DNA from: an uncultured Candidatus Peribacteria bacterium
Lineage (GTDB): Bacteria; Patescibacteriota; Gracilibacteria; Peribacterales; Peribacteraceae
Direction of reading: 5' to 3'
Length of the DNA stretch: 64,000 nucleotides
NCBI GenBank assembly: GCA_964628805.1
Contig: CAZVOK010000004.1
Span: forward strand, 20,163 to 84,162
Below the pieces are notes generated by a model. The model had not been told where the DNA came from. It saw only the letters and a list, made by a program, of their open reading frames with translations, and searched no databases. The position numbers and the translations under genes were made by a program. Positions 1 to 64,000 of the stretch are shown one piece after another (the first letter of the stretch is position 1; every line of letters begins with the position of its first letter).

Positions 1-2335
1 GGAAAAACCGGGAACGAAACTTGCCGAGGCGCTCGAGACCGATGAAATGAAAATCGCGTACAAGGAAAATGAAACGTACAAGAAAATTATTGATACCGCG
101 CTCAAGCTAGAAGGAAAAGCGCGTCACGTCTCCATCCACGCGTGCGGCGTTATCATCACGCAGGAACCTGCCGATACGTACACGGCCGTACAGCGCGCGC
201 CAAAAGACGAGCACATCATCATCACGCAGTACTCGGCGAAGCCACTAGAGTCTTTGGGGCTTCTGAAAATGGACTTCCTGGGACTCACGAACTTGACCGT
301 AATCCAGACGACACTGGAACTGATCGAGAAATTGCACGGCATCAAATTGGACCTGGCGAACATTCCCCTGGATGACGCGCAAACATTTTCCTTGCTCCAG
401 AAGGGCGATACCACCGGCGTCTTCCAGCTGGAAAGTGCGGGAATGCGCAGGTACTTGAAGCAACTCAAGCCAAGCCAGTTTGGAGACATCACCGCGATGG
501 TGTCCCTCTATCGCCCGGGTCCGATGGACTGGATTCCGCAGTACATCAAACGCAAGCTCGGGCAGGAACAGGTGAACTACATTCACGATGACCTGAAGCC
601 CATTCTGGAACCGACGTATGGAATCGGCGTGTACCAGGAACAAATTTTGCAGATTGCGCAGGTGTTCGCCGGGTTCAGCTTGGGAGAAGCAGATTTGCTC
701 CGCCGTGCGATTGGAAAGAAAATCAAGAAGGAGCTCGATGCGCAGCGCGAAAAATTCATCGATGGAGCAATGCTCAAGGGCTACTCCAAAAAACTCGCAG
801 AGAAAATCTTCGACGATGTCATCACTCCGTTCGCGGGGTACGGATTCAACAAATCCCATGCCGCAGGGTACGCTCGCATCGCGTACGAGACGGCGTACCT
901 GAAGGCCCGGTTCCCCACGGAATTCATGGCAGCACTTCTCAGCAGCGACGCACAGAAGACCGACCGCGTGATGATCGAGATTGAGGAATGCCGTGCCATG
1001 GGCATCGCGGTACTTCCGCCGGATATCAATGAATCCTTCAAGGACTTCACTCCGGTGCTGCCCGAGGGAACGGCACTCAAAAACGGCAGCTCTCCCAAAG
1101 GCTCCATCCGCTTCGGGCTCGCGGCCATCAAGGGAATCGGCGAGACCTCTGTGGAGCAGCTGATTGTGGCACGCAATGAAGGCGGTGAATTTAAGACCGT
1201 GGAAGAATTCGCCAAGCGCACTCCCAGCAAAGTCCTGAACAAAAAAACTCTGGAGGCATTGGCCAAAAGCGGAGCCCTGGATTCCCTTGGCGACAGACGC
1301 GTGCTCCTGGAAAATTATGAGATGATCGTAGCCTACTGCAAGGCTTCGGGTGATGCGGGCAGTGCGCAGACAGATCTCTTTGGAGAGCTGGAACAAACGG
1401 AAGAGGAGTCCTCCATAAAGTTTCCGAAGACAGAAAAGGCGAACAATTTGGAGAAACTGAAGTGGGAGAAGGAAACACTTGGAATGTATGTGAGCAGCCA
1501 CCCGCTCGCGGGGCTCAGAAAGTACATCGGAAAGAAAGCGCAGTTGATCGGGAATCTAACGAGTAAAGAAGTGGGCAAGCAGGTGACTATCGCCGGCATA
1601 GAAGAAGGCATCAAAAAGATCATGACTAAGAAAGGTGAGACCATGGCCATTTTGATGATGGAAGATCCCACGGGAAAAATGGAAGTGACCCTCTTCCCCA
1701 GAGTCTACACACAAGTGGCAAATCTTTTGGAGCTACAGGATACCGTCCTCGTCATCAAAGGAACCCTGGACATGCGAGGCGGGCAACTGCAGATGCGCGG
1801 AGAAGCTCTGAAGAAGGCGTCGCTCAGTACCATGATCACGCGCGCCAAAGAGGAAGGATTCTTTGATGAAGAAGAAGCCAAGAACGGACTTTCCTTCAAG
1901 CGACGCGAGGATGACGTAGAGGTAGTGGAAATAGTGGATGAAGAAGGAAACGTGATTGCAGGAGAGACCGTGAAGCTTGGAAATAAAGAGGAGGAAGAAG
2001 AATTCTTCGGACCCGTGGGAAAATGGATATTCGCCGGCATGAAAAAAAATGCCGCACTGAAGGCCCTGGGTCTCGATGAATTTTTGGAAGACGAGCAGGC
2101 AACGAGCCTGGCGAATGACGCCGCGGACGTGCACACCATCACTCTCCCTGCGCGCGCACCCAAGCAGCTACTGGTAGACCTCAAGCAGATTTTCCAGACA
2201 TTTCCGGGGAAAGATAAAATCCAGCTGAAGATCGGCGAGCAGATGATTCCAGTGCCACTGACTGTCACCCTCTCCGCCATTCTGGATGCGAAGATTGCAG
2301 AGGTGATGCAGAAGTACGAGGAGGTCCCCGCCTAA
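1..2335 (+). CDS. dnaE: DNA polymerase III alpha subunit, C-terminal part (5' end lies upstream of the window)
   Basis: The frame of ORF 47..2335 is open to the window edge. Pol III alpha-like motifs are present (HACGVII, LKMDFLGL, GVFQLES, SLYRPGP, GFNKSHAAGYA, LGMYVSSHPL). Confidence 0.9.
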   Translation, partial: EKPGTKLAEALETDEMKIAYKENETYKKIIDTALKLEGKARHVSIHACGVIITQEPADTYTAVQRAPKDEHIIITQYSAKPLESLGLLKMDFLGLTNLTVIQTTLELIEKLHGIKLDLANIPLDDAQTFSLLQKGDTTGVFQLESAGMRRYLKQLKPSQFGDITAMVSLYRPGPMDWIPQYIKRKLGQEQVNYIHDDLKPILEPTYGIGVYQEQILQIAQVFAGFSLGEADLLRRAIGKKIKKELDAQREKFIDGAMLKGYSKKLAEKIFDDVITPFAGYGFNKSHAAGYARIAYETAYLKARFPTEFMAALLSSDAQKTDRVMIEIEECRAMGIAVLPPDINESFKDFTPVLPEGTALKNGSSPKGSIRFGLAAIKGIGETSVEQLIVARNEGGEFKTVEEFAKRTPSKVLNKKTLEALAKSGALDSLGDRRVLLENYEMIVAYCKASGDAGSAQTDLFGELEQTEEESSIKFPKTEKANNLEKLKWEKETLGMYVSSHPLAGLRKYIGKKAQLIGNLTSKEVGKQVTIAGIEEGIKKIMTKKGETMAILMMEDPTGKMEVTLFPRVYTQVANLLELQDTVLVIKGTLDMRGGQLQMRGEALKKASLSTMITRAKEEGFFDEEEAKNGLSFKRREDDVEVVEIVDEEGNVIAGETVKLGNKEEEEEFFGPVGKWIFAGMKKNAALKALGLDEFLEDEQATSLANDAADVHTITLPARAPKQLLVDLKQIFQTFPGKDKIQLKIGEQMIPVPLTVTLSAILDAKIAEVMQKYEEVPA

Positions 2336-2670
2336 TGTTTTTTCTGTTTAGGAATTTTCTTTTTTAGAGCAGGCAATGCTGCGGCAGTCCTGCGAATAAG
2401 CTCAGTGATCCAAGCTTGATCATCCCACAGGTCTTCTTCGATGACCAAGAATGGTTTTGATCCCGGGTACGGTGGAGCTTCTTCGGCGCGTGTCGCAAAC
2501 GCTTTTCCCTCCGCAGTAGGCTTCACAAAGAGCCTATTGTCGCACACAAGCGCTACTACTTTGTCGTCACAGTACACCGCGTATTCGCCGAACATCTTTC
2601 TGCTGCGGATAGTGCCGGCGCCGGACATTTGAGCTACCAGGTGATCAACGATGCTTTGGCTTGTGGCCAT
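2332..2670 (-). CDS. TfoX N-terminal domain protein (competence-regulator-like)
   Basis: The segment RKMFGEYAVYCDDKVVALVCDNRLFVKPT resembles a TfoX_N domain. The start is placed at the internal ATG (MATSQ...) because ORF start 2745 would abut the divergent gene. Confidence 0.6.
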   Translation of the reverse strand: MATSQSIVDHLVAQMSGAGTIRSRKMFGEYAVYCDDKVVALVCDNRLFVKPTAEGKAFATRAEEAPPYPGSKPFLVIEEDLWDDQAWITELIRRTAAALPALKKKIPKQKKH

Positions 2671-2744
2671 ACAAATATCATACAACAAAAAGACTTGAGT
2701 GTTTTTGACAAAACCATCACTTTTCGGGAGAATGGAAGATTCCA

Positions 2745-2969
2745 ATGCCCACTATGTTCATTGTCGGCCTTGTGGGTGCGGTGATTGTGCTATCCGAGTG
2801 GGCGATGTGGCGACTGTTTTTGAAGAGATTTGAAGGCATGCACTTCCCGCACGATGTGGATGCATCCTCGGCACCGTTTTTCACACTCGCGCGGCTGCGC
2901 GTGTTTGTCATCGGTCACACGGTATTTCTCCTCACTGTGCTGACTCTTCTCTTCTTCCCCCAGTGGTAA
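2745..2969 (+). CDS. small membrane protein, unknown function
   Basis: 74-aa ORF with two hydrophobic segments. It overlaps the next gene (GTG start 2963 precedes the TAA stop at 2967-2969), which suggests coupling. Confidence 0.45.
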   Translation: MPTMFIVGLVGAVIVLSEWAMWRLFLKRFEGMHFPHDVDASSAPFFTLARLRVFVIGHTVFLLTVLTLLFFPQW

Positions 2970-3556
2970 ATACCTCGCCCCACCCCGGCATTACGTTTCA
3001 GGGGAAAGATCCTCAGGAGACATTTCAGTTCTACTACCGGCAACATTGGATACGGCTTCTGTGGCCGTTTGTGCGGATGGCGGGCCTCACAGCTATTCTC
3101 ATTGGTGTAGAGTATCTGTTTTTTGAGCAGATACAGCCGGAAGGAGAAACGGGCAGGCACGGAGTGCTCCTCCTGGTCTTTGGATTTTTCACGCTGGTCC
3201 AGTGGGAATTTTTGGTGCGGTTCTACCGGCACTTCTTAAGCGTCATCATCGTGACCGATAAAAAGATCCATAGAATCAAAAAGACACTCGTCTTTTTGGA
3301 CACTCACCAAAGCATCGATCTCTGGGTACTCCAGGACATCAAAAAAACTCAACGCGGCATTATCCAAAATATCTTAGGATTCGGCACGCTCATCCTGGAA
3401 GCTCAGGACTCAGAGCTGAGAATCCATTTCACACCCAAAATAGGAAAACGGTACAACGACTTGATGCACCTGAGGGAACGAGCGAGGCATCAGGAAACGA
3501 GTATTCCTTTGGTGTCGCAGACACTGGCGAAGGGGAAGAAGAAGATAGACCTATGA
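2963..3556 (+). CDS. membrane protein with bacterial PH-like (YdbS/YdbT-type) domain
   Basis: Two TM segments are followed by a DKKIHRIKKTL...GTLILEAQDSELRIHF segment that resembles bPH_2 proteins. Confidence 0.5.
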   Translation: MVNTSPHPGITFQGKDPQETFQFYYRQHWIRLLWPFVRMAGLTAILIGVEYLFFEQIQPEGETGRHGVLLLVFGFFTLVQWEFLVRFYRHFLSVIIVTDKKIHRIKKTLVFLDTHQSIDLWVLQDIKKTQRGIIQNILGFGTLILEAQDSELRIHFTPKIGKRYNDLMHLRERARHQETSIPLVSQTLAKGKKKIDL

Positions 3557-3637
3557 TGGCATCGCAAACAGATGGCTTGCACTTGAGCTCGCAATAGCAT
3601 TGCCAACCCCCCTCCATCCCTCTCTATACTAACTCTT

Positions 3638-4252
3638 ATGAACATCCTTCCTGTAGAGCTCGACATTTTGGACGAGACACTCACAGTTCTCCGAAATGGG
3701 GGAGCGGTGGCCATCGGCAGTGACGCCGGCTACGTGTTTGTGTGCGATGCCACCAATGCGGAGAGTGTGAAGAAAATTTTTGCTTTAAAAAAACGCGCAC
3801 ACGGTCGCCCCATTTCCACTCTTTTCTCCACCTTGGAAGATTCCATGAAATACACGCAGTGGAGCGTGGATGCGTATCAGCTTGTCCAAAGGCACATTCC
3901 CGGAGCACTTGTTATCATTACACCCATGAAGAACACGGTGACGTCGATGATTTACGCAACCCCGGAAGGTGCGGGGACTATCGGCGTGCGCATCACATCG
4001 TATCCGCTCCTCACAAAAATCGTCGCGCTCTTTGGGTCACCGCTTGCCTGCACTTCAGCACACTTGGAAGGGCAACCACTGTGCTACAACGTCTCTGAAC
4101 TCGTGAAACAATTCGGCACTTCCCCAGTAGAGCCAGACCTGGTAATAGACTGCGGCGAACTCCCTCGCATGGACGCCTGCACCGTCATCGATATGAGGAT
4201 CGATGCGGAAAAGATGGTAGTAAGGCAGGGGACAGTAAAAGTGGAAATGTAA
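3638..4252 (+). CDS. tsaC: L-threonylcarbamoyladenylate synthase (YrdC/Sua5/TsaC family)
   Basis: YrdC-like fold motifs are present (AIGSDAGYVFVCDA, KKRAHGRPIS, SPLACTSAHLEGQP). The length is 204 aa. Confidence 0.75.
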   Translation: MNILPVELDILDETLTVLRNGGAVAIGSDAGYVFVCDATNAESVKKIFALKKRAHGRPISTLFSTLEDSMKYTQWSVDAYQLVQRHIPGALVIITPMKNTVTSMIYATPEGAGTIGVRITSYPLLTKIVALFGSPLACTSAHLEGQPLCYNVSELVKQFGTSPVEPDLVIDCGELPRMDACTVIDMRIDAEKMVVRQGTVKVEM

Positions 4253-4333
4253 AGAATCGAAAAATGGCTTTGGCTAGACGCAACTTCGCCTCTCATTTTT
4301 TGTCATAACCTCCTAGCCCTAACCCCAACCCTA

Positions 4334-4411
4334 CCTGTCGGCCGTAGCTTCAATGAAATGATGTTTTAAAGCAGAAAATGCATACCGAAGCGTTTACGGA
4401 GCGAAGGCTGA
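4334..4411. repeat. copy d of the bipartite motif (CCTG-stem-GTAGCT...GAGCGAA-stem), reverse orientation relative to copies at 49.3-50.0 kb
   Basis: CCTG TCGGCC GTAGCTT ...45 nt... GAGCGAA GGCTGA. The closing 6-bp stem is complementary with one G-T pair. Confidence 0.45.
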
Positions 4412-4427
4412 ACCCTATACTCATCCC

Positions 4428-4874
4428 ATGCACTGCCCCCACTGCAAATCCACCGATACCGCAGTTATTGATTCTCGTCTGACCGAGGAAGGCCGCGCCG
4501 TGCGCAGGCGCCGGGAATGCCCCAAGTGCAGCCACCGTTTCACCACTTTCGAGCGCCAGGAACTAAGCTCATTGATCGTCATCAAGCGCGACGGCACCCG
4601 CGAACCCTACAGTCGCCAGAAGATCGAACGAGGAATCTGGCTCGCCTGTACCAAGAGACCCGTGAGCGAGGACCAGATAGAAAAGCTTCTCACGAAGTCC
4701 GAAGAAAAATGGGGTGCCAACAAGAAAGAAGTAGCGAGTTCTACCATTGGAAATGACGTGATGCGAGAGTTGCAGAAGATCGACCAGGTGGCCTACATCC
4801 GCTTTGCATCTATCCACAGAGAATTTAAGGATGTGGAGGAGTTTAAGGAGGAGCTGGGGAAGTTGTTTACGTGA
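4428..4874 (+). CDS. nrdR: transcriptional repressor NrdR
   Basis: N-terminal zinc ribbon MHCPHCKS...CPKCSHRFTTFE plus an ATP-cone region. The length is 148 aa. Confidence 0.93.
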   Translation: MHCPHCKSTDTAVIDSRLTEEGRAVRRRRECPKCSHRFTTFERQELSSLIVIKRDGTREPYSRQKIERGIWLACTKRPVSEDQIEKLLTKSEEKWGANKKEVASSTIGNDVMRELQKIDQVAYIRFASIHREFKDVEEFKEELGKLFT

Positions 4875-4899
4875 CGCTTCTTTCCTCTAATAGTCCAGA

Positions 4900-5541
4900 T
4901 TATTCGGAATATTTTTTCAAGGTAGAAATGTATTTTTTGAGGGAAGATGTTTCCGCCCTATCAGTTGTAATTTCAAAGGTATCGGCGCCTAGTTGGATCA
5001 CTATTCGGTGAATTTTTTGCTCTCCCAACATATCTCCTTGAATTTCATCAAACTCAATTCCTTCCATTCCATTGAGAGTGATCCATTTAAATGAAGTGAT
5101 TTCTCTGAATTTTTTGCTTTCTCCAGTTTGAGGATCGACTGTTACCTCATGATTCAAATATCCTTCCAAAGTTTCATTTTTGAATACCAAGATATCGATC
5201 CCATAGAAAATACGATACCTATCGGACGAATCGGACTCATAGGAATTCTTTGGAACGAAATCGACACTTAAGTCGCATGCATATACTTCAGAATTCCGAC
5301 CGCCACATCCATCTTGATGAATTTCCCAATCCTGCGGATAGTTTATGGAAAATCCGTAAGTTTTATTGATGTACGTACCACTTGAATATTCGGAAATAAT
5401 GCTGGAGCGAGCAGATGAGCTGGCTGGAGAACTTGGAACACTAGACTCTTCGCTTTTTATTTCTGGAGAACATGCTACTAGAGCAAAAGTTACACCGACT
5501 ATAGATACCAATTTTGAGAGCATAGAATTATTTTTATACAT
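4900..5541 (-). CDS. putative lipoprotein, unknown function
   Basis: Signal peptide with lipobox (FALVAC) followed by a Ser-rich linker. Confidence 0.6.
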   Translation of the reverse strand: MYKNNSMLSKLVSIVGVTFALVACSPEIKSEESSVPSSPASSSARSSIISEYSSGTYINKTYGFSINYPQDWEIHQDGCGGRNSEVYACDLSVDFVPKNSYESDSSDRYRIFYGIDILVFKNETLEGYLNHEVTVDPQTGESKKFREITSFKWITLNGMEGIEFDEIQGDMLGEQKIHRIVIQLGADTFEITTDRAETSSLKKYISTLKKYSE

Positions 5542-5692
5542 CCCCAGACCTGACCATACAAGGATTAGTAAAGCCGCAAGTATCCAAGAAAATAGGAAAA
5601 GAATTCATTTCCATCAGTCTGCTGAGAAATTGCCAATTTCCCCAAAACTCCCTCTAGCAACACCCCCGTCTACATCCCTATACTCCACTCAT

Positions 5693-7453
5693 ATGATACG
5701 CACCCACACCTGCGGCGACCTTCGCCCGGAACACTCAGGCCAGACTGTCACCCTCTGCGGATGGGTACACCGCCGCCGCGACCACGGAGGACTCATGTTC
5801 ATAGATCTTCGCGATCACTACGGCCTCACACAGGTACTTTTTGATCCATCAGATAAAGATGTATTTGCAAAAGCAGAATCTCTGAGATCCGAATGGGTCA
5901 TTAAAATTGTGGGTGAAGTGCAAAAACGTCGTGAAGGTGCGGAGCGTGCCGAGAATCCTACGGGGATGATCGAAGTGGCAGTGAAAGAATTGGAAATTCT
6001 GAGTGAATCCAAGACTCCTCCGTTCGAGATCGATCAAGAGAAAGAAGTGAATGAAGACCTTCGTCTGCAGTACCGATTCTTAGACCTACGTCGTCCACGC
6101 TTGCAAGAAATGATGGTGAAGCGCGATCAGCTTATTACTCACGTACGACAGTACATGCACGGCCAGGGATTCACAGAGGTGCAAACACCGATCCTCGCAA
6201 ACTCGTCCCCAGAAGGAGCACGCGATTACCTGGTTCCAAGTCGCCTGCACCCAGGAATGTTCTACGCCCTTCCGCAGGCGCCTCAGCAGTTTAAGCAGCT
6301 TCTGATGGTGGCAGGACTGGACCGCTACTTTCAGATAGCCCCTTGTTTCCGTGATGAAGACCCACGCGCAGACCGTCATCCAGGAGAATTCTATCAGCTA
6401 GATATGGAAATGAGCTTTGTGACCAAAGACGATGTGTTCGGTGTTATCGAACCACTCATCGCAGAAGTGACGGAGAAATTCAGCGACAAGAAAGTGACGC
6501 ACAGGCCTTTCCCAAGAATTTCCTGGAAAGATGCCTGGAACCGCTTTGGATCCGATAAGCCGGACATGCGCTACGAGATGGAGTTGCAAGATGTGTCTGA
6601 GATTGTGAAGGGCTCCGGCTTCGCAGTCTTTACGGGAGCTATTGAAAATAAAGGAGTAGTAAAAGCACTCCCCGTACAAGGAGGAGCCGAGTTCAGCCGC
6701 AAGGACATTGATGAACTTACCGAGACCGCAAAGATCTACGGCCTTAAGGGCCTTGCGTACATTCTCGTAAAAGAAGGGGAATTGCAGTCCCCCATCGTAA
6801 AATTCTTAGGTGACGATGTGGCCAAGAAGATTGTGGAATCACTGGGGCTCAAAGCAGGCGACGCCGTATTCTTTGCTGCCGATGAATGGATGACCGCCTG
6901 CAAAGGACTTGGTCAGGTTCGCGTGGCTGCCGCAAAGAAGCTCGGGCTTGCCGACCCAAACAAGGCCGCCTGGGTGTGGGTCATCGACTTCCCGATGTAC
7001 GAGTGGAACGAAGACCTGAAGAAAATCGACTTTTCGCACAATCCATTCTCCATGCCACAGGGCGGAATGGACGCGCTCTTGAATCAAGAGCCTACAACGA
7101 TCCTCGCAGATCAGTACGACCTTGCGTGTAACGGCTTTGAGCTCATGAGCGGCGCTATCCGTAACCATAAGCCTGAGGTGATGTACAAAGCCTTCGAGAT
7201 CGCCGGCTACAGCAAAGAAGAAGTAGACGCCCGCTTCGGCGGCATGATCCGCGCATTCCAGTACGGAGCTCCTCCACACGGAGGCTGCGCCCCGGGGCTC
7301 GACCGCCTCATGATGATGCTCTGGGAATGCCCAAGCATCCGCGACATCTACGCCTTCCCCAAAAACGGCAAGGCACAGGATGTGATGATGAACGCACCTT
7401 CGCCGGTAATGGAGAAGCAATTGAAAGAACTGCATATTAAAGTCACCGATTAG
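5693..7453 (+). CDS. aspS: aspartate--tRNA ligase
   Basis: MIRTHTCGDLR...GWVHRRRDHGGLMFIDLRDHYG (OB fold), class II motifs FRDED...PGEFYQLD and GGCAPGLDR. The start is set at the internal ATG 5693, because the upstream ORF part overlaps the opposite-strand lipoprotein gene. Confidence 0.93.
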   Translation: MIRTHTCGDLRPEHSGQTVTLCGWVHRRRDHGGLMFIDLRDHYGLTQVLFDPSDKDVFAKAESLRSEWVIKIVGEVQKRREGAERAENPTGMIEVAVKELEILSESKTPPFEIDQEKEVNEDLRLQYRFLDLRRPRLQEMMVKRDQLITHVRQYMHGQGFTEVQTPILANSSPEGARDYLVPSRLHPGMFYALPQAPQQFKQLLMVAGLDRYFQIAPCFRDEDPRADRHPGEFYQLDMEMSFVTKDDVFGVIEPLIAEVTEKFSDKKVTHRPFPRISWKDAWNRFGSDKPDMRYEMELQDVSEIVKGSGFAVFTGAIENKGVVKALPVQGGAEFSRKDIDELTETAKIYGLKGLAYILVKEGELQSPIVKFLGDDVAKKIVESLGLKAGDAVFFAADEWMTACKGLGQVRVAAAKKLGLADPNKAAWVWVIDFPMYEWNEDLKKIDFSHNPFSMPQGGMDALLNQEPTTILADQYDLACNGFELMSGAIRNHKPEVMYKAFEIAGYSKEEVDARFGGMIRAFQYGAPPHGGCAPGLDRLMMMLWECPSIRDIYAFPKNGKAQDVMMNAPSPVMEKQLKELHIKVTD

Positions 7454-7550
7454 ACTTGAGACTAGAGATTTGAGACATGAGTAATGAACAAAAATTCGAA
7501 AACCAAGAGGCGCAGACACACTCAGGTCTCACGTCTCAAGTCTCATATCT
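7452..7550. repeat. heptad-word hairpin element (GAGACTT word)
   Basis: The left array AGACTTGAGACTAGAGATTTGAGACATGAG faces the right array CTCAGGTCTCACGTCTCAAGTCTCATATCT. Segments 7452-7462 and 7533-7543 are perfectly complementary. Confidence 0.7.
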
Positions 7551-7559
7551 TCCCTCATT

Positions 7560-8474
7560 ATGCCAACGCCACCCACTGATCCTGCGGCATTCAATCCCAA
7601 CGATGAACTGCAGAAGTTTCAGAACGAAAGTCTGATGCGCGTGCGGGAAGATGAAGCCAAAAGAGCAGAAGCCATGGAGGAGCGCCATGCGGAGAAGAAG
7701 GATTTTGAAGCCCGCGGTAAAGAATTGATTGCCCAGAAAACTGCAGCTGAGCAGGAAGCTCGGCGTGAAAAAATGGAGTGGCTTCGTAATAAAAAGAATA
7801 ATGAGGAAGAAATACGTCTGGATAAAGAGCGCCGACAGAAAGAAGCTCAAGCCCTGGAGGATAAGAAGAAAAAAGAAGAAGAGTACCGCGAGCAGCGAAA
7901 AGAATACTTCGATACGCTCCATGAAGTAGCCAGCAGACAGGGATTTGAAAAGAAACAGGCAATGGAAGAAGATCAAGAACGTAAGCGCGCCATAGAGCTG
8001 GCTGAGCGCGAAGCCATACAGCAAAGACACGCCGCAGAAATGGAAGAGCGCAAAACTAAGCAGGACCTGGAAAAAGCACTTCTGCGAAGCAGGGACGAAT
8101 TGGAAAAGCAGCACCAGCAGAAGCAAGCCGCCATCTACAGCGAGGAAATTCAGAAAAAACTAAAAGTAGAAACCGAGATGCACCAGAAAATGATGACCGT
8201 GTCCGGAGTGGCATCCGACCACCAAAGGCAGACCGTAGAACTGGAGCTCCGTTCAAAGCTTCATCAAATGGATAGGGATTTTCAAAAGCAACGCAGTGAG
8301 GCAGATACCTGGTACGCCAGCGAAAGACGGCTTCTGGAACAGGAAAATATGAAGGCACGCCTCGGAGCCGAAAGCGAAAGGCGCAGGCGTTTTACGGATA
8401 TTGAGCATCAGTTGCGAGATAGAAAAGTGGAGATTCAAAAAGAGTACGAGAAAAAGAAAAAACACACCCAGTAG
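7560..8474 (+). CDS. highly charged (E/K/R-rich) coiled-coil protein, unknown function
   Basis: 304-aa ORF with strong charged heptad-like composition and no recognisable catalytic motif. Confidence 0.55.
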   Translation: MPTPPTDPAAFNPNDELQKFQNESLMRVREDEAKRAEAMEERHAEKKDFEARGKELIAQKTAAEQEARREKMEWLRNKKNNEEEIRLDKERRQKEAQALEDKKKKEEEYREQRKEYFDTLHEVASRQGFEKKQAMEEDQERKRAIELAEREAIQQRHAAEMEERKTKQDLEKALLRSRDELEKQHQQKQAAIYSEEIQKKLKVETEMHQKMMTVSGVASDHQRQTVELELRSKLHQMDRDFQKQRSEADTWYASERRLLEQENMKARLGAESERRRRFTDIEHQLRDRKVEIQKEYEKKKKHTQ

Positions 8475-8498
8475 TACTGCTTGCTTTATCAAATCTCC

Positions 8499-10256
8499 TT
8501 AAGAAGCCGCATTCTGCATTTCTTCATTGATGCCCTTCAGTCTGGAGAAGAGTTTTTTAATCTTGTCTGCATTTGGCCCACTATTCACTTCCGCAGGAGA
8601 ATTTTTACCTGGCTCATACCAGCCTCCATAGGAAGCAGAGATCTCCCACTTCGTGGTAAATCTCATGTAGCGCGTCTGAGTCCACGTGGAATCCGTAGGG
8701 ACTGTCCACTCATTAGATCCATGGGATTCTGGCTCTGTTCCCATCGCATCACGGAAAGCATTCAATCCATCATTTTTAAATTCTTCTCTTACTTTTGTTT
8801 TTTCCTGTTCTTTCTCGCGTGAATTTTTCACAGTCTCCTTTCTTATTTCATCAAGCTCTTTTAGATCATCCTCTAAGATCTGCAGGTCTTTTGTAGATAC
8901 ATCTACTTTCTTTTGCGCAGCTTCTACAAGCTTTGGGTCCACAGGCTTCTTGGCTTTTTCAGCGACCAATTCACGTTCTGCAGAATCTTTTTCTTCTTTT
9001 TTTGTATCCTTTTCAGATTTTTTCTGCTTAGTAAGTTCGTCAATTTTCTTCACTTCACTCATTTCAGGGTCACCCATTTTCTGCTGATCTGCAATCTCTT
9101 TTTTCAGTTTTTCCCGACGCTGTGCCTTGAGCACTTCAGGCTTTGGAGCCGGAGGGCCGACAGTAGGTATCACAATAGACGCTTCTGGCTTTTTCTCTGC
9201 TTCTTTTTTCTGTGACCCACTTTTTACGGCTTTCAATTTATTCATAATTGCTCCACCCAAACGCATAAGTCCCATAAATTTATTCATGGGCTCTTCCCAT
9301 TTTTCCGTATACTTGGCTATTCGAGGCTTCTCTGAACCATCCAAAAGTCCATCTTCATTGGTAACATCAATGCCAAGCATCTGCAATTTTCCCAAAGAAC
9401 TTTCGCGAACATACAGCTTTTCATCATCGGTTTTTGCTTTGGACAAGCCTTCCTTAGCACTTACAAGCATGTCTTGTGCCTTCTTTATTACTTCAGAATC
9501 ATGCTTTTCTTTTTCTACAGGATCTTCGGGCTTACTTGGATTTTTCATTTCTGCCTGAATAGCTTTTGAAAGCTCATTCATTTTTGGCGTATGCAAAAAG
9601 CCATGTGCTATTTTCAATTTTTCCGATGATGCAGGAAGAAGGGCTGGTAAAAAGACTGACTTTTTTTCATTAGGATTGAGCCCCCTATATGCTTCTGCGA
9701 AATTCCGTAAATCTTGAATAAGCCCGGAATCGGTATCCATTTTTTGCAAGACTGCTTCCATAGCAGCGGCAATATCAGGCTGCATTCCTGTTTTCATTTC
9801 CAAATACACAGGATCGCTTTTCACTTCATCAAATACTTTTTTTGGCTTATCAGGAGAAGATGAAGAAGTAACTTCATATGCAACATTTATCTTTCCATCC
9901 GTCATTCCAATTCTTACAAATTTAAATCCTGCAGCAATAACCAATTGGTCAATTGAGAGCATTGCTTCCTCATCTGTCTTCCCTTGAGTCTTCAGGTGGT
10001 CAAATTCTGCCTGCAGTATCTTATTAAAAACTGGTCGTGCTTTATCTGCATCTTCTCCCGCCGATCCAATTCTCTTTGCAGTTTCTACTAAAATTAGCTC
10101 ATTGGGCGACAAAATAACTTCTTTTGTGCGAAGTGTTATGTCTTTCAACTTATCGGCCTCAGGAGTCGGTGCCCTATCAGGACCTGATGGGGGGGTCATG
10201 AAAAGCAATCTTCGTTCGCCTATAGAAACACTGGATGTGGAAAATAGATTACGCAT
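8499..10256 (-). CDS. large K/E-rich protein, unknown function (partner Q1 of the duplicated cassette)
   Basis: The ATG lies 2 nt after the stop of the upstream small gene. The N-terminal FSTSSVSIGERRLLF resembles FSFIGLSEHRLIGF of ORF 12388..12990. Confidence 0.6.
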   Translation of the reverse strand: MRNLFSTSSVSIGERRLLFMTPPSGPDRAPTPEADKLKDITLRTKEVILSPNELILVETAKRIGSAGEDADKARPVFNKILQAEFDHLKTQGKTDEEAMLSIDQLVIAAGFKFVRIGMTDGKINVAYEVTSSSSPDKPKKVFDEVKSDPVYLEMKTGMQPDIAAAMEAVLQKMDTDSGLIQDLRNFAEAYRGLNPNEKKSVFLPALLPASSEKLKIAHGFLHTPKMNELSKAIQAEMKNPSKPEDPVEKEKHDSEVIKKAQDMLVSAKEGLSKAKTDDEKLYVRESSLGKLQMLGIDVTNEDGLLDGSEKPRIAKYTEKWEEPMNKFMGLMRLGGAIMNKLKAVKSGSQKKEAEKKPEASIVIPTVGPPAPKPEVLKAQRREKLKKEIADQQKMGDPEMSEVKKIDELTKQKKSEKDTKKEEKDSAERELVAEKAKKPVDPKLVEAAQKKVDVSTKDLQILEDDLKELDEIRKETVKNSREKEQEKTKVREEFKNDGLNAFRDAMGTEPESHGSNEWTVPTDSTWTQTRYMRFTTKWEISASYGGWYEPGKNSPAEVNSGPNADKIKKLFSRLKGINEEMQNAAS

Positions 10257-10258
10257 AA

Positions 10259-10588
10259 TCAAAGAGCTGAAATAGAAGATTCCAAAGAAGAGAGTGCTGC
10301 AGATTCCTCCTGACGCTCATCCTGTTCAATGCCACTACGCACTGAACGTTGCAAGCCATGCGTTTTGGCATTTGTATCTGCGATGTACGCTGCATATTGC
10401 TTATCGTATTCAGCATAAGCTGCCTCATAGCGCGCAGACCTCTTTGCCGCCTCTTCCGGAGTTTCATTTTTATATTTCTCTGGCAACGTAGGAACGATGG
10501 AACTCAAGAGTTCCGGCTCAATCTTCCCCATAATCTGGTCATAAACCTCCTGGCCGCGGCTTATTTCGGGGGTGGATGTATGTGTCAT
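10259..10588 (-). CDS. small conserved hypothetical protein (P1 of the duplicated cassette)
   Basis: 109 aa, clearly paralogous to ORF 12987..13310 (GQEVYD/GQEVFD, IEPEL, KYxxET, ARYxxAxxxYDKxY, IEQD). Confidence 0.6.
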   Translation of the reverse strand: MTHTSTPEISRGQEVYDQIMGKIEPELLSSIVPTLPEKYKNETPEEAAKRSARYEAAYAEYDKQYAAYIADTNAKTHGLQRSVRSGIEQDERQEESAALSSLESSISAL

Positions 10589-10716
10589 AAATCTATAAAT
10601 TATAGCTCAAAACGGCCTTTTTCTCAATATGAAGCTGAATGTGGGCAAAGAGCCCTTTTAGCAGTACAATCCACGTAGTGAATAGGCAGCAATTGACAAT
10701 CCTGCTGCAAATTCCA

Positions 10717-10802
10717 GCCGAGGTGGCGAAATGGCAGACGCACCAGCCTTAGGAGCTGGCGGGAGCAATCCCATGGAGGTTCAAGTCCTCTCCTCGGCAC
10801 CA
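10717..10802 (+). tRNA. tRNA-Leu (anticodon UAG), CCA encoded
   Basis: Acceptor stem GCCGAGG/CCTCGGC, anticodon loop CTTAGGA, long variable arm, T-loop GGTTCAAGTCC, 3' ACCA. Confidence 0.9.
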
Positions 10803-11022
10803 TGAAGCAGACCTCGCTGCGGCTCAGTCGCTTCGTGGCACCGCCCCCCAGAGAACAAATATATCTGCTTCGTGTCCCGCAGTGACACGTTGGCTTAGAG
10901 TAATTTTCGACGTGAAAGTGCCTACTACGGAACTTTTACTCCCGCTTCGCTCTGGCTCAATGACTTCATTGCTCCTTAATCGAGATTTTGCAGAGCTATT
11001 TCCCAAGCCATACTAACCCGCT

Positions 11023-11220
11023 ATGTATTTCGTCTACATTCTGCGCAGCGACAAAGATGGCAATCTGCACACCGGATATACCACGAATATCCAACAGAGG
11101 ATGGCTGATCATGGTCGCGGCAGCTTAAATGCGCTGGCAAGAATCTGCGCTACCTGCGCGCGCGTCGCAGGTGCATCGATGTGCTCAGTGTCTCCCGTAA
11201 AAATAGGAAATTGTTCCTAG
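11023..11220 (+). pseudogene. GIY-YIG nuclease domain remnant (only about the first 30 codons look authentic)
   Basis: MYFVYILRSDKDGNLHTGYTTNIQQRMADH matches GIY-YIG N-termini. The rest of the ORF is the antisense of the SLH gene tail. Confidence 0.5.
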
Positions 11221-11585
11221 ATCGCCACATTCAAGTACGGCTTCGCCCAGTGATTTCCCGCCGGGTACACATCCGGTGCAGCAACAGGAGAGTAGGCGGA
11301 CGCCATCACCGCCATCTTCAGCGCCTGCGCGAGAGCCACGTTGTCTGCCGGGCCAAACTTCCCCGTGGGTTTTCCCTGCGCGTCTTTGTACCCGCTCACA
11401 ATTCCCATTTCCGCTGCGGCCACCACATGCGTGTGGCACCACGCAGAAGAGGGAACATCCGAAAATGTCCAGAACTCCGAGATACTTCCAGATACCGGCG
11501 GTGTCAGTGCGCTGGCCGAGAGAGGAAGGGCGAAGATGAGTGCTGTGGCAATGGAGCATTGGAGGGATAGCATGAGAATTATCAT
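11109..11585 (-). pseudogene. SLH-domain secreted protein interrupted by an in-frame TAG (11217-11219)
   Basis: AGGAGG then ATG, a signal peptide, and SLH-like FSDVPSSAWCHTHVVAAAEMGIVSGYKD. After the TAG the same frame continues EQFPIFTGDTEHIDAPATRAQVAQILASAFKLPRP to a TGA at 11109-11111. Confidence 0.6.
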
Positions 11586-11642
11586 AATCCTCCTAGCGTA
11601 CGAACAAATTGCCCTCTCTACATTTCGATGTACCATAGAAGT

Positions 11643-12377
11643 ATGCCACATCTTACTACTTCCATCGCCGCACTTACTGCCGTGCTCATTCTTACTGCCT
11701 GCAGCCCTGCCACAACCACCGATACAGAAACAGCGTTACCTGTATCTTCGGCACCCGATACACGCGTGAAATTGAATCAGCAAAACCTTTTTGCCATCCG
11801 CGATGTACTTCTAGAGAGAGCCCGAACCGCTCGGCCCGATGAAGAGTACCCGACCATAGATGCGGAATCTGAAGAGGAATTTGATTTGAGCAAGCAAGCA
11901 GAAGCCACAGAGGTACGACCCTACGAAAGTATTTTCTTCGGCATCTCTTTTGATGTTCCATACAATCCTCAGTGGCTGAATGAAACATACATGCTTCCGC
12001 CGACCTATGAAGATCAGCTCAATGGAGAAGTGTCCTTTGGGCCCCTTGTGTACGACTGGCACGGCAACGCATTTTACCGCGGTGCATCCGTGAGAATCAT
12101 TGGCGTACGCACAGCAGAAGCAGCACTACAGGCAGCAGAAGAATCTGAATTCCTCGTAGCGGATTTCAAGCCCGCCATAAAAACTATCGGCGATAAAACT
12201 GTAGTGTCTTACAGTGAAGAGCCGCCTGAATCCGCCGCAATGAACATGGTAGAAATCATCGGACCCAGTTCCAATTATCTTCTGAGCTCTGCCGATATGA
12301 GTCTTACGGAGCTGGAGAAAATTGTGGAAAGCGTGGAATTCATGGAAAAAGCGTCGCCTGAAGCGGCAGGAGAATAG
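11643..12377 (+). CDS. putative lipoprotein, unknown function
   Basis: MPHLTTSIAALTAVLILTAC is a lipobox signal. The length is about 244 aa. Confidence 0.6.
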   Translation: MPHLTTSIAALTAVLILTACSPATTTDTETALPVSSAPDTRVKLNQQNLFAIRDVLLERARTARPDEEYPTIDAESEEEFDLSKQAEATEVRPYESIFFGISFDVPYNPQWLNETYMLPPTYEDQLNGEVSFGPLVYDWHGNAFYRGASVRIIGVRTAEAALQAAEESEFLVADFKPAIKTIGDKTVVSYSEEPPESAAMNMVEIIGPSSNYLLSSADMSLTELEKIVESVEFMEKASPEAAGE

Positions 12378-12387
12378 AATCTGATTC

Positions 12388-12990
12388 CTATTTTCCTTTT
12401 CCAGTAGCTTTCTCCGCACTCTCTTTGTCTGCTAAGTCATCAGCCTTTTCTTTTGCCTTTCCTTGATCGGCCTGAGTTCCAGCCTCCACTTGAGCTGTCG
12501 CCACACCCGTGAGAGGAACTTTGTCTGTTTTCATCCGAGTAGCCGTAGAAGTTTTACTATTCCCCGACACAAGATCTGCCGTTAGTAATTCCTGAGTAAC
12601 CTCCGCAGCATCATCTGCACTTTTATTATGTCTTTCTGCTTCTTTTGTGGCTTTATCATCCACTGTTTTAATGCTCATAGACACGGCAGGCGACACATCG
12701 GCTGCCTGTGTAAGTTTCATTTTTTTCTTTTCTGTATCGTCTAAATTGTCCTTCAGTACTTTGGCATCGACATCTGCCTTTCCCACACGTTCTTTGGTGC
12801 CACCTTCTACAAGTTCCCTCAAATCTTTATCCAATCCATCATCCTGTTTTTCATTTTCATCTTTCTTTTTTTCGGGTTCTGGCTTCACATCTGATGCCTC
12901 TGGAATCAAAGGTTTTTTCAGGGCTTCAGGATCATCGAAACCAATCAATCGATGCTCGGAGAGGCCGATGAATGAAAAGCGCTGTCTCAT
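12388..12990 (-). CDS. K/D/E-rich protein, unknown function (Q2 of the duplicated cassette)
   Basis: ATGA start/stop overlap with the upstream small gene. The N-terminal motif is shared with 8499..10256. Confidence 0.55.
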   Translation of the reverse strand: MRQRFSFIGLSEHRLIGFDDPEALKKPLIPEASDVKPEPEKKKDENEKQDDGLDKDLRELVEGGTKERVGKADVDAKVLKDNLDDTEKKKMKLTQAADVSPAVSMSIKTVDDKATKEAERHNKSADDAAEVTQELLTADLVSGNSKTSTATRMKTDKVPLTGVATAQVEAGTQADQGKAKEKADDLADKESAEKATGKGK

Positions 12991-13310
12991 GAGAATGAAG
13001 CTGAGAGAGTCACGAGTGTAGCATCTTCTTTTGTTTTACTGTCCTGTTCTATGGCCGCAAAAGATGTGCGACGATACTGAGACGCTGCATCGCGCTGCTT
13101 CTGCATATAATTCTCATACGCTTTGTCGTACCCCTCAAAAGCCTTCTGATACCTGGCTTTTCTTTCTGCTTTTTGAGCAGAAGTTTCACCTGCATATTTT
13201 TGAGCCAGGTTCTTTTTTCCTTCCGATGTCAGCTCCGGCTCAATGCCCTGCATGAGTAAATCAAACACCTCTTGGCCTGAGAGAATCTGTGGAGGGAGTG
13301 CGTGTGGCAT
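12987..13310 (-). CDS. small conserved hypothetical protein (P2, paralog of 10259..10588)
   Basis: 107 aa, alignable over its full length with P1. Confidence 0.6.
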   Translation of the reverse strand: MPHALPPQILSGQEVFDLLMQGIEPELTSEGKKNLAQKYAGETSAQKAERKARYQKAFEGYDKAYENYMQKQRDAASQYRRTSFAAIEQDSKTKEDATLVTLSASFS

Positions 13311-13366
13311 ATTTCTGTATAGTATAGCACAAAAGGCTCTCTTTTGAAATTACAAAGCTGAACCAA

Positions 13367-13456
13367 CAAAGATCAAAGCAAAGCGGAATATTGAAAGTTT
13401 AAATTTTAACCTTTTTACTTTGCTTTGATTTTTGAATATTGATAGTTGATCTTTAC
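13367..13456. repeat. AT-rich heptad-word hairpin (CAAAG words)
   Basis: 13372-13383 ATCAAAGCAAAG is perfectly complementary to 13418-13429. The element abuts the mfd stop codon. Confidence 0.6.
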
Positions 13457-16400
13457 GCAGTCACCTCTTTCTTCTTGTCCTTCTTTTTCTCCATCGCTGC
13501 CACCTCCTCAGTTAACTCTTCCAGCCATGGCTTACCTTTAGCCTTCTGCACAAGGGTTGTATCGGAGATGCGAAGCATGTTGCCGCTGATCTTCCACTGC
13601 TGGTTTACAGAGAGCAGCTGCATGATTTCTTTAGCAGTCACGCGCGGGCTCAAGGTCAGTACAATCTCGCGTTCATTTCTGGCGGAGTCTTCCATCTTCA
13701 CGCGCTGTACGCCGGACCTGCGGCATGCCATTTTCAGGCGTAGGATGCGCAGGAGCTCCTGCACTTGATCGGGCGGTTCGCCGTATTCTTCGCGAAGGTC
13801 CGTTTCAAATTCTCCCAGGATGGTTTCATCCTCACTCCCTGCAAGTTTTTGATACACAGAAATTTTCTCTTCGTTATCCGGAATGTAAAACGATGGAATG
13901 AATGCCTCCACTGGCAGCTGGATCTCCACTTGGATCTCTTCCTCCATGTCATCTTTTCGTCCGCTCTTCAGCTCTTCCACTGCGTGCTTCAGCATGCGCA
14001 GGTAGTGGCTCACACCCACAGTCTGCATGGTTCCAGATTGGCTCGCGCCCAGGATTTCTCCTGCTCCGCGAATTTCCAAGTCTCGCATGGCTACCTGGAA
14101 ACCGGACCCAAGCTCGCACGCTTCTACGATGGCGCGCAGGCGCTTTTTCGCATCATCTTTCAGCTTCTGCGTGTGGTACAGGAAATACGCGTACGCCTGC
14201 ACCTTGCCACGCCCTACACGTCCACGAAGCTGGTAGAGCTGTGAGAGACCAAATCTTTCCGCTTCGTTCACAATCAATGTATTCGCATTCGGAAGATCGA
14301 TACCGTTTTCGATGATGGTGGAACTCACAAGCACGTCGTACTTCGCCTCCTTGAAGCTCACAATTCTCTCTTCCAGGTGTTCCGGCTTCAGCTGACCGTG
14401 ACCCACTACGAAAGTAGCTTCCGGAACAAGTGCGCGGAGCTTATTGGCAAAGGCCTCGATGGTTTCTACTCTGTTATGAAGTACGAAGCACTGCCCTCCG
14501 CGCTTCACTTCCGCCAGGATCGCCTGACGCGTGAGTTCATCGCTGTACTTGCGGACTTCGGTGATGATGGGAAGGCGGCCCGGAGGTGGAGTGGTGATGG
14601 TAGTAATATCACGGAGCTTGTGAAGACCAAGATTGAGTGTACGAGGAATAGGCGTAGCAGTGAGTGTCAGAATATCTACAGACGCGCGCAGTTCCTTGAA
14701 TTTTTCTTTCTGCTTCACACCAAACCGCTGCTCTTCATCGATGATCACGAGCCCCAAATCGAAAAACTTCACGTCATCCTGCAGCAAGCGATGCGTTCCA
14801 ATGACAATATTCACATCCCCCTTCCGAAGCTTCTCCAGGGTTACTTTCTGCTCAGCGGCACTGCGGAAACGGCTCATCATTTCTATCTTCAATCCAAAGC
14901 CGCTCATGCGCTCTTTGAAGCTACGGAAGTGCTGATCGGCAAGGATGGTGATAGGAGCAATGACAGCCACCTGCTTGCCGGACTTCGCCGCCTTGAACGC
15001 CGCGCGCATGGCTACTTCCGTTTTTCCAAATCCCACATCTCCGCAGACAAGTCTGTCCATAGGATGATCGCTTTCCATGTCTTTCTTGATGTCCTGAATC
15101 GCTTTCATCTGGCCTGGAGTTTCGGTGTACGGGAACGATGCCTCGAAAGCCAATTGTTCTTTCGTATCATCCCCAAAAGAGTGTCCGCGAGCTTTGGCAC
15201 GCTCGGCGTACAAGTTCAAGAGTTCCTTCGCAATGAGGCGTGTTTCATCCTTCATTTTATCTGTCAGGCGTTTCCACTCTACGGTTCCAAGCCTTGTGAG
15301 CACCGGCTCATCGCCTTCTTCGTGCACGAACTTCGAAAGCTTATCGGCCTGATCCACCGGCACAAACAATTTGTCGCCACCGGCGTAGGTGAGCTCCAGA
15401 TACTCGCGAGAGATGTCGTCGATGGTCTTCTGTGTCATCCCCTCAAAGTGCCCAATACCATGATCCATGTGCACTACGTAATCGCCTGCCTGGAGGGATG
15501 TAATGAAGTCCAAGGCCAGCTTTGCCACTCCTCTCTGCTTTCCGGATTTCTTCAAAGAAAAGATCTCGCGGTCTGTGAGCAATGCGCACTGCAGGTCGGG
15601 GTTTTGGAGTGAGTGGGGGAGCAAGTCACTCTCATCGGCATTAAGCAGCGTGATGGCCCCTTGGCGCCTCTCTACGTCGATCGTATGAGGGATGCGTTCC
15701 TCTTTCAGGATCTGCGCGAGCTCATCGCGGCGCTTGCTTACCACAATCAGCGTCCAGTCCTGCTGAAGCTTATCGCGGATGTCGTTCAAGAAATCTGTCA
15801 GCGTGTAGAACTTCAGTACTGAGAGATAGCGCAGGTGCACGTGGTTTTTCTGGCCGTCTGGAAATGCTGTGAATACCAGCGTGGCGGATTTGTCCGGTAG
15901 CTCCATTTCATCCTGATCATCTGTCACCAGTAACACATCTTCTGGAAGCTGACGCCCGAGCGTACTGGTTTTGGTGAATACCGATGGAAAAATAACACAC
16001 TCTTTTCCGGCATCTTCCGTGTGCGATAAATCTTCCGTATCTACCTTCAAAATACTGGTGACTGTATCGAAATCAAAAAGAATACGAAATGATGAAAGTG
16101 CCTGCACCGGGTAAATATCCAGCGTATCCCCGATTCTGCGGTACTCGCCCGGTTGCAGATATAAATCGTTTCCATGTTTGTATCCCCGCTCGATAAGCTC
16201 TTCGAATAAATGCGTGAACTCCACTTTCTCTCCTGCTTTTAGTGTAATTTTTCTCTTCTCCATGTCTTTGAATTCCGGGAATTCCGTATCCCACGTCTCC
16301 CGTGTAATCATGAAAATCTCCGATGCGTCCCCTGCTTTTTTCTTTTCCTTGGACTCCTGCATGAAGAGTAAAAACTGATGCAAGTTCAAAGGAATAAGTG

Positions 16401-16659
16401 CTCCATCTTCCGTATGCACCGAGCCGAAGTTATGAACTTTTTGCTTAAAGAACTCCAGCCAGTGCGCCAGTGTCTCACTCGATTCCTCGTCCTTTGTGAC
16501 AAGCAATGATTTTGTCGGCTGGAAAAAGAGCAAGTGACTGAGCATGAGCGCCTTGGCGGTCTCATTGGATGTTCCAGACACCATCAGACCCTTCTCTTTG
16601 CGGAGAAGTTCATAGAGTTCCCGGTGCGTGTCTTTTCCTAGAAGGAGAGAGGGGAGCAT
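13453..16659 (-). CDS. mfd: transcription-repair coupling factor
   Basis: 1068 aa with a CarD/TRCF RNAP-interacting region, SF2 helicase motifs (GDVGFGKTEVA, DEEQRFG, TATPIPRT, LRGRVGR) and a TRCF C-terminal domain. Confidence 0.93.
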   Translation of the reverse strand: MLPSLLLGKDTHRELYELLRKEKGLMVSGTSNETAKALMLSHLLFFQPTKSLLVTKDEESSETLAHWLEFFKQKVHNFGSVHTEDGALIPLNLHQFLLFMQESKEKKKAGDASEIFMITRETWDTEFPEFKDMEKRKITLKAGEKVEFTHLFEELIERGYKHGNDLYLQPGEYRRIGDTLDIYPVQALSSFRILFDFDTVTSILKVDTEDLSHTEDAGKECVIFPSVFTKTSTLGRQLPEDVLLVTDDQDEMELPDKSATLVFTAFPDGQKNHVHLRYLSVLKFYTLTDFLNDIRDKLQQDWTLIVVSKRRDELAQILKEERIPHTIDVERRQGAITLLNADESDLLPHSLQNPDLQCALLTDREIFSLKKSGKQRGVAKLALDFITSLQAGDYVVHMDHGIGHFEGMTQKTIDDISREYLELTYAGGDKLFVPVDQADKLSKFVHEEGDEPVLTRLGTVEWKRLTDKMKDETRLIAKELLNLYAERAKARGHSFGDDTKEQLAFEASFPYTETPGQMKAIQDIKKDMESDHPMDRLVCGDVGFGKTEVAMRAAFKAAKSGKQVAVIAPITILADQHFRSFKERMSGFGLKIEMMSRFRSAAEQKVTLEKLRKGDVNIVIGTHRLLQDDVKFFDLGLVIIDEEQRFGVKQKEKFKELRASVDILTLTATPIPRTLNLGLHKLRDITTITTPPPGRLPIITEVRKYSDELTRQAILAEVKRGGQCFVLHNRVETIEAFANKLRALVPEATFVVGHGQLKPEHLEERIVSFKEAKYDVLVSSTIIENGIDLPNANTLIVNEAERFGLSQLYQLRGRVGRGKVQAYAYFLYHTQKLKDDAKKRLRAIVEACELGSGFQVAMRDLEIRGAGEILGASQSGTMQTVGVSHYLRMLKHAVEELKSGRKDDMEEEIQVEIQLPVEAFIPSFYIPDNEEKISVYQKLAGSEDETILGEFETDLREEYGEPPDQVQELLRILRLKMACRRSGVQRVKMEDSARNEREIVLTLSPRVTAKEIMQLLSVNQQWKISGNMLRISDTTLVQKAKGKPWLEELTEEVAAMEKKKDKKKEVTA

Positions 16660-16827
16660 GAGCTCTAAACCTTGCGAATACTAAAAAAATGATCTCCTTG
16701 CATAGTCATGAAAGAGCCTTCTTTTTGGCTCCGTTTCATGTGTAGTACCGATGCAATGTATGAGGATGATAGGTGGTTTTTTCCACATTTCAAGCCATTT
16801 TAAAGGGAAAAACACACATCATCAGCA

Positions 16828-17973
16828 TCAATCCTGCATTCGGAGCGGCATGATCAAATGCAGAAACTCCGGCTCATTCGCCAACTTAAAGACCGCCGGA
16901 TGCATGGCGTCTGTCATTTGCATTTCAAAAGCATCGGCGGACATGTGGCTCAGAAAGTCTAACAAGAAGGATGAGCTAAGCGCAATCTTTCCTTCTTCAC
17001 CCGATACCTCTACGGAAAGTTCTGCTTCATCTTTTCCTATCTGCGTCTGAGGAGTAGAGATCTTCGCTGCGTTTCCATTGAGATGAAAGGTAAGATTATT
17101 ATTGATCTCTTTTGCAAAGTAATGGAGACGCTTCACGGACACTGTAAATTCATTGGTGGCAAACACAGCCTTGGTCTTCACTTCTTTTGGAATGATTTGA
17201 TTGTAATTTGGAAATTTTCCTTCAATGAGTCTGGAGAGTAATCGAACCCGTCCGGCACGGAGTTCTATCTGCTGCTTTCCCAGTAACACTTCCACTTTTG
17301 TAGAATCATTCAGTACTTCACCCTCTTCAGGTTTCTTCTCGCCTTTCTTTCCTGAGAGTACAGACTTTAATTCCTCCAAGATTTTTGCCGGAACAATGCA
17401 CACGAAGTCCTCCCCTGTTCCATCACCAGCAATGGTGTACTCCGATAAACGGTAGCTATCTGTAGCCACGAGCACCATTTTGCCTTTCTCGCGAGAGATA
17501 TACACACCGGAAAGTACAGGGCGAAGGCTTGTTTTTGCGGATGCGAATGTCACTAAGTGAAGTGCACGCAAAAGGGGAGCTGCATCTAATGTAAAAGAGT
17601 TTTCTGTTTCCACTCTACTGATAGTCGGATAATCATTGGCGCTTTCTCCGGCAATCATCGTCTTTGCATGGGCGGATGTACATTTCAGCTGTGTTCCCTC
17701 TATCACCTCCAGAGTTACTTCCGGATCATTATTGTACTGAGCAAAGTTCACAATGGCCTTTGCTGGAATAGTGATGGACCCTTCACTTTCTACTATTCCC
17801 GTAAAGCTTGTGACTACGCTCAGCTCTAAATCTGTAGCACTGAGCGTGCAAGTATTTCCTTTCACTTCAAATAAAATATTTCCCAGGATTGGAAGAGCTT
17901 GTTGACTTCCGATCGCTCGGCTCGCGAGGTGGAGAGATTCCAAGAGCTCTGAAGTATTGCAGGAAAGTTTCAT
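16828..17973 (-). CDS. dnaN: DNA polymerase III beta sliding clamp
   Basis: 381 aa. MKLSCNTSELLESLHLASRAI...LPILGNILFEV is a typical DnaN N-terminus, with three-domain length and a C-terminal LIMPLRM-like tail. Confidence 0.9.
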   Translation of the reverse strand: MKLSCNTSELLESLHLASRAIGSQQALPILGNILFEVKGNTCTLSATDLELSVVTSFTGIVESEGSITIPAKAIVNFAQYNNDPEVTLEVIEGTQLKCTSAHAKTMIAGESANDYPTISRVETENSFTLDAAPLLRALHLVTFASAKTSLRPVLSGVYISREKGKMVLVATDSYRLSEYTIAGDGTGEDFVCIVPAKILEELKSVLSGKKGEKKPEEGEVLNDSTKVEVLLGKQQIELRAGRVRLLSRLIEGKFPNYNQIIPKEVKTKAVFATNEFTVSVKRLHYFAKEINNNLTFHLNGNAAKISTPQTQIGKDEAELSVEVSGEEGKIALSSSFLLDFLSHMSADAFEMQMTDAMHPAVFKLANEPEFLHLIMPLRMQD

Positions 17974-18400
17974 ATAATTTTTTACCTAATGAATAAATAA
18001 AATAATTAATTTATATAATTAGTCATCATAATGATATCTTCCTTAAAGGGATGAATTCTACTCTTATTCTGTGGAAATCGAAGGGTAAGTTTTTTGGGTT
18101 TTGGCTTCCACTACAGCAATCGTGTTTTTTCGTACAAATAAGTTGTGTGGGAGGGGTGTGGATAACTCGTGGAAAACCACCCCCTCAGAGGAGGAAAGGG
18201 TGAATTTTATGATTTTGGCTTACTGTAGCTAAAAGGTGAAATTTCCTGTGGAGACATGTGGATAACTTGGGAGGAACCCTCCAAAAAGTTATCCACAGGC
18301 AGTGTGGATAACTCGGCCATCCAAAGGGGTACCAAAAGTTATCCACAGGGGGTGTGGATAAGTATGCTTTTGATCTTTTTGGCCATTGAAAGCCAAGTGG
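17974..18400. other. candidate chromosomal replication origin (oriC): AT-rich unwinding stretch plus DnaA-box cluster
   Basis: 17974-18050 is visibly very AT-rich by eye. Six perfect TTATCCACA/TGTGGATAA boxes follow (see next feature). The region is directly upstream of dnaN. Confidence 0.75.
18157..18361. promoter_or_regulatory. six perfect DnaA boxes
   Basis: TGTGGATAA at 18157, 18257, 18303 and 18353. TTATCCACA at 18289 and 18339. Two convergent pairs have the form AAAAGTTATCCACAGGnnGTGTGGATAA. Confidence 0.85.
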
Positions 18401-18527
18401 ATATCAAATATCAAACTTCAAAGTTACAAACATCAAAGAAATTCTAAAGATCAAAGATTAAATTTTAATCTTTCTCAATTATTTAACATTTCTTTGACAT
18501 TTAATGTTTGTAACTTTGATCTTTACC
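18401..18527. repeat. AT-rich heptad-word long hairpin (ATATCAA/CAAAG words)
   Basis: 18418-18433 TCAAAGTTACAAACAT is perfectly complementary to 18504-18519. The flanks are 7-nt periodic arrays. Confidence 0.65.
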
Positions 18528-19824
18528 TCTCTAGAGCCGACTTTCTGTACTTCTCTCTTTCCTGAGGCTTCGGTGCAGCAGCTGTATTCGGCTTCACATT
18601 CATCACTCCTTCTTTCATCTTCACAAAGCTTTCATCGGGCACATCTTCAATCACAAATGTTCCACCGCTCACAAACGTTCCCTTGCCGATCTTCACTCCG
18701 GGATTGATGCCAGTATGAATCCCAATGCGGCAATCGGGCCCGATGATAGTTCCAAACTTCGTGAGGCCTGTGGGCAGGTGTTCCCCTTCCCAATGGGATG
18801 TGATTTCTGCTTCATCAAGGCGTAGGTTTCCGGTCACACATCCGGCGCCAAATGACACATTGCTCGCCACCACGCTATCTCCAATGTATGTGGAGTGCGT
18901 CCACACGTGATCTGCCAACACACTGCCTTTCACTTCCGTGTTGTACCCAATCACGCAGTGCCGGCCCACGCTGGAATCTCTCACAAGTGCATTATTGCCG
19001 ATGACCGAGTGTGCACCGATGGTACATGGCCCCACGATGGTTGCATGCGGCAGCACGCGTACTCCTTCTTCTAGGACTACGTTTCCCTCGATCACTGCAG
19101 TTGGGTGAATGGAGGCAGTTTTATGGATAGAAGGCTTTTTGATGTCTTTGAGCAGCAGAGGCAATAAAGGAAGCAGATGCCACGAGTGTTTCACGGCCTG
19201 CCAGCTTCCTTCATACGGAAGCGCTACGTAATTATGACTTTGAAAAAGTTCCTGAAGAGCTACCTCATACTTATCATCTTTATCACTAGAGACTTTCTTG
19301 AGTGCGTCAAAAAGTACAGATGCATCACGGTGGACATGGGCGACAATGTTCACAAGATCACTCGGCTCTTTTCCTTCGCCTGGTTTCTCCACAATCCCGG
19401 CAATCCGTTCCTCTTCCAGTGTCAGATATCCGCCTGGGAAATATCTATCCACTTTTCTGGCAAGGATCACGCCGTTTGCATCTTTCACTTTCAAAAGTTC
19501 TGCGTACGCAGAAGGCTCAATGACATCGTTGCTCGAGACAATCAGCACGGGATTATTTCCGAGTGACGGCAGGGCGCTCAAGAGCGCGCCATGCATCCCG
19601 AGTTCCAAGTCTTCCTGTTCAATCGCTTTCAGGGACGGACAAACGGACTGTGCATCTTTTAAATTGTGTGCCCCACCTACCAAGATGATGTCTGTAATAC
19701 CTCCTTCTTTGAGTCTCTCCACCTGATGCTCCAGGAGTGTTTTTCCGCAGAGAGGAAAGAGTGCCTTTTCCGAGAGCGGCCAAAAGCGACGGGAACGGCC
19801 GGCGAGGAGGAGGAGGGCGTGCAT
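18523..19824 (-). CDS. sugar-phosphate nucleotidyltransferase with C-terminal left-handed beta-helix (GlmU/GCD1-like)
   Basis: The N-terminal LLLAGRSRRFWP...K motif is NTP_transferase-like. The C-terminal half has hexapeptide-repeat character. Confidence 0.7.
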   Translation of the reverse strand: MHALLLLAGRSRRFWPLSEKALFPLCGKTLLEHQVERLKEGGITDIILVGGAHNLKDAQSVCPSLKAIEQEDLELGMHGALLSALPSLGNNPVLIVSSNDVIEPSAYAELLKVKDANGVILARKVDRYFPGGYLTLEEERIAGIVEKPGEGKEPSDLVNIVAHVHRDASVLFDALKKVSSDKDDKYEVALQELFQSHNYVALPYEGSWQAVKHSWHLLPLLPLLLKDIKKPSIHKTASIHPTAVIEGNVVLEEGVRVLPHATIVGPCTIGAHSVIGNNALVRDSSVGRHCVIGYNTEVKGSVLADHVWTHSTYIGDSVVASNVSFGAGCVTGNLRLDEAEITSHWEGEHLPTGLTKFGTIIGPDCRIGIHTGINPGVKIGKGTFVSGGTFVIEDVPDESFVKMKEGVMNVKPNTAAAPKPQEREKYRKSALER

Positions 19825-19874
19825 TGAGGCGTATTGTAGAGGAATACGTGCCTCGCCACTAGGAGCCTTTGAGA

Positions 19875-19960
19875 GGGATTAGGGTTAGGGATTGGGGATT
19901 GGGACATTGGAACCTTTTTTATTTTGAAAATACTAATCCCCAACTCCAATCCCCAATCCC
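19875..19960. repeat. G-rich/C-rich hairpin element (GGGATT/GGGTTA words)
   Basis: 19888-19902 GGGATTGGGGATTGG is perfectly complementary to 19946-19960. The right arm encodes the last residues (GLGIGVGD) of ORF 19933..20727. Confidence 0.7.
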
Positions 19961-20727
19961 TTTAATCTCTTCTTCAATAAATTCCCCGCCACATCCGGTG
20001 GAGCGGCAATCAGCACTGTCGAAGGCTTAATTGCGAGTAGCGACCCTGTGGACGGAAAATTCTTCCCGGTTGGCTGCAGGAGTACCAAGGTATCTGCTTT
20101 CAAATTTTCTCCGGAAGCCAAGAGGGCTCTTTCTGCATCTTCATCCAGTGAAGGTAAAAATAGAATCGAATGTTTATGGTGTGTGGCCCGTAGAACAATG
20201 GATGTGTTTTTCAGTTCACTCTGGGTCACTTCTTTCCCCAGAAGGCTCGTCCGTGGCCAGAGGGTATGGATCATGGTTCCATCCCCTAGGTCGAGTGTCA
20301 TAGCGGGGTGAGGTGTAATGATGGCGAGCTTCTTCTGATGCACGGATGCCAGGAAATTCTCGTAGGCGCCGATGGGCTGCGTGACTCCGATCATGAGGAC
20401 TCCGCCAACTTGGAATCGATCGAGTAAGAATGGAAATGATACGACGGTGTCGTTGGTGGGCTTGGTGAGTACCAGTAGATCAATCACTCTGGAGAAAAAT
20501 GGCAGCTCCTTTGCGAGGGATTCCAGCACGGATAGATCCCCGCCTCCATCTATGAGGATGTGCTTTCCCGAAGGCGTCGTCAGTAATACAGACCGTCCTT
20601 TATCAGCCTCAAGAACTTTTACGCGCATGGTTCCGTCGGGCATTTTTTGCAGCTCTTTGAATGTAGCGACATTGAAAATCAGAAGAACTGCGGTGAGCCC
20701 GAGCCAGAGCTTTAGAGAGAGGGACAT
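19933..20727 (-). CDS. ComEC C-terminal-like metallo-beta-lactamase-fold protein with substituted metal-binding motifs
   Basis: An N-terminal TM is followed by VLEADKGRSVLLTTPSGKHILIDGG and IDLLVLTKPTNDTV. These align to the ComEC/MBL motifs DVGQGDA and THPHxDH, but the His/Asp ligands are lost. Confidence 0.55.
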   Translation of the reverse strand: MSLSLKLWLGLTAVLLIFNVATFKELQKMPDGTMRVKVLEADKGRSVLLTTPSGKHILIDGGGDLSVLESLAKELPFFSRVIDLLVLTKPTNDTVVSFPFLLDRFQVGGVLMIGVTQPIGAYENFLASVHQKKLAIITPHPAMTLDLGDGTMIHTLWPRTSLLGKEVTQSELKNTSIVLRATHHKHSILFLPSLDEDAERALLASGENLKADTLVLLQPTGKNFPSTGSLLAIKPSTVLIAAPPDVAGNLLKKRLKGLGIGVGD

Positions 20728-20862
20728 ACCTCCATGCTACTGGTCCTCTTTTATGTACGACGATCGGAATCTGTGAATTCTTTTTGAAGTACTATCTGTT
20801 TGCATCTACTCACAGCCGAAAAATAGGTTCTGTCACCCCTTGGAACGTCCCCGCTATTTTTG

Positions 20863-22173
20863 TTACGCCAGCTTTTTCTTTCTCATGAGCAGTGCCCCTC
20901 CTGTTCCACCTGCTGCCACCAGAAGTGCGAGGATGGATGGGCCGGAGTCTGTGAGAGGGCCTGTAGGCTTATCCATCGGCAGTGCGACAGACTGGATGAT
21001 TCCTTTGGTGACCGTGCCATCAGTACCGCGTACTTTTACAAGGAGACCGAAGTCACCTGCTGGGACTGAAGAGAAGCGAACGCTCTGGACGGTGGCAGCT
21101 GCAAATTGCATAGCTGCGTAGCTTGCTCCCCGGTCGCGAGTTTGCTGGAGCTGGAATCCGGAAACAGTTGCAGGATTATTTGTATGAGTCCACGTGGCGA
21201 TCACTGTGTAGAGCCCATTTGCTCCTCTTTGTGCCTGCAAGCGCAAGTTGGCTACTTCCGAGAGAGTGGTTCCTTGTACAGAGGAGGAAGACGAAGAAGA
21301 TACTGGCGCAGAGCTTGAATCCTCAGAGGACTCTGCGGAGCTGCTGCTCTGCTTGGAGGATGAAGATGTAGGAATCAGCGATGGCTTGAAAGGCTCAGCG
21401 CCATTTGCGTCTCCCATAAAATTCACACTTGCCGTGCTCATGTCCAAATCCACAATCACTCCCATGGGAGACTTTCCTTTTACGACAGTGGATACATCCA
21501 GTGTATAAGGATGCTCTTTCAACTGCGGAGCAGTTTTAATGATGATCGTATTGTCTTTGATGACGAGTTGCCTCAAGGCGAGCAGTGCGCCTGATCCGTC
21601 ATCGATCTCAAAGGCTTTCTTGGCCTCATCCTGCGCGAGTGATACTGGCAGAGAGAATGTCAGGAGGATTCCGGTGGAGGAAAGTACTTTCGCAGATAAG
21701 AGCTTCTGTGGCTCGGCGGTTCCTACTGAAGATGAAGATGCTGCGGAAGCAGAGGCAGCAGCGCTACTCACAGAAGAGGTACTTCCTGGCTTTGTCAGAT
21801 TGATAATCGCTTCTTCTGTGAAGAATGGACTCTCTTCACCGCTTTCATTCACGGCTAGCACTCCGATGTAGAGCTTGGATCCCTCTGGGTATCCAGTAAG
21901 TGTAAACGATGTGCTGTTCGTAGGAGTAATTTCGAAATCGTCATACTTCCCACCGCTTCCGAGTATGGATGCACGGCTGTAGTACACGCGGTAGTACGAA
22001 ATATTCTTATCCGCAGGAGCGGTCCACTCCAGTTGAATCTGTCCTGCTTTCACATCCGTAATTTTAATTCTGCTAGGCGCACCTGGAGCTATGGCTTCTA
22101 CGGAAAGAGGCAGGCTCAGGATGAGCAAAAAGATAGAGGCGCGGAGGACTGAGCGGAGAGGGGTGTGTGTCAT
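20863..22173 (-). CDS. secreted fibronectin type III repeat protein with Ser-rich linkers and a C-terminal TM anchor
   Basis: Signal peptide, FN3-like IKITDVKAGQIQLEWTAP...YYRVYY, poly-Ser tracts, and C-terminal ILALLVAAGGTGGALLMRKKKLA. Confidence 0.65.
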   Translation of the reverse strand: MTHTPLRSVLRASIFLLILSLPLSVEAIAPGAPSRIKITDVKAGQIQLEWTAPADKNISYYRVYYSRASILGSGGKYDDFEITPTNSTSFTLTGYPEGSKLYIGVLAVNESGEESPFFTEEAIINLTKPGSTSSVSSAAASASAASSSSVGTAEPQKLLSAKVLSSTGILLTFSLPVSLAQDEAKKAFEIDDGSGALLALRQLVIKDNTIIIKTAPQLKEHPYTLDVSTVVKGKSPMGVIVDLDMSTASVNFMGDANGAEPFKPSLIPTSSSSKQSSSSAESSEDSSSAPVSSSSSSSVQGTTLSEVANLRLQAQRGANGLYTVIATWTHTNNPATVSGFQLQQTRDRGASYAAMQFAAATVQSVRFSSVPAGDFGLLVKVRGTDGTVTKGIIQSVALPMDKPTGPLTDSGPSILALLVAAGGTGGALLMRKKKLA

Positions 22174-22227
22174 AAATTCTCATTATTATAGCAAAAATAA
22201 GCCATTTTGCCAAACAAACACCCCTTC

Positions 22228-23682
22228 TTAATTCCCTCGTAAAGTCCTCTGAAAGCCAGAAATATAGCCACAGGCGATTATCCAGAGGGTCATAATTCCA
22301 AGGCCCGCTGCTGTCATCCATTCTCCTTTCAAGTGCGGAGCCAAGAAAAAGAGCGGTATACCGAGCAGCACCGTGAAAGAAACCCATTGTAGCCAGAGGG
22401 TTCTGGAAATATGAAACGGCAGAACTTTGATGGTGTACGGCAGAAGTAAGCACACTAGAAGCGCATGTGTGAGGACCGATGTCCACGATGCTCCTACAAA
22501 GCCACTTTGCGGAATGAGGATGAGGTTACTGAGTAGAGACGTTACTACGCCAATGCCGAGTGTGACCACGAGCGGCTTCCACGCGTGCTTGGTGAGGAGT
22601 GAGTAGAAACAGAAGAGCACGATGCCGTTGAAGAACATCGAGAATGCGAGGAGATGTAATGCTGTGTCGGACCCTGGTGCGGTGCTTGTGCTGAGGTACT
22701 GCTGTGTAGTGAGTAATTCCATCAGTGGACGCGACCAGAAAAATGCGAAGAGGAACGAGATAGAGCCGAGCAGCAGAATGATGATGAAAATCTTTCCTAG
22801 GAAATTTTTCGTGTCTTCTCCTCTGCTTTCACGCTCCGTGAGTGCAGGTAACGTAGAATTCAGAAGGAATGTGGGGAGCAGGTACGCCATGTCCATCATC
22901 CGCTGCACGAAGCCGTAGTAGGCATTCTGCAATTCAAAGTCTGTGCGAAGAAGTGCGATGAGTGTCACATCGAATTGTCTGTAGAGCGCAGTGCACAGGA
23001 AAGCGATGCCGTAGGGGCTTGCCTGCTTTAGTAGATGAACCAATGTTTCTTTATCTGTATTCATGCGAATCCGCATGAGGCGGGATCCGAAGATCATCGA
23101 GAGTACAAATAAGACGAAAGATCCGATGCCTCCCACGAGTAAAAATGCGTACAGATCTTGTACGTTGGTAGAGGCAGTGGCTCCTAAGTACACAAGTAAT
23201 CCAATGAGTGACACTGTGATAATCCGCTGCGTGACTTCTGCAATGAACACAAAGTGGAGTTTGTAGTGCACCTGAAACGCTGTGCGGATGATTCCTGCAA
23301 GAAGTGTAAAAAGCGGAACGAGTGATGCAATCGTCACAGACATCGGAAGCGGCGTTCCTTTCCAGGTGGGGAGAATCCAAATGAAGAGAAGTGCTGTGCC
23401 AAGTGAGAGCGCTAGAATGATGGATCGTAGAAATAAGAGAGCGCCGAGCACTTTCTCTTTATCTGCCGCCTTGCTCACTTCGCGTACCGCTACTGCGTAC
23501 AGGCCAAAGTCTGCCAGGATTCCAAAAAGCTGTAGGTATCCGTAAGCAGTGTTGTAGTTCCCCGCCAGTTCCTGGCTGAGGCCTATCGCCACGAACTTTG
23601 TAGTAATAATAGAAAGCACCGCCATCGTAATCTGGCTTCCCATTTGCCAGAGAGTGGAGGTGGCGATTTGGCGGGTGGACAT
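22228..23682 (-). CDS. MOP-superfamily flippase (Wzx/MurJ-like polysaccharide or lipid-linked oligosaccharide exporter)
   Basis: 484 aa with about 12-14 predicted TM segments. The N-terminus is typical of the Polysacc_synt family. Confidence 0.7.
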   Translation of the reverse strand: MSTRQIATSTLWQMGSQITMAVLSIITTKFVAIGLSQELAGNYNTAYGYLQLFGILADFGLYAVAVREVSKAADKEKVLGALLFLRSIILALSLGTALLFIWILPTWKGTPLPMSVTIASLVPLFTLLAGIIRTAFQVHYKLHFVFIAEVTQRIITVSLIGLLVYLGATASTNVQDLYAFLLVGGIGSFVLFVLSMIFGSRLMRIRMNTDKETLVHLLKQASPYGIAFLCTALYRQFDVTLIALLRTDFELQNAYYGFVQRMMDMAYLLPTFLLNSTLPALTERESRGEDTKNFLGKIFIIILLLGSISFLFAFFWSRPLMELLTTQQYLSTSTAPGSDTALHLLAFSMFFNGIVLFCFYSLLTKHAWKPLVVTLGIGVVTSLLSNLILIPQSGFVGASWTSVLTHALLVCLLLPYTIKVLPFHISRTLWLQWVSFTVLLGIPLFFLAPHLKGEWMTAAGLGIMTLWIIACGYISGFQRTLRGN

Positions 23683-23820
23683 GGGCCAATTGTAGATCTA
23701 GTGCTGAGTTAAAAGAATGATTTTATACTTGAATAACTTCCACTCTGGGAGCGGGTGTCCCACCCGCGGTTGTTTTGATAATTCATTAGACCGCCTAGAA
23801 AAAAGGAGTAAATTGTTATT

Positions 23821-23973
23821 ATGAATGATTTGCAGTCCTACGTCCTATTCTTCTGTGCAGTATTTTCAACAATTATGCTTTGGCAAATAAAAGGAACCCT
23901 TGAGAAAATCAAAGATGAAATAGTTGGTGAGCTTACAGAAAAACATAAAAATGATTATACCCACGATGGATAA
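23821..23973 (+). CDS. small hypothetical membrane protein (50 aa) inside the RAYT element
   Basis: An AAGGAG sequence lies about 9 nt upstream of the ATG. One hydrophobic segment is present. The ORF is below the ORF-track length cutoff. Confidence 0.4.
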   Translation: MNDLQSYVLFFCAVFSTIMLWQIKGTLEKIKDEIVGELTEKHKNDYTHDG

Positions 23974-24007
23974 GTATTCCTGAAAATAATTTCTATACCT
24001 TTAGAAG

Positions 24008-24445
24008 TTAATTCCATCTCAAAGGAGTGACATCCCATTTCCCAGAAGCTGATGACCAGGGATACTCTTCAGGAGAATTTACTAAGCCAGCTTTCAGAGG
24101 ATTATTATGAATATAGCTCAGTACAGCAGGTCCATTGTCTGGTATTTTGAGATGAAATCTTGATTGCCATAGATTCTTGATTCCCAAGTCATAGCCCAAT
24201 CCTCCTTTGAAAGATTTCATGATTCTTGAAATAGTTTCTGGTTCAGGAACATACATAAGTAAATGACAATGATCTGGCATGATCACAAATCCATGGAGGA
24301 AGAATGGGTGAAGAGTTTGAACTCGGTACAGACAATCAATTGCTTCTCGGGCATTGGGGCCATGCTGAAATATTTTTTGCTTATGATGAGTGTTTGTAGT
24401 TATGAGCATTAGAGCCTCATTTTGGACAGGGTGTCTTTGGAACAT
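24008..24445 (-). CDS. REP-associated tyrosine transposase (RAYT; IS200/IS605-like Y1 HUH family)
   Basis: HGFVIMPDHCHLLM (HUH), WQSRFH, YIHNNPLKAGLV...YPWSS. The start is set at the ATG inside the right inverted repeat boundary. Confidence 0.8.
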   Translation of the reverse strand: MFQRHPVQNEALMLITTNTHHKQKIFQHGPNAREAIDCLYRVQTLHPFFLHGFVIMPDHCHLLMYVPEPETISRIMKSFKGGLGYDLGIKNLWQSRFHLKIPDNGPAVLSYIHNNPLKAGLVNSPEEYPWSSASGKWDVTPLRWN

Positions 24446-24611
24446 GAGAATATCATGATGGAACCGCGGGTGGGACACCCGCTCCCAGAGTGGAAGTAAT
24501 TTCAATAACATGTATTTTTTGTTTTATTCAAGCCAAAAAATCCGTTCCATGACCTGGTGGAACGTCTCCCCTAGACACCCCTTCTCTTTCTCACTAAAGT
24601 AACTTTCCAGA

Positions 24612-25529
24612 ATGCCTCTTAGCTTCAAACATCTCACGTCCACCAAGCAGCTCTCCCGAGCAGACACGGACGCTATTTTGAAAGAGGCGACAGAGATGGA
24701 GAAAGTGGTGGAGAAAGGAGGTGACAAACGTCTTGATGGGAAAATCCTCGCGAGCCTGTTCTATGAGCCAAGCACCCGCACGCGCCTGAGCTTTGAGGCT
24801 GCCATGCAGCGCCTGGGCGGGCAGATCATCACTGCGGATGGATTTCAGTTTAGCTCCCTCTATAAAGGAGAGACGATTGAGGACACCATGATCATGGTGA
24901 GTCAGTACGCGGATATCATTGCCATGCGTCACCCGGAGCAAGGAAGCGCAGACATCGCTGCCGGTGCGAGCTTGGTCCCCTTCATCAATGCTGGTGACGG
25001 CCCTGGTCAACACCCAACTCAAGCACTCTTAGATTTGTACACCATCTACAAAGAGCGCGGACGAACGGAGGATCTGACGATTGCCATGGTGGGAGACTTG
25101 AAATTCGGACGCACTGTCCACTCGCTTTCGTACCTGCTTGGTCTCTACGGCAAACTCAAATTTGTGCTGGTGTCCCCACCGGAGCTTTCGATGCCGGAGA
25201 AAGTGACATCATTCCTAAAAGAAAAAAATATTCCGTACGAGGAAGCGAACTCACTGGAAGCCGCGCTCGATGCGGATGTGCTCTACATGACACGCATCCA
25301 GCAGGAGCGGTTCAAGGATCCAAAGGAATACGAGCGCTTGAAGAGTGTGTACACGCTGACAGGTGATCAGCTAAAAGGGAAAAATGTATCGGTGATGCAT
25401 CCGCTTCCACGTGTAGGAGAAATTGCTACGGATGTAGATGCTCTTCCGAATGCTGCCTACTTCCGTCAGGCAAAGAACGGCGTGCCAGTTCGCATGGCGC
25501 TTCTGTGGATGCTCCTCAATCAACAGTAA
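24612..25529 (+). CDS. pyrB: aspartate carbamoyltransferase catalytic subunit
   Basis: FYEPSTRTRLSFE, HPTQALLD and HPLPR motifs. The length is 305 aa. Confidence 0.93.
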   Translation: MPLSFKHLTSTKQLSRADTDAILKEATEMEKVVEKGGDKRLDGKILASLFYEPSTRTRLSFEAAMQRLGGQIITADGFQFSSLYKGETIEDTMIMVSQYADIIAMRHPEQGSADIAAGASLVPFINAGDGPGQHPTQALLDLYTIYKERGRTEDLTIAMVGDLKFGRTVHSLSYLLGLYGKLKFVLVSPPELSMPEKVTSFLKEKNIPYEEANSLEAALDADVLYMTRIQQERFKDPKEYERLKSVYTLTGDQLKGKNVSVMHPLPRVGEIATDVDALPNAAYFRQAKNGVPVRMALLWMLLNQQ

Positions 25530-26705
25530 ATGTCTGGCACGGAATCTTCCGAAGGCCTCATCACACTTCCGCGCCTGATCGATTGTCATGTGCACTTCCG
25601 CGAGCCGGGGCTCGAACATAAGGCGACGATGAAGAGTGAATCGGACTCCGCATTTTTTGGTGGAGTAGGAACTGTATGCGAAATGCCGAATACAAATCCG
25701 GCCACAGTGACCGTGGCAGCTTTGGCAGACAAAGTACGCAGAGCCAGCGAGATCGGGAATTGTGATATCAGATTTTTCTTTGGCATTACTCAGGCAGAAC
25801 ATCTTCATGCATTTAGGGATCTGATGACATCCGATTCCGAAGAAATGCAGCGACTGCGAAAGCGATGCTGCGGGGTGAAGTTGTACTTGGATCATTCCAC
25901 GGGAAATCAGAAAGTGGATGGTGGAATTGTGGAAGAGATATTTCAGGCGTGTGCGGAGCTGAATGTTGTATTGGTCGCTCACTGCGAAGATGCGGACATG
26001 AATGAAAAAATGTCGAAGGAGATTACGGGCTCTGATGTTGCGCTGCATTCAGAGAGACGACCTGCGGAGTCTGAGGCAAAGGCTATTGAATTTGCTTTAG
26101 GATTAGCTAAAAAGCACGGCACGCATCTGCACGTTGCGCACCTTTCTACCAAGCAGGGAATCGAGCTTGTACGTGAGGCAAAGAAAGATGGATTGAATGT
26201 GACGTGTGAAGTGACGCCGCATCATTTGTTTTTAACTGTTGAAGATTACGAGACTCTTGGAACTTTGGCGAAGATGAATCCGCCACTGCGAAGTAGTGAA
26301 CATCGTGATGCTCTGTGGGAGGGAATTGCGGATGGAACTGTGGATTGTGTGTCGACGGATCATGCGCCGCACACATTGGAAGAAAAACAATCAGGTGAGC
26401 CTTTGAATGCGCCAAGCGGTGTGCCGGGAGTGGAGACGATGGTGCCTCTGTTGTTGTCTGTCGCAAATAATCATTGGCCTAATCCCCAATCCCCAATCCC
26501 AAATCCCAAACTAACGTATTCTGATATTCAGCGACTGTGCTTCGAGAATCCGAATCGCATTTTCAATTTAGGAAAAAGTGGAGATGAGAAAATCACCATT
26601 GATCCGAATGTCGAATGGACCATCAAAGGCAGCGAATTGCATTCGAAATGCGGGTGGACGCCGTTTGAGGGGTGGACAGTCCGGGGGAAAATTTTGCAGA
26701 AATAA
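25530..26705 (+). CDS. pyrC: dihydroorotase (amidohydrolase family)
   Basis: DCHVHFREPG, VAHCED and STDHAPH motifs. The gene is immediately downstream of pyrB. Confidence 0.88.
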   Translation: MSGTESSEGLITLPRLIDCHVHFREPGLEHKATMKSESDSAFFGGVGTVCEMPNTNPATVTVAALADKVRRASEIGNCDIRFFFGITQAEHLHAFRDLMTSDSEEMQRLRKRCCGVKLYLDHSTGNQKVDGGIVEEIFQACAELNVVLVAHCEDADMNEKMSKEITGSDVALHSERRPAESEAKAIEFALGLAKKHGTHLHVAHLSTKQGIELVREAKKDGLNVTCEVTPHHLFLTVEDYETLGTLAKMNPPLRSSEHRDALWEGIADGTVDCVSTDHAPHTLEEKQSGEPLNAPSGVPGVETMVPLLLSVANNHWPNPQSPIPNPKLTYSDIQRLCFENPNRIFNLGKSGDEKITIDPNVEWTIKGSELHSKCGWTPFEGWTVRGKILQK

Positions 26706-26708
26706 TAA

Positions 26709-27347
26709 TCACAAAATTCCTGCCAATTCATCCAATGATTTCAGCGTGATATCCGCCTGATCAAACGCCTCTTTTGGTGTGTATTCCCCGCCGATTAAAC
26801 ACGCTGTCATTCCTGCGCGCTTGGATGCCTCCATGTCAAACGCTTGATCGCCGATGTAAATACAGTCTTTTGGTTCTACGTTCAATGCCTTAGCTGCCAT
26901 CAGGAGCCCTTCAGGATCAGGTTTCATGCAGTCATGAATGTCATCAGCGGTTATCCAGATGTCTGTAAATTCACGGATATTCATTTTCTTATCCAGCGCC
27001 TCTACATATCGCTTCCAGGATCCTGTCACAATTGCGAGAGGTGCCTTGGTTTTTGCAAAAGCGAAAGCTTCCCGTGCACCCGGCAGCCACTCTGCTTCTT
27101 TGGAAAGTAATTCCACATACAAATCATCTCGATCTTTTCGAATGTTCGGAATCTCCTCTTCTGTTTTTCCAAAGTACGCGAGCATCTCTTTCATGTGTTT
27201 GTGCATCACGTAGAAGGCTGTGAAGAGATCCTCATCTATCTGCATGTCGTACTTCGCGAAAGATCCGATGACAGCTTTTTTGTAGAGACTGATGGTTTCT
27301 ACGAGGGTTCCGTCTAGGTCGAAGAGGATGGCTTGGTATTTGGGCAT
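26709..27347 (-). CDS. HAD-superfamily hydrolase (phosphatase, beta-PGM/PGP-like)
   Basis: The ILFDLDGTLVET motif I and the IGDQAFDMEASKRAG motif IV are present. Confidence 0.8.
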   Translation of the reverse strand: MPKYQAILFDLDGTLVETISLYKKAVIGSFAKYDMQIDEDLFTAFYVMHKHMKEMLAYFGKTEEEIPNIRKDRDDLYVELLSKEAEWLPGAREAFAFAKTKAPLAIVTGSWKRYVEALDKKMNIREFTDIWITADDIHDCMKPDPEGLLMAAKALNVEPKDCIYIGDQAFDMEASKRAGMTACLIGGEYTPKEAFDQADITLKSLDELAGIL

Positions 27348-27370
27348 TGGGGGTATGATAGCAGAGAAAT

Positions 27371-27403
27371 ACTATTAAAAGCCGCCTGGGTTGGAGGCGG
27401 CTT
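27371..27403 (-). terminator. intrinsic terminator downstream of rnj
   Basis: On the minus strand: AAGCCGCC-TCCAACCC-AGGCGGCTT followed by TTTAATAGTATTT. Confidence 0.6.
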
Positions 27404-27430
27404 GAGATTCATCGATTTTTGGAAAGCTTT

Positions 27431-29278
27431 TTAAACCTCAACCATCAAAGGAATAACCATTGGTTCGCGGTCGAGTTTCCTATCAAAGTAGCGATAGAGA
27501 GCACCAGTCACGGCGCGCTTGAGCGCTTTGCGATCTGTTTCGCCGCGCTTGAGTTCCTCTTCATACGCTTTCCTAGAAGTTTCTATCACCTCGCGGGTGA
27601 TTTCGCTTTCTTCGGAACCGTAGATGAGGCCGCGGGAGATGACGTCTGGGTCTGCCACGAGTCTCTTGCTTTCGGCGTAGACGCGGAAGAGGACGGTGAT
27701 GACTCCGTTATTGCTCATGACTTTGCGGTCATCCATCACTCTCTGTCCTTCGCCGGCGCTTCCGCGGCCGTCGATGATGACGTCTTTCATGAGGTGCTTA
27801 CTCTTGCTGCGGCGGGCGTCGCCCTTCGCATCAAATTCCAGGATTTCTCCGTTCACGAGTAAGTGAAGCTGGTTGTCCTGATAGCCAATAGTCTTGGCGA
27901 GTTCCGCATGTGCGGAGCGCATGTGCGGTTCGCCGTGTTCCGGGATCAAGTGCTTGGCACGTACCAAGCGGTGCATTAGAAGTAAGTCGTTCTGATAGCC
28001 GTGACCGGTCGTATGCAGCGCAAGTTCGTTATTGGTTTTCACTACCGCACCTTGCAGGTACAGGTTATTGATCACCTTCGCGACTGCGCGTTCGTTTCCT
28101 ACGATGGGGTTACTGCTCAGAATCACCGTGTCGCCTTTCTTTGTGGCGATATGACGGTGTGTGCCAAGCCCAATACGTGCAAGGCCGGCCATTTCTTCGC
28201 CTTGGCTTCCGGTGGTGATAATCAGCACGTTTTTATCGGGCATTTTATCCATCGCAGGGTTTACCTTACGGATGAGTCCACGTGGAGCTTTCAGGTATCC
28301 CAGGTTTTGGGCGATCTCGATATTGGTCTCCATGCTGCGTCCGGAAATGAACACCGTACGCTCGTACTTCTTGGCGTGTTCCATGATTTGCTGAATGCGG
28401 TTGAGAAGCGAGCTGAAGGTAGACACGATCACGCGTCCTTTGGCGTCACGAATGAGGCCGTGGAGCGTATCGGAAATTTCTTTTTCGCTTTTGCTGTTTC
28501 CAGGCTTCATTGCGTTGGTAGAGTCGGCGATGATGGCCAGTACTCCTTCGTCCCCGAGCTGTGCCAACCTGTGGAAATCCGCAGGTGGTTCGTTCATGGG
28601 AGTTAAGTCAAACTTGAAGTCGCCCGTGTGGACGATCTTTCCGTACGGAGTGTGGAGTGCGATGGCGGCGGAATCCGGAATACTGTGTGTGACGCGCAGG
28701 AATTCCACTTCCACTTTTCCAAGCCTGATTTTCTCGCGGAAGTTCACGTTATGCAAACGCGCCTTTCCGGTGAGATGTTCTTCATCCAAGCGCTTTTTCA
28801 CAAACGCCATCGTGAGCTTGGTGCCGTAGCACGGTGGAAAATGCAGAGCCGGCAGCAAGTGCTGCACGGCGCCGATGTGATCCAGGTGACCGTGCGTGAA
28901 GAGCACGGCCTTGATCTTGCTCTCGCGTCCTTTCAGGGGGGAGATATCGGGGATCAGGTAGTCGATACCCATCATGTCGTCATCCGGGAACTGAAGTCCC
29001 AGGTCGATGATGTAGATATCTTCATCTACTTCGATCACGAAGCAGTTGCGTCCCACCTGCTCGAATCCACCAAGTGGATACACGCGCAGGTTCTGGCGCC
29101 TTGCTCCATCCTGATTTCCAGAATGAGGAGCTGCCGATGGTGTATTGCCCTTGCCCTGATGAGGGTGACGAGGGCGATTATTGTTGTTTCGGTGTTGTGG
29201 CGGAGTGCCGTACACCGAACGAGTGGGCGTCACGGGTGACGGCCCTGCGGGAGTTTGACCCGCTGTTTCTTCGAACAT
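27431..29278 (-). CDS. rnj: ribonuclease J (beta-CASP metallo-beta-lactamase) with a low-complexity basic N-terminal extension
   Basis: LGGFEQVGRNCFVIE, THGHLDHIGAV, a beta-CASP region and a C-terminal domain. The start is placed at ATG 29278 because the upstream part of the ORF is AT-rich and looks non-coding. Confidence 0.85.
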   Translation of the reverse strand: MFEETAGQTPAGPSPVTPTRSVYGTPPQHRNNNNRPRHPHQGKGNTPSAAPHSGNQDGARRQNLRVYPLGGFEQVGRNCFVIEVDEDIYIIDLGLQFPDDDMMGIDYLIPDISPLKGRESKIKAVLFTHGHLDHIGAVQHLLPALHFPPCYGTKLTMAFVKKRLDEEHLTGKARLHNVNFREKIRLGKVEVEFLRVTHSIPDSAAIALHTPYGKIVHTGDFKFDLTPMNEPPADFHRLAQLGDEGVLAIIADSTNAMKPGNSKSEKEISDTLHGLIRDAKGRVIVSTFSSLLNRIQQIMEHAKKYERTVFISGRSMETNIEIAQNLGYLKAPRGLIRKVNPAMDKMPDKNVLIITTGSQGEEMAGLARIGLGTHRHIATKKGDTVILSSNPIVGNERAVAKVINNLYLQGAVVKTNNELALHTTGHGYQNDLLLMHRLVRAKHLIPEHGEPHMRSAHAELAKTIGYQDNQLHLLVNGEILEFDAKGDARRSKSKHLMKDVIIDGRGSAGEGQRVMDDRKVMSNNGVITVLFRVYAESKRLVADPDVISRGLIYGSEESEITREVIETSRKAYEEELKRGETDRKALKRAVTGALYRYFDRKLDREPMVIPLMVEV

Positions 29279-29567
29279 TTTTAAAATTTTGGTAAATAAC
29301 GGAAATAAAAAGTTCATAGGTACTGTACTCTTCACTGGTCCTTTAAGCAAGGTATCATTTGCAATAACTATTTGTTTTTGGCTTGTGCACAACGATTTTT
29401 TACATGAGTTTTTTGTAAACACTATGAGCATCCTGTCAATAAAGCCAAGCTTTCCGGATCGCAATCCTGTACTGCCGCTCTAAGACAGGCACAGTATTTT
29501 TTACACGCCCCTCCGTACTTCTCTTTTCTTGCTCCCATCCTTTGCTGCCTGTAGCCTATCTCACTGA

Positions 29568-31601
29568 ATGGACTCCACTGTCCACACAGGTTTCACAAAG
29601 GCCTCGCACGACGTGTCGCTCGTTTCCCAGAGTTTTCTGTCTGAGGAGAAAGAGCGTGCCTTTTTGCTGCTGCAGATTCACGCCGAACCGCGTGATGCGA
29701 AGGCGCTGGAGGAAGAATGCATTTCCATTGTGAAGCATGCGCTCCTGCAAACAGAAGGAGAAGCGTGGCACAGGCTCGATGGCACACTGAAAGAATTGAA
29801 CGGCCTCTTCAAAGGATTTTTGATTTCTCACGCGGTGCAGGATGTCCACGCCATCGTGTCTATCAGTGACAAAGAAGGAAATCTGCACGTGTCTCACGCG
29901 GGCAGGGGTGAGGCGTATCTCATCCGAAACGGTGGCTGCAGCCAAATTACCGAGTATGTACGCGGTAAGCCGTCACCCATGTTTGTGCACATCGCCAGCG
30001 GTTCTCTGGAGGCGGGTGATGTGCTCATCTTCTCCACACAAAGACTGCTTCGCACCCTCACGCCGGCACAACTCGCGCAGATGTCTCCACGCGAGTCGCA
30101 CCTGGTGCACGACATCATTGCGACTCTGGAAACAGAAAAAGAAATGGCGTCTGTAGGTACGTTGCACCTCTCTGCAAAGAGAGCTGCAGTAAGTAGGTTT
30201 GCAGAGGATGAAGACCTAGATGAAGCCCCGGTCCGCAGCAGATCTGCGTACCGCGAACTTCCATCGCGCAGGCGCACGCAGGGTGGTGGCAGTTGGTCCA
30301 TCCCATCCTTCGATACCGTCCGCGAATATGTGATGCCGGTAGTGGCAGGCGTGGGAAAGCTTAGTAAGCAGGGAGCGTCTCTCAGTAAAAAAGGAATGGG
30401 TTCCGCATCATCCGGCATGCAGTGGGTGCAGGTTGTGCAGGATCGCTTCACGCTGTTCCTGGCAGATTTGCGCCACCCGGAGCGCAAAAAGCGTGCACAT
30501 CTTCTGCTCCTGGCAGGGGCTTTGGCTGCATTCCTCATCATTTGGATGACCGTGAGGCTTGCCACCAGCACGCAGCGCAGCAAGAGCCGCGCAGAGCTAG
30601 GGGAACTCATGCAGCAGATTGAGGCCGATATCCGCACTGCGGAGAATCGTCGCCTCACGGGTGATAGCGAAGGGGCGAATGCTATTTTGGACAGAGCGGA
30701 ATTGCAGTCTAAAGAAATCATCAATAACGACAGCGGCCTCTTCCGCTCCGAAGCCCTGAATCTCTTGGATCGTGTACAGGCCAAGAAAGAGGAGATCAAT
30801 AACGTAGTGCGCATTTCTCCGCGCATGCTCGTGAACCTCAGCACCAAGGAGCCGGACATTGCCGCTCAAGGGATGATCGGCATTGCCGATGGAGAGTTCA
30901 CCGTGTTCGACAAAAAGAATTCGTACCACGTGGTGCTCAATAGCGTGGAAGAAGGCCGAGCGATCTCCGAAGAAGATCTCATCGCCGATGGTGCGAACTT
31001 CCCACGCTACGCCGCTCAGGCATTTTTGACTTCGGGTAATAGCCTTGTGGAAGTAAAGGAAGGCATTTTGGAATCCATGAAGACCGACGATGCCAATGGC
31101 TGGGTGACCGGGAAAGATTTGGAGACGTACCTAAGGAACCTGTACGTACTTAGCAGCGACAACAAAATCTACAAGTACGAGCGCCTGAATAATCGTTACA
31201 GTTCATCGGTACTGTACAACGTGAACGGGGACCTCAGCGGTGCCCTGGACATGGCGATCGACGGAAATGTGTACGTGCTGAAAGACAATGGAACCGTGGT
31301 GAAGCTCCTCCGCGGCGAAGCGCAGACATTCGGCATTCATCATGCACCAAGTAACCTTCTCACCGATGCGGCCAAGCTCTACAAGTTGCCCGATGGAAAC
31401 TTCTACTTCCTGGATCCCGTGAAGAACCGCGTGATTGTAACATCCGACGGCGGCTCCGCCGGAGATTCATCGTACGTGCGTCAGTATGTCATCGAGGGCG
31501 ATCAGATCGGTAAATTGCAGGATTTGTACGTGGATCCGGAGGAATCTCATATTTACGTGATGGATGAGAAGAAGGTGTATGTGGTGGATATCATTCGATA
31601 A
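29568..31601 (+). CDS. large membrane-spanning hypothetical protein (N-terminal PPM/SpoIIE-like region?, central TM, C-terminal repeat/propeller-like region)
   Basis: 677-aa ORF. The N-terminal part has weak PP2C-like character (VSHAGRGEAYLIRNG, GDVLIFSTQ). One TM lies near aa 310-330. Confidence 0.5.
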   Translation: MDSTVHTGFTKASHDVSLVSQSFLSEEKERAFLLLQIHAEPRDAKALEEECISIVKHALLQTEGEAWHRLDGTLKELNGLFKGFLISHAVQDVHAIVSISDKEGNLHVSHAGRGEAYLIRNGGCSQITEYVRGKPSPMFVHIASGSLEAGDVLIFSTQRLLRTLTPAQLAQMSPRESHLVHDIIATLETEKEMASVGTLHLSAKRAAVSRFAEDEDLDEAPVRSRSAYRELPSRRRTQGGGSWSIPSFDTVREYVMPVVAGVGKLSKQGASLSKKGMGSASSGMQWVQVVQDRFTLFLADLRHPERKKRAHLLLLAGALAAFLIIWMTVRLATSTQRSKSRAELGELMQQIEADIRTAENRRLTGDSEGANAILDRAELQSKEIINNDSGLFRSEALNLLDRVQAKKEEINNVVRISPRMLVNLSTKEPDIAAQGMIGIADGEFTVFDKKNSYHVVLNSVEEGRAISEEDLIADGANFPRYAAQAFLTSGNSLVEVKEGILESMKTDDANGWVTGKDLETYLRNLYVLSSDNKIYKYERLNNRYSSSVLYNVNGDLSGALDMAIDGNVYVLKDNGTVVKLLRGEAQTFGIHHAPSNLLTDAAKLYKLPDGNFYFLDPVKNRVIVTSDGGSAGDSSYVRQYVIEGDQIGKLQDLYVDPEESHIYVMDEKKVYVVDIIR

Positions 31602-31680
31602 ATATCAAAGAAAAGCTAAAAGATAAATTTTTTAAAGTTTAATTTTCTCTATTTAGCTTTTCTTTGAGCTTTGATATTTG
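31601..31680. repeat. AT-rich heptad-word hairpin
   Basis: 31601-31611 pairs with 31670-31680 (11 bp perfect), and 31612-31621 pairs with 31653-31662 (10 bp perfect). The element begins at the last base of the stop codon of ORF 29568..31601. Confidence 0.6.
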
Positions 31681-31740
31681 ACGTTTGTGATTTTGCATCA
31701 GGCATTTATGTTACACTATCTCCCCCTCTTTCACTTATTC

Positions 31741-32130
31741 ATGAGAGTTCTCGTCTTCGGTACCTTCGACCACTTCCACCTGGGGCACCGGTTTCTTTTG
31801 ACAGAAGCTTCGAAGAGAGGCGATCTGTTTGTGGTGATTGCGCGCGATAGTACCGTGCGAACAATCAAGCACATTGATGCCACCTGGCCTGAGGACCAGA
31901 GGCGTGATGCGGTACAGGAGGCATTCCCTTCCGCTCATGTGATGCTTGGCGATAAGGAGAATTTCAAGGCTCCTCTGGAACACGTGAAGCCCGATCTCAT
32001 TCTTCTGGGGTATGATCAAAAGCTTCCTCCCGGAGTGAGTGAGAAGGATTTTCTGTGTCCGGTAGAGAGGCTTCCTGCCTTTGAGCCGGAGAAATACAAA
32101 AGCAGCATTCTGCGGAAAAATATCAAATAA
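31741..32130 (+). CDS. cytidylyltransferase-like nucleotidyltransferase (HxGH family; RibL/TagD/CoaD-like)
   Basis: MRVLVFGTFDHFHLGH matches the (T/H)xGH signature. The length is about 129 aa. Confidence 0.65.
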   Translation: MRVLVFGTFDHFHLGHRFLLTEASKRGDLFVVIARDSTVRTIKHIDATWPEDQRRDAVQEAFPSAHVMLGDKENFKAPLEHVKPDLILLGYDQKLPPGVSEKDFLCPVERLPAFEPEKYKSSILRKNIK

Positions 32131-32273
32131 CAAACGCCAAATCTCAAAGAAAAGGTAAATGAGAAAGAATAAAACTTTAAAGTTTGATCTTTAAATTTTA
32201 GGCTTTCTTTGACATTTGAAGTTTTGAAATTTGTAATTTCAAGATAAGCATTTTTCTGCTATAATATCTCGAT

Positions 32274-32540
32274 ATGTCCATACACACATTCATCCACGCA
32301 CTTCGCCCGTACATGCAGTCCCCTCGCGTTCGCCAGGTGGCGGGAGCCGTGGGCGGTGCCTTGATTGCGCTGGTTTCGTACCAGGCATTTGAAACAGTGA
32401 AGCCTGTGGTGGGAACATTCTTTTCTTCCATGACACACACCGCAGCTCCGGAGCAGTACACCGATGAAGACAGGCAACGTACGCAGGATTTGATTGTGGG
32501 GATGGCGAAGAAGGAATTGCAGAGCATGGGGATTGAGTAG
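32274..32540 (+). CDS. small hypothetical protein with one TM
   Basis: 88-aa ORF between repeat elements, with no recognisable motif. Confidence 0.4.
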   Translation: MSIHTFIHALRPYMQSPRVRQVAGAVGGALIALVSYQAFETVKPVVGTFFSSMTHTAAPEQYTDEDRQRTQDLIVGMAKKELQSMGIE

Positions 32541-32600
32541 TCTTTGGAATTGAAAATTGAGAATGGAGAATTGAAAATTAGTAATTGAAGATGGGGATTG
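32541..32600. repeat. single-arm heptad array
   Basis: GGAATTG AAAATTG AGAATGG AGAATTG AAAATTA GTAATTG AAGATGG GGATTGG shows strict 7-nt periodicity. No complementary arm is nearby. Confidence 0.6.
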
Positions 32601-32613
32601 GTATCCTTTTTTC

Positions 32614-33369
32614 GTGTTCCTATTTCTTCCTCCGGAGGTTCTCATCGTATTATTCTTTCTAATGGGATTAGTGCTGGGGAGTTTTGGGAATGTGCTCATT
32701 TATCGTATTCCGGCCAGGCACAGTATTGGCGGGAGGTCGCATTGCCCGGGGTGCGGGAAGACTATTGGATTTTTTGAATTGATTCCGGTGATTAGTTACT
32801 TGGTTTTGCGGGGGAGATGTTCTCGGTGTAAGGCGTCTTTATCGCTGCAGTATCCTTTGGTAGAGCTTGTGAGCGGGCTTCTGTTTGTTCTCGCGCTGCA
32901 GCACGCAGGGGCAATTCTTCCTGCGGTATTTCTAGCACTCGGCTTCTGGCTTCTGCTCCTGATGGCCGTCATTGATATGCGGCATGCGGTGATTCCGGAT
33001 GCTTTGAATATTCCTTTCGCGGTGTGCGCTCTTGCGTATGCATTCATTGCCGGCACTTTTTCTGTATGGGGATTTGCACTGTGTATCGGATTTTTTGGAT
33101 TGCAGTGGCTCCTCAGCAGAGGCGCATGGCTTGGGAGTGGTGATGTAGTGCTGGCCATCGGCATTGGAGCGGTGGCTGGTACGTGGCCGTTTGCACTTCT
33201 GTTTTTAGGAATAGCGTATGTGTCCGGTGCAGCTGTTGCCGTGGTGCTGATTCTTCTAAAAATAAAATCTAAAAAAGACATGGTTCCTTTTGGTCCATTC
33301 ATGGCCTTCTCTGCTGTCGTCACAGTGCTCTGCGGAGCCCGCATTCTGGATTTTATGTTGGGCCGCTAG
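32614..33369 (+). CDS. pilD: prepilin peptidase (A24 family)
   Basis: GSFGNVLIYRIP, CPGCGKTI...RGRCSRCK zinc-binding region, and a multi-TM C-terminal peptidase domain with conserved Asp context (IPDAL, GSGDVVL). The start codon is GTG. Confidence 0.85.
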   Translation: MFLFLPPEVLIVLFFLMGLVLGSFGNVLIYRIPARHSIGGRSHCPGCGKTIGFFELIPVISYLVLRGRCSRCKASLSLQYPLVELVSGLLFVLALQHAGAILPAVFLALGFWLLLLMAVIDMRHAVIPDALNIPFAVCALAYAFIAGTFSVWGFALCIGFFGLQWLLSRGAWLGSGDVVLAIGIGAVAGTWPFALLFLGIAYVSGAAVAVVLILLKIKSKKDMVPFGPFMAFSAVVTVLCGARILDFMLGR

Positions 33370-33625
33370 AGTGACCGCACAAAAAAGGGCCATCAACCCG
33401 AAGGGAGGCCCAAGAAGTTATCAGCCAAGCATATGCCCTACTGGAGGGTCTCCGCCCCAGGTCTCTAGTTCCTTTTGTGTAAGGAAACAGGGACCTGGGA
33501 GAAGATCGCAGTGACTGACAAGGGAAATAATACTAGGTTTTTATGGTTTGTCAATAAAAAGACGACATTTTGGAGGAGTGATCTTTTGTTTTCTTTAAGC
33601 CATTTATAGGCCATAATTGGCACAT

Positions 33626-34066
33626 ATGGCACTTGTCGCCCAAAACCGCCGGGCTAGGTTCGACTTTGAGATCCTGGAGACCCTAGAAGTAGGGATCAAG
33701 CTCACTGGACCCGAGGTGAAGTCGTGCAGAAATGGGCATGTGAATTTGGCAGGGGCCTATGTCTCTTTTTTAGGTGGAAATGCCACCATCAAGCACCTCA
33801 CCATTTCCCCGTATCAGCAGGCAGCACCTAGTGAGCGACCAGACCCTGAACGTGAACGACCGTTGCTCCTGAAAAAAAATGAGATAGAAAGACTGCAGGC
33901 AATGAGCGCCGAAAAAGGCATCGCCATAATCCCACTAGAGGTCCATGCGGCAAAGTATATAAAATTATTGTTGGGCATTGGTCGTGGTCGGAAGACGATC
34001 GACAAGAGACAGAGGATTAAAGAGCGAGATACGGAGCGGAATATGCGAAAGGGGCAGCAGGAATAA
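33626..34066 (+). CDS. smpB: SsrA-binding protein
   Basis: NRRARFDFEILETLEVGIKLTGPEVKS...GRGRKTIDKRQRIKERD is typical of SmpB. Confidence 0.92.
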   Translation: MALVAQNRRARFDFEILETLEVGIKLTGPEVKSCRNGHVNLAGAYVSFLGGNATIKHLTISPYQQAAPSERPDPERERPLLLKKNEIERLQAMSAEKGIAIIPLEVHAAKYIKLLLGIGRGRKTIDKRQRIKERDTERNMRKGQQE

Positions 34067-34139
34067 AACGTTACACCGCGTAGCAACACGGCATGCCGTG
34101 TTGCTACGTGCGACGAACAATTTCCGCTATAATCCCCCG

Positions 34140-34736
34140 GTGTCATTACTCCCTCCTCAAATCCACCGGGTCATCGAAGAATTTTCCAAGCTTCCGGGCA
34201 TTGGACCCAAATCTGCGGAGCGCCTGACATTCCATCTTTTGCGCAGCAGTAAGGCATCTCCGGAGGGGCTGGGGAAAGCGCTTTTGGATTTAAAAAAAGA
34301 ACTTCGCTACTGCACAAATTGTCAGATGATCACGCTCGAGGAGCAGTGCGCTATTTGCATGGATAGTCACCGTGATGCATCGGTGATTTTGGTAGTGGAA
34401 GATCCATTAGAGCTGATCGCTTTTGAAAAGACTGCGTACAAAGGTGTGTACCATGTGTTGCACGGAGTGCTCTCGCCTATCGATGGCATGGGGCCGGAGC
34501 AGCTTCGTCTTCGTGAGCTTGTGGAGCGTGCTAAAACGGGGCTCATCAAAGAAGTGATCATCGCCACGAATCCAGATATTGAGGGTGAAGCCACAGCCAA
34601 CTACATCCGCATGCAGATCAAAGATTTCGTGCCAGCCATCACTCGTCTGGCTCATGGATTGCCTATGGGTGCGGATATCGAGTTTGCGGATCAGGTGACT
34701 CTGAAAGAGGCTTTGGCGGGGAGAAGGTCTTTATGA
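34140..34736 (+). CDS. recR: recombination protein RecR
   Basis: A GTG start gives MSLLPPQIHRVIEEFSKLPGIGPKSAERLTFHLL (HhH). A C4 zinc finger CTNC...CAIC and a Toprim region (VVEDPLE) follow. Confidence 0.88.
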   Translation: MSLLPPQIHRVIEEFSKLPGIGPKSAERLTFHLLRSSKASPEGLGKALLDLKKELRYCTNCQMITLEEQCAICMDSHRDASVILVVEDPLELIAFEKTAYKGVYHVLHGVLSPIDGMGPEQLRLRELVERAKTGLIKEVIIATNPDIEGEATANYIRMQIKDFVPAITRLAHGLPMGADIEFADQVTLKEALAGRRSL

Positions 34737-34850
34737 GCTTTGAATAAAGGGATTTGAAGTATGAATTATGGGTTGAAGCAAAAATCACTACCAATCCCTT
34801 ACTCCATCATTCTGAGCCAAGAATTCTCACTCACTTGGCATTTTCATGAG

Positions 34851-34892
34851 TTATCCACAGAGTTTTCCACACTTTTCCACATTTAATCCACA
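34851..34892 (+). promoter_or_regulatory. phased array of four DnaA-box-like 9-mers upstream of the response regulator/pilus operon
   Basis: TTATCCACA (34851), TTTTCCACA (34863), TTTTCCACA (34873) and TAATCCACA (34884). All share one orientation with 10-12 nt spacing. An extended -10-like TGCTACAAT lies at 34936-34944. Confidence 0.55.
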
Positions 34893-34968
34893 ATACGGAC
34901 TTTCGGCTTCCCTGTTTGCTTATTTGAGGTATTTTTGCTACAATAGTTTGATATTTCTTCTTCATTCC

Positions 34969-35358
34969 ATGGCTGACACAGCACCTCCTACCGGTACCAA
35001 AAAGAAGATTCTCATCGTAGAAGATGAGCGTCCGTTGGCACATGCATTGGAATTGAAGATAGGTCATGAGGGGTACGAAACCAAAGTATGTCTGACAGGA
35101 GCCGAAGGACTCAAAGAAGCGCTCACGGGAAAGTATGATTTTATTCTTCTGGATCTCATCATGCCGGAGCTGGATGGATTTTCCTTCCTGCAGGAAATGG
35201 TAGGGAAGAAGATCAAAACGCCCGTCATCATCCTCAGTAACTTGGGACAGGAAGAGGACAAGGCGAAGGCAAAAACGTTCGGTGTCATCGACTACTTCGT
35301 GAAAGCGAATACGCCTATCTCCACCATCGTGACACGCGTGAAAGAGGCGCTGAAATAA
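34969..35358 (+). CDS. single-domain response regulator (CheY-like receiver)
   Basis: KILIVEDE...ILLDLIMPELDG...VKA receiver signature. The length is 129 aa and there is no output domain. Confidence 0.85.
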   Translation: MADTAPPTGTKKKILIVEDERPLAHALELKIGHEGYETKVCLTGAEGLKEALTGKYDFILLDLIMPELDGFSFLQEMVGKKIKTPVIILSNLGQEEDKAKAKTFGVIDYFVKANTPISTIVTRVKEALK

Positions 35359-35401
35359 ATTTCGTTTCACTCACACACACTTCCTTCCCGGCTCCATACA
35401 C

Positions 35402-37201
35402 ATGCCAATCAAAGATTCCGACCTCGGCGCGCTTCTCCTCCAACAGAGTTACCTGAGTGCGGAGGATTTGCACATGGCTGAAGAGCAGGCAAAGGAACGC
35501 GATGTGCCGCTGAAATCCGTGCTGGTGGAGCTTGGTCTTTTGACACAGGAACTCTTTGAAAGTGCGTTGGCTGAGTACTATAAGCTGCCGTTTGCAGACT
35601 TGCTCTCTACTCCTCCTGCCGCAGAAACCATCATGCTTCTGCCGGAGGAAATTGCTCGTACGTACGGAGCTATTGTCATGGAGAAAACGGATGAGGCTGC
35701 AAAGATTGCTACGTCCGATCCCAGCAATCCTTTGCTGGAGGAAGCAATACGCTTGAACTTGGGACATGAGACAGCTGTCTTTCCAGACAAGGAAGATCCT
35801 GAGAAGAAAAAACTTCTGGGCCACAAAAATGCTCCTACTGCTGCTCGCACGTCTGCAAAAGAAGCGGATCGTAAGCCGTATGCAGGGAAAATCCAATTTG
35901 CCTACGCACCTCGTGGAGCAGTGGAGTCGCTTTTCGTGCATTACAGAAAGCCGCTTGCTACACGCTTCCAGGCCATCATCAACCAGCAGAAGAAAGTGGC
36001 TCCGGAAATTATTACAGAAATTTTCAATGATGCCATCGAGCTTCGCGCATCAGACATCCACTTTGAACCTCAGGAACACATGGTGATGGTCCGCTTCCGT
36101 GTGGACGGCGTGATGCATGTGGCTGGAAAGCTTCCAAAGGAATACTACGAAGGAGTCGTGAACCGCATCAAGATTGCATCCAACATGAAGATTGATGAAC
36201 ACTACGCAGCCCAAGACGGTGCCATCCGCTACGAGACGCCAAGCGGTTCCACGATCGACCTCCGTGTCTCCATCGTCCCTGTAGTAGACGGCGAAAAGAT
36301 CGTGCTTCGTATTCTTTCCGAGTACATCCGCACACTTACCCTGAATGACTTGGGATTCTCCGAGGAGTACCGCGGCATCTTGGAAAAGGCCGCACACAAG
36401 CCTTTCGGAATGATCCTGACGACCGGACCTACGGGATCAGGAAAATCTACGACGCTCTACACGCTCCTGAAGCTGCGTAATTTCCCGGATGTGAACATCT
36501 CTACCATTGAAGATCCTGTGGAATACAAAATCCCGGGCATCAACCACATTCAGGTGAATACCGAAACAGACCTGACATTCGCCAAGGGGCTCCGCGCTCT
36601 GGTTCGCCAAGATCCGAACGTCATCCTCGTGGGAGAAATCCGCGACGGCGAAACGGCGAGTATCGCTGTGAACGCCGCACTGACAGGTCACTTGCTCTTC
36701 TCCACCCTCCACGCCAACGATGCTGCCACGGCAGTGCCTCGTCTCTTGGAAATGGGAGTAGAGCCGTTCTTGCTCGCGTCTACACTGGAAGTCATCATCG
36801 GACAGCGTCTTATCCGTAAGATCTGCCCGCAGTGCCGCTTCAGCTACTCCATTCCTTTGAATGAAGCGCAGAAGCTCTTCCCGGGTGCAGACGAATACTT
36901 CCCTAGTAAGGAAGCAGTGCGTCTCTACAAAGGAAAAGGATGCGAAGCGTGTGGTGGCACAGGATACGTGGGTCGCGTGGGAATTTACGAATTGCTCGTG
37001 ATCACCCCTACTATTGAGGAACTCATCGTTGCACGCGCTTCTACTACCGACATCAACAACGCCGCTCGTAAGGAGGGAATGAAGCTCTTGTTTGATGACG
37101 GATTTGAAAAAGTGAAAGCAGGACAGACAACTATCGAAGAACTCATGCGCGTGGCTGCTCCTCCCGGACTTCTAACGATGCTCAGTACACACAAAAAATA
37201 A
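35402..37201 (+). CDS. pilB: type IV pilus assembly ATPase (GspE/PilB family)
   Basis: N-terminal T2SSE_N-like domain, Walker A GPTGSGKST, GEIRD, and a tetracysteine motif CPQC...CEACGGTG. Confidence 0.9.
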   Translation: MPIKDSDLGALLLQQSYLSAEDLHMAEEQAKERDVPLKSVLVELGLLTQELFESALAEYYKLPFADLLSTPPAAETIMLLPEEIARTYGAIVMEKTDEAAKIATSDPSNPLLEEAIRLNLGHETAVFPDKEDPEKKKLLGHKNAPTAARTSAKEADRKPYAGKIQFAYAPRGAVESLFVHYRKPLATRFQAIINQQKKVAPEIITEIFNDAIELRASDIHFEPQEHMVMVRFRVDGVMHVAGKLPKEYYEGVVNRIKIASNMKIDEHYAAQDGAIRYETPSGSTIDLRVSIVPVVDGEKIVLRILSEYIRTLTLNDLGFSEEYRGILEKAAHKPFGMILTTGPTGSGKSTTLYTLLKLRNFPDVNISTIEDPVEYKIPGINHIQVNTETDLTFAKGLRALVRQDPNVILVGEIRDGETASIAVNAALTGHLLFSTLHANDAATAVPRLLEMGVEPFLLASTLEVIIGQRLIRKICPQCRFSYSIPLNEAQKLFPGADEYFPSKEAVRLYKGKGCEACGGTGYVGRVGIYELLVITPTIEELIVARASTTDINNAARKEGMKLLFDDGFEKVKAGQTTIEELMRVAAPPGLLTMLSTHKK

Positions 37202-37210
37202 AACCTTCTC

Positions 37211-39520
37211 ATGCCTACTTCTGAACCTTCCTCACAGGCTGAACACACAAGCTTCTTTGGTTTTTTTGCACGTTACTTCGGAGGTTCAAAGCAAGCGCCG
37301 ACAGTGCAGCCGAAGCCTGTGCGCATGCAGGTGGCAGCACCTACGAAAAAGATTGTTTTGAAGAATTTGACAGTCGACTTGGCTGCCACGGAAAAAAAGC
37401 TCTCTGCGTCTGTGAAAAGGCATAAGCATCGTACGCATCGTCATAAGAAGAAGGTTCCATCTTCACGTAGTGCAGCGCCAGTGCAGGATAAGGCGCTTGT
37501 TCACTATATGCAGCGCAAGTCTGCGTACCACACGTTTGCAAAGAAGAATCCAGGTGCTGCATCTGCACCTATTGCCCCTGTGAAAAACGAAACCAAGTCC
37601 CCAGGAATGTTCGGCAGTGCCCTGAACATGCTTCCATTTTTCTCGCAGAAGCTTGATGAGACCACGCAGAAAACAGCAGAGCTTTCTGAGAAGATAGTAG
37701 ACACCGAACGCAAGACACAGGAAATGGCGAAGCGTTTGCACGAGACGGAACTGGAACTGCAGAAGAGCTTGGCAAAGCTTGCACCGAAAGTAGCTCCTCA
37801 AGAAACATCTGCATCTGCTGCTGTGGACACTGACGAACAAGGTTTGGGAAAGCTTTTAAGCGTAGATGCTGCCGAGGATAAAGAAATACATCTGGATGAT
37901 TTCCTGGATACCCCAGACGGAACCACGGGGCGTTTTGTGAAACAGAAGAAAGATGAGCCTATGGAGCGAAGCTCTAAGGTGGTGAATATTACGGGTCTCA
38001 AGAAAAAGGAAGCACAGGAATTCATTTCGCTCATCAATGAGCTTCCCCAGGATAATCCCGGTTTCTTGGCATCGCTCGCCGCTGCTATCCGCGAAATTCG
38101 TGCCGACTGGAAAGATGGAAGTCCTGCGACTGCCTCTAAGCTACAGAAAGAAGTTCCGAAAGACATCAAGGAACTTGCAGCTTTGGTGGATATGAAACTG
38201 GAGGCAAAGAAGAAAGGAATGATTCTCTCCGGTGCACCGGAAGGCGACAGTGCAGCTAAGGTTCCTTCTGCAGAATCGGTAGCCGCACTCGGCTCACTGG
38301 TGTCCTCTATGAAGAAAGAGGAAAACAAGGGAACCATCACCGGTATTCCGGATATCAAAGAAGTGAAGAAACAAAACGAAAAAAAGAAGAAGGAAGAAAT
38401 CATCATGCCGACTGTGGTAAAGAAGAAACAATCCAATAGTGCGCTGGGCGAATTCATCGGATCCATCAAGTACTTCGGAATGGGCAAGGAACGTCAGGCG
38501 TTTGTGCAGAACCTTGCGACTATGTTGAATGCAGGACTTCCATTGATTGATGCCCTCCACACGCTTCAAATGGAAACGCGTGTGAAGCCTGCGAAAAAAC
38601 TGATTCAGCGTGTCATCGACGCCGTGGAAAACGGATCGGCTCTTTGGAGAGCTATGGAGGCGCAGCACTTCTTTTCCCCTCATGCCATCGCACTTATTCG
38701 CATCGGTGAAGAAGCCGGAAACCTGGCGGAAAACATGCAGTACTTGGCCGCGCAGCAGGAAAAAGATGCTGCCCTGAAAGGGAAAGTGCGAATGGCTATG
38801 ATCTACCCGGCTATTGTGATGACACTCATGTTCATCATCGTGATGGGACTGGGAATGTTCGTGCTGCCAAACCTCATTCAGGTGCTCTTCTCCTTGAACG
38901 TGGAACTGCCGCTCGCAACCCGTCTCGTGATCATGTTCACGAATGCGTTTACGGAATACGGAGCGGTATTTATTCCGAGCATGCTTGTGGGAGTGGTGAT
39001 CCTCACAATCCTTGGAAAGTTCACGCGCTTCAAAGTAGTCGTACAGTGGGTGATCTTCCGCATTCCGGGCATTGGAAAGCTTGCGCGCATGGCTACCTTG
39101 GCACGCTTCGGTGTGATCCTCGGAGGACTCTTGCAGGCTGGAGTTCCGCTAGTGGAAGCCATTCACTCTATGGCGGAAGTGACACCTACGGTGGCTTACA
39201 AGAACTTTTACATCAAACTTCTGGATCATATTTCCGTAGGAGATTCCTTTGGAAAGAGCTTTGCCGTGATCCGCGGGAGTGAAAAAATTCTGCCGATCCA
39301 AGTGCAGCAGCTCATCATCACGGGTGAGCGCACGGGAACACTCGCCAAGATCATGTTGAAGATTGCCGATATCTACGAAAAAGAAGCGAACAGTACCGCA
39401 GAAAAACTCCCGGTGATCTTGGAACCAATGTTGCTCCTCTTCATCGGAGGACTCGTGGGAACGATTGCCTTTGCCATCATTGTGCCGATCTACAGTATTG
39501 TGGGAAATGTGGGTGGATGA
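37211..39520 (+). CDS. pilC: type IV pilus platform protein (GspF/PilC family) with an N-terminal charged extension of about 370 aa
   Basis: The C-terminal ~400 aa contain two T2SSF-type repeats with TM segments (LATMLNAGLPL..., LGGLLQAGVPL...). The N-terminal part is K/E/S-rich. Confidence 0.85.
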   Translation: MPTSEPSSQAEHTSFFGFFARYFGGSKQAPTVQPKPVRMQVAAPTKKIVLKNLTVDLAATEKKLSASVKRHKHRTHRHKKKVPSSRSAAPVQDKALVHYMQRKSAYHTFAKKNPGAASAPIAPVKNETKSPGMFGSALNMLPFFSQKLDETTQKTAELSEKIVDTERKTQEMAKRLHETELELQKSLAKLAPKVAPQETSASAAVDTDEQGLGKLLSVDAAEDKEIHLDDFLDTPDGTTGRFVKQKKDEPMERSSKVVNITGLKKKEAQEFISLINELPQDNPGFLASLAAAIREIRADWKDGSPATASKLQKEVPKDIKELAALVDMKLEAKKKGMILSGAPEGDSAAKVPSAESVAALGSLVSSMKKEENKGTITGIPDIKEVKKQNEKKKKEEIIMPTVVKKKQSNSALGEFIGSIKYFGMGKERQAFVQNLATMLNAGLPLIDALHTLQMETRVKPAKKLIQRVIDAVENGSALWRAMEAQHFFSPHAIALIRIGEEAGNLAENMQYLAAQQEKDAALKGKVRMAMIYPAIVMTLMFIIVMGLGMFVLPNLIQVLFSLNVELPLATRLVIMFTNAFTEYGAVFIPSMLVGVVILTILGKFTRFKVVVQWVIFRIPGIGKLARMATLARFGVILGGLLQAGVPLVEAIHSMAEVTPTVAYKNFYIKLLDHISVGDSFGKSFAVIRGSEKILPIQVQQLIITGERTGTLAKIMLKIADIYEKEANSTAEKLPVILEPMLLLFIGGLVGTIAFAIIVPIYSIVGNVGG

Positions 39521-39523
39521 TGT

Positions 39524-39629
39524 GGAATACTAGAGTACTGGAATACTGGAATAATGGGGGAAGTAGGAATTGTGATTAGGATTTTTGTGTTGTTTCCTAG
39601 TATTCTAGTACTCCAGTATTCCAGTACTC
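39524..39629. repeat. heptad/octad-word hairpin element (GGAATACT/GAGTACT words)
   Basis: 39533-39550 GAGTACTGGAATACTGGA is perfectly complementary to 39612-39629. The element starts 4 nt after the pilC stop. Confidence 0.75.
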
Positions 39630-39638
39630 TTTAATTAG

Positions 39639-40094
39639 ATGACAAAAAATCGCCCCGCATTTGCCCTATTAGAGCTCCTCATGATCATCGCGATCATTGG
39701 GATTATTTCCACTATCTCGGTGCCGCTGTATCGCAGCTACCAGTTACGGAGTCACCTGGAGACCGCAAAGAACCAGGTGGTACAGGGTTTACAGCGTGCC
39801 AAGCAGAATGCGCAGTCCGGGAAAAATGATGCCGTGTGGTCTTTTTATCCTTCCGCCGGTGTTCTATTCCAGGGTTCCAGCTACGCTACACATGATCCTG
39901 CAAAAGCAGAAATATATCCTATGCCTACGACCATTGAGATGACCGGGCTCACACAAGTGACGTATGACAAGAGAGGCTTTCCGGATGTGACAGGCGATAT
40001 TATTCTTCAGCAAATTGGTACTCCTCCCAATGCTGCGAGTGTGAAAATTGTTGTCGACAGGCAGAAAATCTCCGTGTTTCAAGTGAACCCGTAA
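39639..40094 (+). CDS. prepilin-like minor pilin (GspH/FimT-like) with Ala at the -1 position
   Basis: MTKNRPA|FALLELLMIIAIIGII has F+1 and E+5 of a class III signal, but A instead of G precedes the predicted cleavage site. Confidence 0.7.
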   Translation: MTKNRPAFALLELLMIIAIIGIISTISVPLYRSYQLRSHLETAKNQVVQGLQRAKQNAQSGKNDAVWSFYPSAGVLFQGSSYATHDPAKAEIYPMPTTIEMTGLTQVTYDKRGFPDVTGDIILQQIGTPPNAASVKIVVDRQKISVFQVNP

Positions 40095-40225
40095 CCATTC
40101 GGTGAATTATTTGTGAAGTCTTCCGCGTATCGTTCAAGAGCAATCGTCAAGTGATTTGTAGTGCACAGAGTCTTCCTCCAGGCGCTTTTTGCTACACTGA
40201 AGGACGCATTCCTTCCTTTTTCTTT

Positions 40226-41530
40226 ATGAAAAAACGTCCCGCATTCGCCTTGCTCGAGATGATCATGGTCATCGGCATCATCGGCATTGTGTCTACCATG
40301 TCTGTTCCTCTGTATCACAGCTACCAGATACGAAACGATCTGGCGCTGGCGAAGAACCAGATCACACAGGGTCTGCAGCGCGCGAAGCTCAATGCGCAGG
40401 CAGGGAAAAACGATGATGTGTGGTCCTTCTACACTCCTGCGGGCGTGCTGTTCCAGGGTGCAGACTACGCAAATCATGATGCAGCACAGGCAGAAACATA
40501 CCCTATGCCTTCTACCATTAAGATCTTCGGGTTGAACCAAGTGACGTACGACAGAAATGGTTCGCCGGACGTCACGGGAGATATTATTTTGAAAGCAGTG
40601 AACGGCGATGAAGATTCCATCAGCGTAAAGATCGCCATCGATGAAGATACGATCGCAACAGTTGTAGGAGATAGTCTCACTATCTGTCACCGTGACACAG
40701 TCACAGGAACAACATCTACCATTTCCATCACTGATGCCCAGTGGCCGCATCACCAAGGTCATGGCGATACATTGAACGCCTGCCCTGCTGCGTCTAGCAG
40801 TGTTGCAAGTTCTTCTGCTGTATCAAGTTCCGTGGTGTCGAGCGTTGTATCTTCTTCTAGCAGCGTGGCAGTTTCTTCCTCCAGCGTATCATCGGTCGCG
40901 TCGTCTTCCAGTGCAGGCGGAGCAGGAAGTTCTTCGTCCAGTTCTGTCACACAGCTCTGCAATTCAAAGTTCACCTTTGCTGATGGCTTCCTGACTACCA
41001 AAGCAGCCGTCTCCATCACCTTCAAGAACATGCTGTCCAAAATTACCTTTGGTCAAGGTGGTCCACAGATAGATGTGAACGCGTGCTACAACCCTGCGGG
41101 AGATTCCGTATATCGAAACCTCTACTCCAATAACGGCCAGTGCAAAACCAATGGATCCAATCATGGTGTTGCCGTGAAGCCCAATGGAACCGATACAAAG
41201 GTGGCATCGTTTGCTGCCAATAAGCAGGTGAAGCTGAAGATCCACGGCATGTACAAACAGCAGGGCTGGCTGGCCTTCGATGAGTCTTTTGAATCCAATG
41301 ACGGCAGCGGTCACATCCGTTTCATGCGCGATGGAGATAACCCTCTCACTTACATTGGCTTTGGAAATCAAGTGAGCCTCAAGAGTTGGCTCCAGAGCAA
41401 GAGCATGCTGGATGCTCAAGGCAAAGTGAACATTGGAGCCTGCGAGGTACTAGCGGTGGCAGAGCTGGGAGATCTCCATTCCTCTGCTGCGGATTTCCAG
41501 GACAATGTGATGCTGATTACGGTGCAGTAA
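40226..41530 (+). CDS. prepilin-like protein, paralog of 39639..40094, with poly-Ser linker and extra C-terminal domain
   Basis: MKKRPA|FALLEMIMVIGIIGIV. The first ~150 aa are alignable with the preceding gene. A Ser/Val-rich tract and a ~200-aa domain follow. Confidence 0.7.
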   Translation: MKKRPAFALLEMIMVIGIIGIVSTMSVPLYHSYQIRNDLALAKNQITQGLQRAKLNAQAGKNDDVWSFYTPAGVLFQGADYANHDAAQAETYPMPSTIKIFGLNQVTYDRNGSPDVTGDIILKAVNGDEDSISVKIAIDEDTIATVVGDSLTICHRDTVTGTTSTISITDAQWPHHQGHGDTLNACPAASSSVASSSAVSSSVVSSVVSSSSSVAVSSSSVSSVASSSSAGGAGSSSSSSVTQLCNSKFTFADGFLTTKAAVSITFKNMLSKITFGQGGPQIDVNACYNPAGDSVYRNLYSNNGQCKTNGSNHGVAVKPNGTDTKVASFAANKQVKLKIHGMYKQQGWLAFDESFESNDGSGHIRFMRDGDNPLTYIGFGNQVSLKSWLQSKSMLDAQGKVNIGACEVLAVAELGDLHSSAADFQDNVMLITVQ

Positions 41531-41549
41531 ATGTAAAAGATTTCCAAAT

Positions 41550-41575
41550 AGCGCGGGGCAACCCGCGCTTTTTAT
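41550..41575 (+). terminator. intrinsic terminator
   Basis: AGCGCGGG-GCAA-CCCGCGCT followed by TTTTAT. Confidence 0.8.
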
Positions 41576-41644
41576 ATTGCATTGCTTCTGCGAGCGAATA
41601 ATTTCCTCCTTATAGATCACAGGTGTTACACTGCACTCCTGCCT

Positions 41645-43387
41645 GTGAAACTCTTTTCTCCTTTGCGTCATCGGCGGGGGTTTCTGTTACTGGAAGCAAT
41701 TCTGGGCATTGCGCTGTTCGGACTCTTTTTAGGTGCGGCAGGTCTTACACTCTTGCGTGGTCAGGAAAGTACGCAAACAGCAGGCGACCGTGTGCGCGGA
41801 ACGGAATATTCTCAGCAGATGCTGGAGGCAGCACGCAGTATTCGGGACCAGAACTTTGCAGCTCTGACCGAAGGAGTACATGGAGTCCGCATCAACGGTA
41901 CTACCGGTAAATGGGAGCTCTACGGAACACAGGCGTCTTTTGGAAGCGGTTTTACCAGTACGCTCACTATCACCGCGTTGGATGCCAGCCGAGTATTGCT
42001 CTCGGCTAAAACTTCCTGGGGGCGCATTCCCAACCGTGCGCAAAGCGTGACGCTCCAGGGTATTCTCACTCACTGGTCATTTACGAAAACTGTAGGAAAC
42101 TGGAGCAGCTTGGTACTGAGTGGCAGCTACATCCACGGAACCGTTCCGCCTTTTACAGATGTTGTCACCTCGGGCACCACTGCATATGTCACCACGTCCA
42201 ACGCCACACAAGGATTGATGATTTTCAATGTGGCATCGGCACTTTCTATTTCCAATACTGCTACCGTCAATATCGGCGCCGGTGGTGTGGCAGCCACTAT
42301 TCGTGGGTACACACTGTATGTACTCACCACTCAGAGCGATGCGGAGATAAAAGCATATGACATCACTACCCCGACATCTCCGGTATTTCTTGCATCCTAT
42401 GATCTTCCCGGAAGCGGACAGGCCACAACGATTTCCGCTGAAGGAGATTACTTATATGTGGGAGCTACGGGATTATCGCAGAGAACCGTACAGGTAGCTC
42501 CTGTTCAAAACATTGCGAAGAGCCTCCCCTTTCCAGTATCGCTTTTTGGTGTTTCCAAGGCCGAAGCAAAAGCATACTGCTTGCACTTTGATGATGGCAC
42601 AGGAGAATATGACATGGGACCATGTAATTGTGCGCTATACCCTGAGGATTGCTCGGTGGACAGTTCAGAGGCTAGTTCAGAAGAAGCAGGAGCTACTCCT
42701 CCACCGTCTACAACAACAGTTACTCCTGCGCCTTCTACGCCGTCATCAAGCGTTTCCTCAGCTTCGTCCTCCAGCGGACCGTTTCCCGATGGAGATGACT
42801 TCTTCTCGTTCGATATCAGTGATCCCGCAGAAATTATTTTTTTAGATTCCGTGTACATAGGAGGAGTGAATGAATTGTTCCTCTCTGCTACCGATGCGTA
42901 CTTGGCTACTCCTTTGGATGCGACGGAGCTACGAATGGTGGATATTACCGACCCTGCAGATCTGACTTTGGCCGGAGGAGTGAATGTAACGGGTTCCACG
43001 GATGCCTTCACCGTTGCCCGGTCTGGCACTTCCACGCTCCTGGGGCTGCAGAAAAATGTGACCCAGGAAAATGCGCTCTTGGATATTCATTCCGCGTACG
43101 ACACATCTTCGTTCCGCACACCGCTCTTCTATGAATCCAGCGGAAGCACGCTTCGGGTGGCTCTGGATCCGTCCTCTTGTTATGGATTCCTTGCAACAGA
43201 CTGGAGGACACGTGCTGTGCAAATTATTAATGTGAATAGCCCAGCCCTACCGATGGTGTCTTCCTACACAGCACCGCTTGCCGGCGTATCGCTGTGGTAT
43301 GACGCAGCAAAAGATCGCTTGTACTTCATTACCAGCCGAGGCTTGTATTTGTTTACGCCCGGCGCCGGTGCCAATAACTGCTCATGA
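41645..43387 (+). CDS. prepilin-like protein fused to LVIVD-type beta-propeller-like repeats
   Basis: A GTG start gives VKLFSPLRHRRG|FLLLEAILGIALFG. Repeats of the form YVxT...GLxIFxV / IKAYDITTPTSP / LRMVDITDPADL and a Ser/Thr-Pro linker are present. Confidence 0.6.
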   Translation: MKLFSPLRHRRGFLLLEAILGIALFGLFLGAAGLTLLRGQESTQTAGDRVRGTEYSQQMLEAARSIRDQNFAALTEGVHGVRINGTTGKWELYGTQASFGSGFTSTLTITALDASRVLLSAKTSWGRIPNRAQSVTLQGILTHWSFTKTVGNWSSLVLSGSYIHGTVPPFTDVVTSGTTAYVTTSNATQGLMIFNVASALSISNTATVNIGAGGVAATIRGYTLYVLTTQSDAEIKAYDITTPTSPVFLASYDLPGSGQATTISAEGDYLYVGATGLSQRTVQVAPVQNIAKSLPFPVSLFGVSKAEAKAYCLHFDDGTGEYDMGPCNCALYPEDCSVDSSEASSEEAGATPPPSTTTVTPAPSTPSSSVSSASSSSGPFPDGDDFFSFDISDPAEIIFLDSVYIGGVNELFLSATDAYLATPLDATELRMVDITDPADLTLAGGVNVTGSTDAFTVARSGTSTLLGLQKNVTQENALLDIHSAYDTSSFRTPLFYESSGSTLRVALDPSSCYGFLATDWRTRAVQIINVNSPALPMVSSYTAPLAGVSLWYDAAKDRLYFITSRGLYLFTPGAGANNCS

Positions 43388-44172
43388 TACGTCTGTCATT
43401 TTTTCGTAGGCGTGTTGCACCATCTGTCTCTGCAGATAGGCCGGGGTACATATTCCTTATCAGCGTGCTCTTCATTGGCTCCATTTCCGTAGCCACCGTC
43501 GCATCACTTCTGCTACTTGGATGGGCTGCGGAACAGAATGGAAAGACGTTTGCGGAATCTACTCAGGCATTGGAAATGGCCAAGTCTTGCCTGGAGCTAG
43601 GTGTCCAGAACTTACGCGAAGACCTGAACTACGCGGGGGATGAGACCATTACGTTTTCCCAGTTCAATAACTGTACGCTTCTGCCTATTCAAGGAAGTGG
43701 AAATTCCGAGCGCATCATCTGTAGCGAGGGAAATGCGGGTCCCAATAAAAAGCGTATAAAAATGGTTTTGGTGGAAGTTCTTCCGGTGCCCATTGTAAGT
43801 GGATACGAGGAAATGTCGGATTCCAACGATTGCAATCCTGCAGACCCCGTGTCTAGTAGCAGTATGTCCTCAGGCAGCGGTAGTTCCATTGCTTTTTCGG
43901 GAGGCAGTAGCGGTGCATCGTCCGCCATTGCGTTTTCTTCTCCGCCTGCATCTTCGGCAGCATCCAGCAGCGTCGCTTCTTCTGCTCCTCCCGCATCGTC
44001 TTCTTCCTGTGGAAATGGAATCTTAGACCCAGGGGAAGAGTGTGACGATGGCAATACCATAGATGATGCGTGCACAAGCTCTTGTCAGGTTGCACCCGGT
44101 TGCTCCTGTACCAATGATCCCATGGGCTTCCCTGTGACTGTTTGTCAGGCATGCGCGCCTGTTATTGAATAA
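43384..44172 (+). CDS. PilX-like pilin-like protein with C-terminal Cys-rich CGNG...CDDGN module
   Basis: ATGA overlap with the previous gene, hydrophobic N-terminus RPG|YIFLISVLFIG, a poly-Ser tract, and CGNGILDPGEECDDGNTIDDACTSSC. Confidence 0.6.
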   Translation: MIRLSFFRRRVAPSVSADRPGYIFLISVLFIGSISVATVASLLLLGWAAEQNGKTFAESTQALEMAKSCLELGVQNLREDLNYAGDETITFSQFNNCTLLPIQGSGNSERIICSEGNAGPNKKRIKMVLVEVLPVPIVSGYEEMSDSNDCNPADPVSSSSMSSGSGSSIAFSGGSSGASSAIAFSSPPASSAASSSVASSAPPASSSSCGNGILDPGEECDDGNTIDDACTSSCQVAPGCSCTNDPMGFPVTVCQACAPVIE

Positions 44173-44195
44173 GCTCTCTACATGTAACTGGTTCC

Positions 44196-45350
44196 ATGCG
44201 CCCTTTCCATCCCCATTTTCGCTCCGGCGTCACCTTCATAGAGCTCCTGATGTTTGTGGCCATTATTTCCATAACAGGAGTGCTATTGCTGCCGCTCTTT
44301 TTTTCTTCTACGGAAAATCGCGTGAGGCAGGAATCCATTTCCAATGTAGAAGCCGCAGGTGCCGCCATTTTGCAATCCATCGGTTACGACATTCGCCACG
44401 CTTCCAGTGTCACCTATCCTCTGGCGGGTGCTACGAGTGGTAGTTTGATTCTTCAAACATTAGCATCCTCCACCAATCCTACTCGGTTTTTTCTAGAAAG
44501 CGGTTCGCTCATTGCGCTTCATGGAGTAGAGCGTACGGTTCTGAATCCGCCGGATGTGAAAGTGGTGGATTTTCAGGCGCGTAATACGTCCGGCACTCCT
44601 ACAAGTCAGAGCATTCTGATTTCTTTTACGCTGTCTCGCACTACTAGAATCACTAAAGAGGTTACCTATCAACAGAAGTTTGAGGCGCTGAATAATTTGT
44701 ACCCCAAAGGCGCACTTGCGAGCAGTGTTTCTAGTATTTTTTCCTCTGCGCCCGCATCTTCCGCGATGTCCTCTATTCCGATGTCTTCTTCGGCAGCGTC
44801 GTCTGCTCCGGCTTCCAGCAGTGTGCCTATCTCCTCAGCTGCTTCCAGTAGTGCAGCGGCTTCGTCTGCGCCTGCATCGTCTTCTGCCGGTTCATCTGTG
44901 GGGCCTGCTTCATCGACTGCCAGTTCTACGGCAACATCCAGCAGCGTTCCTGCGTGCGGCAATGGAAACGTGCAGCCGCTTCTGGGAGAGCAATGCGATG
45001 ATGGTGGAACTATCGGTGGAAACGGATGCAGCAGCACCTGCATGATGGAAAATAACTGTTCCTGTTGGGGCGAGCCTTCTATGTGTCAGTGCGGAGGGAG
45101 TTTTTCTGGAAATCCAACTCCTAGTTGCGGCAATGGAAACGTGCAGCCCAGCCAAAGCGAACAGTGTGATGATGGAAATACAGTAAATGGAGACGGCTGC
45201 AATAACGTGTGTATTGTGGAAAATAACTGCTCCTGTATAGGCACTCCTTCTAGCTGCTACTGCAATTATCCGTCGTCTTCATCGTCTTCTCCGGTATCTT
45301 CTTCTGCTGCATCCACCGCATCGTCATTTGGCGGTCCTATTATTGAATAA
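44196..45350 (+). CDS. prepilin-like protein with poly-Ser linker and two Cys-rich CGNG...CDDGN modules
   Basis: RSG|VTFIELLMFVAII class III signal. Two modules follow: CGNGNVQPLLGEQCDDGG...GCSSTC and CGNGNVQPSQSEQCDDGNTVNGDGCNNVC. Confidence 0.7.
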   Translation: MRPFHPHFRSGVTFIELLMFVAIISITGVLLLPLFFSSTENRVRQESISNVEAAGAAILQSIGYDIRHASSVTYPLAGATSGSLILQTLASSTNPTRFFLESGSLIALHGVERTVLNPPDVKVVDFQARNTSGTPTSQSILISFTLSRTTRITKEVTYQQKFEALNNLYPKGALASSVSSIFSSAPASSAMSSIPMSSSAASSAPASSSVPISSAASSSAAASSAPASSSAGSSVGPASSTASSTATSSSVPACGNGNVQPLLGEQCDDGGTIGGNGCSSTCMMENNCSCWGEPSMCQCGGSFSGNPTPSCGNGNVQPSQSEQCDDGNTVNGDGCNNVCIVENNCSCIGTPSSCYCNYPSSSSSSPVSSSAASTASSFGGPIIE

Positions 45351-45365
45351 CAGTTGCGCGTCTCA

Positions 45366-46001
45366 ATGCCATCTTCTTTCTCTCATCGGCCAGGTGTCAC
45401 ATTTGTAGAGCTACTGATGTTCATGGCAGTGATCGCCATTGTGGCCGGGGTAGTACTGCCACTGCTTTTTGCAGCTACAGAAAATCGTCTTCTGCAGGAA
45501 TCCATTTCTGTCGTAGAACACACAGGCACGCAGATACTGGAAAATTTTGATAAACACATTCGTCCCGCACAGCAGATTTTGGATCCCACTCCCGGCGGAC
45601 AAGGAACGGTGGTGGCAGTGCAGACGGGTTCCGATGACACCTCTCCTACTATTTTCGGACTCGCCAGCGGATCGATTATTGTGATTCGCGGTACTACGCG
45701 TACTGTCATCAGCTCTCCCCAGGTGGCAGTATCCAACTTCCGTGTGCGCAATACGTCTACTTCAGCGAACAGCCAAAGCCTGCAAATTTCTTTCACGCTC
45801 TCGCGCACTATCCGCCTGGAAGCGCCGCACATGTACTCGCAGGATTTTAAAACTCTCATTCCTTTGTACAGAAATGATGCGCCCACATCGGCGGAGTGCA
45901 CCTGTACCGTCCCCGGATGTATTGATAGTGAACATTACGCGTGGCAGGTATGCGTGAGTGGCGTGTGCCAGAATGCGACGGATGCGATGATGTGTCTTTG
46001 A
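45366..46001 (+). CDS. prepilin-like protein (paralog of the N-terminal domain of 44196..45350) with a Cys-rich tail
   Basis: HRPG|VTFVELLMFMAVIAIV. The shared segments ENRxxQESIS and ISFTLSRT match the preceding gene. Confidence 0.7.
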   Translation: MPSSFSHRPGVTFVELLMFMAVIAIVAGVVLPLLFAATENRLLQESISVVEHTGTQILENFDKHIRPAQQILDPTPGGQGTVVAVQTGSDDTSPTIFGLASGSIIVIRGTTRTVISSPQVAVSNFRVRNTSTSANSQSLQISFTLSRTIRLEAPHMYSQDFKTLIPLYRNDAPTSAECTCTVPGCIDSEHYAWQVCVSGVCQNATDAMMCL

Positions 46002-46099
46002 GAATTGAGAATTGAGAATTGAGTTTAGTTTGGTTCACATTTTCTGATTATTTTCAATTGTGGGGTACTCAGATCTCATATCTCACGTCTCAAGTCTCC
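46000..46099. repeat. heptad-word element (GAGAATT x3 ... TCTCACGTCTCAAGTCTC)
   Basis: GAGAATTGAGAATTGAGAATTGAG lies at 46000-46023. The 18-mer at 46081-46098 is identical to 7527-7544. Confidence 0.7.
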
Positions 46100-46199
46100 C
46101 GTTCGTCAAGAGAAACGGGGCTTCCACTCTGCAAATCCTTGTTATACTGCATTCCGCTTTCGTGGACGTGTTCCACTTCCCTTCTTTCCTCATTTCTTT

Positions 46200-46655
46200 A
46201 TGAAACTTTTTTCTTCCACGAGGAACGTTCGTAGCGGTTTCACGCTCATCGAACTGCTCCTTGTTATCGGTATCATCGCCATCTTGGCGTCCATCGTCAT
46301 TGTGGCTATCAACCCAACCAAGCAGTTGGGAAGCGCACGCAACGCTCAGCGCTCTAGCGACGTGAATACAGTCGTGAATGCTGTGTATCAGTACGCTATC
46401 GACAAGAACAACTTGCCTTCTACCATTACAACCACCGTCACTCCTATCTGTAAGACGGCTACTATTCCTACGGCTGCAGAATGTGTGAACCTCCGCATGT
46501 TGTCTGGTACATACATTGTAAGCATGCCTGTGGATCCAAGCGTTGCCACGGCATCTGGTTGGACTGGTTACACAATTGTGAAAGATTCCAACAACCGCAT
46601 CACGGTAAATGCATATAAGGCAGAGCAGAGTGCAAGCATCTCTGTAACCCGCTAA
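46200..46655 (+). CDS. pilA: type IV pilin, probable major subunit
   Basis: Canonical RSG|FTLIELLLVIGIIAILASIV signal, 151 aa, followed by a strong terminator. Confidence 0.85.
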   Translation: MKLFSSTRNVRSGFTLIELLLVIGIIAILASIVIVAINPTKQLGSARNAQRSSDVNTVVNAVYQYAIDKNNLPSTITTTVTPICKTATIPTAAECVNLRMLSGTYIVSMPVDPSVATASGWTGYTIVKDSNNRITVNAYKAEQSASISVTR

Positions 46656-46679
46656 AAAACAGCCTTTCTGGCCATAAAA

Positions 46680-46706
46680 CCCCTCCCCTCCCGGAGGGGT
46701 TTTCTT
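46680..46706 (+). terminator. intrinsic terminator after the major pilin gene
   Basis: CCCCTCC-CCTCCC-GGAGGGG followed by TTTTCTT. Confidence 0.75.
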
Positions 46707-46750
46707 GTAAGAGAAGCGGTTTTTTGCTATAATATCTGGAAATACACATC

Positions 46751-49006
46751 ATGTTCCGTTTGCTCAAAATCCTGGGCCGTTCACGCACTCTTGCTTCTGA
46801 AGACGGAGGAAAGCCGCGTATTCAGCGGTCTATTTTGCATCGTGTAGTAACGCAGTCGCTTTTGGTATCTGCCTTTACCATCGTCCTGCTTTCTACGCTG
46901 TCTTTCATCATTGCTCGTTCACTTACTACACAGCAGCAAGTGTTTGAGCAGCTGTCTACAGTAGCTTCCGATAAAAAGGATTACTTGGAAGGACGAGTGC
47001 AGGAATACCGCGAACAGACTGCTTTCTTGGCTAAAGAGGATCGCGTTCTGGAATTATTTTCTAGATCCAATGGATCACTCGCTCCTCTCTTTATAGAGTT
47101 GCAGCGCGAACAATCTGTAACGGGCATTACGCTCTACCGTGCTGATAAAACGTTGGTATCTGTACAAGGTGAACAGAGCCCTGCTTTTTATGTACAGGGA
47201 GATGAAACAAATGTCATTCCAACCGTGGATCGCAAACTGGGTTTCACGTCTCTCATTGTGTATGCGCCAGTTCGTACGGTAGAAGGACAACTCATTGGAT
47301 TCTTGGCAGTGAAGTACGATACTACTCTCCTCCTTCGCTCTCTTTTTGCAGACATCACATCTGCCTTGGGAAAAACGGCTGACATCACGCTTGCACGTTT
47401 GCAGGGAAATGAGATCTTCGTGGTACATCACTCCAGAAATGAACCTCTGCGTTCGTATCCTGTGGGAACACTAGAGCAGCAGTACGTGGAAAATACTCCT
47501 CTGGCACTTGCCGTGCAGGGACTGGAAGGAGTGAAGAGCGCTCGGGATGAGAAAGGAAAAGACGTTGTCGTATCGTATCGTTTTCTGCCGTCACTCGGAT
47601 GGGGAATGGTGGTGAAAGTGGAATCTGAGGAAGCTTTTGCACGCATCGCACAATTGGCCATGGCTTTAGGCGCTATCAGTATAGTGCTCTTGGCGCTGTC
47701 CGGTCTCTTTGGTTTTATGTTCGCACGCAATCTCACAGGTCCGCTTTTGCAACTCAGTGAAAATATTCGCGTGCTGAAGCCCGGTCATTGGAATTTTTCC
47801 CGAAGCATTCACACTGGTGACGAAGTGGAACTTTTGGATCAGGTGATTTCCGATTTGGCATCCAGGCTGAAATCCACCTACGATCACCTGGAAGAACAGG
47901 TCACAGAACGTACAACGGAACTGAAAAAGCAGTACACCTTTGACCGCGCTATTTTGGAAGGCATTCAGCATGGAGTGTTGGCGGTGGATGCACAGGGAAA
48001 TGTGACCAATGTGAATACCGCTGCTTTGAGAGTACTCGATGCCACAATGTCTGAATGCGTGGGAAAAAACATTGTGTCTGCATTACCTCTGCATCATCAG
48101 CGCGTGGAATACTCTACAGAGAATCACCCGGTAATTCAGTGTTTGAAGGATCGTAAGGTCTTTAGGGTATCGCCTACCATGCACATGAGTATTGTGCGTA
48201 AGGATCAGACCCTGCTTCCTGTGATGCTCGTTGTGTCTCCTTTGGAGCAGGAAGGAGAACTTATCGGCGCTATCGCCATCTTCTTGGACGTCACAGAGGA
48301 ACGTCAGACGGATTACATGAAATCGGAATTCATTTCGCTCGCGAGCCATCAGCTTCGTACACCGCTTTCTTCCATGCGCTGGTACCTGGAGCTGCTCACA
48401 GATGACAAGGATCATCCTTTGGGCAAGGATCAGCTGGATTACGTGAAAGAGATTGGCGAGGCGTCTTCCCGCATGGCGAACTTGCTGGATACGCTGCTTC
48501 GCGTGGCTCACTTGGATGATAAGGGAATGTCCATCGAGCGTCGTGAAGTGAATGTGGTGGAAGTGATTACGCGTACTACGGAAGAACTCCAGTCCGCTGC
48601 CAAAGATGAGCAGATCTCTCTGCGTATGAACATGCCGTCTGCACCGCTAGTGGTGTCTACGGATCCAGTTCTCCTTTCCATTGTCATCCAAAACCTCATT
48701 GGAAATGCCATCAAGTATTCCCCTAAGGGAAAGTCTGAATCCATCGAGATTTCTTTGGAGGCTCAGGATTCTCACATCGAACTTCGCGTGAAGGATAGAG
48801 GCATGGGTATCCCGGAGAGCGAGAAAGCGCGCGTCTTCACCAAGTTCTTCCGCGCCAAGAATATTCGCTCTTTATCTGTAGATGGTTCCGGTCTTGGTTT
48901 GTATTTGACCAAGCGCATTGTGGAGAACCTTGGTGGAAAGATCTCATTTGAAAGTACGGAAGGAAAAGGAACGACGTTCAGTGTTATTCTGCCCAAGGAT
49001 CTCTAG
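46751..49006 (+). CDS. sensor histidine kinase (extracytoplasmic Cache-like domain, HAMP, PAS, HisKA, HATPase_c)
   Basis: Two TM segments flank a ~270-aa periplasm-like domain. H-box SHQLRTPL and the N/G boxes NLIGNAIKY, DRGMGI and GSGLGL are present. Confidence 0.88.
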   Translation: MFRLLKILGRSRTLASEDGGKPRIQRSILHRVVTQSLLVSAFTIVLLSTLSFIIARSLTTQQQVFEQLSTVASDKKDYLEGRVQEYREQTAFLAKEDRVLELFSRSNGSLAPLFIELQREQSVTGITLYRADKTLVSVQGEQSPAFYVQGDETNVIPTVDRKLGFTSLIVYAPVRTVEGQLIGFLAVKYDTTLLLRSLFADITSALGKTADITLARLQGNEIFVVHHSRNEPLRSYPVGTLEQQYVENTPLALAVQGLEGVKSARDEKGKDVVVSYRFLPSLGWGMVVKVESEEAFARIAQLAMALGAISIVLLALSGLFGFMFARNLTGPLLQLSENIRVLKPGHWNFSRSIHTGDEVELLDQVISDLASRLKSTYDHLEEQVTERTTELKKQYTFDRAILEGIQHGVLAVDAQGNVTNVNTAALRVLDATMSECVGKNIVSALPLHHQRVEYSTENHPVIQCLKDRKVFRVSPTMHMSIVRKDQTLLPVMLVVSPLEQEGELIGAIAIFLDVTEERQTDYMKSEFISLASHQLRTPLSSMRWYLELLTDDKDHPLGKDQLDYVKEIGEASSRMANLLDTLLRVAHLDDKGMSIERREVNVVEVITRTTEELQSAAKDEQISLRMNMPSAPLVVSTDPVLLSIVIQNLIGNAIKYSPKGKSESIEISLEAQDSHIELRVKDRGMGIPESEKARVFTKFFRAKNIRSLSVDGSGLGLYLTKRIVENLGGKISFESTEGKGTTFSVILPKDL

Positions 49007-49027
49007 GGTTTTCGCAGTTAAGAAGAA

Positions 49028-49124
49028 AGTTCCAAGTTCCAAGTGCGAAGTTCCAAGTATAGTGCTTCTTTTTTTAAAGAAGAATTCCTTCGTTGGAACT
49101 TAGAACTTAGAACTTCGAACTTAA
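49028..49124. repeat. heptad-word hairpin element (AAGTTCC words)
   Basis: The left array 49028-49060 and right array 49091-49124 are complementary at about 26 of 31 positions. Confidence 0.7.
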
Positions 49125-49147
49125 AAAAGCGCCATAAGCGCTTTTTT
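49123..49147. terminator. bidirectional intrinsic terminator between the kinase gene and rnpB
   Basis: AAAAAAGCGC-CATAA-GCGCTTTTTT. Confidence 0.75.
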
Positions 49148-49150
49148 AGT

Positions 49151-49626
49151 CTGCTCCTCTGTACGCCGGATTCTGTCCTCTCCTCTCCTTGCGGAGATTC
49201 GAGTGGCAACCATCTCTCTGGGATAGTAGTTACCTACTACCTAAGACCGTGAGGTCATGCGGAGGGGTAGAGGGAGCAATGAAACCATTGCTGATTCCTT
49301 CCACCCAAATCCTCCTTGCACCGCCATAAGTTTGCCCTCCTTCGCTCCTTGCTTGCTTCGCTCGCAATGAGCTACGGAGGGCAGGCCTCCCTTAGCTCTT
49401 TGAGTGGAAGAAAGTAAGGAACGAAGGACCCGGTTCCCGGGCGTTTCAGCTCCACCTTCCTTTGGTCCCCTTGCGGAGATGAAGTCGTGCGGAGATCGTC
49501 TCTGTGGCACTGGTTCTACCGAGCCTTTCAAATATATGACCCGGTGACGGGCGTTACCCGCATGGCGTTCCTAAGGTGTCCGGACGTTCCTCCCACGCTA
49601 AGCGGGGGCGGTTGCCCAAGGAGCAG
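49151..49626 (-). ncRNA. rnpB: RNase P RNA (bacterial type A-like, about 476 nt, with extra insertions)
   Basis: On the minus strand: 5' P1 CTGCTCC pairs with 3' GGAGCAG. P4 strands are GGAGGAACGTCCGGAC and ACAGAATCCGGCGTA. GGGTAACGCCC and GTGCCACAGAGA are also present. Confidence 0.85.
49335..49385. repeat. copy a of the bipartite motif, embedded in rnpB
   Basis: CCCTCC TTCGCTC ... GAGCTAC GGAGGG CAGG (plus-strand reading). Confidence 0.5.
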
Positions 49627-49632
49627 ATCTGT

Positions 49633-49661
49633 ATTATCCCATTTTTCTCCTTTTTACACAA
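49633..49661 (-). promoter_or_regulatory. sigma70-like promoter for rnpB
   Basis: On the minus strand: TTGTGT, 17 nt, GATAAT, then 6 nt to the predicted 5' end of the RNA. Confidence 0.5.
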
Positions 49662-49740
49662 TAATGTCATGGACTTTTATAGGGGGGAATCGTTAGGATA
49701 CCTCGGCCGATAGTCTAGTGACTCACCGGTCGCCTTAGCT

Positions 49741-49772
49741 CCCGCCTTCGCTTGCGAGCTACGGTGGGCAGG
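49741..49772. repeat. copy b of the bipartite motif (minimal version)
   Basis: CCCGCC TTCGCT TGC GAGCTAC GGTGGG CAGG. Confidence 0.5.
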
Positions 49773-49815
49773 AGTGGTCACAATCGCTCGCTCAATCCTT
49801 CATTTTCAATCTAAA

Positions 49816-49890
49816 GCCGCCTTAGCTCAGTGGTAGAGCAACTCACTTGTAATGAGTAGGTCCGGGGTTCGAATCCCCGAGGCGGCTCCA
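49816..49890 (+). tRNA. tRNA-Thr (anticodon UGU), CCA encoded
   Basis: Acceptor GCCGCCT/AGGCGGC, D-arm TAGCTCAGTGGTAGAGC, anticodon loop CTTGTAA, T-loop GGTTCGAATCC. Confidence 0.92.
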
Positions 49891-49982
49891 GCCTTCGCTC
49901 CTGTGGAAGTACGCGCTTTTGTATGCTTGGTGTACTTTTTCCTCGTGTCAGGGAGGAGCTACGGCTGGCAGGCCAGAAGGGC
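49888..49982. repeat. copy c of the bipartite motif, starting in the CCA end of tRNA-Thr
   Basis: CCAGCC TTCGCTC ...66 nt... GAGCTAC GGCTGG CAGG. Confidence 0.5.
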
Positions 49983-50060
49983 GAAGATGGGCATATCTTT
50001 CCACAAAACATTCCCTCCAATTTTGATTGCCCGCGAGTGATGCAATACCGTCATGCATTT

Positions 50061-50093
50061 AAAAAACCGTCCCGCTTAGCGGGACGGTTTTTT
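50061..50093. terminator. bidirectional intrinsic terminator
   Basis: AAAAAACCGTCCCGC-TTA-GCGGGACGGTTTTTT. Confidence 0.8.
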
Positions 50094-50105
50094 AGAGAGT
50101 TGTTC

Positions 50106-50795
50106 TTATTTAATGAGTGCCTGCCACGTCTGGGATGGCTTATTGGTTCTATCGGTCTTCAGGCGGAAGACGATCTCTGCCAGCTCACCGCGGGTGATGG
50201 CGCGGTCTAGCCTTTGGATGGACGTTGGAAGCGCCTTTCTACCGGCAAGTTCCTGGATGTAGCCGGTGTACCACTTTTCGTCTGCACCTCCTTCATCACG
50301 GATCTGGATTTGGAAGACGGTGGCCACAATCTTTGCTGCTTCTGCCACACTCACCGTGCGGTTTGGCTTGAACATTCCATCCGGGTAGCCGTGAACGATG
50401 CCCATCTCTTTGGCGAAGCAGATCTCATCTGCGTACCACATGTTTGCTTTTACATCGGGGAAGAGCAGTGCGGCATTTTGTTCCTGTGAAATGTTTGTGC
50501 AGTCGTTCACGCGCTGGCCTGTGAGGAAGAGCGGATTGGTCATGAGTACCACAGTCTCTGCACGGGTGATGGGGGCATTGGGTCGGAACGTGCCATCGGG
50601 GTACCCCTTCAGCACATTGTATTCGCGGAAATATTCTACGGATTCAAAGTATGCATTGGTCTTCACAGAGACATCCGTGAACGGTTCCTGGCGAAATGTT
50701 TCATCGGGAGCCGTGGCAGCAAACGATGCTGAAGCCGGCAGCAGGGTAAAAGATAAAAGGGCGACAGAGAGACCCTTACGAGCGAGGTTTTTCAT
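50106..50795 (-). CDS. secreted protein with S-layer homology (SLH) repeats
   Basis: Signal peptide MKNLARKGLSVALLSFTLLPASASFA plus three SLH-like units (FTDVS..., FPDVKANMWYADEICFAKEMGIVHGYPDG, ITRGELAEIV). Confidence 0.8.
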   Translation of the reverse strand: MKNLARKGLSVALLSFTLLPASASFAATAPDETFRQEPFTDVSVKTNAYFESVEYFREYNVLKGYPDGTFRPNAPITRAETVVLMTNPLFLTGQRVNDCTNISQEQNAALLFPDVKANMWYADEICFAKEMGIVHGYPDGMFKPNRTVSVAEAAKIVATVFQIQIRDEGGADEKWYTGYIQELAGRKALPTSIQRLDRAITRGELAEIVFRLKTDRTNKPSQTWQALIK

Positions 50796-50915
50796 AGAAT
50801 GGAAGAGGGAAAGGGTAATGATTCTCTTATAAGATGCATTTCCTGCGCACATCTTACAGGATTAAGAAGACGCAGAATGGAGCGAAATATGACAGAAACG
50901 GTTAAATCGACTCTG

Positions 50916-51623
50916 TTACAGTAAAATCTGCTGAGCATTGGAGGTGACAGGGAGGCCTTTTCCTGTCTCCCGCACTGCATTTACATGGTTGTGCGCAAGC
51001 CTTGTGGGCTCCGGTAGGCGGTATCCCCTGGCGCATTCCAGAGTGAGTGCTCTGCAATCATCGAGTGTCATACGATTCCCTACAGAGACGTACACCGGCT
51101 TCACGCCATCTTTGGTACGGATAATTTTTCCGATGAGTTCGTTTTTGTGAAGAAGATCTGTTACCTGTCCTTTTTGCATACCTGGCTCCGGGCCGGTTCC
51201 TACCAGAATACTTTTCGCCACTCCCAGTGCAGGCTTATTGATGAGTACTCCAATGTGCGCCGCAATCCCGAGCCTCCGCGGATGTGCTCTGCCTTGTCCA
51301 TCCGCCATGAACACATCCGGCTCCACAGTTAATTTTTCAATCGCTTTCAGGAGCGCCGGTGCTTCGCGAAAAGAAAGAAATCCCGGGATGTAGGGCACAT
51401 CTGTTTCTTCTTGGACAAATGATGTATCAACTATCTCTCCCGTGCGCCTGTTCCACACGATGATGCCTGCAGTGAGAAGCGGGGAAAATTTGCTGGAAGA
51501 CACATCGAGCCCGGCAATGAGGATGGATGCTTTCCAGTCGAAGGGAACTTCCTGAATGCTTGCCGCCAGCTTGGTTTGGAGAGCTTGGGCTTCTTGGAGA
51601 TTTGTCACATCAAAAGCGTGCAT
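50916..51623 (-). CDS. nfi: endonuclease V
   Basis: IAGLDVS...YIPGFLSFREAP...DGQGRAHPRRLGIAAHIGV...GVAKS motifs are present. Confidence 0.9.
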   Translation of the reverse strand: MHAFDVTNLQEAQALQTKLAASIQEVPFDWKASILIAGLDVSSSKFSPLLTAGIIVWNRRTGEIVDTSFVQEETDVPYIPGFLSFREAPALLKAIEKLTVEPDVFMADGQGRAHPRRLGIAAHIGVLINKPALGVAKSILVGTGPEPGMQKGQVTDLLHKNELIGKIIRTKDGVKPVYVSVGNRMTLDDCRALTLECARGYRLPEPTRLAHNHVNAVRETGKGLPVTSNAQQILL

Positions 51624-51657
51624 GCTTGTAGGACGTGGAGAGAGCAGGGGTCTTTCT

Positions 51658-51752
51658 GGGTAAGGTAGGTACAGTACGTAAGGTATGTACGGTAGGGAAA
51701 ATCAAAATTTTCATCCCTACCTTACCTACTGTACCCACCTTACGTACCTTAC
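51658..51752. repeat. word hairpin element (GTAAGGTA/GTACGGTA words) in a divergent intergenic region
   Basis: Arrays of permuted words sit on both arms. GGTAGGGA at 51690-51697 pairs with TCCCTACC at 51713-51720, and the arm ends are complementary. Confidence 0.6.
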
Positions 51753-51804
51753 TTTTCCGCAAACGGATAATGTCTAAAGCACCACTCTGTAGTACAATCT
51801 CCTC

Positions 51805-53205
51805 ATGAAGAAGTCCGAAGTCCTCTTTGGGATTGCGCGTGTGCCTTTGGACGGCCTGGCTGTAGGCGTGGCATTACTGCTTGCCTACAGGCTTCGTGAA
51901 GCAGGGGTCGATTTGCTCCCGGGAGTTCAGCTCCTGGAAACAGCCACTACCCTGCCGCCGCTTCCGTACTACTTGGCAACCATGATTTTGCCGGGGATCG
52001 CACTGTTTTTGGTGCTTGCTGCTTGTGTGAAGCTCTATGCCCTGCGTGCCACGCTCAGTTTGTGGATTGAGGTGGGGCGTATCGTCATCGTGACAGGGCT
52101 GTGGCTTGTGTGTGTGATTGCGTGGTATTTCTTGGTACTGAAAGAACTCTTCTTCTCCCGCGCGCTTCTGCTACATGCGCTGTTCTTCATGTTCTTTTTC
52201 AGCACGATGCTGCGGGTGTCACTGCGATTACTACAGAGGTCTCTCCTTCGTGCGGGAATCGGTCGCATGCTGGTGGTGTCCGTGGGTGTGCAGAAGCTTG
52301 TGGATCATGCGCGGAATATTGTGGAACACGACAGTCACTACGCGTACTTGGGACATCTAAAAAGTTTGAATGAGTTACGTGCGGTGGTTCAGAAAGAACA
52401 GAGGGTAGTGGACTTAGTAGTGCATACGGATCCCAATCCTCAAAGCGCCGATACGTTTGCGCTCATTGATTACTGCCGCAGTCATCACTTGGGCTACGCA
52501 TTCCTGCCTCCCGTGCTGGCCGATGTGCCGCATCAGTTAGCCGTGGAAAGGCTGGGGCTCCTTCCGCTGATCCGCTTTCAGCCGACTCCCTTGGATGGCT
52601 GGGGAAGAGTAGTGAAGCGACTATTCGATGTAGTCTGCAGTGCGATTCTGTTGGTGGTGCTATCTCCTCTTCTACTTCTGTGTGCCATCGGTGTGCTTTT
52701 GGATAGCGGATGGCCCGTACTGTATTTTTCTAATCGTGTGGGACAGGAAGGAAGAAAAACAGTGCGGCTCTGGAAGTTTCGTTCCATGATCAAGAATGCC
52801 GATGAAGAGAAGGTGAAATTGCAGAAACTGAATCATCGGAAAGACGGTCCGCTCTTTAAAGTAAAGAATGATCCGCGTGTGACACGCTTCGGACACGTTC
52901 TTCGTCGCTTCAGCTTGGATGAATTGCCACAGCTGTGGAACGTGCTCACAGGTCGATTGTCGCTAGTGGGGCCTCGTCCTCATTTACTGGAAGAAGTGGA
53001 ACTGTACTCTCCGGAGCAACGCAGAGTATTTGCCGTGAAGCCCGGAGCTACCGGGCTCGCACAGGTATCTGGGCGATCGGACCTGAGCTTTCAGGAAGAG
53101 GTGGCTCTGGATTTGCAATACATCGAGGAGTGGTCGATCTTCTTGGACTTATGGATTTTGTGGAGGACGCTGTTTGTGGTGATGGGGAGGAAGGGGGCGG
53201 ATTAG
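51805..53205 (+). CDS. polyprenyl-phosphate sugar phosphotransferase (WbaP/Bac_transf family initiating transferase)
   Basis: Four to five N-terminal TM segments are present. The C-terminal domain carries [15 protein letters not shown]...[11 protein letters not shown]...LVGPRP. Confidence 0.88.
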
Positions 53206-53338
53206 GGTTGGGGCTAGGGATTAGGGTTGGGAATTTAAGTGTTTTGAAAGGGCAGAATTTTGTTTTAAGAGAGTTGTAAATGTGGCATAATGTTGATGTC
53301 TCTGCTTAGCGCGGAGATACACCTTCTGGAGGAAAGCC

Positions 53339-53479
53339 GTGGAAGAGCTCAAGAGCTGGATGTGGTACCTGATCGCGTTTCTGGTTCTGTGGGTCGGGAT
53401 GCAAGTCGTGAACCCCTGTGGTCACAAGGCATTCCACCTGACCTGCAGCCCGCTTCTGAGTAAGTACCAGGGCAAGTAG
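53339..53479 (+). CDS. small (46 aa) hydrophobic protein, unknown function
   Basis: GGAGG lies 5 nt upstream of a GTG start. The product MEELKSWMWYLIAFLVLWVGMQVVNPCGHKAFHLTCSPLLSKYQGK has one TM. A GC-rich hairpin plus T-tract follows. Confidence 0.45.
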   Translation: MEELKSWMWYLIAFLVLWVGMQVVNPCGHKAFHLTCSPLLSKYQGK

Positions 53480-53602
53480 CCCGGAGGGTCGCCCCGCCGC
53501 GGCGGGGTCCTTTGTTTGTGTTTTGTCTTTTCCTCGTTTCACAAGGCCGCACCCACGAAGGGGTGCGGCTGTGGCTTGGGGTCGTTTTTTCTTTTTTGAA
53601 TT

Positions 53603-55933
53603 TTAAAATAATGATGGTTGGGCTGGGGGCTCTTTTTCTTTTTTTACTTTCTTTTCCGCAGGCTTCGTTGCTGCGGTTTTTACTTCTACATCTACTTTCT
53701 GCGTGAAGCTGTGCAGGTACTCGCAGGCTTTTTTGCCGTAGGCTTTGGTTTGGAGACGCTCGTCTAGAATGAATGCATCTCCTGTTTTGGACCGTACTCG
53801 TGAGTAGGTGCGGAGCACTCGGAATAATCGATGGAGAAGACGTGGGAATAAATACTCGTTGAATGGATCGCGGTAGTGAAGGCCGCGGCGACTGAGGACG
53901 GTGTGTGAGGGGTGATCGAAAGGCAGTGATCGCAAGTACAAATGATCGACGGTTCCTGCAGGCAGATCGATTCCTTCAAAGGTCCAGCAGGTGAGGAGCC
54001 AAATAGCTGAGCCTTGTGCTGCGTGAAATTCCGCTTGCATGCGGCCTTGGCCGCCACTCATGCCTTGGCAGATCATGGTGACGCCCTTAGCTTCCAATTC
54101 ATCCTGATACTTCACGTACAAGGACTCGATCATTCCCTTGCTCGGCATCAAGAGGACCGTTTTTCCCGGGGGAGGATCTGACAGAATACTTTCTACGGAA
54201 ATAGAAGGATCGCAGGATACGGGGATATCGTACGTCAGTTCCTCTTTTGCATCGTGTAGGGTAGGGCGAATGTTGGTGGAGATCACCTCGGGCATATTTT
54301 TTGCAGAGCCCACGGGGATCACAAGGCTCACGTGGAAGTGTCCGTAGAGGTACGCCTGGAGCAACATGGTGATGCGTTCAGGGACGGAAGAGAGCGACTG
54401 GCTTCCGTTTTGTCGCTGTTCTATCCATGCGATACGATTTGCTAAATTTTCCGGATCGATCATTTTTTCCATGCAGCTGAGGCGGTACTGCACTTGCTGG
54501 GAGAAGCCGTCTCGTTCTTTTACCTCTGCCAATAATCCGCGAATGCCTTTGGCTTCCGGAGTCTGCAAGTCGCCAGCCGTGAGGTAGCGAATATCCTGGA
54601 ACTGACGCGTTTTTTCGATCCACAACTGAAACGTATCCATGAGCCTAGTGAGCACATCATTCCCCTCCGCTGCGGCGCGCATGTCGTCTATGGAACACTC
54701 CCATCCGAATGCTTTGGTAGCGGTATCCTCCAGCATCGAGGCATCATCGATGATGATGTGCGCATCTTTATCCAGCTTTGCCCACCCCACGTGCTCGGGA
54801 TCGGCGATGATATCCAGGAGTTGCTTGTGATCGATGAGAATCACCGATGGCAGTTCCTGAAACTGTGCGGCGTAAGTGACAGACTTCCTGGTGCACGCCA
54901 CTTTGCCGTTCCACACAGGCTCCTCTCCTCCGTGCAGCGGCAGATCTTTTCTGCACGTCGGTTTGTACCACTGGATCTTCACTGCAAGTGTGGCTTCGTC
55001 GGCCGTCAGAACATCTTGCTTGATGAGCGCCTCAGCGGAAGCGGCATCTAAAAGCTGCTGCGCGTACGACACAATGCCCACGCGAGGATCTTCACGAGTG
55101 TCCTTAGTGAGTCGCTTGAAGGTAGCGTCCATGTTTTTCACGGCAATCCAGTGCGTGGTCTGTGGCTTTTCCAGTGCGGCACGGATGATGCGCTCCAAGT
55201 GAGTAGGGTCCAGTGGCTCTTCCATGAGGAACGTTCCGTTCTTCTCGTCCGGTGGAAGGGCGATGGCCCGGGGAATGTGCGTGATAGATGACTCTTCTTT
55301 TGTTCCGTGCGAGAGCCACTGCGGCATGTCGTTCTGTGCGACAGGCAACTGTTCAAAGAGTATGCGGTAGCCGGGGCTGCTTTTACTCATGATGTCTTTG
55401 ATGATCTGTGCTTCTTTTTCCGGCAGTGCGCAGAGCCTCTCCCAGCAAGCAGACAGAAGCTCGAGTGTGGCACGGACGTCACCCAGTGCACGGTGTTTGG
55501 GTTCGTGATTTAAATTCAGGACAGTACTTAAGTACCCCAGTGAGTAGCTTTCCAATTCCGGGAATACGAGTGACGCGAGCATGGAGGTATCGATCCACGG
55601 ATAATTCGTGACATCGATGTCGTGACCCTTCAGCATTCCTAAATCAAATCCAAGATTTTGTCCTACAAGCAGAGTGCCCTTGGGCAGCAGCGCCAGGATC
55701 TCCTCTTTCTTATCATCGAACTTCGGCGAGTTCTGGATATCTGCAGTGCGGATGTGTGTGAGCACTTCCACGTGCGGCGGAATTTCTTCGGCGAAAAATA
55801 ATTGTTCGTATTCTTTGGTAATCTCTCCGTTTTCTACACTCATAGACGCGAACTCAATCACCTTGTGCACACGCGGCACGAAGCCGGTGGTCTCGGTATC
55901 GAGGACGACGAGTTTGAGTGGGGGAAGCTTCAT
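53603..55933 (-). CDS. DnaQ-type 3'-5' exonuclease fused to a DinG/XPD-like helicase scaffold with degenerate ATPase motifs
   Basis: The N-terminal VVLDTETTG...GQNLGFDLGML...HRALGDV region is DEDDh-like. The C-terminal TFEGIDLPAGTVDHLYLRSLPF is Helicase_C_2-like. No GxGKT is seen, and DEAH is replaced by DDAS. Confidence 0.7.
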   Translation of the reverse strand: MKLPPLKLVVLDTETTGFVPRVHKVIEFASMSVENGEITKEYEQLFFAEEIPPHVEVLTHIRTADIQNSPKFDDKKEEILALLPKGTLLVGQNLGFDLGMLKGHDIDVTNYPWIDTSMLASLVFPELESYSLGYLSTVLNLNHEPKHRALGDVRATLELLSACWERLCALPEKEAQIIKDIMSKSSPGYRILFEQLPVAQNDMPQWLSHGTKEESSITHIPRAIALPPDEKNGTFLMEEPLDPTHLERIIRAALEKPQTTHWIAVKNMDATFKRLTKDTREDPRVGIVSYAQQLLDAASAEALIKQDVLTADEATLAVKIQWYKPTCRKDLPLHGGEEPVWNGKVACTRKSVTYAAQFQELPSVILIDHKQLLDIIADPEHVGWAKLDKDAHIIIDDASMLEDTATKAFGWECSIDDMRAAAEGNDVLTRLMDTFQLWIEKTRQFQDIRYLTAGDLQTPEAKGIRGLLAEVKERDGFSQQVQYRLSCMEKMIDPENLANRIAWIEQRQNGSQSLSSVPERITMLLQAYLYGHFHVSLVIPVGSAKNMPEVISTNIRPTLHDAKEELTYDIPVSCDPSISVESILSDPPPGKTVLLMPSKGMIESLYVKYQDELEAKGVTMICQGMSGGQGRMQAEFHAAQGSAIWLLTCWTFEGIDLPAGTVDHLYLRSLPFDHPSHTVLSRRGLHYRDPFNEYLFPRLLHRLFRVLRTYSRVRSKTGDAFILDERLQTKAYGKKACEYLHSFTQKVDVEVKTAATKPAEKKVKKEKEPPAQPSLF

Positions 55934-55942
55934 CGGGGTGCG

Positions 55943-55980
55943 GGAATACTAGAGTACTGGAGTACTGGAATACTAGGAAT
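55943..55980. repeat. single-arm copy of the GGAATACT/GAGTACT word array
   Basis: GGAATACTAGAGTACTGGA is identical to 39524-39542. Confidence 0.7.
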
Positions 55981-55998
55981 TTGCACAAGTTTGTCACG

Positions 55999-56186
55999 CT
56001 GAGGTGCGTCCTGAAATCTTTATTACAGAGCTTTTAGACTAAGGAAATAAGGCACCAAGAAAGCCTCGAAGCGCGACACTTTGCGGTAACTTCCAGAGGG
56101 ACCGCATGTCGTCCTTCGAGGCTTTCATTTCAGTCATTGTTCATACTTCAGAGTCAGTAGCATGATTCCCTTGGGACGCACCTCAG
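55999..56186. ncRNA. candidate structured RNA (nested long-range helices), strand and function unknown
   Basis: The outer helix pairs 55999-56011 with 56174-56186 (13 bp perfect). The inner hairpin spans 56060-56125 (12 bp perfect plus extensions and a TGCGGT/ACCGCA apical stem). Confidence 0.35.
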
Positions 56187-56196
56187 GATGACATGC

Positions 56197-57435
56197 TTAC
56201 GCTGCCGCTGTCTCATCCGGCTTCGTTTCGTCAGCTACTTCCACTTCGGAGGTCACAGCTTCTACATTACTCACATCCATGGGAGCCGGAGGAGTTCCTT
56301 CCGGGAGTTCCTGGCCATCTGCTGGTACTTCGCCACCGCGCAGTGCTGCGAGCTTGGCTTTGAAGGCCGGGAGCTCTTCGTAGTTGTACATGTCCAATTC
56401 AAAGTTCGTGAGCTCTGTGGCCAAGCGAATGTTCTGTCCTTTCTTTCCGATGGCCATGGGGCGCTGAGCTTCTTCTACAAACACTGCGGCACGCTTCTTG
56501 ATCTTGCGACCTTGGTCATCCAAGTGCTCGCTGTCGTTCACGATGATGACGGCAGAAATTGCAGCTGGCTGGAGTGCCAGAGAGATTAACTTAATTGGAT
56601 CATCAGACCATTCGATCATGTCTACTCGTTCGCCGTTGATCTCTTCCATCACGGCCTGAATGCGTACTCCTTTTTGTCCCACACAGGCGCCGATAGGATC
56701 GATGCGAGGATCGTTGCTCTTTACCGCCACCTTGCTGCGGAAGCCTGCATCGCGGGCGATGCCTTTGATCTCTACGTCTCCATTGCGCACTTCAGGGATT
56801 TCCAATTCCAAAAGTTTCTTCACGAGGTTTGCGTGCGTGCGAGAAATGCGCAGCTGCGGACCCTTGCCCGTGAGCTCTACTTTGTCCAAGTACACGCGCA
56901 GGCGCTTACCGGTGTAGTAGTGCTCGCCGGGGATCTGCTCTCTCCAGGGAAGTGACACTGTCATTCCTTCAATCTCCAGCGTGACCCAGTTTGGATCCGC
57001 CTTCGTAACCGTAGCTGTGAGGAGTTCTGCCTCACGGTCCTTGAACATTTCATAAAGACTCTGCTTCTCCGCCTCCTGCAGCTTCTGCAGGATCACCTGC
57101 TTGGCAGCCTGGGTGGCGATGCGGCCGTACTCCATGGGAGTCACATCGATGCTGATTTCATCGCCTATTTCGGCATCGGGCTTAACCTTAAGTGCTTCTT
57201 TTAGGCTGATTTCGAAGTTCTCGTTCTCTACCTCTTCCACAACTTCTTTCACCAGGAGGATTGTGGGCATGTCCTTACCCTCTTCAAAATCCACGCGGAT
57301 TTCCTGCTCTTTGTTTCCGAAGTCTTTGCGGTACGCAGTACCGATAGCCTGTTTCACGGCTTCGATCACCTGGTCCGGAGAGACGTTTTTCTCGGAACAG
57401 ATTTGGTTGATGGCGGCTAGAAAGCTTGCGCGCAT
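56197..57435 (-). CDS. nusA: transcription termination/antitermination factor NusA
   Basis: N-terminal domain, S1 and two KH regions (ACVGQKGVRIQ, AIGKKGQNIRLA), plus an acidic C-terminal tail. Confidence 0.92.
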   Translation of the reverse strand: MRASFLAAINQICSEKNVSPDQVIEAVKQAIGTAYRKDFGNKEQEIRVDFEEGKDMPTILLVKEVVEEVENENFEISLKEALKVKPDAEIGDEISIDVTPMEYGRIATQAAKQVILQKLQEAEKQSLYEMFKDREAELLTATVTKADPNWVTLEIEGMTVSLPWREQIPGEHYYTGKRLRVYLDKVELTGKGPQLRISRTHANLVKKLLELEIPEVRNGDVEIKGIARDAGFRSKVAVKSNDPRIDPIGACVGQKGVRIQAVMEEINGERVDMIEWSDDPIKLISLALQPAAISAVIIVNDSEHLDDQGRKIKKRAAVFVEEAQRPMAIGKKGQNIRLATELTNFELDMYNYEELPAFKAKLAALRGGEVPADGQELPEGTPPAPMDVSNVEAVTSEVEVADETKPDETAAA

Positions 57436-57607
57436 GATGATGAGGGGTTAGGGATTGGGGATTCGGGATTGGGATTTTTCTCCTTAGCCCGAAGCGACCA
57501 TCTCGCAGTGTAGCGACATAGTCAGATTCAAATAAATCAAATTGTAGGGTTATTATATACTTTTCTTTGCTAAGTGCAATGGCTTCGGCAAGAATAAGGC
57601 ACACTTT

Positions 57608-57868
57608 ATGGATTCAAGGCACACAATAGCGGCTTTGTATGGCTTGCCTGCCAATACTTCATTTGAAAAGGCAGACGATATGGTCCGGCTTCTTCAAAAG
57701 AAATTAAAATATGCGATTGAAACAGTGCGTATACAAATTGTAGAATTGGACATTTCCTATGTAATTATTACGTTGGAGGTAGACCAAGGAGTGAAGCACA
57801 TAGATGCAGTAGGCAACCATCTAATAGAAATGCTAGAAAAGGCCGCATGTGAAGTAAAAGTGCATTAA
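57608..57868 (+). CDS. hypothetical protein (low-GC island ORFan 1)
   Basis: 86-aa ORF in a visibly AT-rich segment, with no recognisable motif. Confidence 0.4.
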   Translation: MDSRHTIAALYGLPANTSFEKADDMVRLLQKKLKYAIETVRIQIVELDISYVIITLEVDQGVKHIDAVGNHLIEMLEKAACEVKVH

Positions 57869-57911
57869 ATGGTAATTTGACTCATTAATATTATTAGTTT
57901 ATATTATTTAT

Positions 57912-58256
57912 ATGCCATCTCTTCATTTAGAAGATGCCGTCGATTTGCTAGCCAATATTCTTCCTGCGCGAGCGTTGGAGGATGTCATTAGTGATGATGG
58001 TTTGGAGCGCGATTATGTTTTTCGTGAGGCAGGCATTACTCATGAATCGATTGTTCAATTGCTGCAAAGTGAAGGTGTGCATGAGCGCACTGTTATTCGT
58101 CGAGCTGTTTCTGAAAAAGTAGACGCAGAAAATTCTGCTGTAGGTATTCCTGCTTACGAACAAGTAAATCAAGGTTTTATGGGAAAAGGAAATCCTCTCT
58201 ATGAATCAGTAAGACAGGTGGTTCAAAAAAAGCTTGGCGAATTGTTCTATTCCTAA
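57912..58256 (+). CDS. hypothetical protein (low-GC island ORFan 2)
   Basis: 114-aa acidic ORF with no recognisable motif. Confidence 0.4.
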   Translation: MPSLHLEDAVDLLANILPARALEDVISDDGLERDYVFREAGITHESIVQLLQSEGVHERTVIRRAVSEKVDAENSAVGIPAYEQVNQGFMGKGNPLYESVRQVVQKKLGELFYS

Positions 58257-58927
58257 GATCGCGCTAGACGCTTACGATACAAGCTCAAAGCAGATTTTGG
58301 CTTCGGCTTTGTATCTTTTTTTGCAGTGTCATTGCCTATTGGATGACCAATTTTTGCTTTGATAATTTTGGCAATGATTGTCGCCGTTGCATCACGACGT
58401 TTTGCTTCCAGGACTTGATCCTCTGCTTTTGATGCATGTTCCATATCTGGTATATCAAAACCTAAATCAAGTTTGTACTCTTCATGGGCTCTGGCTCCGG
58501 TATCGGTAATGATGATATCTGCTTTGTAGCCGTCTTCTTTTGATTTATTCAGCGTAAAATCTATGGTGACATTCACTGCTTCTTTTGTTTCTGGATCTGT
58601 GTACTGAATTACTGCATCAATCCCATGCCATTTATCTGCTGCTGTTCCCAGTGCTGGAAATACTTTTAGAGCGCTCCAATCCTGAAGATGTAGTTTTTGG
58701 CATATTTGATAGTGCACGTCTCTCATCCATTCCGATGGAGGATCAAATGTTTCTTTTGTTTTATATCCGAGGGGATTTATCAGTACTTGTTCCATTGCCT
58801 GTCTGTAAGGAGTGTAGTCGATAGAAAGATGTCTCAACTCTTTTAAGCGTGGATCCCCCTGTGGAAATAGACGACCTTCTTCAAAGGTGCGGCCAGTTTC
58901 TCCGTTTGCTGAGTGCTTGTGTGACAT
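58253..58927 (-). CDS. hypothetical protein (low-GC island ORFan 3)
   Basis: 224-aa ORF with a basic C-terminal tail. It converges on ORFan 2 with a 4-nt overlap. Confidence 0.5.
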   Translation of the reverse strand: MSHKHSANGETGRTFEEGRLFPQGDPRLKELRHLSIDYTPYRQAMEQVLINPLGYKTKETFDPPSEWMRDVHYQICQKLHLQDWSALKVFPALGTAADKWHGIDAVIQYTDPETKEAVNVTIDFTLNKSKEDGYKADIIITDTGARAHEEYKLDLGFDIPDMEHASKAEDQVLEAKRRDATATIIAKIIKAKIGHPIGNDTAKKDTKPKPKSALSLYRKRLARS

Positions 58928-58988
58928 AATTTATTATTATACCATAAATTTATATTATGTTAAATACCATTTAACTGTATTTAAAAGC

Positions 58989-59879
58989 TTATTTGGCCTC
59001 TTTTTCTAACCCCTCCAAAAACGCCTTCGCATGTCGTCCTCGCATGGTGGGTAAAAAACTCACCGCCTTATAGGCATGCTTTTTGAAGCCCTTAGGGACG
59101 ATATCCAATTCCGGATTCAACTTTTCCATCTTCACCGCTGATTCCCCCAGCGTACGCATCCTTTTGAGGGACTCTTCCAGGATCATCAGGTGATGGTGAT
59201 AGGCTTTGGCATTCGGTTCATAAAATAATCGCACACCTGCATTTTTTAACCTGAGTCCCCACTCGATGTCTTCCCATCCGTACAAAGACACATCATCTAA
59301 GAATTGAATTTTCTGTGCGATGTGCGTAGGGAGACTGATGTGACTTGTGTAGGTAAACGAGTGTTGAATAGCCGCTGGTAAAAATCCGTGTGCGTGCTGC
59401 TTGATTTTTCCGTACCCAAATTGCCAGCCTGTTTTTTCCAGCCACTGCATAACGGGAGTAATTCTGAGAGTAGAATCCCAGGTGGTGAATCCAAGGACAC
59501 TTCGTGGTGGAAATCCTAGGTCCCAATTGGACTCGGTGAATTCTTTGTACTTCGGATTCCTGTGTGCCCGCACATGCTGCTCGCATGCTTCGGGGTGGAG
59601 AAAAATATCATCACCGATGAAAAGAGCGAGTGGAGCCTTCGCCATCGACACTCCTTTATTGCGCGCCGCTCCCTGATGACTTTTGGGAATCTCTATAAAC
59701 TTAACCGGCACCTGCCACGTGTGATGATTCATAAACTCTGCAGTTTTCTCATCGTGGCCGTCGCTGACTACAATCACTTCCAGTTCATCTTTGATGGTCT
59801 GTGCTTCCACATGTTCCAGAGTACGACGCAAAATATCTGCGCGTTTGTGAGTGGGTATGATGATAGAAAGAGTAGGCAT
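58989..59879 (-). CDS. family 2 glycosyltransferase
   Basis: MPTLSIIIPTHKRADIL...VIVVSDGHDE is the GT2 N-terminal signature, with a DxD-like FIGDDIF. Confidence 0.8.
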   Translation of the reverse strand: MPTLSIIIPTHKRADILRRTLEHVEAQTIKDELEVIVVSDGHDEKTAEFMNHHTWQVPVKFIEIPKSHQGAARNKGVSMAKAPLALFIGDDIFLHPEACEQHVRAHRNPKYKEFTESNWDLGFPPRSVLGFTTWDSTLRITPVMQWLEKTGWQFGYGKIKQHAHGFLPAAIQHSFTYTSHISLPTHIAQKIQFLDDVSLYGWEDIEWGLRLKNAGVRLFYEPNAKAYHHHLMILEESLKRMRTLGESAVKMEKLNPELDIVPKGFKKHAYKAVSFLPTMRGRHAKAFLEGLEKEAK

Positions 59880-60003
59880 CCGTGCGCACAGTAACGGTTC
59901 TTTTTCTGAATGCACAGAGATGAGAGAAGCGAAAAGTATTGACGTAACATGTTAAAGAGACTTCTCTGTGTGAACTGTTCTTTCCTCCCTCGGAGAAACG
60001 CTC

Positions 60004-60306
60004 GTGCGTGCGACTCGTACGGACCTAGTGGAGTTCATTAGCGGGTGCTTGATGATTCTGGCGCTCCTGGTGACAGGCGCTCTTCTGTGGTTCAGACCCC
60101 TTTGGGGTAAGCCGCCAGTTCGTACCTGGCCCGTGATTCGGTACACACTGCGGGACCGGCACATGAGGCTCGAGTTTTGGTCCATTTTCACTAAGAAAGA
60201 AGAGTCTGAGCCGCACACTTCCCTTGGTCTGGATTTCCTACTGGGAAAGGACTGGGGGCATCGGGTTCTGGACAGTCTTGTTCTTCTTCAGGCCCGAACC
60301 GGATAG
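60004..60306 (+). CDS. hypothetical small membrane protein
   Basis: The ORF has a GTG start and one TM. A GC-rich hairpin GGCCCCGCG-TAGTA-CGCGGGGGCC follows. Confidence 0.35.
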   Translation: MRATRTDLVEFISGCLMILALLVTGALLWFRPLWGKPPVRTWPVIRYTLRDRHMRLEFWSIFTKKEESEPHTSLGLDFLLGKDWGHRVLDSLVLLQARTG

Positions 60307-60429
60307 AGCAGCTTCCCGGGCCCCGCGTAGTACGCGGGGGCCTGGATCCTTGAAATGATTGAAGAACTGTACAGAAAAGCTTTAGCTACATGAGCTGTTG
60401 CTGTTCCGCTCCTTTAACCGGAGACATGC

Positions 60430-60693
60430 ATGACGCCGTATTCCATCCCTTGGATCACATTCCTGATGGTGTGGCTGGGAGAGAGTATGGATGTTTGGGA
60501 TCCGAAGTTCCTGAAAGAATGGAGAAAAGCCCGTCGCTACAAAAAGATTCATGTTCTTCGGAAGATGGATGAAATCGCCGCCATCAAGATGGGTCACCTC
60601 ATCAATATGATCATGGCCTTGGCAGTTTGTCTGATCATCCTGGCCATGATCCCCCTGACGGTCTTCCTCTTCTTCACCTGGCGGCCCTTCTAG
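60430..60693 (+). CDS. hypothetical small membrane protein
   Basis: 87 aa with two hydrophobic segments. The hairpin CCAGACCTGC...GCAGGTCTGG follows. Confidence 0.4.
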   Translation: MTPYSIPWITFLMVWLGESMDVWDPKFLKEWRKARRYKKIHVLRKMDEIAAIKMGHLINMIMALAVCLIILAMIPLTVFLFFTWRPF

Positions 60694-60771
60694 CAACAAC
60701 ACAACCAGACCTGCCCCACTCACGGAGCAGGTCTGGGACTTCGTGTGAATGTGCTCTACACTTCTCTTTCC

Positions 60772-61377
60772 ATGAAAACTCTCTTTCTAGATTTGGCTAG
60801 TCACGAAGGATGTGTGGCACTCGCAGATGGATCAAAAGTAATTCTGCACCCTGCGGATCATCGTTTAGGAGATCATGAATTACTTCCACTCATCGAAATT
60901 GTATTAAAAGAGGGGAAAACAGAATACAAAGATCTCGATCGGCTTGCGTGCACTACCGGTCCCGGAGGTTTCACGAGTTTGCGTGTTGCTGTGTCTGCGA
61001 TTAATACATTGAGCTTCTCATTAAAAATTCCGGTAGCAGGAATTCACTTGAGTGAGTGGCGGAAGGCGCAGTGCTCAGCAGAAGATGTGTGGTGGGTGCA
61101 CTCCACCAAAAAAGAGCAGCTGTTTGTGAAGGGATTTGGAAAATATGCTGCAGCCATTACTGATCCGACATTACTGACAGTACAAGAAGTGGAATCTTTT
61201 TTGGCGGCGGGAGATCCTTGGACCGGAGAACTGATTCCAGACCAACGAGCGATAATCGAACAATTGGGACTTACGGAAATAAAGCGATTGCCTCTGGAAC
61301 AGGTGCTGCCGGAATTTCTGGAGAAACAAACGTATGGCAATGAATCAATTGTGCCTTGGTACGGGCGAGGGTGGTGA
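60772..61377 (+). CDS. tsaB: tRNA threonylcarbamoyladenosine biosynthesis protein TsaB (YeaZ-like)
   Basis: MKTLFLDLAS... and ACTTGPGGFTSLRVAVSAINTL match the inactive Kae1/TsaD-paralog signature. Confidence 0.75.
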   Translation: MKTLFLDLASHEGCVALADGSKVILHPADHRLGDHELLPLIEIVLKEGKTEYKDLDRLACTTGPGGFTSLRVAVSAINTLSFSLKIPVAGIHLSEWRKAQCSAEDVWWVHSTKKEQLFVKGFGKYAAAITDPTLLTVQEVESFLAAGDPWTGELIPDQRAIIEQLGLTEIKRLPLEQVLPEFLEKQTYGNESIVPWYGRGW

Positions 61378-61381
61378 TGTT

Positions 61382-61494
61382 GAGGTAAGGAAGATGCGGA
61401 AAGTACGGAAGGCAAGGGATTTGTAGAGGATACGTTGGCTAAAAATGACGAAATTCCCTACCGTACCTTCCTTACCCGCCTTACATTCCTTACC
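61382..61494. repeat. word hairpin element (GGTAAGGAA/GTACGGAAGG words)
   Basis: 61382-61391 AGGTAAGGAA is perfectly complementary to 61485-61494. Internal words are partly complementary. Confidence 0.6.
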
Positions 61495-61550
61495 TTGTCC
61501 TGCTATTATTAGCACCTAGCATTCCTGAGTGACAACTCCCGCAACTCCCC

Positions 61551-64000
61551 ATGGCAATCCTCGATACTCTCAATAAGCTCCTCGGCGATCCCAATAAAAA
61601 AGAACTCAAGAAGCTCTGGCCTGTGGTGAAGGAGGTTCGTAAGGCTGCCGAGGCTCCGCACATTCGTGCTCTTACGCTGGAGACACTTCCGCGTCAGACA
61701 GAAGAATTGAAAGTGAAAGTGCAGTCCGGCCAGAAGACGCTCGATGAGATTTTGCCGGAAGCCTTTGCTACCGCCATCCGCGCGTGTGAGCTTCTGCAAG
61801 GAAAGACGATGAAGATTGGAAATCAGGAATTTACGTGGAACATGGTGCCGTTTGATGTGCAGATCCTCGGCGGCATCGCGCTGCACAGAGGGAACATCGC
61901 GGAAATGAAAACGGGAGAAGGAAAGACACTGGTGTGTACGCTGCCTGCGTACCTCAATGCTTTAATGGGCAAAGGTGTACACGTAGTGACTGTGAACGAT
62001 TACCTCGCCAAGCGCGATGCGCAGTGGATGGGGCTTCTGTACAAAGCACTCGGACTTACGGTTGGAACCATCGTGCATGAGTTGGAGCCGGATCAGCGTA
62101 AGCAGGAGTACGCAGCAGACATCACCTACGGAACCAACAGCGAATTTGGATTCGATTACCTGCGCGATAACATGGCAACGTCGCTCGAGCGCCAGGTGCA
62201 GCGCGGGCTCTATTACGCCATCGTGGATGAAGTGGATAGCATTCTCGTAGATGAAGCGCGCACGCCGCTCATCATCAGTCAGCCTGCGAATGAATCGACG
62301 GATAAATACGTGCAGTACGCAGGACTTGTCTCGAACTTGCAGGAAAATGTGCACTTTAACTTAGATGAAAAGCAGCGTGCAGCCACTCTCACCGATGAAG
62401 GTATTAAAAAGATGGAGCAGCTACTGGGTGTGGAGAACATCTACACAGAGAAGGGATTTGAAACCGTGCATCACTTGGAGCAGGCGCTGAAGGCGCACGG
62501 AATCTTCAAGAAAGACGTGGATTACGTGGTGAAGGACGGCGAGATCATCATCGTGGATGAATTCACAGGCCGCCTCATGCCGGGACGCAGGTACAGTCAT
62601 GGATTGCACCAGGCGATTGAGGCTAAAGAAGGAGTCACTGTGCAGCGCGAGAGCCGCACGCTTGCCACTATCACCTTCCAGAACTACTTCCGCCTGTTTA
62701 AGAAACTTGCGGGTATGACGGGAACGGCGAAAACAGAGGAAGAAGAATTTGAATCGATTTATAAACTGCGCGTGATTGTAATCCCCACACACAGAAATGT
62801 GCAGCGCCAGGACAAGGCCGATGCCATCTACCGCACGATGAGTGCGAAGTTCAAGGCGGTTGCAAAAATTGCGAAAGAAAAACATGCTGTGGGACAGCCG
62901 GTGCTCATCGGTACTACGAGCATTGAAAAGTCTGAAGTGATGAGCCTCTTGCTCGATCAAGAAGGTGTGCCGCATCAGGTGCTGAACGCCAAGCAGCACG
63001 AGAAAGAAGCCGAAATTGTGGCGAATGCAGGCCAAAAAGGCACTGTGACGATTGCCACCAACATGGCGGGCCGTGGAACGGACATTAAGCTGGGAGAAGG
63101 CGTCACGGAGCTCGGCGGTCTTGCCATCCTCGGTACCGAGCGCCACGAAGCACGACGCATCGATAATCAGCTTCGCGGTCGCGCGGGACGCCAGGGAGAC
63201 CCGGGAGAGAGTCAGTTCTTTGTGTCCATGGAAGATGAACTGATGCGTCTTTTCGGGGGTGATCGTTTGAAATCCATGATGGAAAGATTAAATGTTCCGG
63301 ATGATGTGCCGCTGGAAAATGGCATCGTGTCACGAAGCATTGAAAGTGCGCAGAAGAAAGTAGAAGGAAGAAACTTCGACATCCGCCGCCACGTGCTGCA
63401 GTACGACAACGTGATGAACCAACACCGTGAGATTATCTATAAGAGGAGAAATAAGATTTTGGAGAAGATTGCGGAGGCGAGGGAGACTCGAGACGTGAGA
63501 CTTGAGACTAGAGAAAATGAGAATGAGACACTCGAATCTCAAGTCTCACGTCTCGAGTCTTTGCCATTGCATGAAGAAATCCTCAAAGCTCTCCGCTCGG
63601 AGGTTGCCGCTCTCGTTTCTTTGTACACGCAGGATACGGATCCGGACCTGTGGAACTTCAATGAAATTGCCGAGAACCTCATGGTGTATCACATGGATCT
63701 TTCGAAGGTTATTTCTCGTGATCACTTGGCTACTCTCACAGAGCGCGAGGAACTGCAGAAGCACTTGGAGGACATGATGGTGAAGTTCTACGAGGATAAG
63801 TGTGCGCAGCATGACATCGATACCGTGGCTCGTGCCGAGAGCATCGTGACGCTCAGAAGTATTGATTCCCACTGGATGGATCATATCGACGATATGTCTC
63901 ACCTGCGTGAACAGGTGGCCTTCTCCGGCTACGCCCAGCGCGATCCTCTCATTGAATATCAGGATCAAGGTTTCCAGCGGTTCCAGCAGCTGATCGCCAC
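61551..64000 (+). CDS. secA: preprotein translocase ATPase SecA (3' end beyond the window)
   Basis: From ATG 61551 the frame is open to the window end. Motifs: MKTGEGKTLV, VTVNDYLAKRD, VDEVDSILVDEARTPLIIS, TNMAGRGTDI, RGRAGRQGDPG. The gene is missing from the ORF track because no stop codon falls in the window. Confidence 0.93.
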   Translation, partial: MAILDTLNKLLGDPNKKELKKLWPVVKEVRKAAEAPHIRALTLETLPRQTEELKVKVQSGQKTLDEILPEAFATAIRACELLQGKTMKIGNQEFTWNMVPFDVQILGGIALHRGNIAEMKTGEGKTLVCTLPAYLNALMGKGVHVVTVNDYLAKRDAQWMGLLYKALGLTVGTIVHELEPDQRKQEYAADITYGTNSEFGFDYLRDNMATSLERQVQRGLYYAIVDEVDSILVDEARTPLIISQPANESTDKYVQYAGLVSNLQENVHFNLDEKQRAATLTDEGIKKMEQLLGVENIYTEKGFETVHHLEQALKAHGIFKKDVDYVVKDGEIIIVDEFTGRLMPGRRYSHGLHQAIEAKEGVTVQRESRTLATITFQNYFRLFKKLAGMTGTAKTEEEEFESIYKLRVIVIPTHRNVQRQDKADAIYRTMSAKFKAVAKIAKEKHAVGQPVLIGTTSIEKSEVMSLLLDQEGVPHQVLNAKQHEKEAEIVANAGQKGTVTIATNMAGRGTDIKLGEGVTELGGLAILGTERHEARRIDNQLRGRAGRQGDPGESQFFVSMEDELMRLFGGDRLKSMMERLNVPDDVPLENGIVSRSIESAQKKVEGRNFDIRRHVLQYDNVMNQHREIIYKRRNKILEKIAEARETRDVRLETRENENETLESQVSRLESLPLHEEILKALRSEVAALVSLYTQDTDPDLWNFNEIAENLMVYHMDLSKVISRDHLATLTEREELQKHLEDMMVKFYEDKCAQHDIDTVARAESIVTLRSIDSHWMDHIDDMSHLREQVAFSGYAQRDPLIEYQDQGFQRFQQLIA
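63484..63560. repeat. perfect 24-bp inverted repeat (GAGAC words) inside the secA reading frame
   Basis: 63484-63507 AGACTCGAGACGTGAGACTTGAGA is the exact reverse complement of 63537-63560. The spacer is 29 nt. Confidence 0.85.

Follow-up and report, generated by a model that had tools for sequence, protein, structure and literature searches.

SecA is an essential and highly conserved protein, and CPR bacteria have small, streamlined genomes. One would therefore not expect to find a perfect 24-bp hairpin repeat within secA, and its presence there raises the question of what this structure is, how it came to be in the gene and what has kept it there. Here we consider this question for a member of the Peribacteria, on the basis of a 64,000-nt stretch of its DNA (called the window throughout) and of the SecA sequences of related lineages.

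The hairpin and its place in SecA

The secA reading frame is open from position 61551 past the end of the window. Its translation is identical over 816/816 residues to the first 816 residues of a 935-aa protein deposited at NCBI (P0122); Pfam SecA domains are listed for the homologues. The features of the gene that are relevant here are the following.

61551..64000, + strand: secA gene, 5' 816 codons, continuing past the end of the window
63468..63566, + strand: hypervariable SecA linker, residues 640-672 (IAEAR, the element and LP), which connects scaffold helix and helical wing domain
63483..63560, + strand: in-frame word hairpin in secA, 78 nt or 26 codons, encoding ETRDVRLETRENENETLESQVSRLES
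63483..63514, + strand: left arm, heptamers GAGACTC GAGACGT GAGACTT GAGACTA GAGA; called by Tandem Repeats Finder (TRF) as an array of period 7 with 4.6 copies
63515..63530, + strand: loop, AAATGAGAATGAGACA, degenerate GAGA words
63531..63560, + strand: right arm, inverted words CTC GAATCTC AAGTCTC ACGTCTC GAGTCT; called by TRF as an array of period 7 with 3.4 copies

The segments 63484-63507 and 63537-63560 are perfect reverse complements of 24 nt with 29 nt in between, exactly as a first-pass annotation of this DNA had claimed. If two mismatches are allowed, the arms reach 30 nt (63484-63513 and 63531-63560) and are 93% complementary. This stem has the highest ungapped stem score (24) in the 64-kb window; stems with a score of 16 or more did not occur in any of five Markov-shuffled windows. 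The predicted RNA fold of region 63470-63575 has an energy of -59.4 kcal/mol compared to -28.1 +/- 3.7 kcal/mol for shuffled sequences (z = -8.5; 0/200 shuffles as good), and the fold of the same element region as DNA gives z = -8.1. The hairpin is thus genuine and much stronger than anything chance would produce, and the very stable mRNA stem that had been anticipated is also what the folding predicts. The peptide and its frame were read correctly as well: the length of the element is a multiple of three, and only one of its six frames is open, namely the one that secA uses.

The position of the insertion was determined by sequence alignment to solved SecA structures. The element had been placed after REIIYKRRNKIL in a variable loop, and the alignment agrees with both statements. 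The 33-aa linker that holds it stands in the place of residues 621-622 of B. subtilis SecA, precisely where the scaffold helix (HSD) meets the wing domain (HWD), and the in-frame segment lies within a length excess of about 31 aa. Among 120 SecAs from Peribacteria the length of this linker lies anywhere between about 10 and 60 aa. AlphaFold lets the scaffold helix (residues 591-654) continue into the linker, where it is followed by a loop and a short helix with a pLDDT of about 62; the confidence is moderate to low at residues 651-670.

Inspection of the flanks by eye revealed no target-site duplication. The only repeat near the element is a 12-nt repeat at 63453-63476; it codes for KILEKIAE, a segment that is largely conserved among the SecAs of Peribacteria.

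Two conventional identities of the hairpin were considered and rejected. It is not an intrinsic terminator, as it has a large loop (17-29 nt) and lacks a U-tract, the sequence after the stem being TTTGCC. A consensus terminator scan between 45 and 64 kb flagged conventional terminators and none of the word hairpins. It also does not belong to a known RNA family, as the Rfam matches in the window were limited to the RNase P RNA and two tRNAs.

Related hairpins in the window and at the same site in other Peribacteria

The window contains at least 11 such word hairpins. The 10 others are located in, or at the edge of, the intergenic gaps, which account for about 10% of the sequence; the only ones in the coding 90% are the hairpin in secA and a single array in pyrC. 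Most of the hairpins begin at a stop codon or within about 0-20 nt after it, six of them being near-stop hairpins (E7.4k, E31.6k, E39.5k, E46.0k, E49.0k and E61.4k). Two of these intergenic hairpins are built from the same kind of words as the element in secA:

7452..7550, + strand: intergenic member with GAGAC words, the first of which provides the TAG stop of the aspartyl-tRNA synthetase gene
45998..46102, + strand: intergenic member with 3.7 copies of TTGAGAA on the left and NNNTCTC words on the right; the first word provides the TGA stop of the upstream ORF

The secA element and these two sequences align in register, word for word, and share one layout, in which four GAGA-type words are followed by a loop, the junction ACTC and four NNNTCTC words. 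This substantiates the proposal that the hairpin in secA belongs to the same family as the elements at 7452-7550 and 46000-46099. The mean column identity of the three copies is 70%. Their loops differ, and that of the secA element is about 22 nt shorter than those of its intergenic relatives. The word GAGACNNGAGAC occurs 7 times in the window, compared to an expectation of 0.10, and all 7 occurrences are inside the three elements. In the two intergenic members all six frames are closed.

Other words form further families. An AAGTTCC family has 3 copies with conserved loops at different loci, and AGGGATT/AATCCCC elements are found at 19874-19960, 26481-26507 and 57451-57476. A total of 99 arrays of period 7 were detected in 327 kb of Peribacteria DNA, with medians of 4.3 copies and 30 nt. 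Four-word arrays of the GAGAC type were found in at least 120 stretches, mostly on unrelated metagenome contigs; GAGAC heptamer arrays are thus common in metagenomes generally. A search of the literature on repeats in Peregrinibacteria and Peribacteria yielded nothing specific, and the paper on the founding genome mentions only short repeats at the origin.

At the SecA site, other Peribacteria have either unrelated word hairpins or short linkers, and most of their SecAs have no hairpin there. Unrelated word arrays or hairpins occupy the site in eight lineages (L003, L006, L010, L013, L018, L024, L083 and L206). For a different small element at this site there is a clean pair of a filled and an empty version; in L207 a different small element is accompanied by a duplicated flank of about 13 nt. 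Owing to the hypervariability of the site, a clean empty counterpart to the secA element itself is lacking among close relatives. The peptide of the element has no counterpart in sister lineages and is not conserved beyond the closest relative. Two proteins (P0015 and P0009) have GAGAC-like peptides at the SecA site. Judged from these alignments, the SecA linker is a class-wide hot spot that is filled by different repeats in different lineages. The first-pass annotation described a single insertion, but the SecA site actually accommodates various repeats across the class.

Inheritance and pattern of change

The element is present at the same codons, and without gaps, in two independent assemblies from two JGI metagenomes (L001 and L002), which excludes a misassembly. 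The SecA of this closest relative is 93% identical to that of the window on the amino acid level and 81% on the nucleotide level. Its element differs at 10 positions with the frame kept, and its stem is weaker (20/24 pairs, -34 kcal/mol). The first-pass annotation had named one finding that would speak for a coincidental palindrome, namely the same peptide in close relatives on non-palindromic DNA; what the closest relative has for this peptide segment is the same element with a weaker stem, an outcome that favors the annotation.

The two versions of the element differ in an unusual way. Silent differences between the window and L001 are present in only 1/21 same-residue codons of the element, compared to 259/741 elsewhere in the gene (p = 0.002). 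Amino acid differences, on the other hand, amount to 5/26 in the element and 49/790 in the rest (p = 0.02). All differences are confined to the loop, the word spacers and the core base beside a spacer, and the GAGA and TCTC tetranucleotides are unchanged. A second pair of lineages, L084 and L085 (74% nucleotide identity), retains a different hairpin with TCGGAC words at the same SecA site; third-position changes are also few in this case (6/24 versus 443/896; p = 0.02). Because there are few silent and many amino acid changes in the element, it is apparently the nucleic acid that is under constraint, as far as two sequence pairs with small counts can indicate. Selection on pairing, if there is any, is not strict, given the 4/24 mismatches in the closest relative.

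We also asked whether the mismatches in the 11 stems discriminate between pairing in RNA and in DNA. G-U and A-C mismatches occurred 20 and 19 times, respectively. This absence of a strand bias makes the measure uninformative, and it lends no support to selection on the RNA level. In our own count from the alignment, the arms differ from those of L001 at 2 positions on the left and 6 on the right. This asymmetry is compatible with a gene conversion from the left to the right arm as the source of the perfect stem, but the counts are too small to adopt this explanation.

Taken as a whole, the most plausible reading, to which we give a probability of about 0.6, is that secA has inherited, in frame, a copy of a repeat-hairpin family with approximately four 7-nt words (GAGACNN and its complement) in each arm. 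It is best viewed as a tolerated, inherited repeat insertion resembling the Rickettsia palindromic elements (RPEs). According to this reading a member of the family would have inserted into the linker, or replaced an older repeat at the site, and the copy would already have been present in the common ancestor of the window organism and its closest known relative. Since then the peptide would have drifted and the nucleotide words would have been kept, the likely cause being the same constraint that preserves the intergenic copies. This constraint may come from a role of the hairpin or the word array in RNA or DNA, or from a homogenisation between the arms. The copy would have survived because it presumably forms a hydrophilic and partly helical extension that protrudes at a solvent-exposed tip of SecA and leaves the ATPase and SecY-binding parts undisturbed. 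Ribosomes that translate secA would have to open this stem of about -55 kcal/mol, probably with a mild effect on secA expression.

It is less likely, but worth considering, that the hairpin has grown in place. Slippage of heptamers would have expanded a seed word, and an inverted duplication by template switch would have generated the second arm. The linker would then be low-complexity DNA, and the hairpin would resemble the intergenic GAGAC hairpins by convergence, since words of the GAGAC/GTCTC type may lack stops and the hydrophilic residues that they encode (E, T, R, D or V, S, L) are tolerated. Slippage is a possible source since GAGA-type words also occupy the SecA site in more distant lineages that are about 75% identical (L206 and L025), and since GAGAC four-word arrays are so widespread on unrelated contigs. 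In addition, the two halves of the array in L003 are not complementary, L018 and L006 carry a single array, and words are gained and lost between orthologous elements. The number of words (4 + 4), their register and the ACTC junction, however, match those of E7.4k and E46.0k. Other families of word hairpins, such as the three AAGTTCC copies with their conserved loops, are dispersed copies, and the pairs of filled and empty sites document genuine insertions at the SecA site. For these reasons we consider growth in place to be unlikely.

Two further alternatives assign a function to the element. It could be a cis-acting RNA element in the secA message, e.g. a ribosome pause at the domain boundary, a site for RNase III or an exonuclease barrier, or an internal attenuator that tunes the synthesis of SecA. 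The unusual conservation of silent sites in two independent lineages is in line with such a role, as is the strong stem that L084 and L085 have maintained across 26% nucleotide divergence. Moreover, intergenic arrays are much more similar between orthologous loci than the sequence around them; for the array at 55.9 kb the alignment shows a difference of 1 base. Nonetheless the hairpin is absent from the site in most Peribacteria SecAs, 4 positions of the 24-bp core are mismatched in the closest relative, no compensatory double substitutions were seen and the G-U mismatches are without strand bias. The element also has no U-tract and is passed over by a simple terminator scan, so that a role in the message appears distinctly improbable. 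A domestication on the protein level is very improbable. In this case the insert would be a charged helical extension of the scaffold helix with a role of its own, for example in contacting a partner. It is true that the scaffold helix runs about 15 residues into the linker in the AlphaFold model, and that the insertion has been kept since the split from the closest relative. But amino acids in the insert are replaced about three times as often as in the rest of SecA, its dN/dS is near or above 1 in this comparison, sister lineages lack a similar peptide and the model is of moderate to low confidence precisely there. From the initial description of the copy as "domesticated or tolerated" only the second term can hence be maintained. 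An artefact of assembly or amplification, such as a fold-back chimera, has nothing in its favor beyond the general fact that palindromes may be artefactual. Two further assemblies, which derive from different samples, have the element in frame and at these codons with 10 differences. Together with the identity of the window SecA to the deposited protein, this makes an artefact extremely improbable.

Known repeat systems and implications

The preferred reading of a tolerated repeat insertion can be compared with several known systems. RPEs (Ogata et al. 2000, via PMC10969869) are described in the relevant part of the latter source as elements of about 100-150 bp with a conserved family consensus and a conserved encoded peptide; nearly half of the copies in some families are inside genes. 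The element in secA is similar, at the level of this description, in being a small palindromic repeat of a dispersed family that lies in frame in a housekeeping gene and preserves the open frame, so that the protein acquires an extra stretch of peptide while its fold and function are probably retained. Unlike RPEs, the arms are low-complexity heptamer arrays and the peptide is not conserved; furthermore only about 2/12 elements of the window are inside genes, and the host is a CPR bacterium, by SecA similarity one of the Peribacteria/Peregrinibacteria.

The heptameric SSRs of Xanthomonas and Nostoc (GGGNATC type), as portrayed in the sections of PMC4692102 that deal with them, resemble the Peribacteria arrays in four ways. 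They share the 7-nt unit and the preference for about four units (here a median of 4.3 copies and 30 nt). They are enriched between co-oriented ORFs and near stop codons and depleted in coding DNA; 10/11 window hairpins are likewise in or at the edge of intergenic gaps and six of them near a stop codon, with the secA copy as the exception. Finally they often occur as two convergent arrays that can form a stem-loop. The same sections mention cyanobacterial STRR heptamers. The Xanthomonas and Nostoc repeats are G-rich, and their four-unit preference is explained there by G-quadruplex formation. GAGACNN and most of the Peribacteria words (AAGTTCC, CAAAG..., TCGGAC) lack G-tracts, and this explanation is for that reason inapplicable to them; only the three AGGGATT/AATCCCC elements resemble the G-rich type. 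Four-unit heptamer arrays without G-tracts throughout a class would also challenge the G-quadruplex explanation for the Xanthomonas and Nostoc repeats. A further difference from these SSRs is that one Peribacteria genome holds many different words. A recurrent in-frame filling of one protein linker is not mentioned in those sections of PMC4692102.

REP/REPIN sequences and MITEs (PMC3733652, PMC3116915, PMC10969869) have in common with the word hairpins that they are short extragenic palindromes at gene ends, which form dispersed families and are sometimes intragenic. REP/REPIN sequences are imperfect palindromes of 20-40 bp with a GTAG or CGTC head and an association with RAYT transposases; the arms in secA, in contrast, begin by eye with (G)AGAC and are internally periodic. 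MITEs have terminal inverted repeats, a target-site duplication and a related autonomous transposon, but no such duplication was seen by eye at the secA copy. The TAACTGA heptamer repeats of Beggiatoaceae and cyanobacteria (PMC4679880) are also arrays (2-6 copies) that are concentrated in intergenic DNA, and stop codons within the word restrict their position relative to genes. They differ in using one favored word, almost always as direct repeats upstream of start codons, whereas Peribacteria use many words in inverted pairs downstream of stop codons.

These comparisons lead to a broader and tentative proposal, which as a whole we hold to be possible but doubtful. The class Peribacteria may carry an undescribed repeat system of paired word arrays of about 30 nt, which are selected as nucleic acid. 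Each array would repeat a 7-9-nt word about 4.3 times, one genome would have many different words, and selection would act on the arrays both at gene ends and inside genes. The arrays would repeatedly colonise permissive protein linkers and turn over in them, namely at the SecA scaffold/wing junction, in the SecA C-terminal linker and in a loop of dihydroorotase.

For the annotation of such genomes it follows that segments of this kind should not be taken for misassemblies or frameshifts. The combination of conserved silent sites with a drifting peptide offers a simple computational handle on a role as an RNA or DNA element. Protein linkers in these bacteria are shaped by repeat DNA as well as by point mutation, with one permissive site being used repeatedly. 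If the proposal is true, the hairpin in secA would be a working cis element and more than a passenger, and the arrays would steadily supply very small genomes with new linker peptides.

The secA element and its place in the protein

The element in secA (63483-63560) reads GAGACTC GAGACGT GAGACTT GAGACTA GAGAAAATGAGAATGAGACACTC GAATCTC AAGTCTC ACGTCTC GAGTCT, and both arms were recognized by TRF as period-7 arrays. As the first-pass annotation had noted, the inner 24 nt of the arms (63484-63507 and 63537-63560) are the exact reverse complement of each other; with two mismatches allowed, the arms lengthen to 30 nt. A scan of every anti-diagonal identified the element as the top ungapped stem of the window (score 24), and no stem scoring ≥16 occurred in five Markov-shuffled windows. 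A 106-nt RNA around the element has a predicted folding energy of -59.4 kcal/mol, compared to -28.1 ± 3.7 kcal/mol for dinucleotide shuffles (z = -8.5), in agreement with the very stable mRNA stem proposed before; the same region folded as DNA gave z = -8.1.

The motif GAGACNNGAGAC occurs 7 times in the window, with 0.10 matches expected, and all of these lie within the secA element or the intergenic hairpins at 7452-7550 and 45998-46102. The three elements align in register, with four GAGA-type words, a loop, an ACTC junction and four NNNTCTC words; the loop is ~22 nt shorter in secA. These matches and the alignment bear out the view that the three are built from the same words, and the earlier observation holds in all its details. 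Only one of the six frames of the secA element is free of stop codons, and this is the frame in use; neither of the two intergenic relatives has any open frame.

The reading frame of the element extends without a stop codon from 61551 (MAILDTLNKLL...) to the end of the window and encodes SecA, which confirms the in-frame position. Over its 816 residues the product is identical (816/816) to the N-terminal part of a 935-aa NCBI protein with the usual zinc-binding CPCGSGKKYKKCHG tail at its end, which indicates that the gene is intact. The best matches are SecA proteins of Candidatus Peribacteria/Peregrinibacteria (CPR); one cluster has 93% identity and all others ≤78%.

In an alignment with B. 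subtilis SecA (e.g. 1m6n), window residues 534-639 correspond to 515-620 and those from 673 onward to 623 onward. Hence 33 linker residues (IAEAR, the 26-residue element and LP) replace two in B. subtilis. We take this position, from SecA structures, to be where the long scaffold-domain helix meets the helical wing domain. In an AlphaFold2 model built on a 102-sequence alignment (mean pLDDT 80), the scaffold helix is unbroken to residue 654 and is followed by a loop (655-661), a short helix (662-668) and, from 674, again the wing domain. The model suggests that the insertion protrudes from the tip of the scaffold helix and is itself partly helical, but its reliability there is only moderate (confidence ~62 over residues 651-670).

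Inheritance and pattern of change

The closest relative is represented by loci from two JGI metagenome assemblies (L001 and L002), whose secA has 93% amino acid and 81% nucleotide identity to that of the window. Both carry the element at the same codons without gaps. The element therefore predates the split of the two lineages, and misassembly, which the first-pass annotation had named as a possible refutation, is excluded; the probability that the element is an artefact is negligible. The stem of the relative is weaker, with 20 of 24 core pairs and a linker fold of -34 kcal/mol versus -54 kcal/mol in the window.

The ten differences within the element are all confined to the loop, the word spacers and spacer-adjacent core bases, and the GAGA/TCTC tetranucleotides are intact. 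Silent differences affect 1 of 21 same-residue codons in the element versus 259 of 741 elsewhere in secA (Fisher p = 0.002), while amino acid differences affect 5 of 26 codons versus 49 of 790 outside the element (p = 0.02). Two or fewer third-position differences occur in 13 of 790 sliding 26-codon windows, 12 of which begin 0-11 codons upstream of the element. As judged from this sequence comparison, the pattern runs opposite to the usual constraint on coding sequence: the nucleotides appear to be preserved, whereas the peptide drifts.

A second, independent pair of loci points to the same trend. L084 and L085 (80% amino acid, 74% nucleotide identity) both have a TCGGAC-word hairpin at the SecA linker (-46.9 and -39.8 kcal/mol), with third-position differences at 6 of 24 codons in the hairpin versus 443 of 896 (p = 0.02). 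Orthologous intergenic arrays are likewise better conserved than their surroundings. The single-arm octamer array at 55943-55980, whose words GGAATACT / AGAGTACT are those of the full hairpin 39523-39630, differs by 1 base from L001 5459-5491 in the alignment shown, and the adjoining intergenic DNA is barely alignable. In the hairpin upstream of secA the CCTTAC cores are kept and the 3-nt spacers are largely changed in both arms.

Word hairpins in the window and in Peribacteria

The secA element belongs to a class of hairpins with arms of tandem 7-9-nt words, ~4 copies per arm, and loops of a few to ~60 nt.

Word hairpins of the window (position, words)
7452-7550, GAGAC
13367-13434, CAAAG
18406-18524, CAAAG-like
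19872-19963, GGGATT
31600-31672, irregular (CAAAG, AAAGC), without clear period
39523-39630, GGAATACT, 8-mers
45998-46102, TTGAGAA / NNNTCTC
49027-49123, AAGTTCC
51660-51752, 9-mers
61383-61495, 9-mers, just upstream of secA
63483-63560, GAGAC, the secA copy

On a rough gene map (90% coding density), 10 of the 11 are within intergenic gaps or border on them, and 6 of those 10 begin ~0-20 nt from a stop codon. Because the first array word supplies the stop codon of two genes (TAG 7451-7453 in TAGACTT, after the aspartyl-tRNA synthetase gene; TGA 45999-46001 in TTGAGAA), arrays may create or replace gene ends. A simple terminator scan of 45-64 kb flagged conventional terminators and none of the word hairpins, and Rfam detected no known RNA family at any word hairpin of the window. 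At least one further family is clearly dispersed: besides the AAGTTCC hairpin at 49 kb, two loop-conserved copies are present elsewhere in the closest relative (L001 16799-16898 and 18807-18912). The hairpin 49027-49123 separates a histidine-kinase gene from rnpB, two genes whose 3' ends converge there; rnpB (RNase P RNA; 49146-49627, minus strand; Rfam RF00010, 143 bits) ends 23 nt from it.

A second in-gene array of the window, AATCCCC x4 at 26481-26507, is in frame in a pyrC-like dihydroorotase gene (ORF 25530-26705), at the position of 11 inserted residues (NHWPNPQSPIP) that the human CAD dihydroorotase domain lacks. Separately, an inverted pair of DnaA-box-like TTATCCACA repeats (18289-18361) lies directly upstream of dnaN (16828-17973, minus strand; Pfam beta-clamp domains). 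Since the pair sits at the cumulative GC skew minimum (~18-20 kb), this region is probably the replication origin. Further DnaA-box-like repeats occur at 34848-34881.

TRF found 99 period-7 arrays in 327 kb of Peribacteria DNA (the window and fetched loci), i.e. 3.0 per 10 kb, with medians of 4.3 copies and 30 nt; an equal amount of secA-flanking DNA from other bacteria held 23 (0.7 per 10 kb). Unrelated metagenome contigs also commonly contain GAGACNN arrays of ≥4 words, with at least 120 such stretches; among the matches listed (L086-L165), some are 10-17 words long, and in 8 of 80 an inverted partner follows downstream. Some paired arrays are non-complementary, namely AATGGAT x4.4 and ATTATCA x4.4 in L019 (6489-6519 and 6539-6569) and AGCGATG x4.4 adjoining CTCAAAG x4.3 in L003 (3337-3403). 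The trait of the class may therefore be two ~31-nt arrays rather than a hairpin as such. Telomere-like hexamer arrays were also present in Peribacteria loci: GGTTAG x9 (L019 4237-4290), CCCTAA x4.8 (L021 6612-6640) and AGGGTT x4.7 (L008 4250-4277), those of L019 and L008 ~90 nt downstream of the secA stop codon.

The predicted insertion of ~25-30 aa in a variable loop agrees with the 33-residue linker and with an alignment of 120 Peribacteria SecAs, in which the stretch from KILEKIAE to PLHxEIL varies between ~10 and 60 residues and many linker peptides resemble translated word repeats.

Unrelated word arrays or hairpins at the SecA linker in other loci
L003, GCGATGA x4 then AAAGCTC x4
L006, L010, L013, L018, L024, word arrays or hairpins
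L083, 9-mers, -38.7 kcal/mol
L084/L085, TCGGAC-word hairpin
L206, GAGANNC words, 11-bp stem

About half of the loci have a short linker without structure. With the proteins ordered by a neighbour-joining tree, linker content is common only to very close relatives. A different small element, encoding PFDSAQG, is present at the linker in three separate clades (P0004, P0056, P0104). The close pair L207 (about 1960-2001) and L208 shows a clean filled/empty difference, a 42-nt alignment gap; the filled site in L207 contains ~28 nt of new sequence encoding PFDSAQD and a second copy of a ~13-nt flank. SecA has another hot spot in its C-terminal linker, immediately preceding the zinc-binding tail, with in-frame heptamer arrays in five Peribacteria genomes (L006 4007-4037, L007 3990-4025, L013 3977-3998, L021 4001-4029 and L025 4066-4093); in one example AGCGATC x5.1 encodes GAISDQRSAISDQ.

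Known repeats and the probable history of the element

Closest in behaviour are the Rickettsia palindromic elements, with their in-frame insertions in housekeeping genes (PMC10969869, citing Ogata et al. 2000). Closest in anatomy are the heptameric simple-sequence repeats of Xanthomonas and Nostoc; these favour arrays of four units, are found close to stop codons between co-oriented ORFs and seldom in coding sequence, and are frequently arranged as convergent pairs capable of stem-loops (PMC4692102). There, G-quadruplex formation is given as the reason for the four-unit preference; this explanation is ruled out for GAGACNN and for most Peribacteria words. Another heptamer precedent comes from the TAACTGA repeats of Beggiatoaceae, in which stop codons within the word restrict placement (PMC4679880). 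Short repeats near the origin are the only ones mentioned in the paper that introduced the Peribacteria genomes (PMC4736985), and our literature search found no description of such hairpins in CPR bacteria.

The secA element is a member of the repeat family, in frame, in a permissive hypervariable linker, and inherited. We consider it, with a probability of about 0.6, a tolerated passenger under some nucleotide-level constraint. A repeat copy would have moved into the SecA linker, or displaced an earlier repeat, and would have passed selection against frame shifts and stop codons. It would add a hydrophilic protrusion that SecA tolerates, and its words would be kept by whatever keeps the intergenic copies, candidates being a hairpin or array that acts in RNA or DNA, or homogenisation between the arms. 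There was no strand bias of G-U versus A-C mismatches (20 vs 19), no compensatory double substitutions were seen, and the secA stem is not strictly conserved, so that none of these candidates is favoured. It is unlikely that the repeat grew in place by slippage and inverted duplication, and a dedicated regulatory RNA hairpin in the secA message seems more doubtful still. A domesticated peptide is highly improbable.

Together, these results indicate that the finding is real and that the earlier interpretation, an intergenic-type element 'domesticated or tolerated' in secA, is essentially right. One restriction applies, in that the element is tolerated with no sign of domestication, and one extension, in that the SecA linker has recurrently been a hot spot for a type of repeat that is class-wide.
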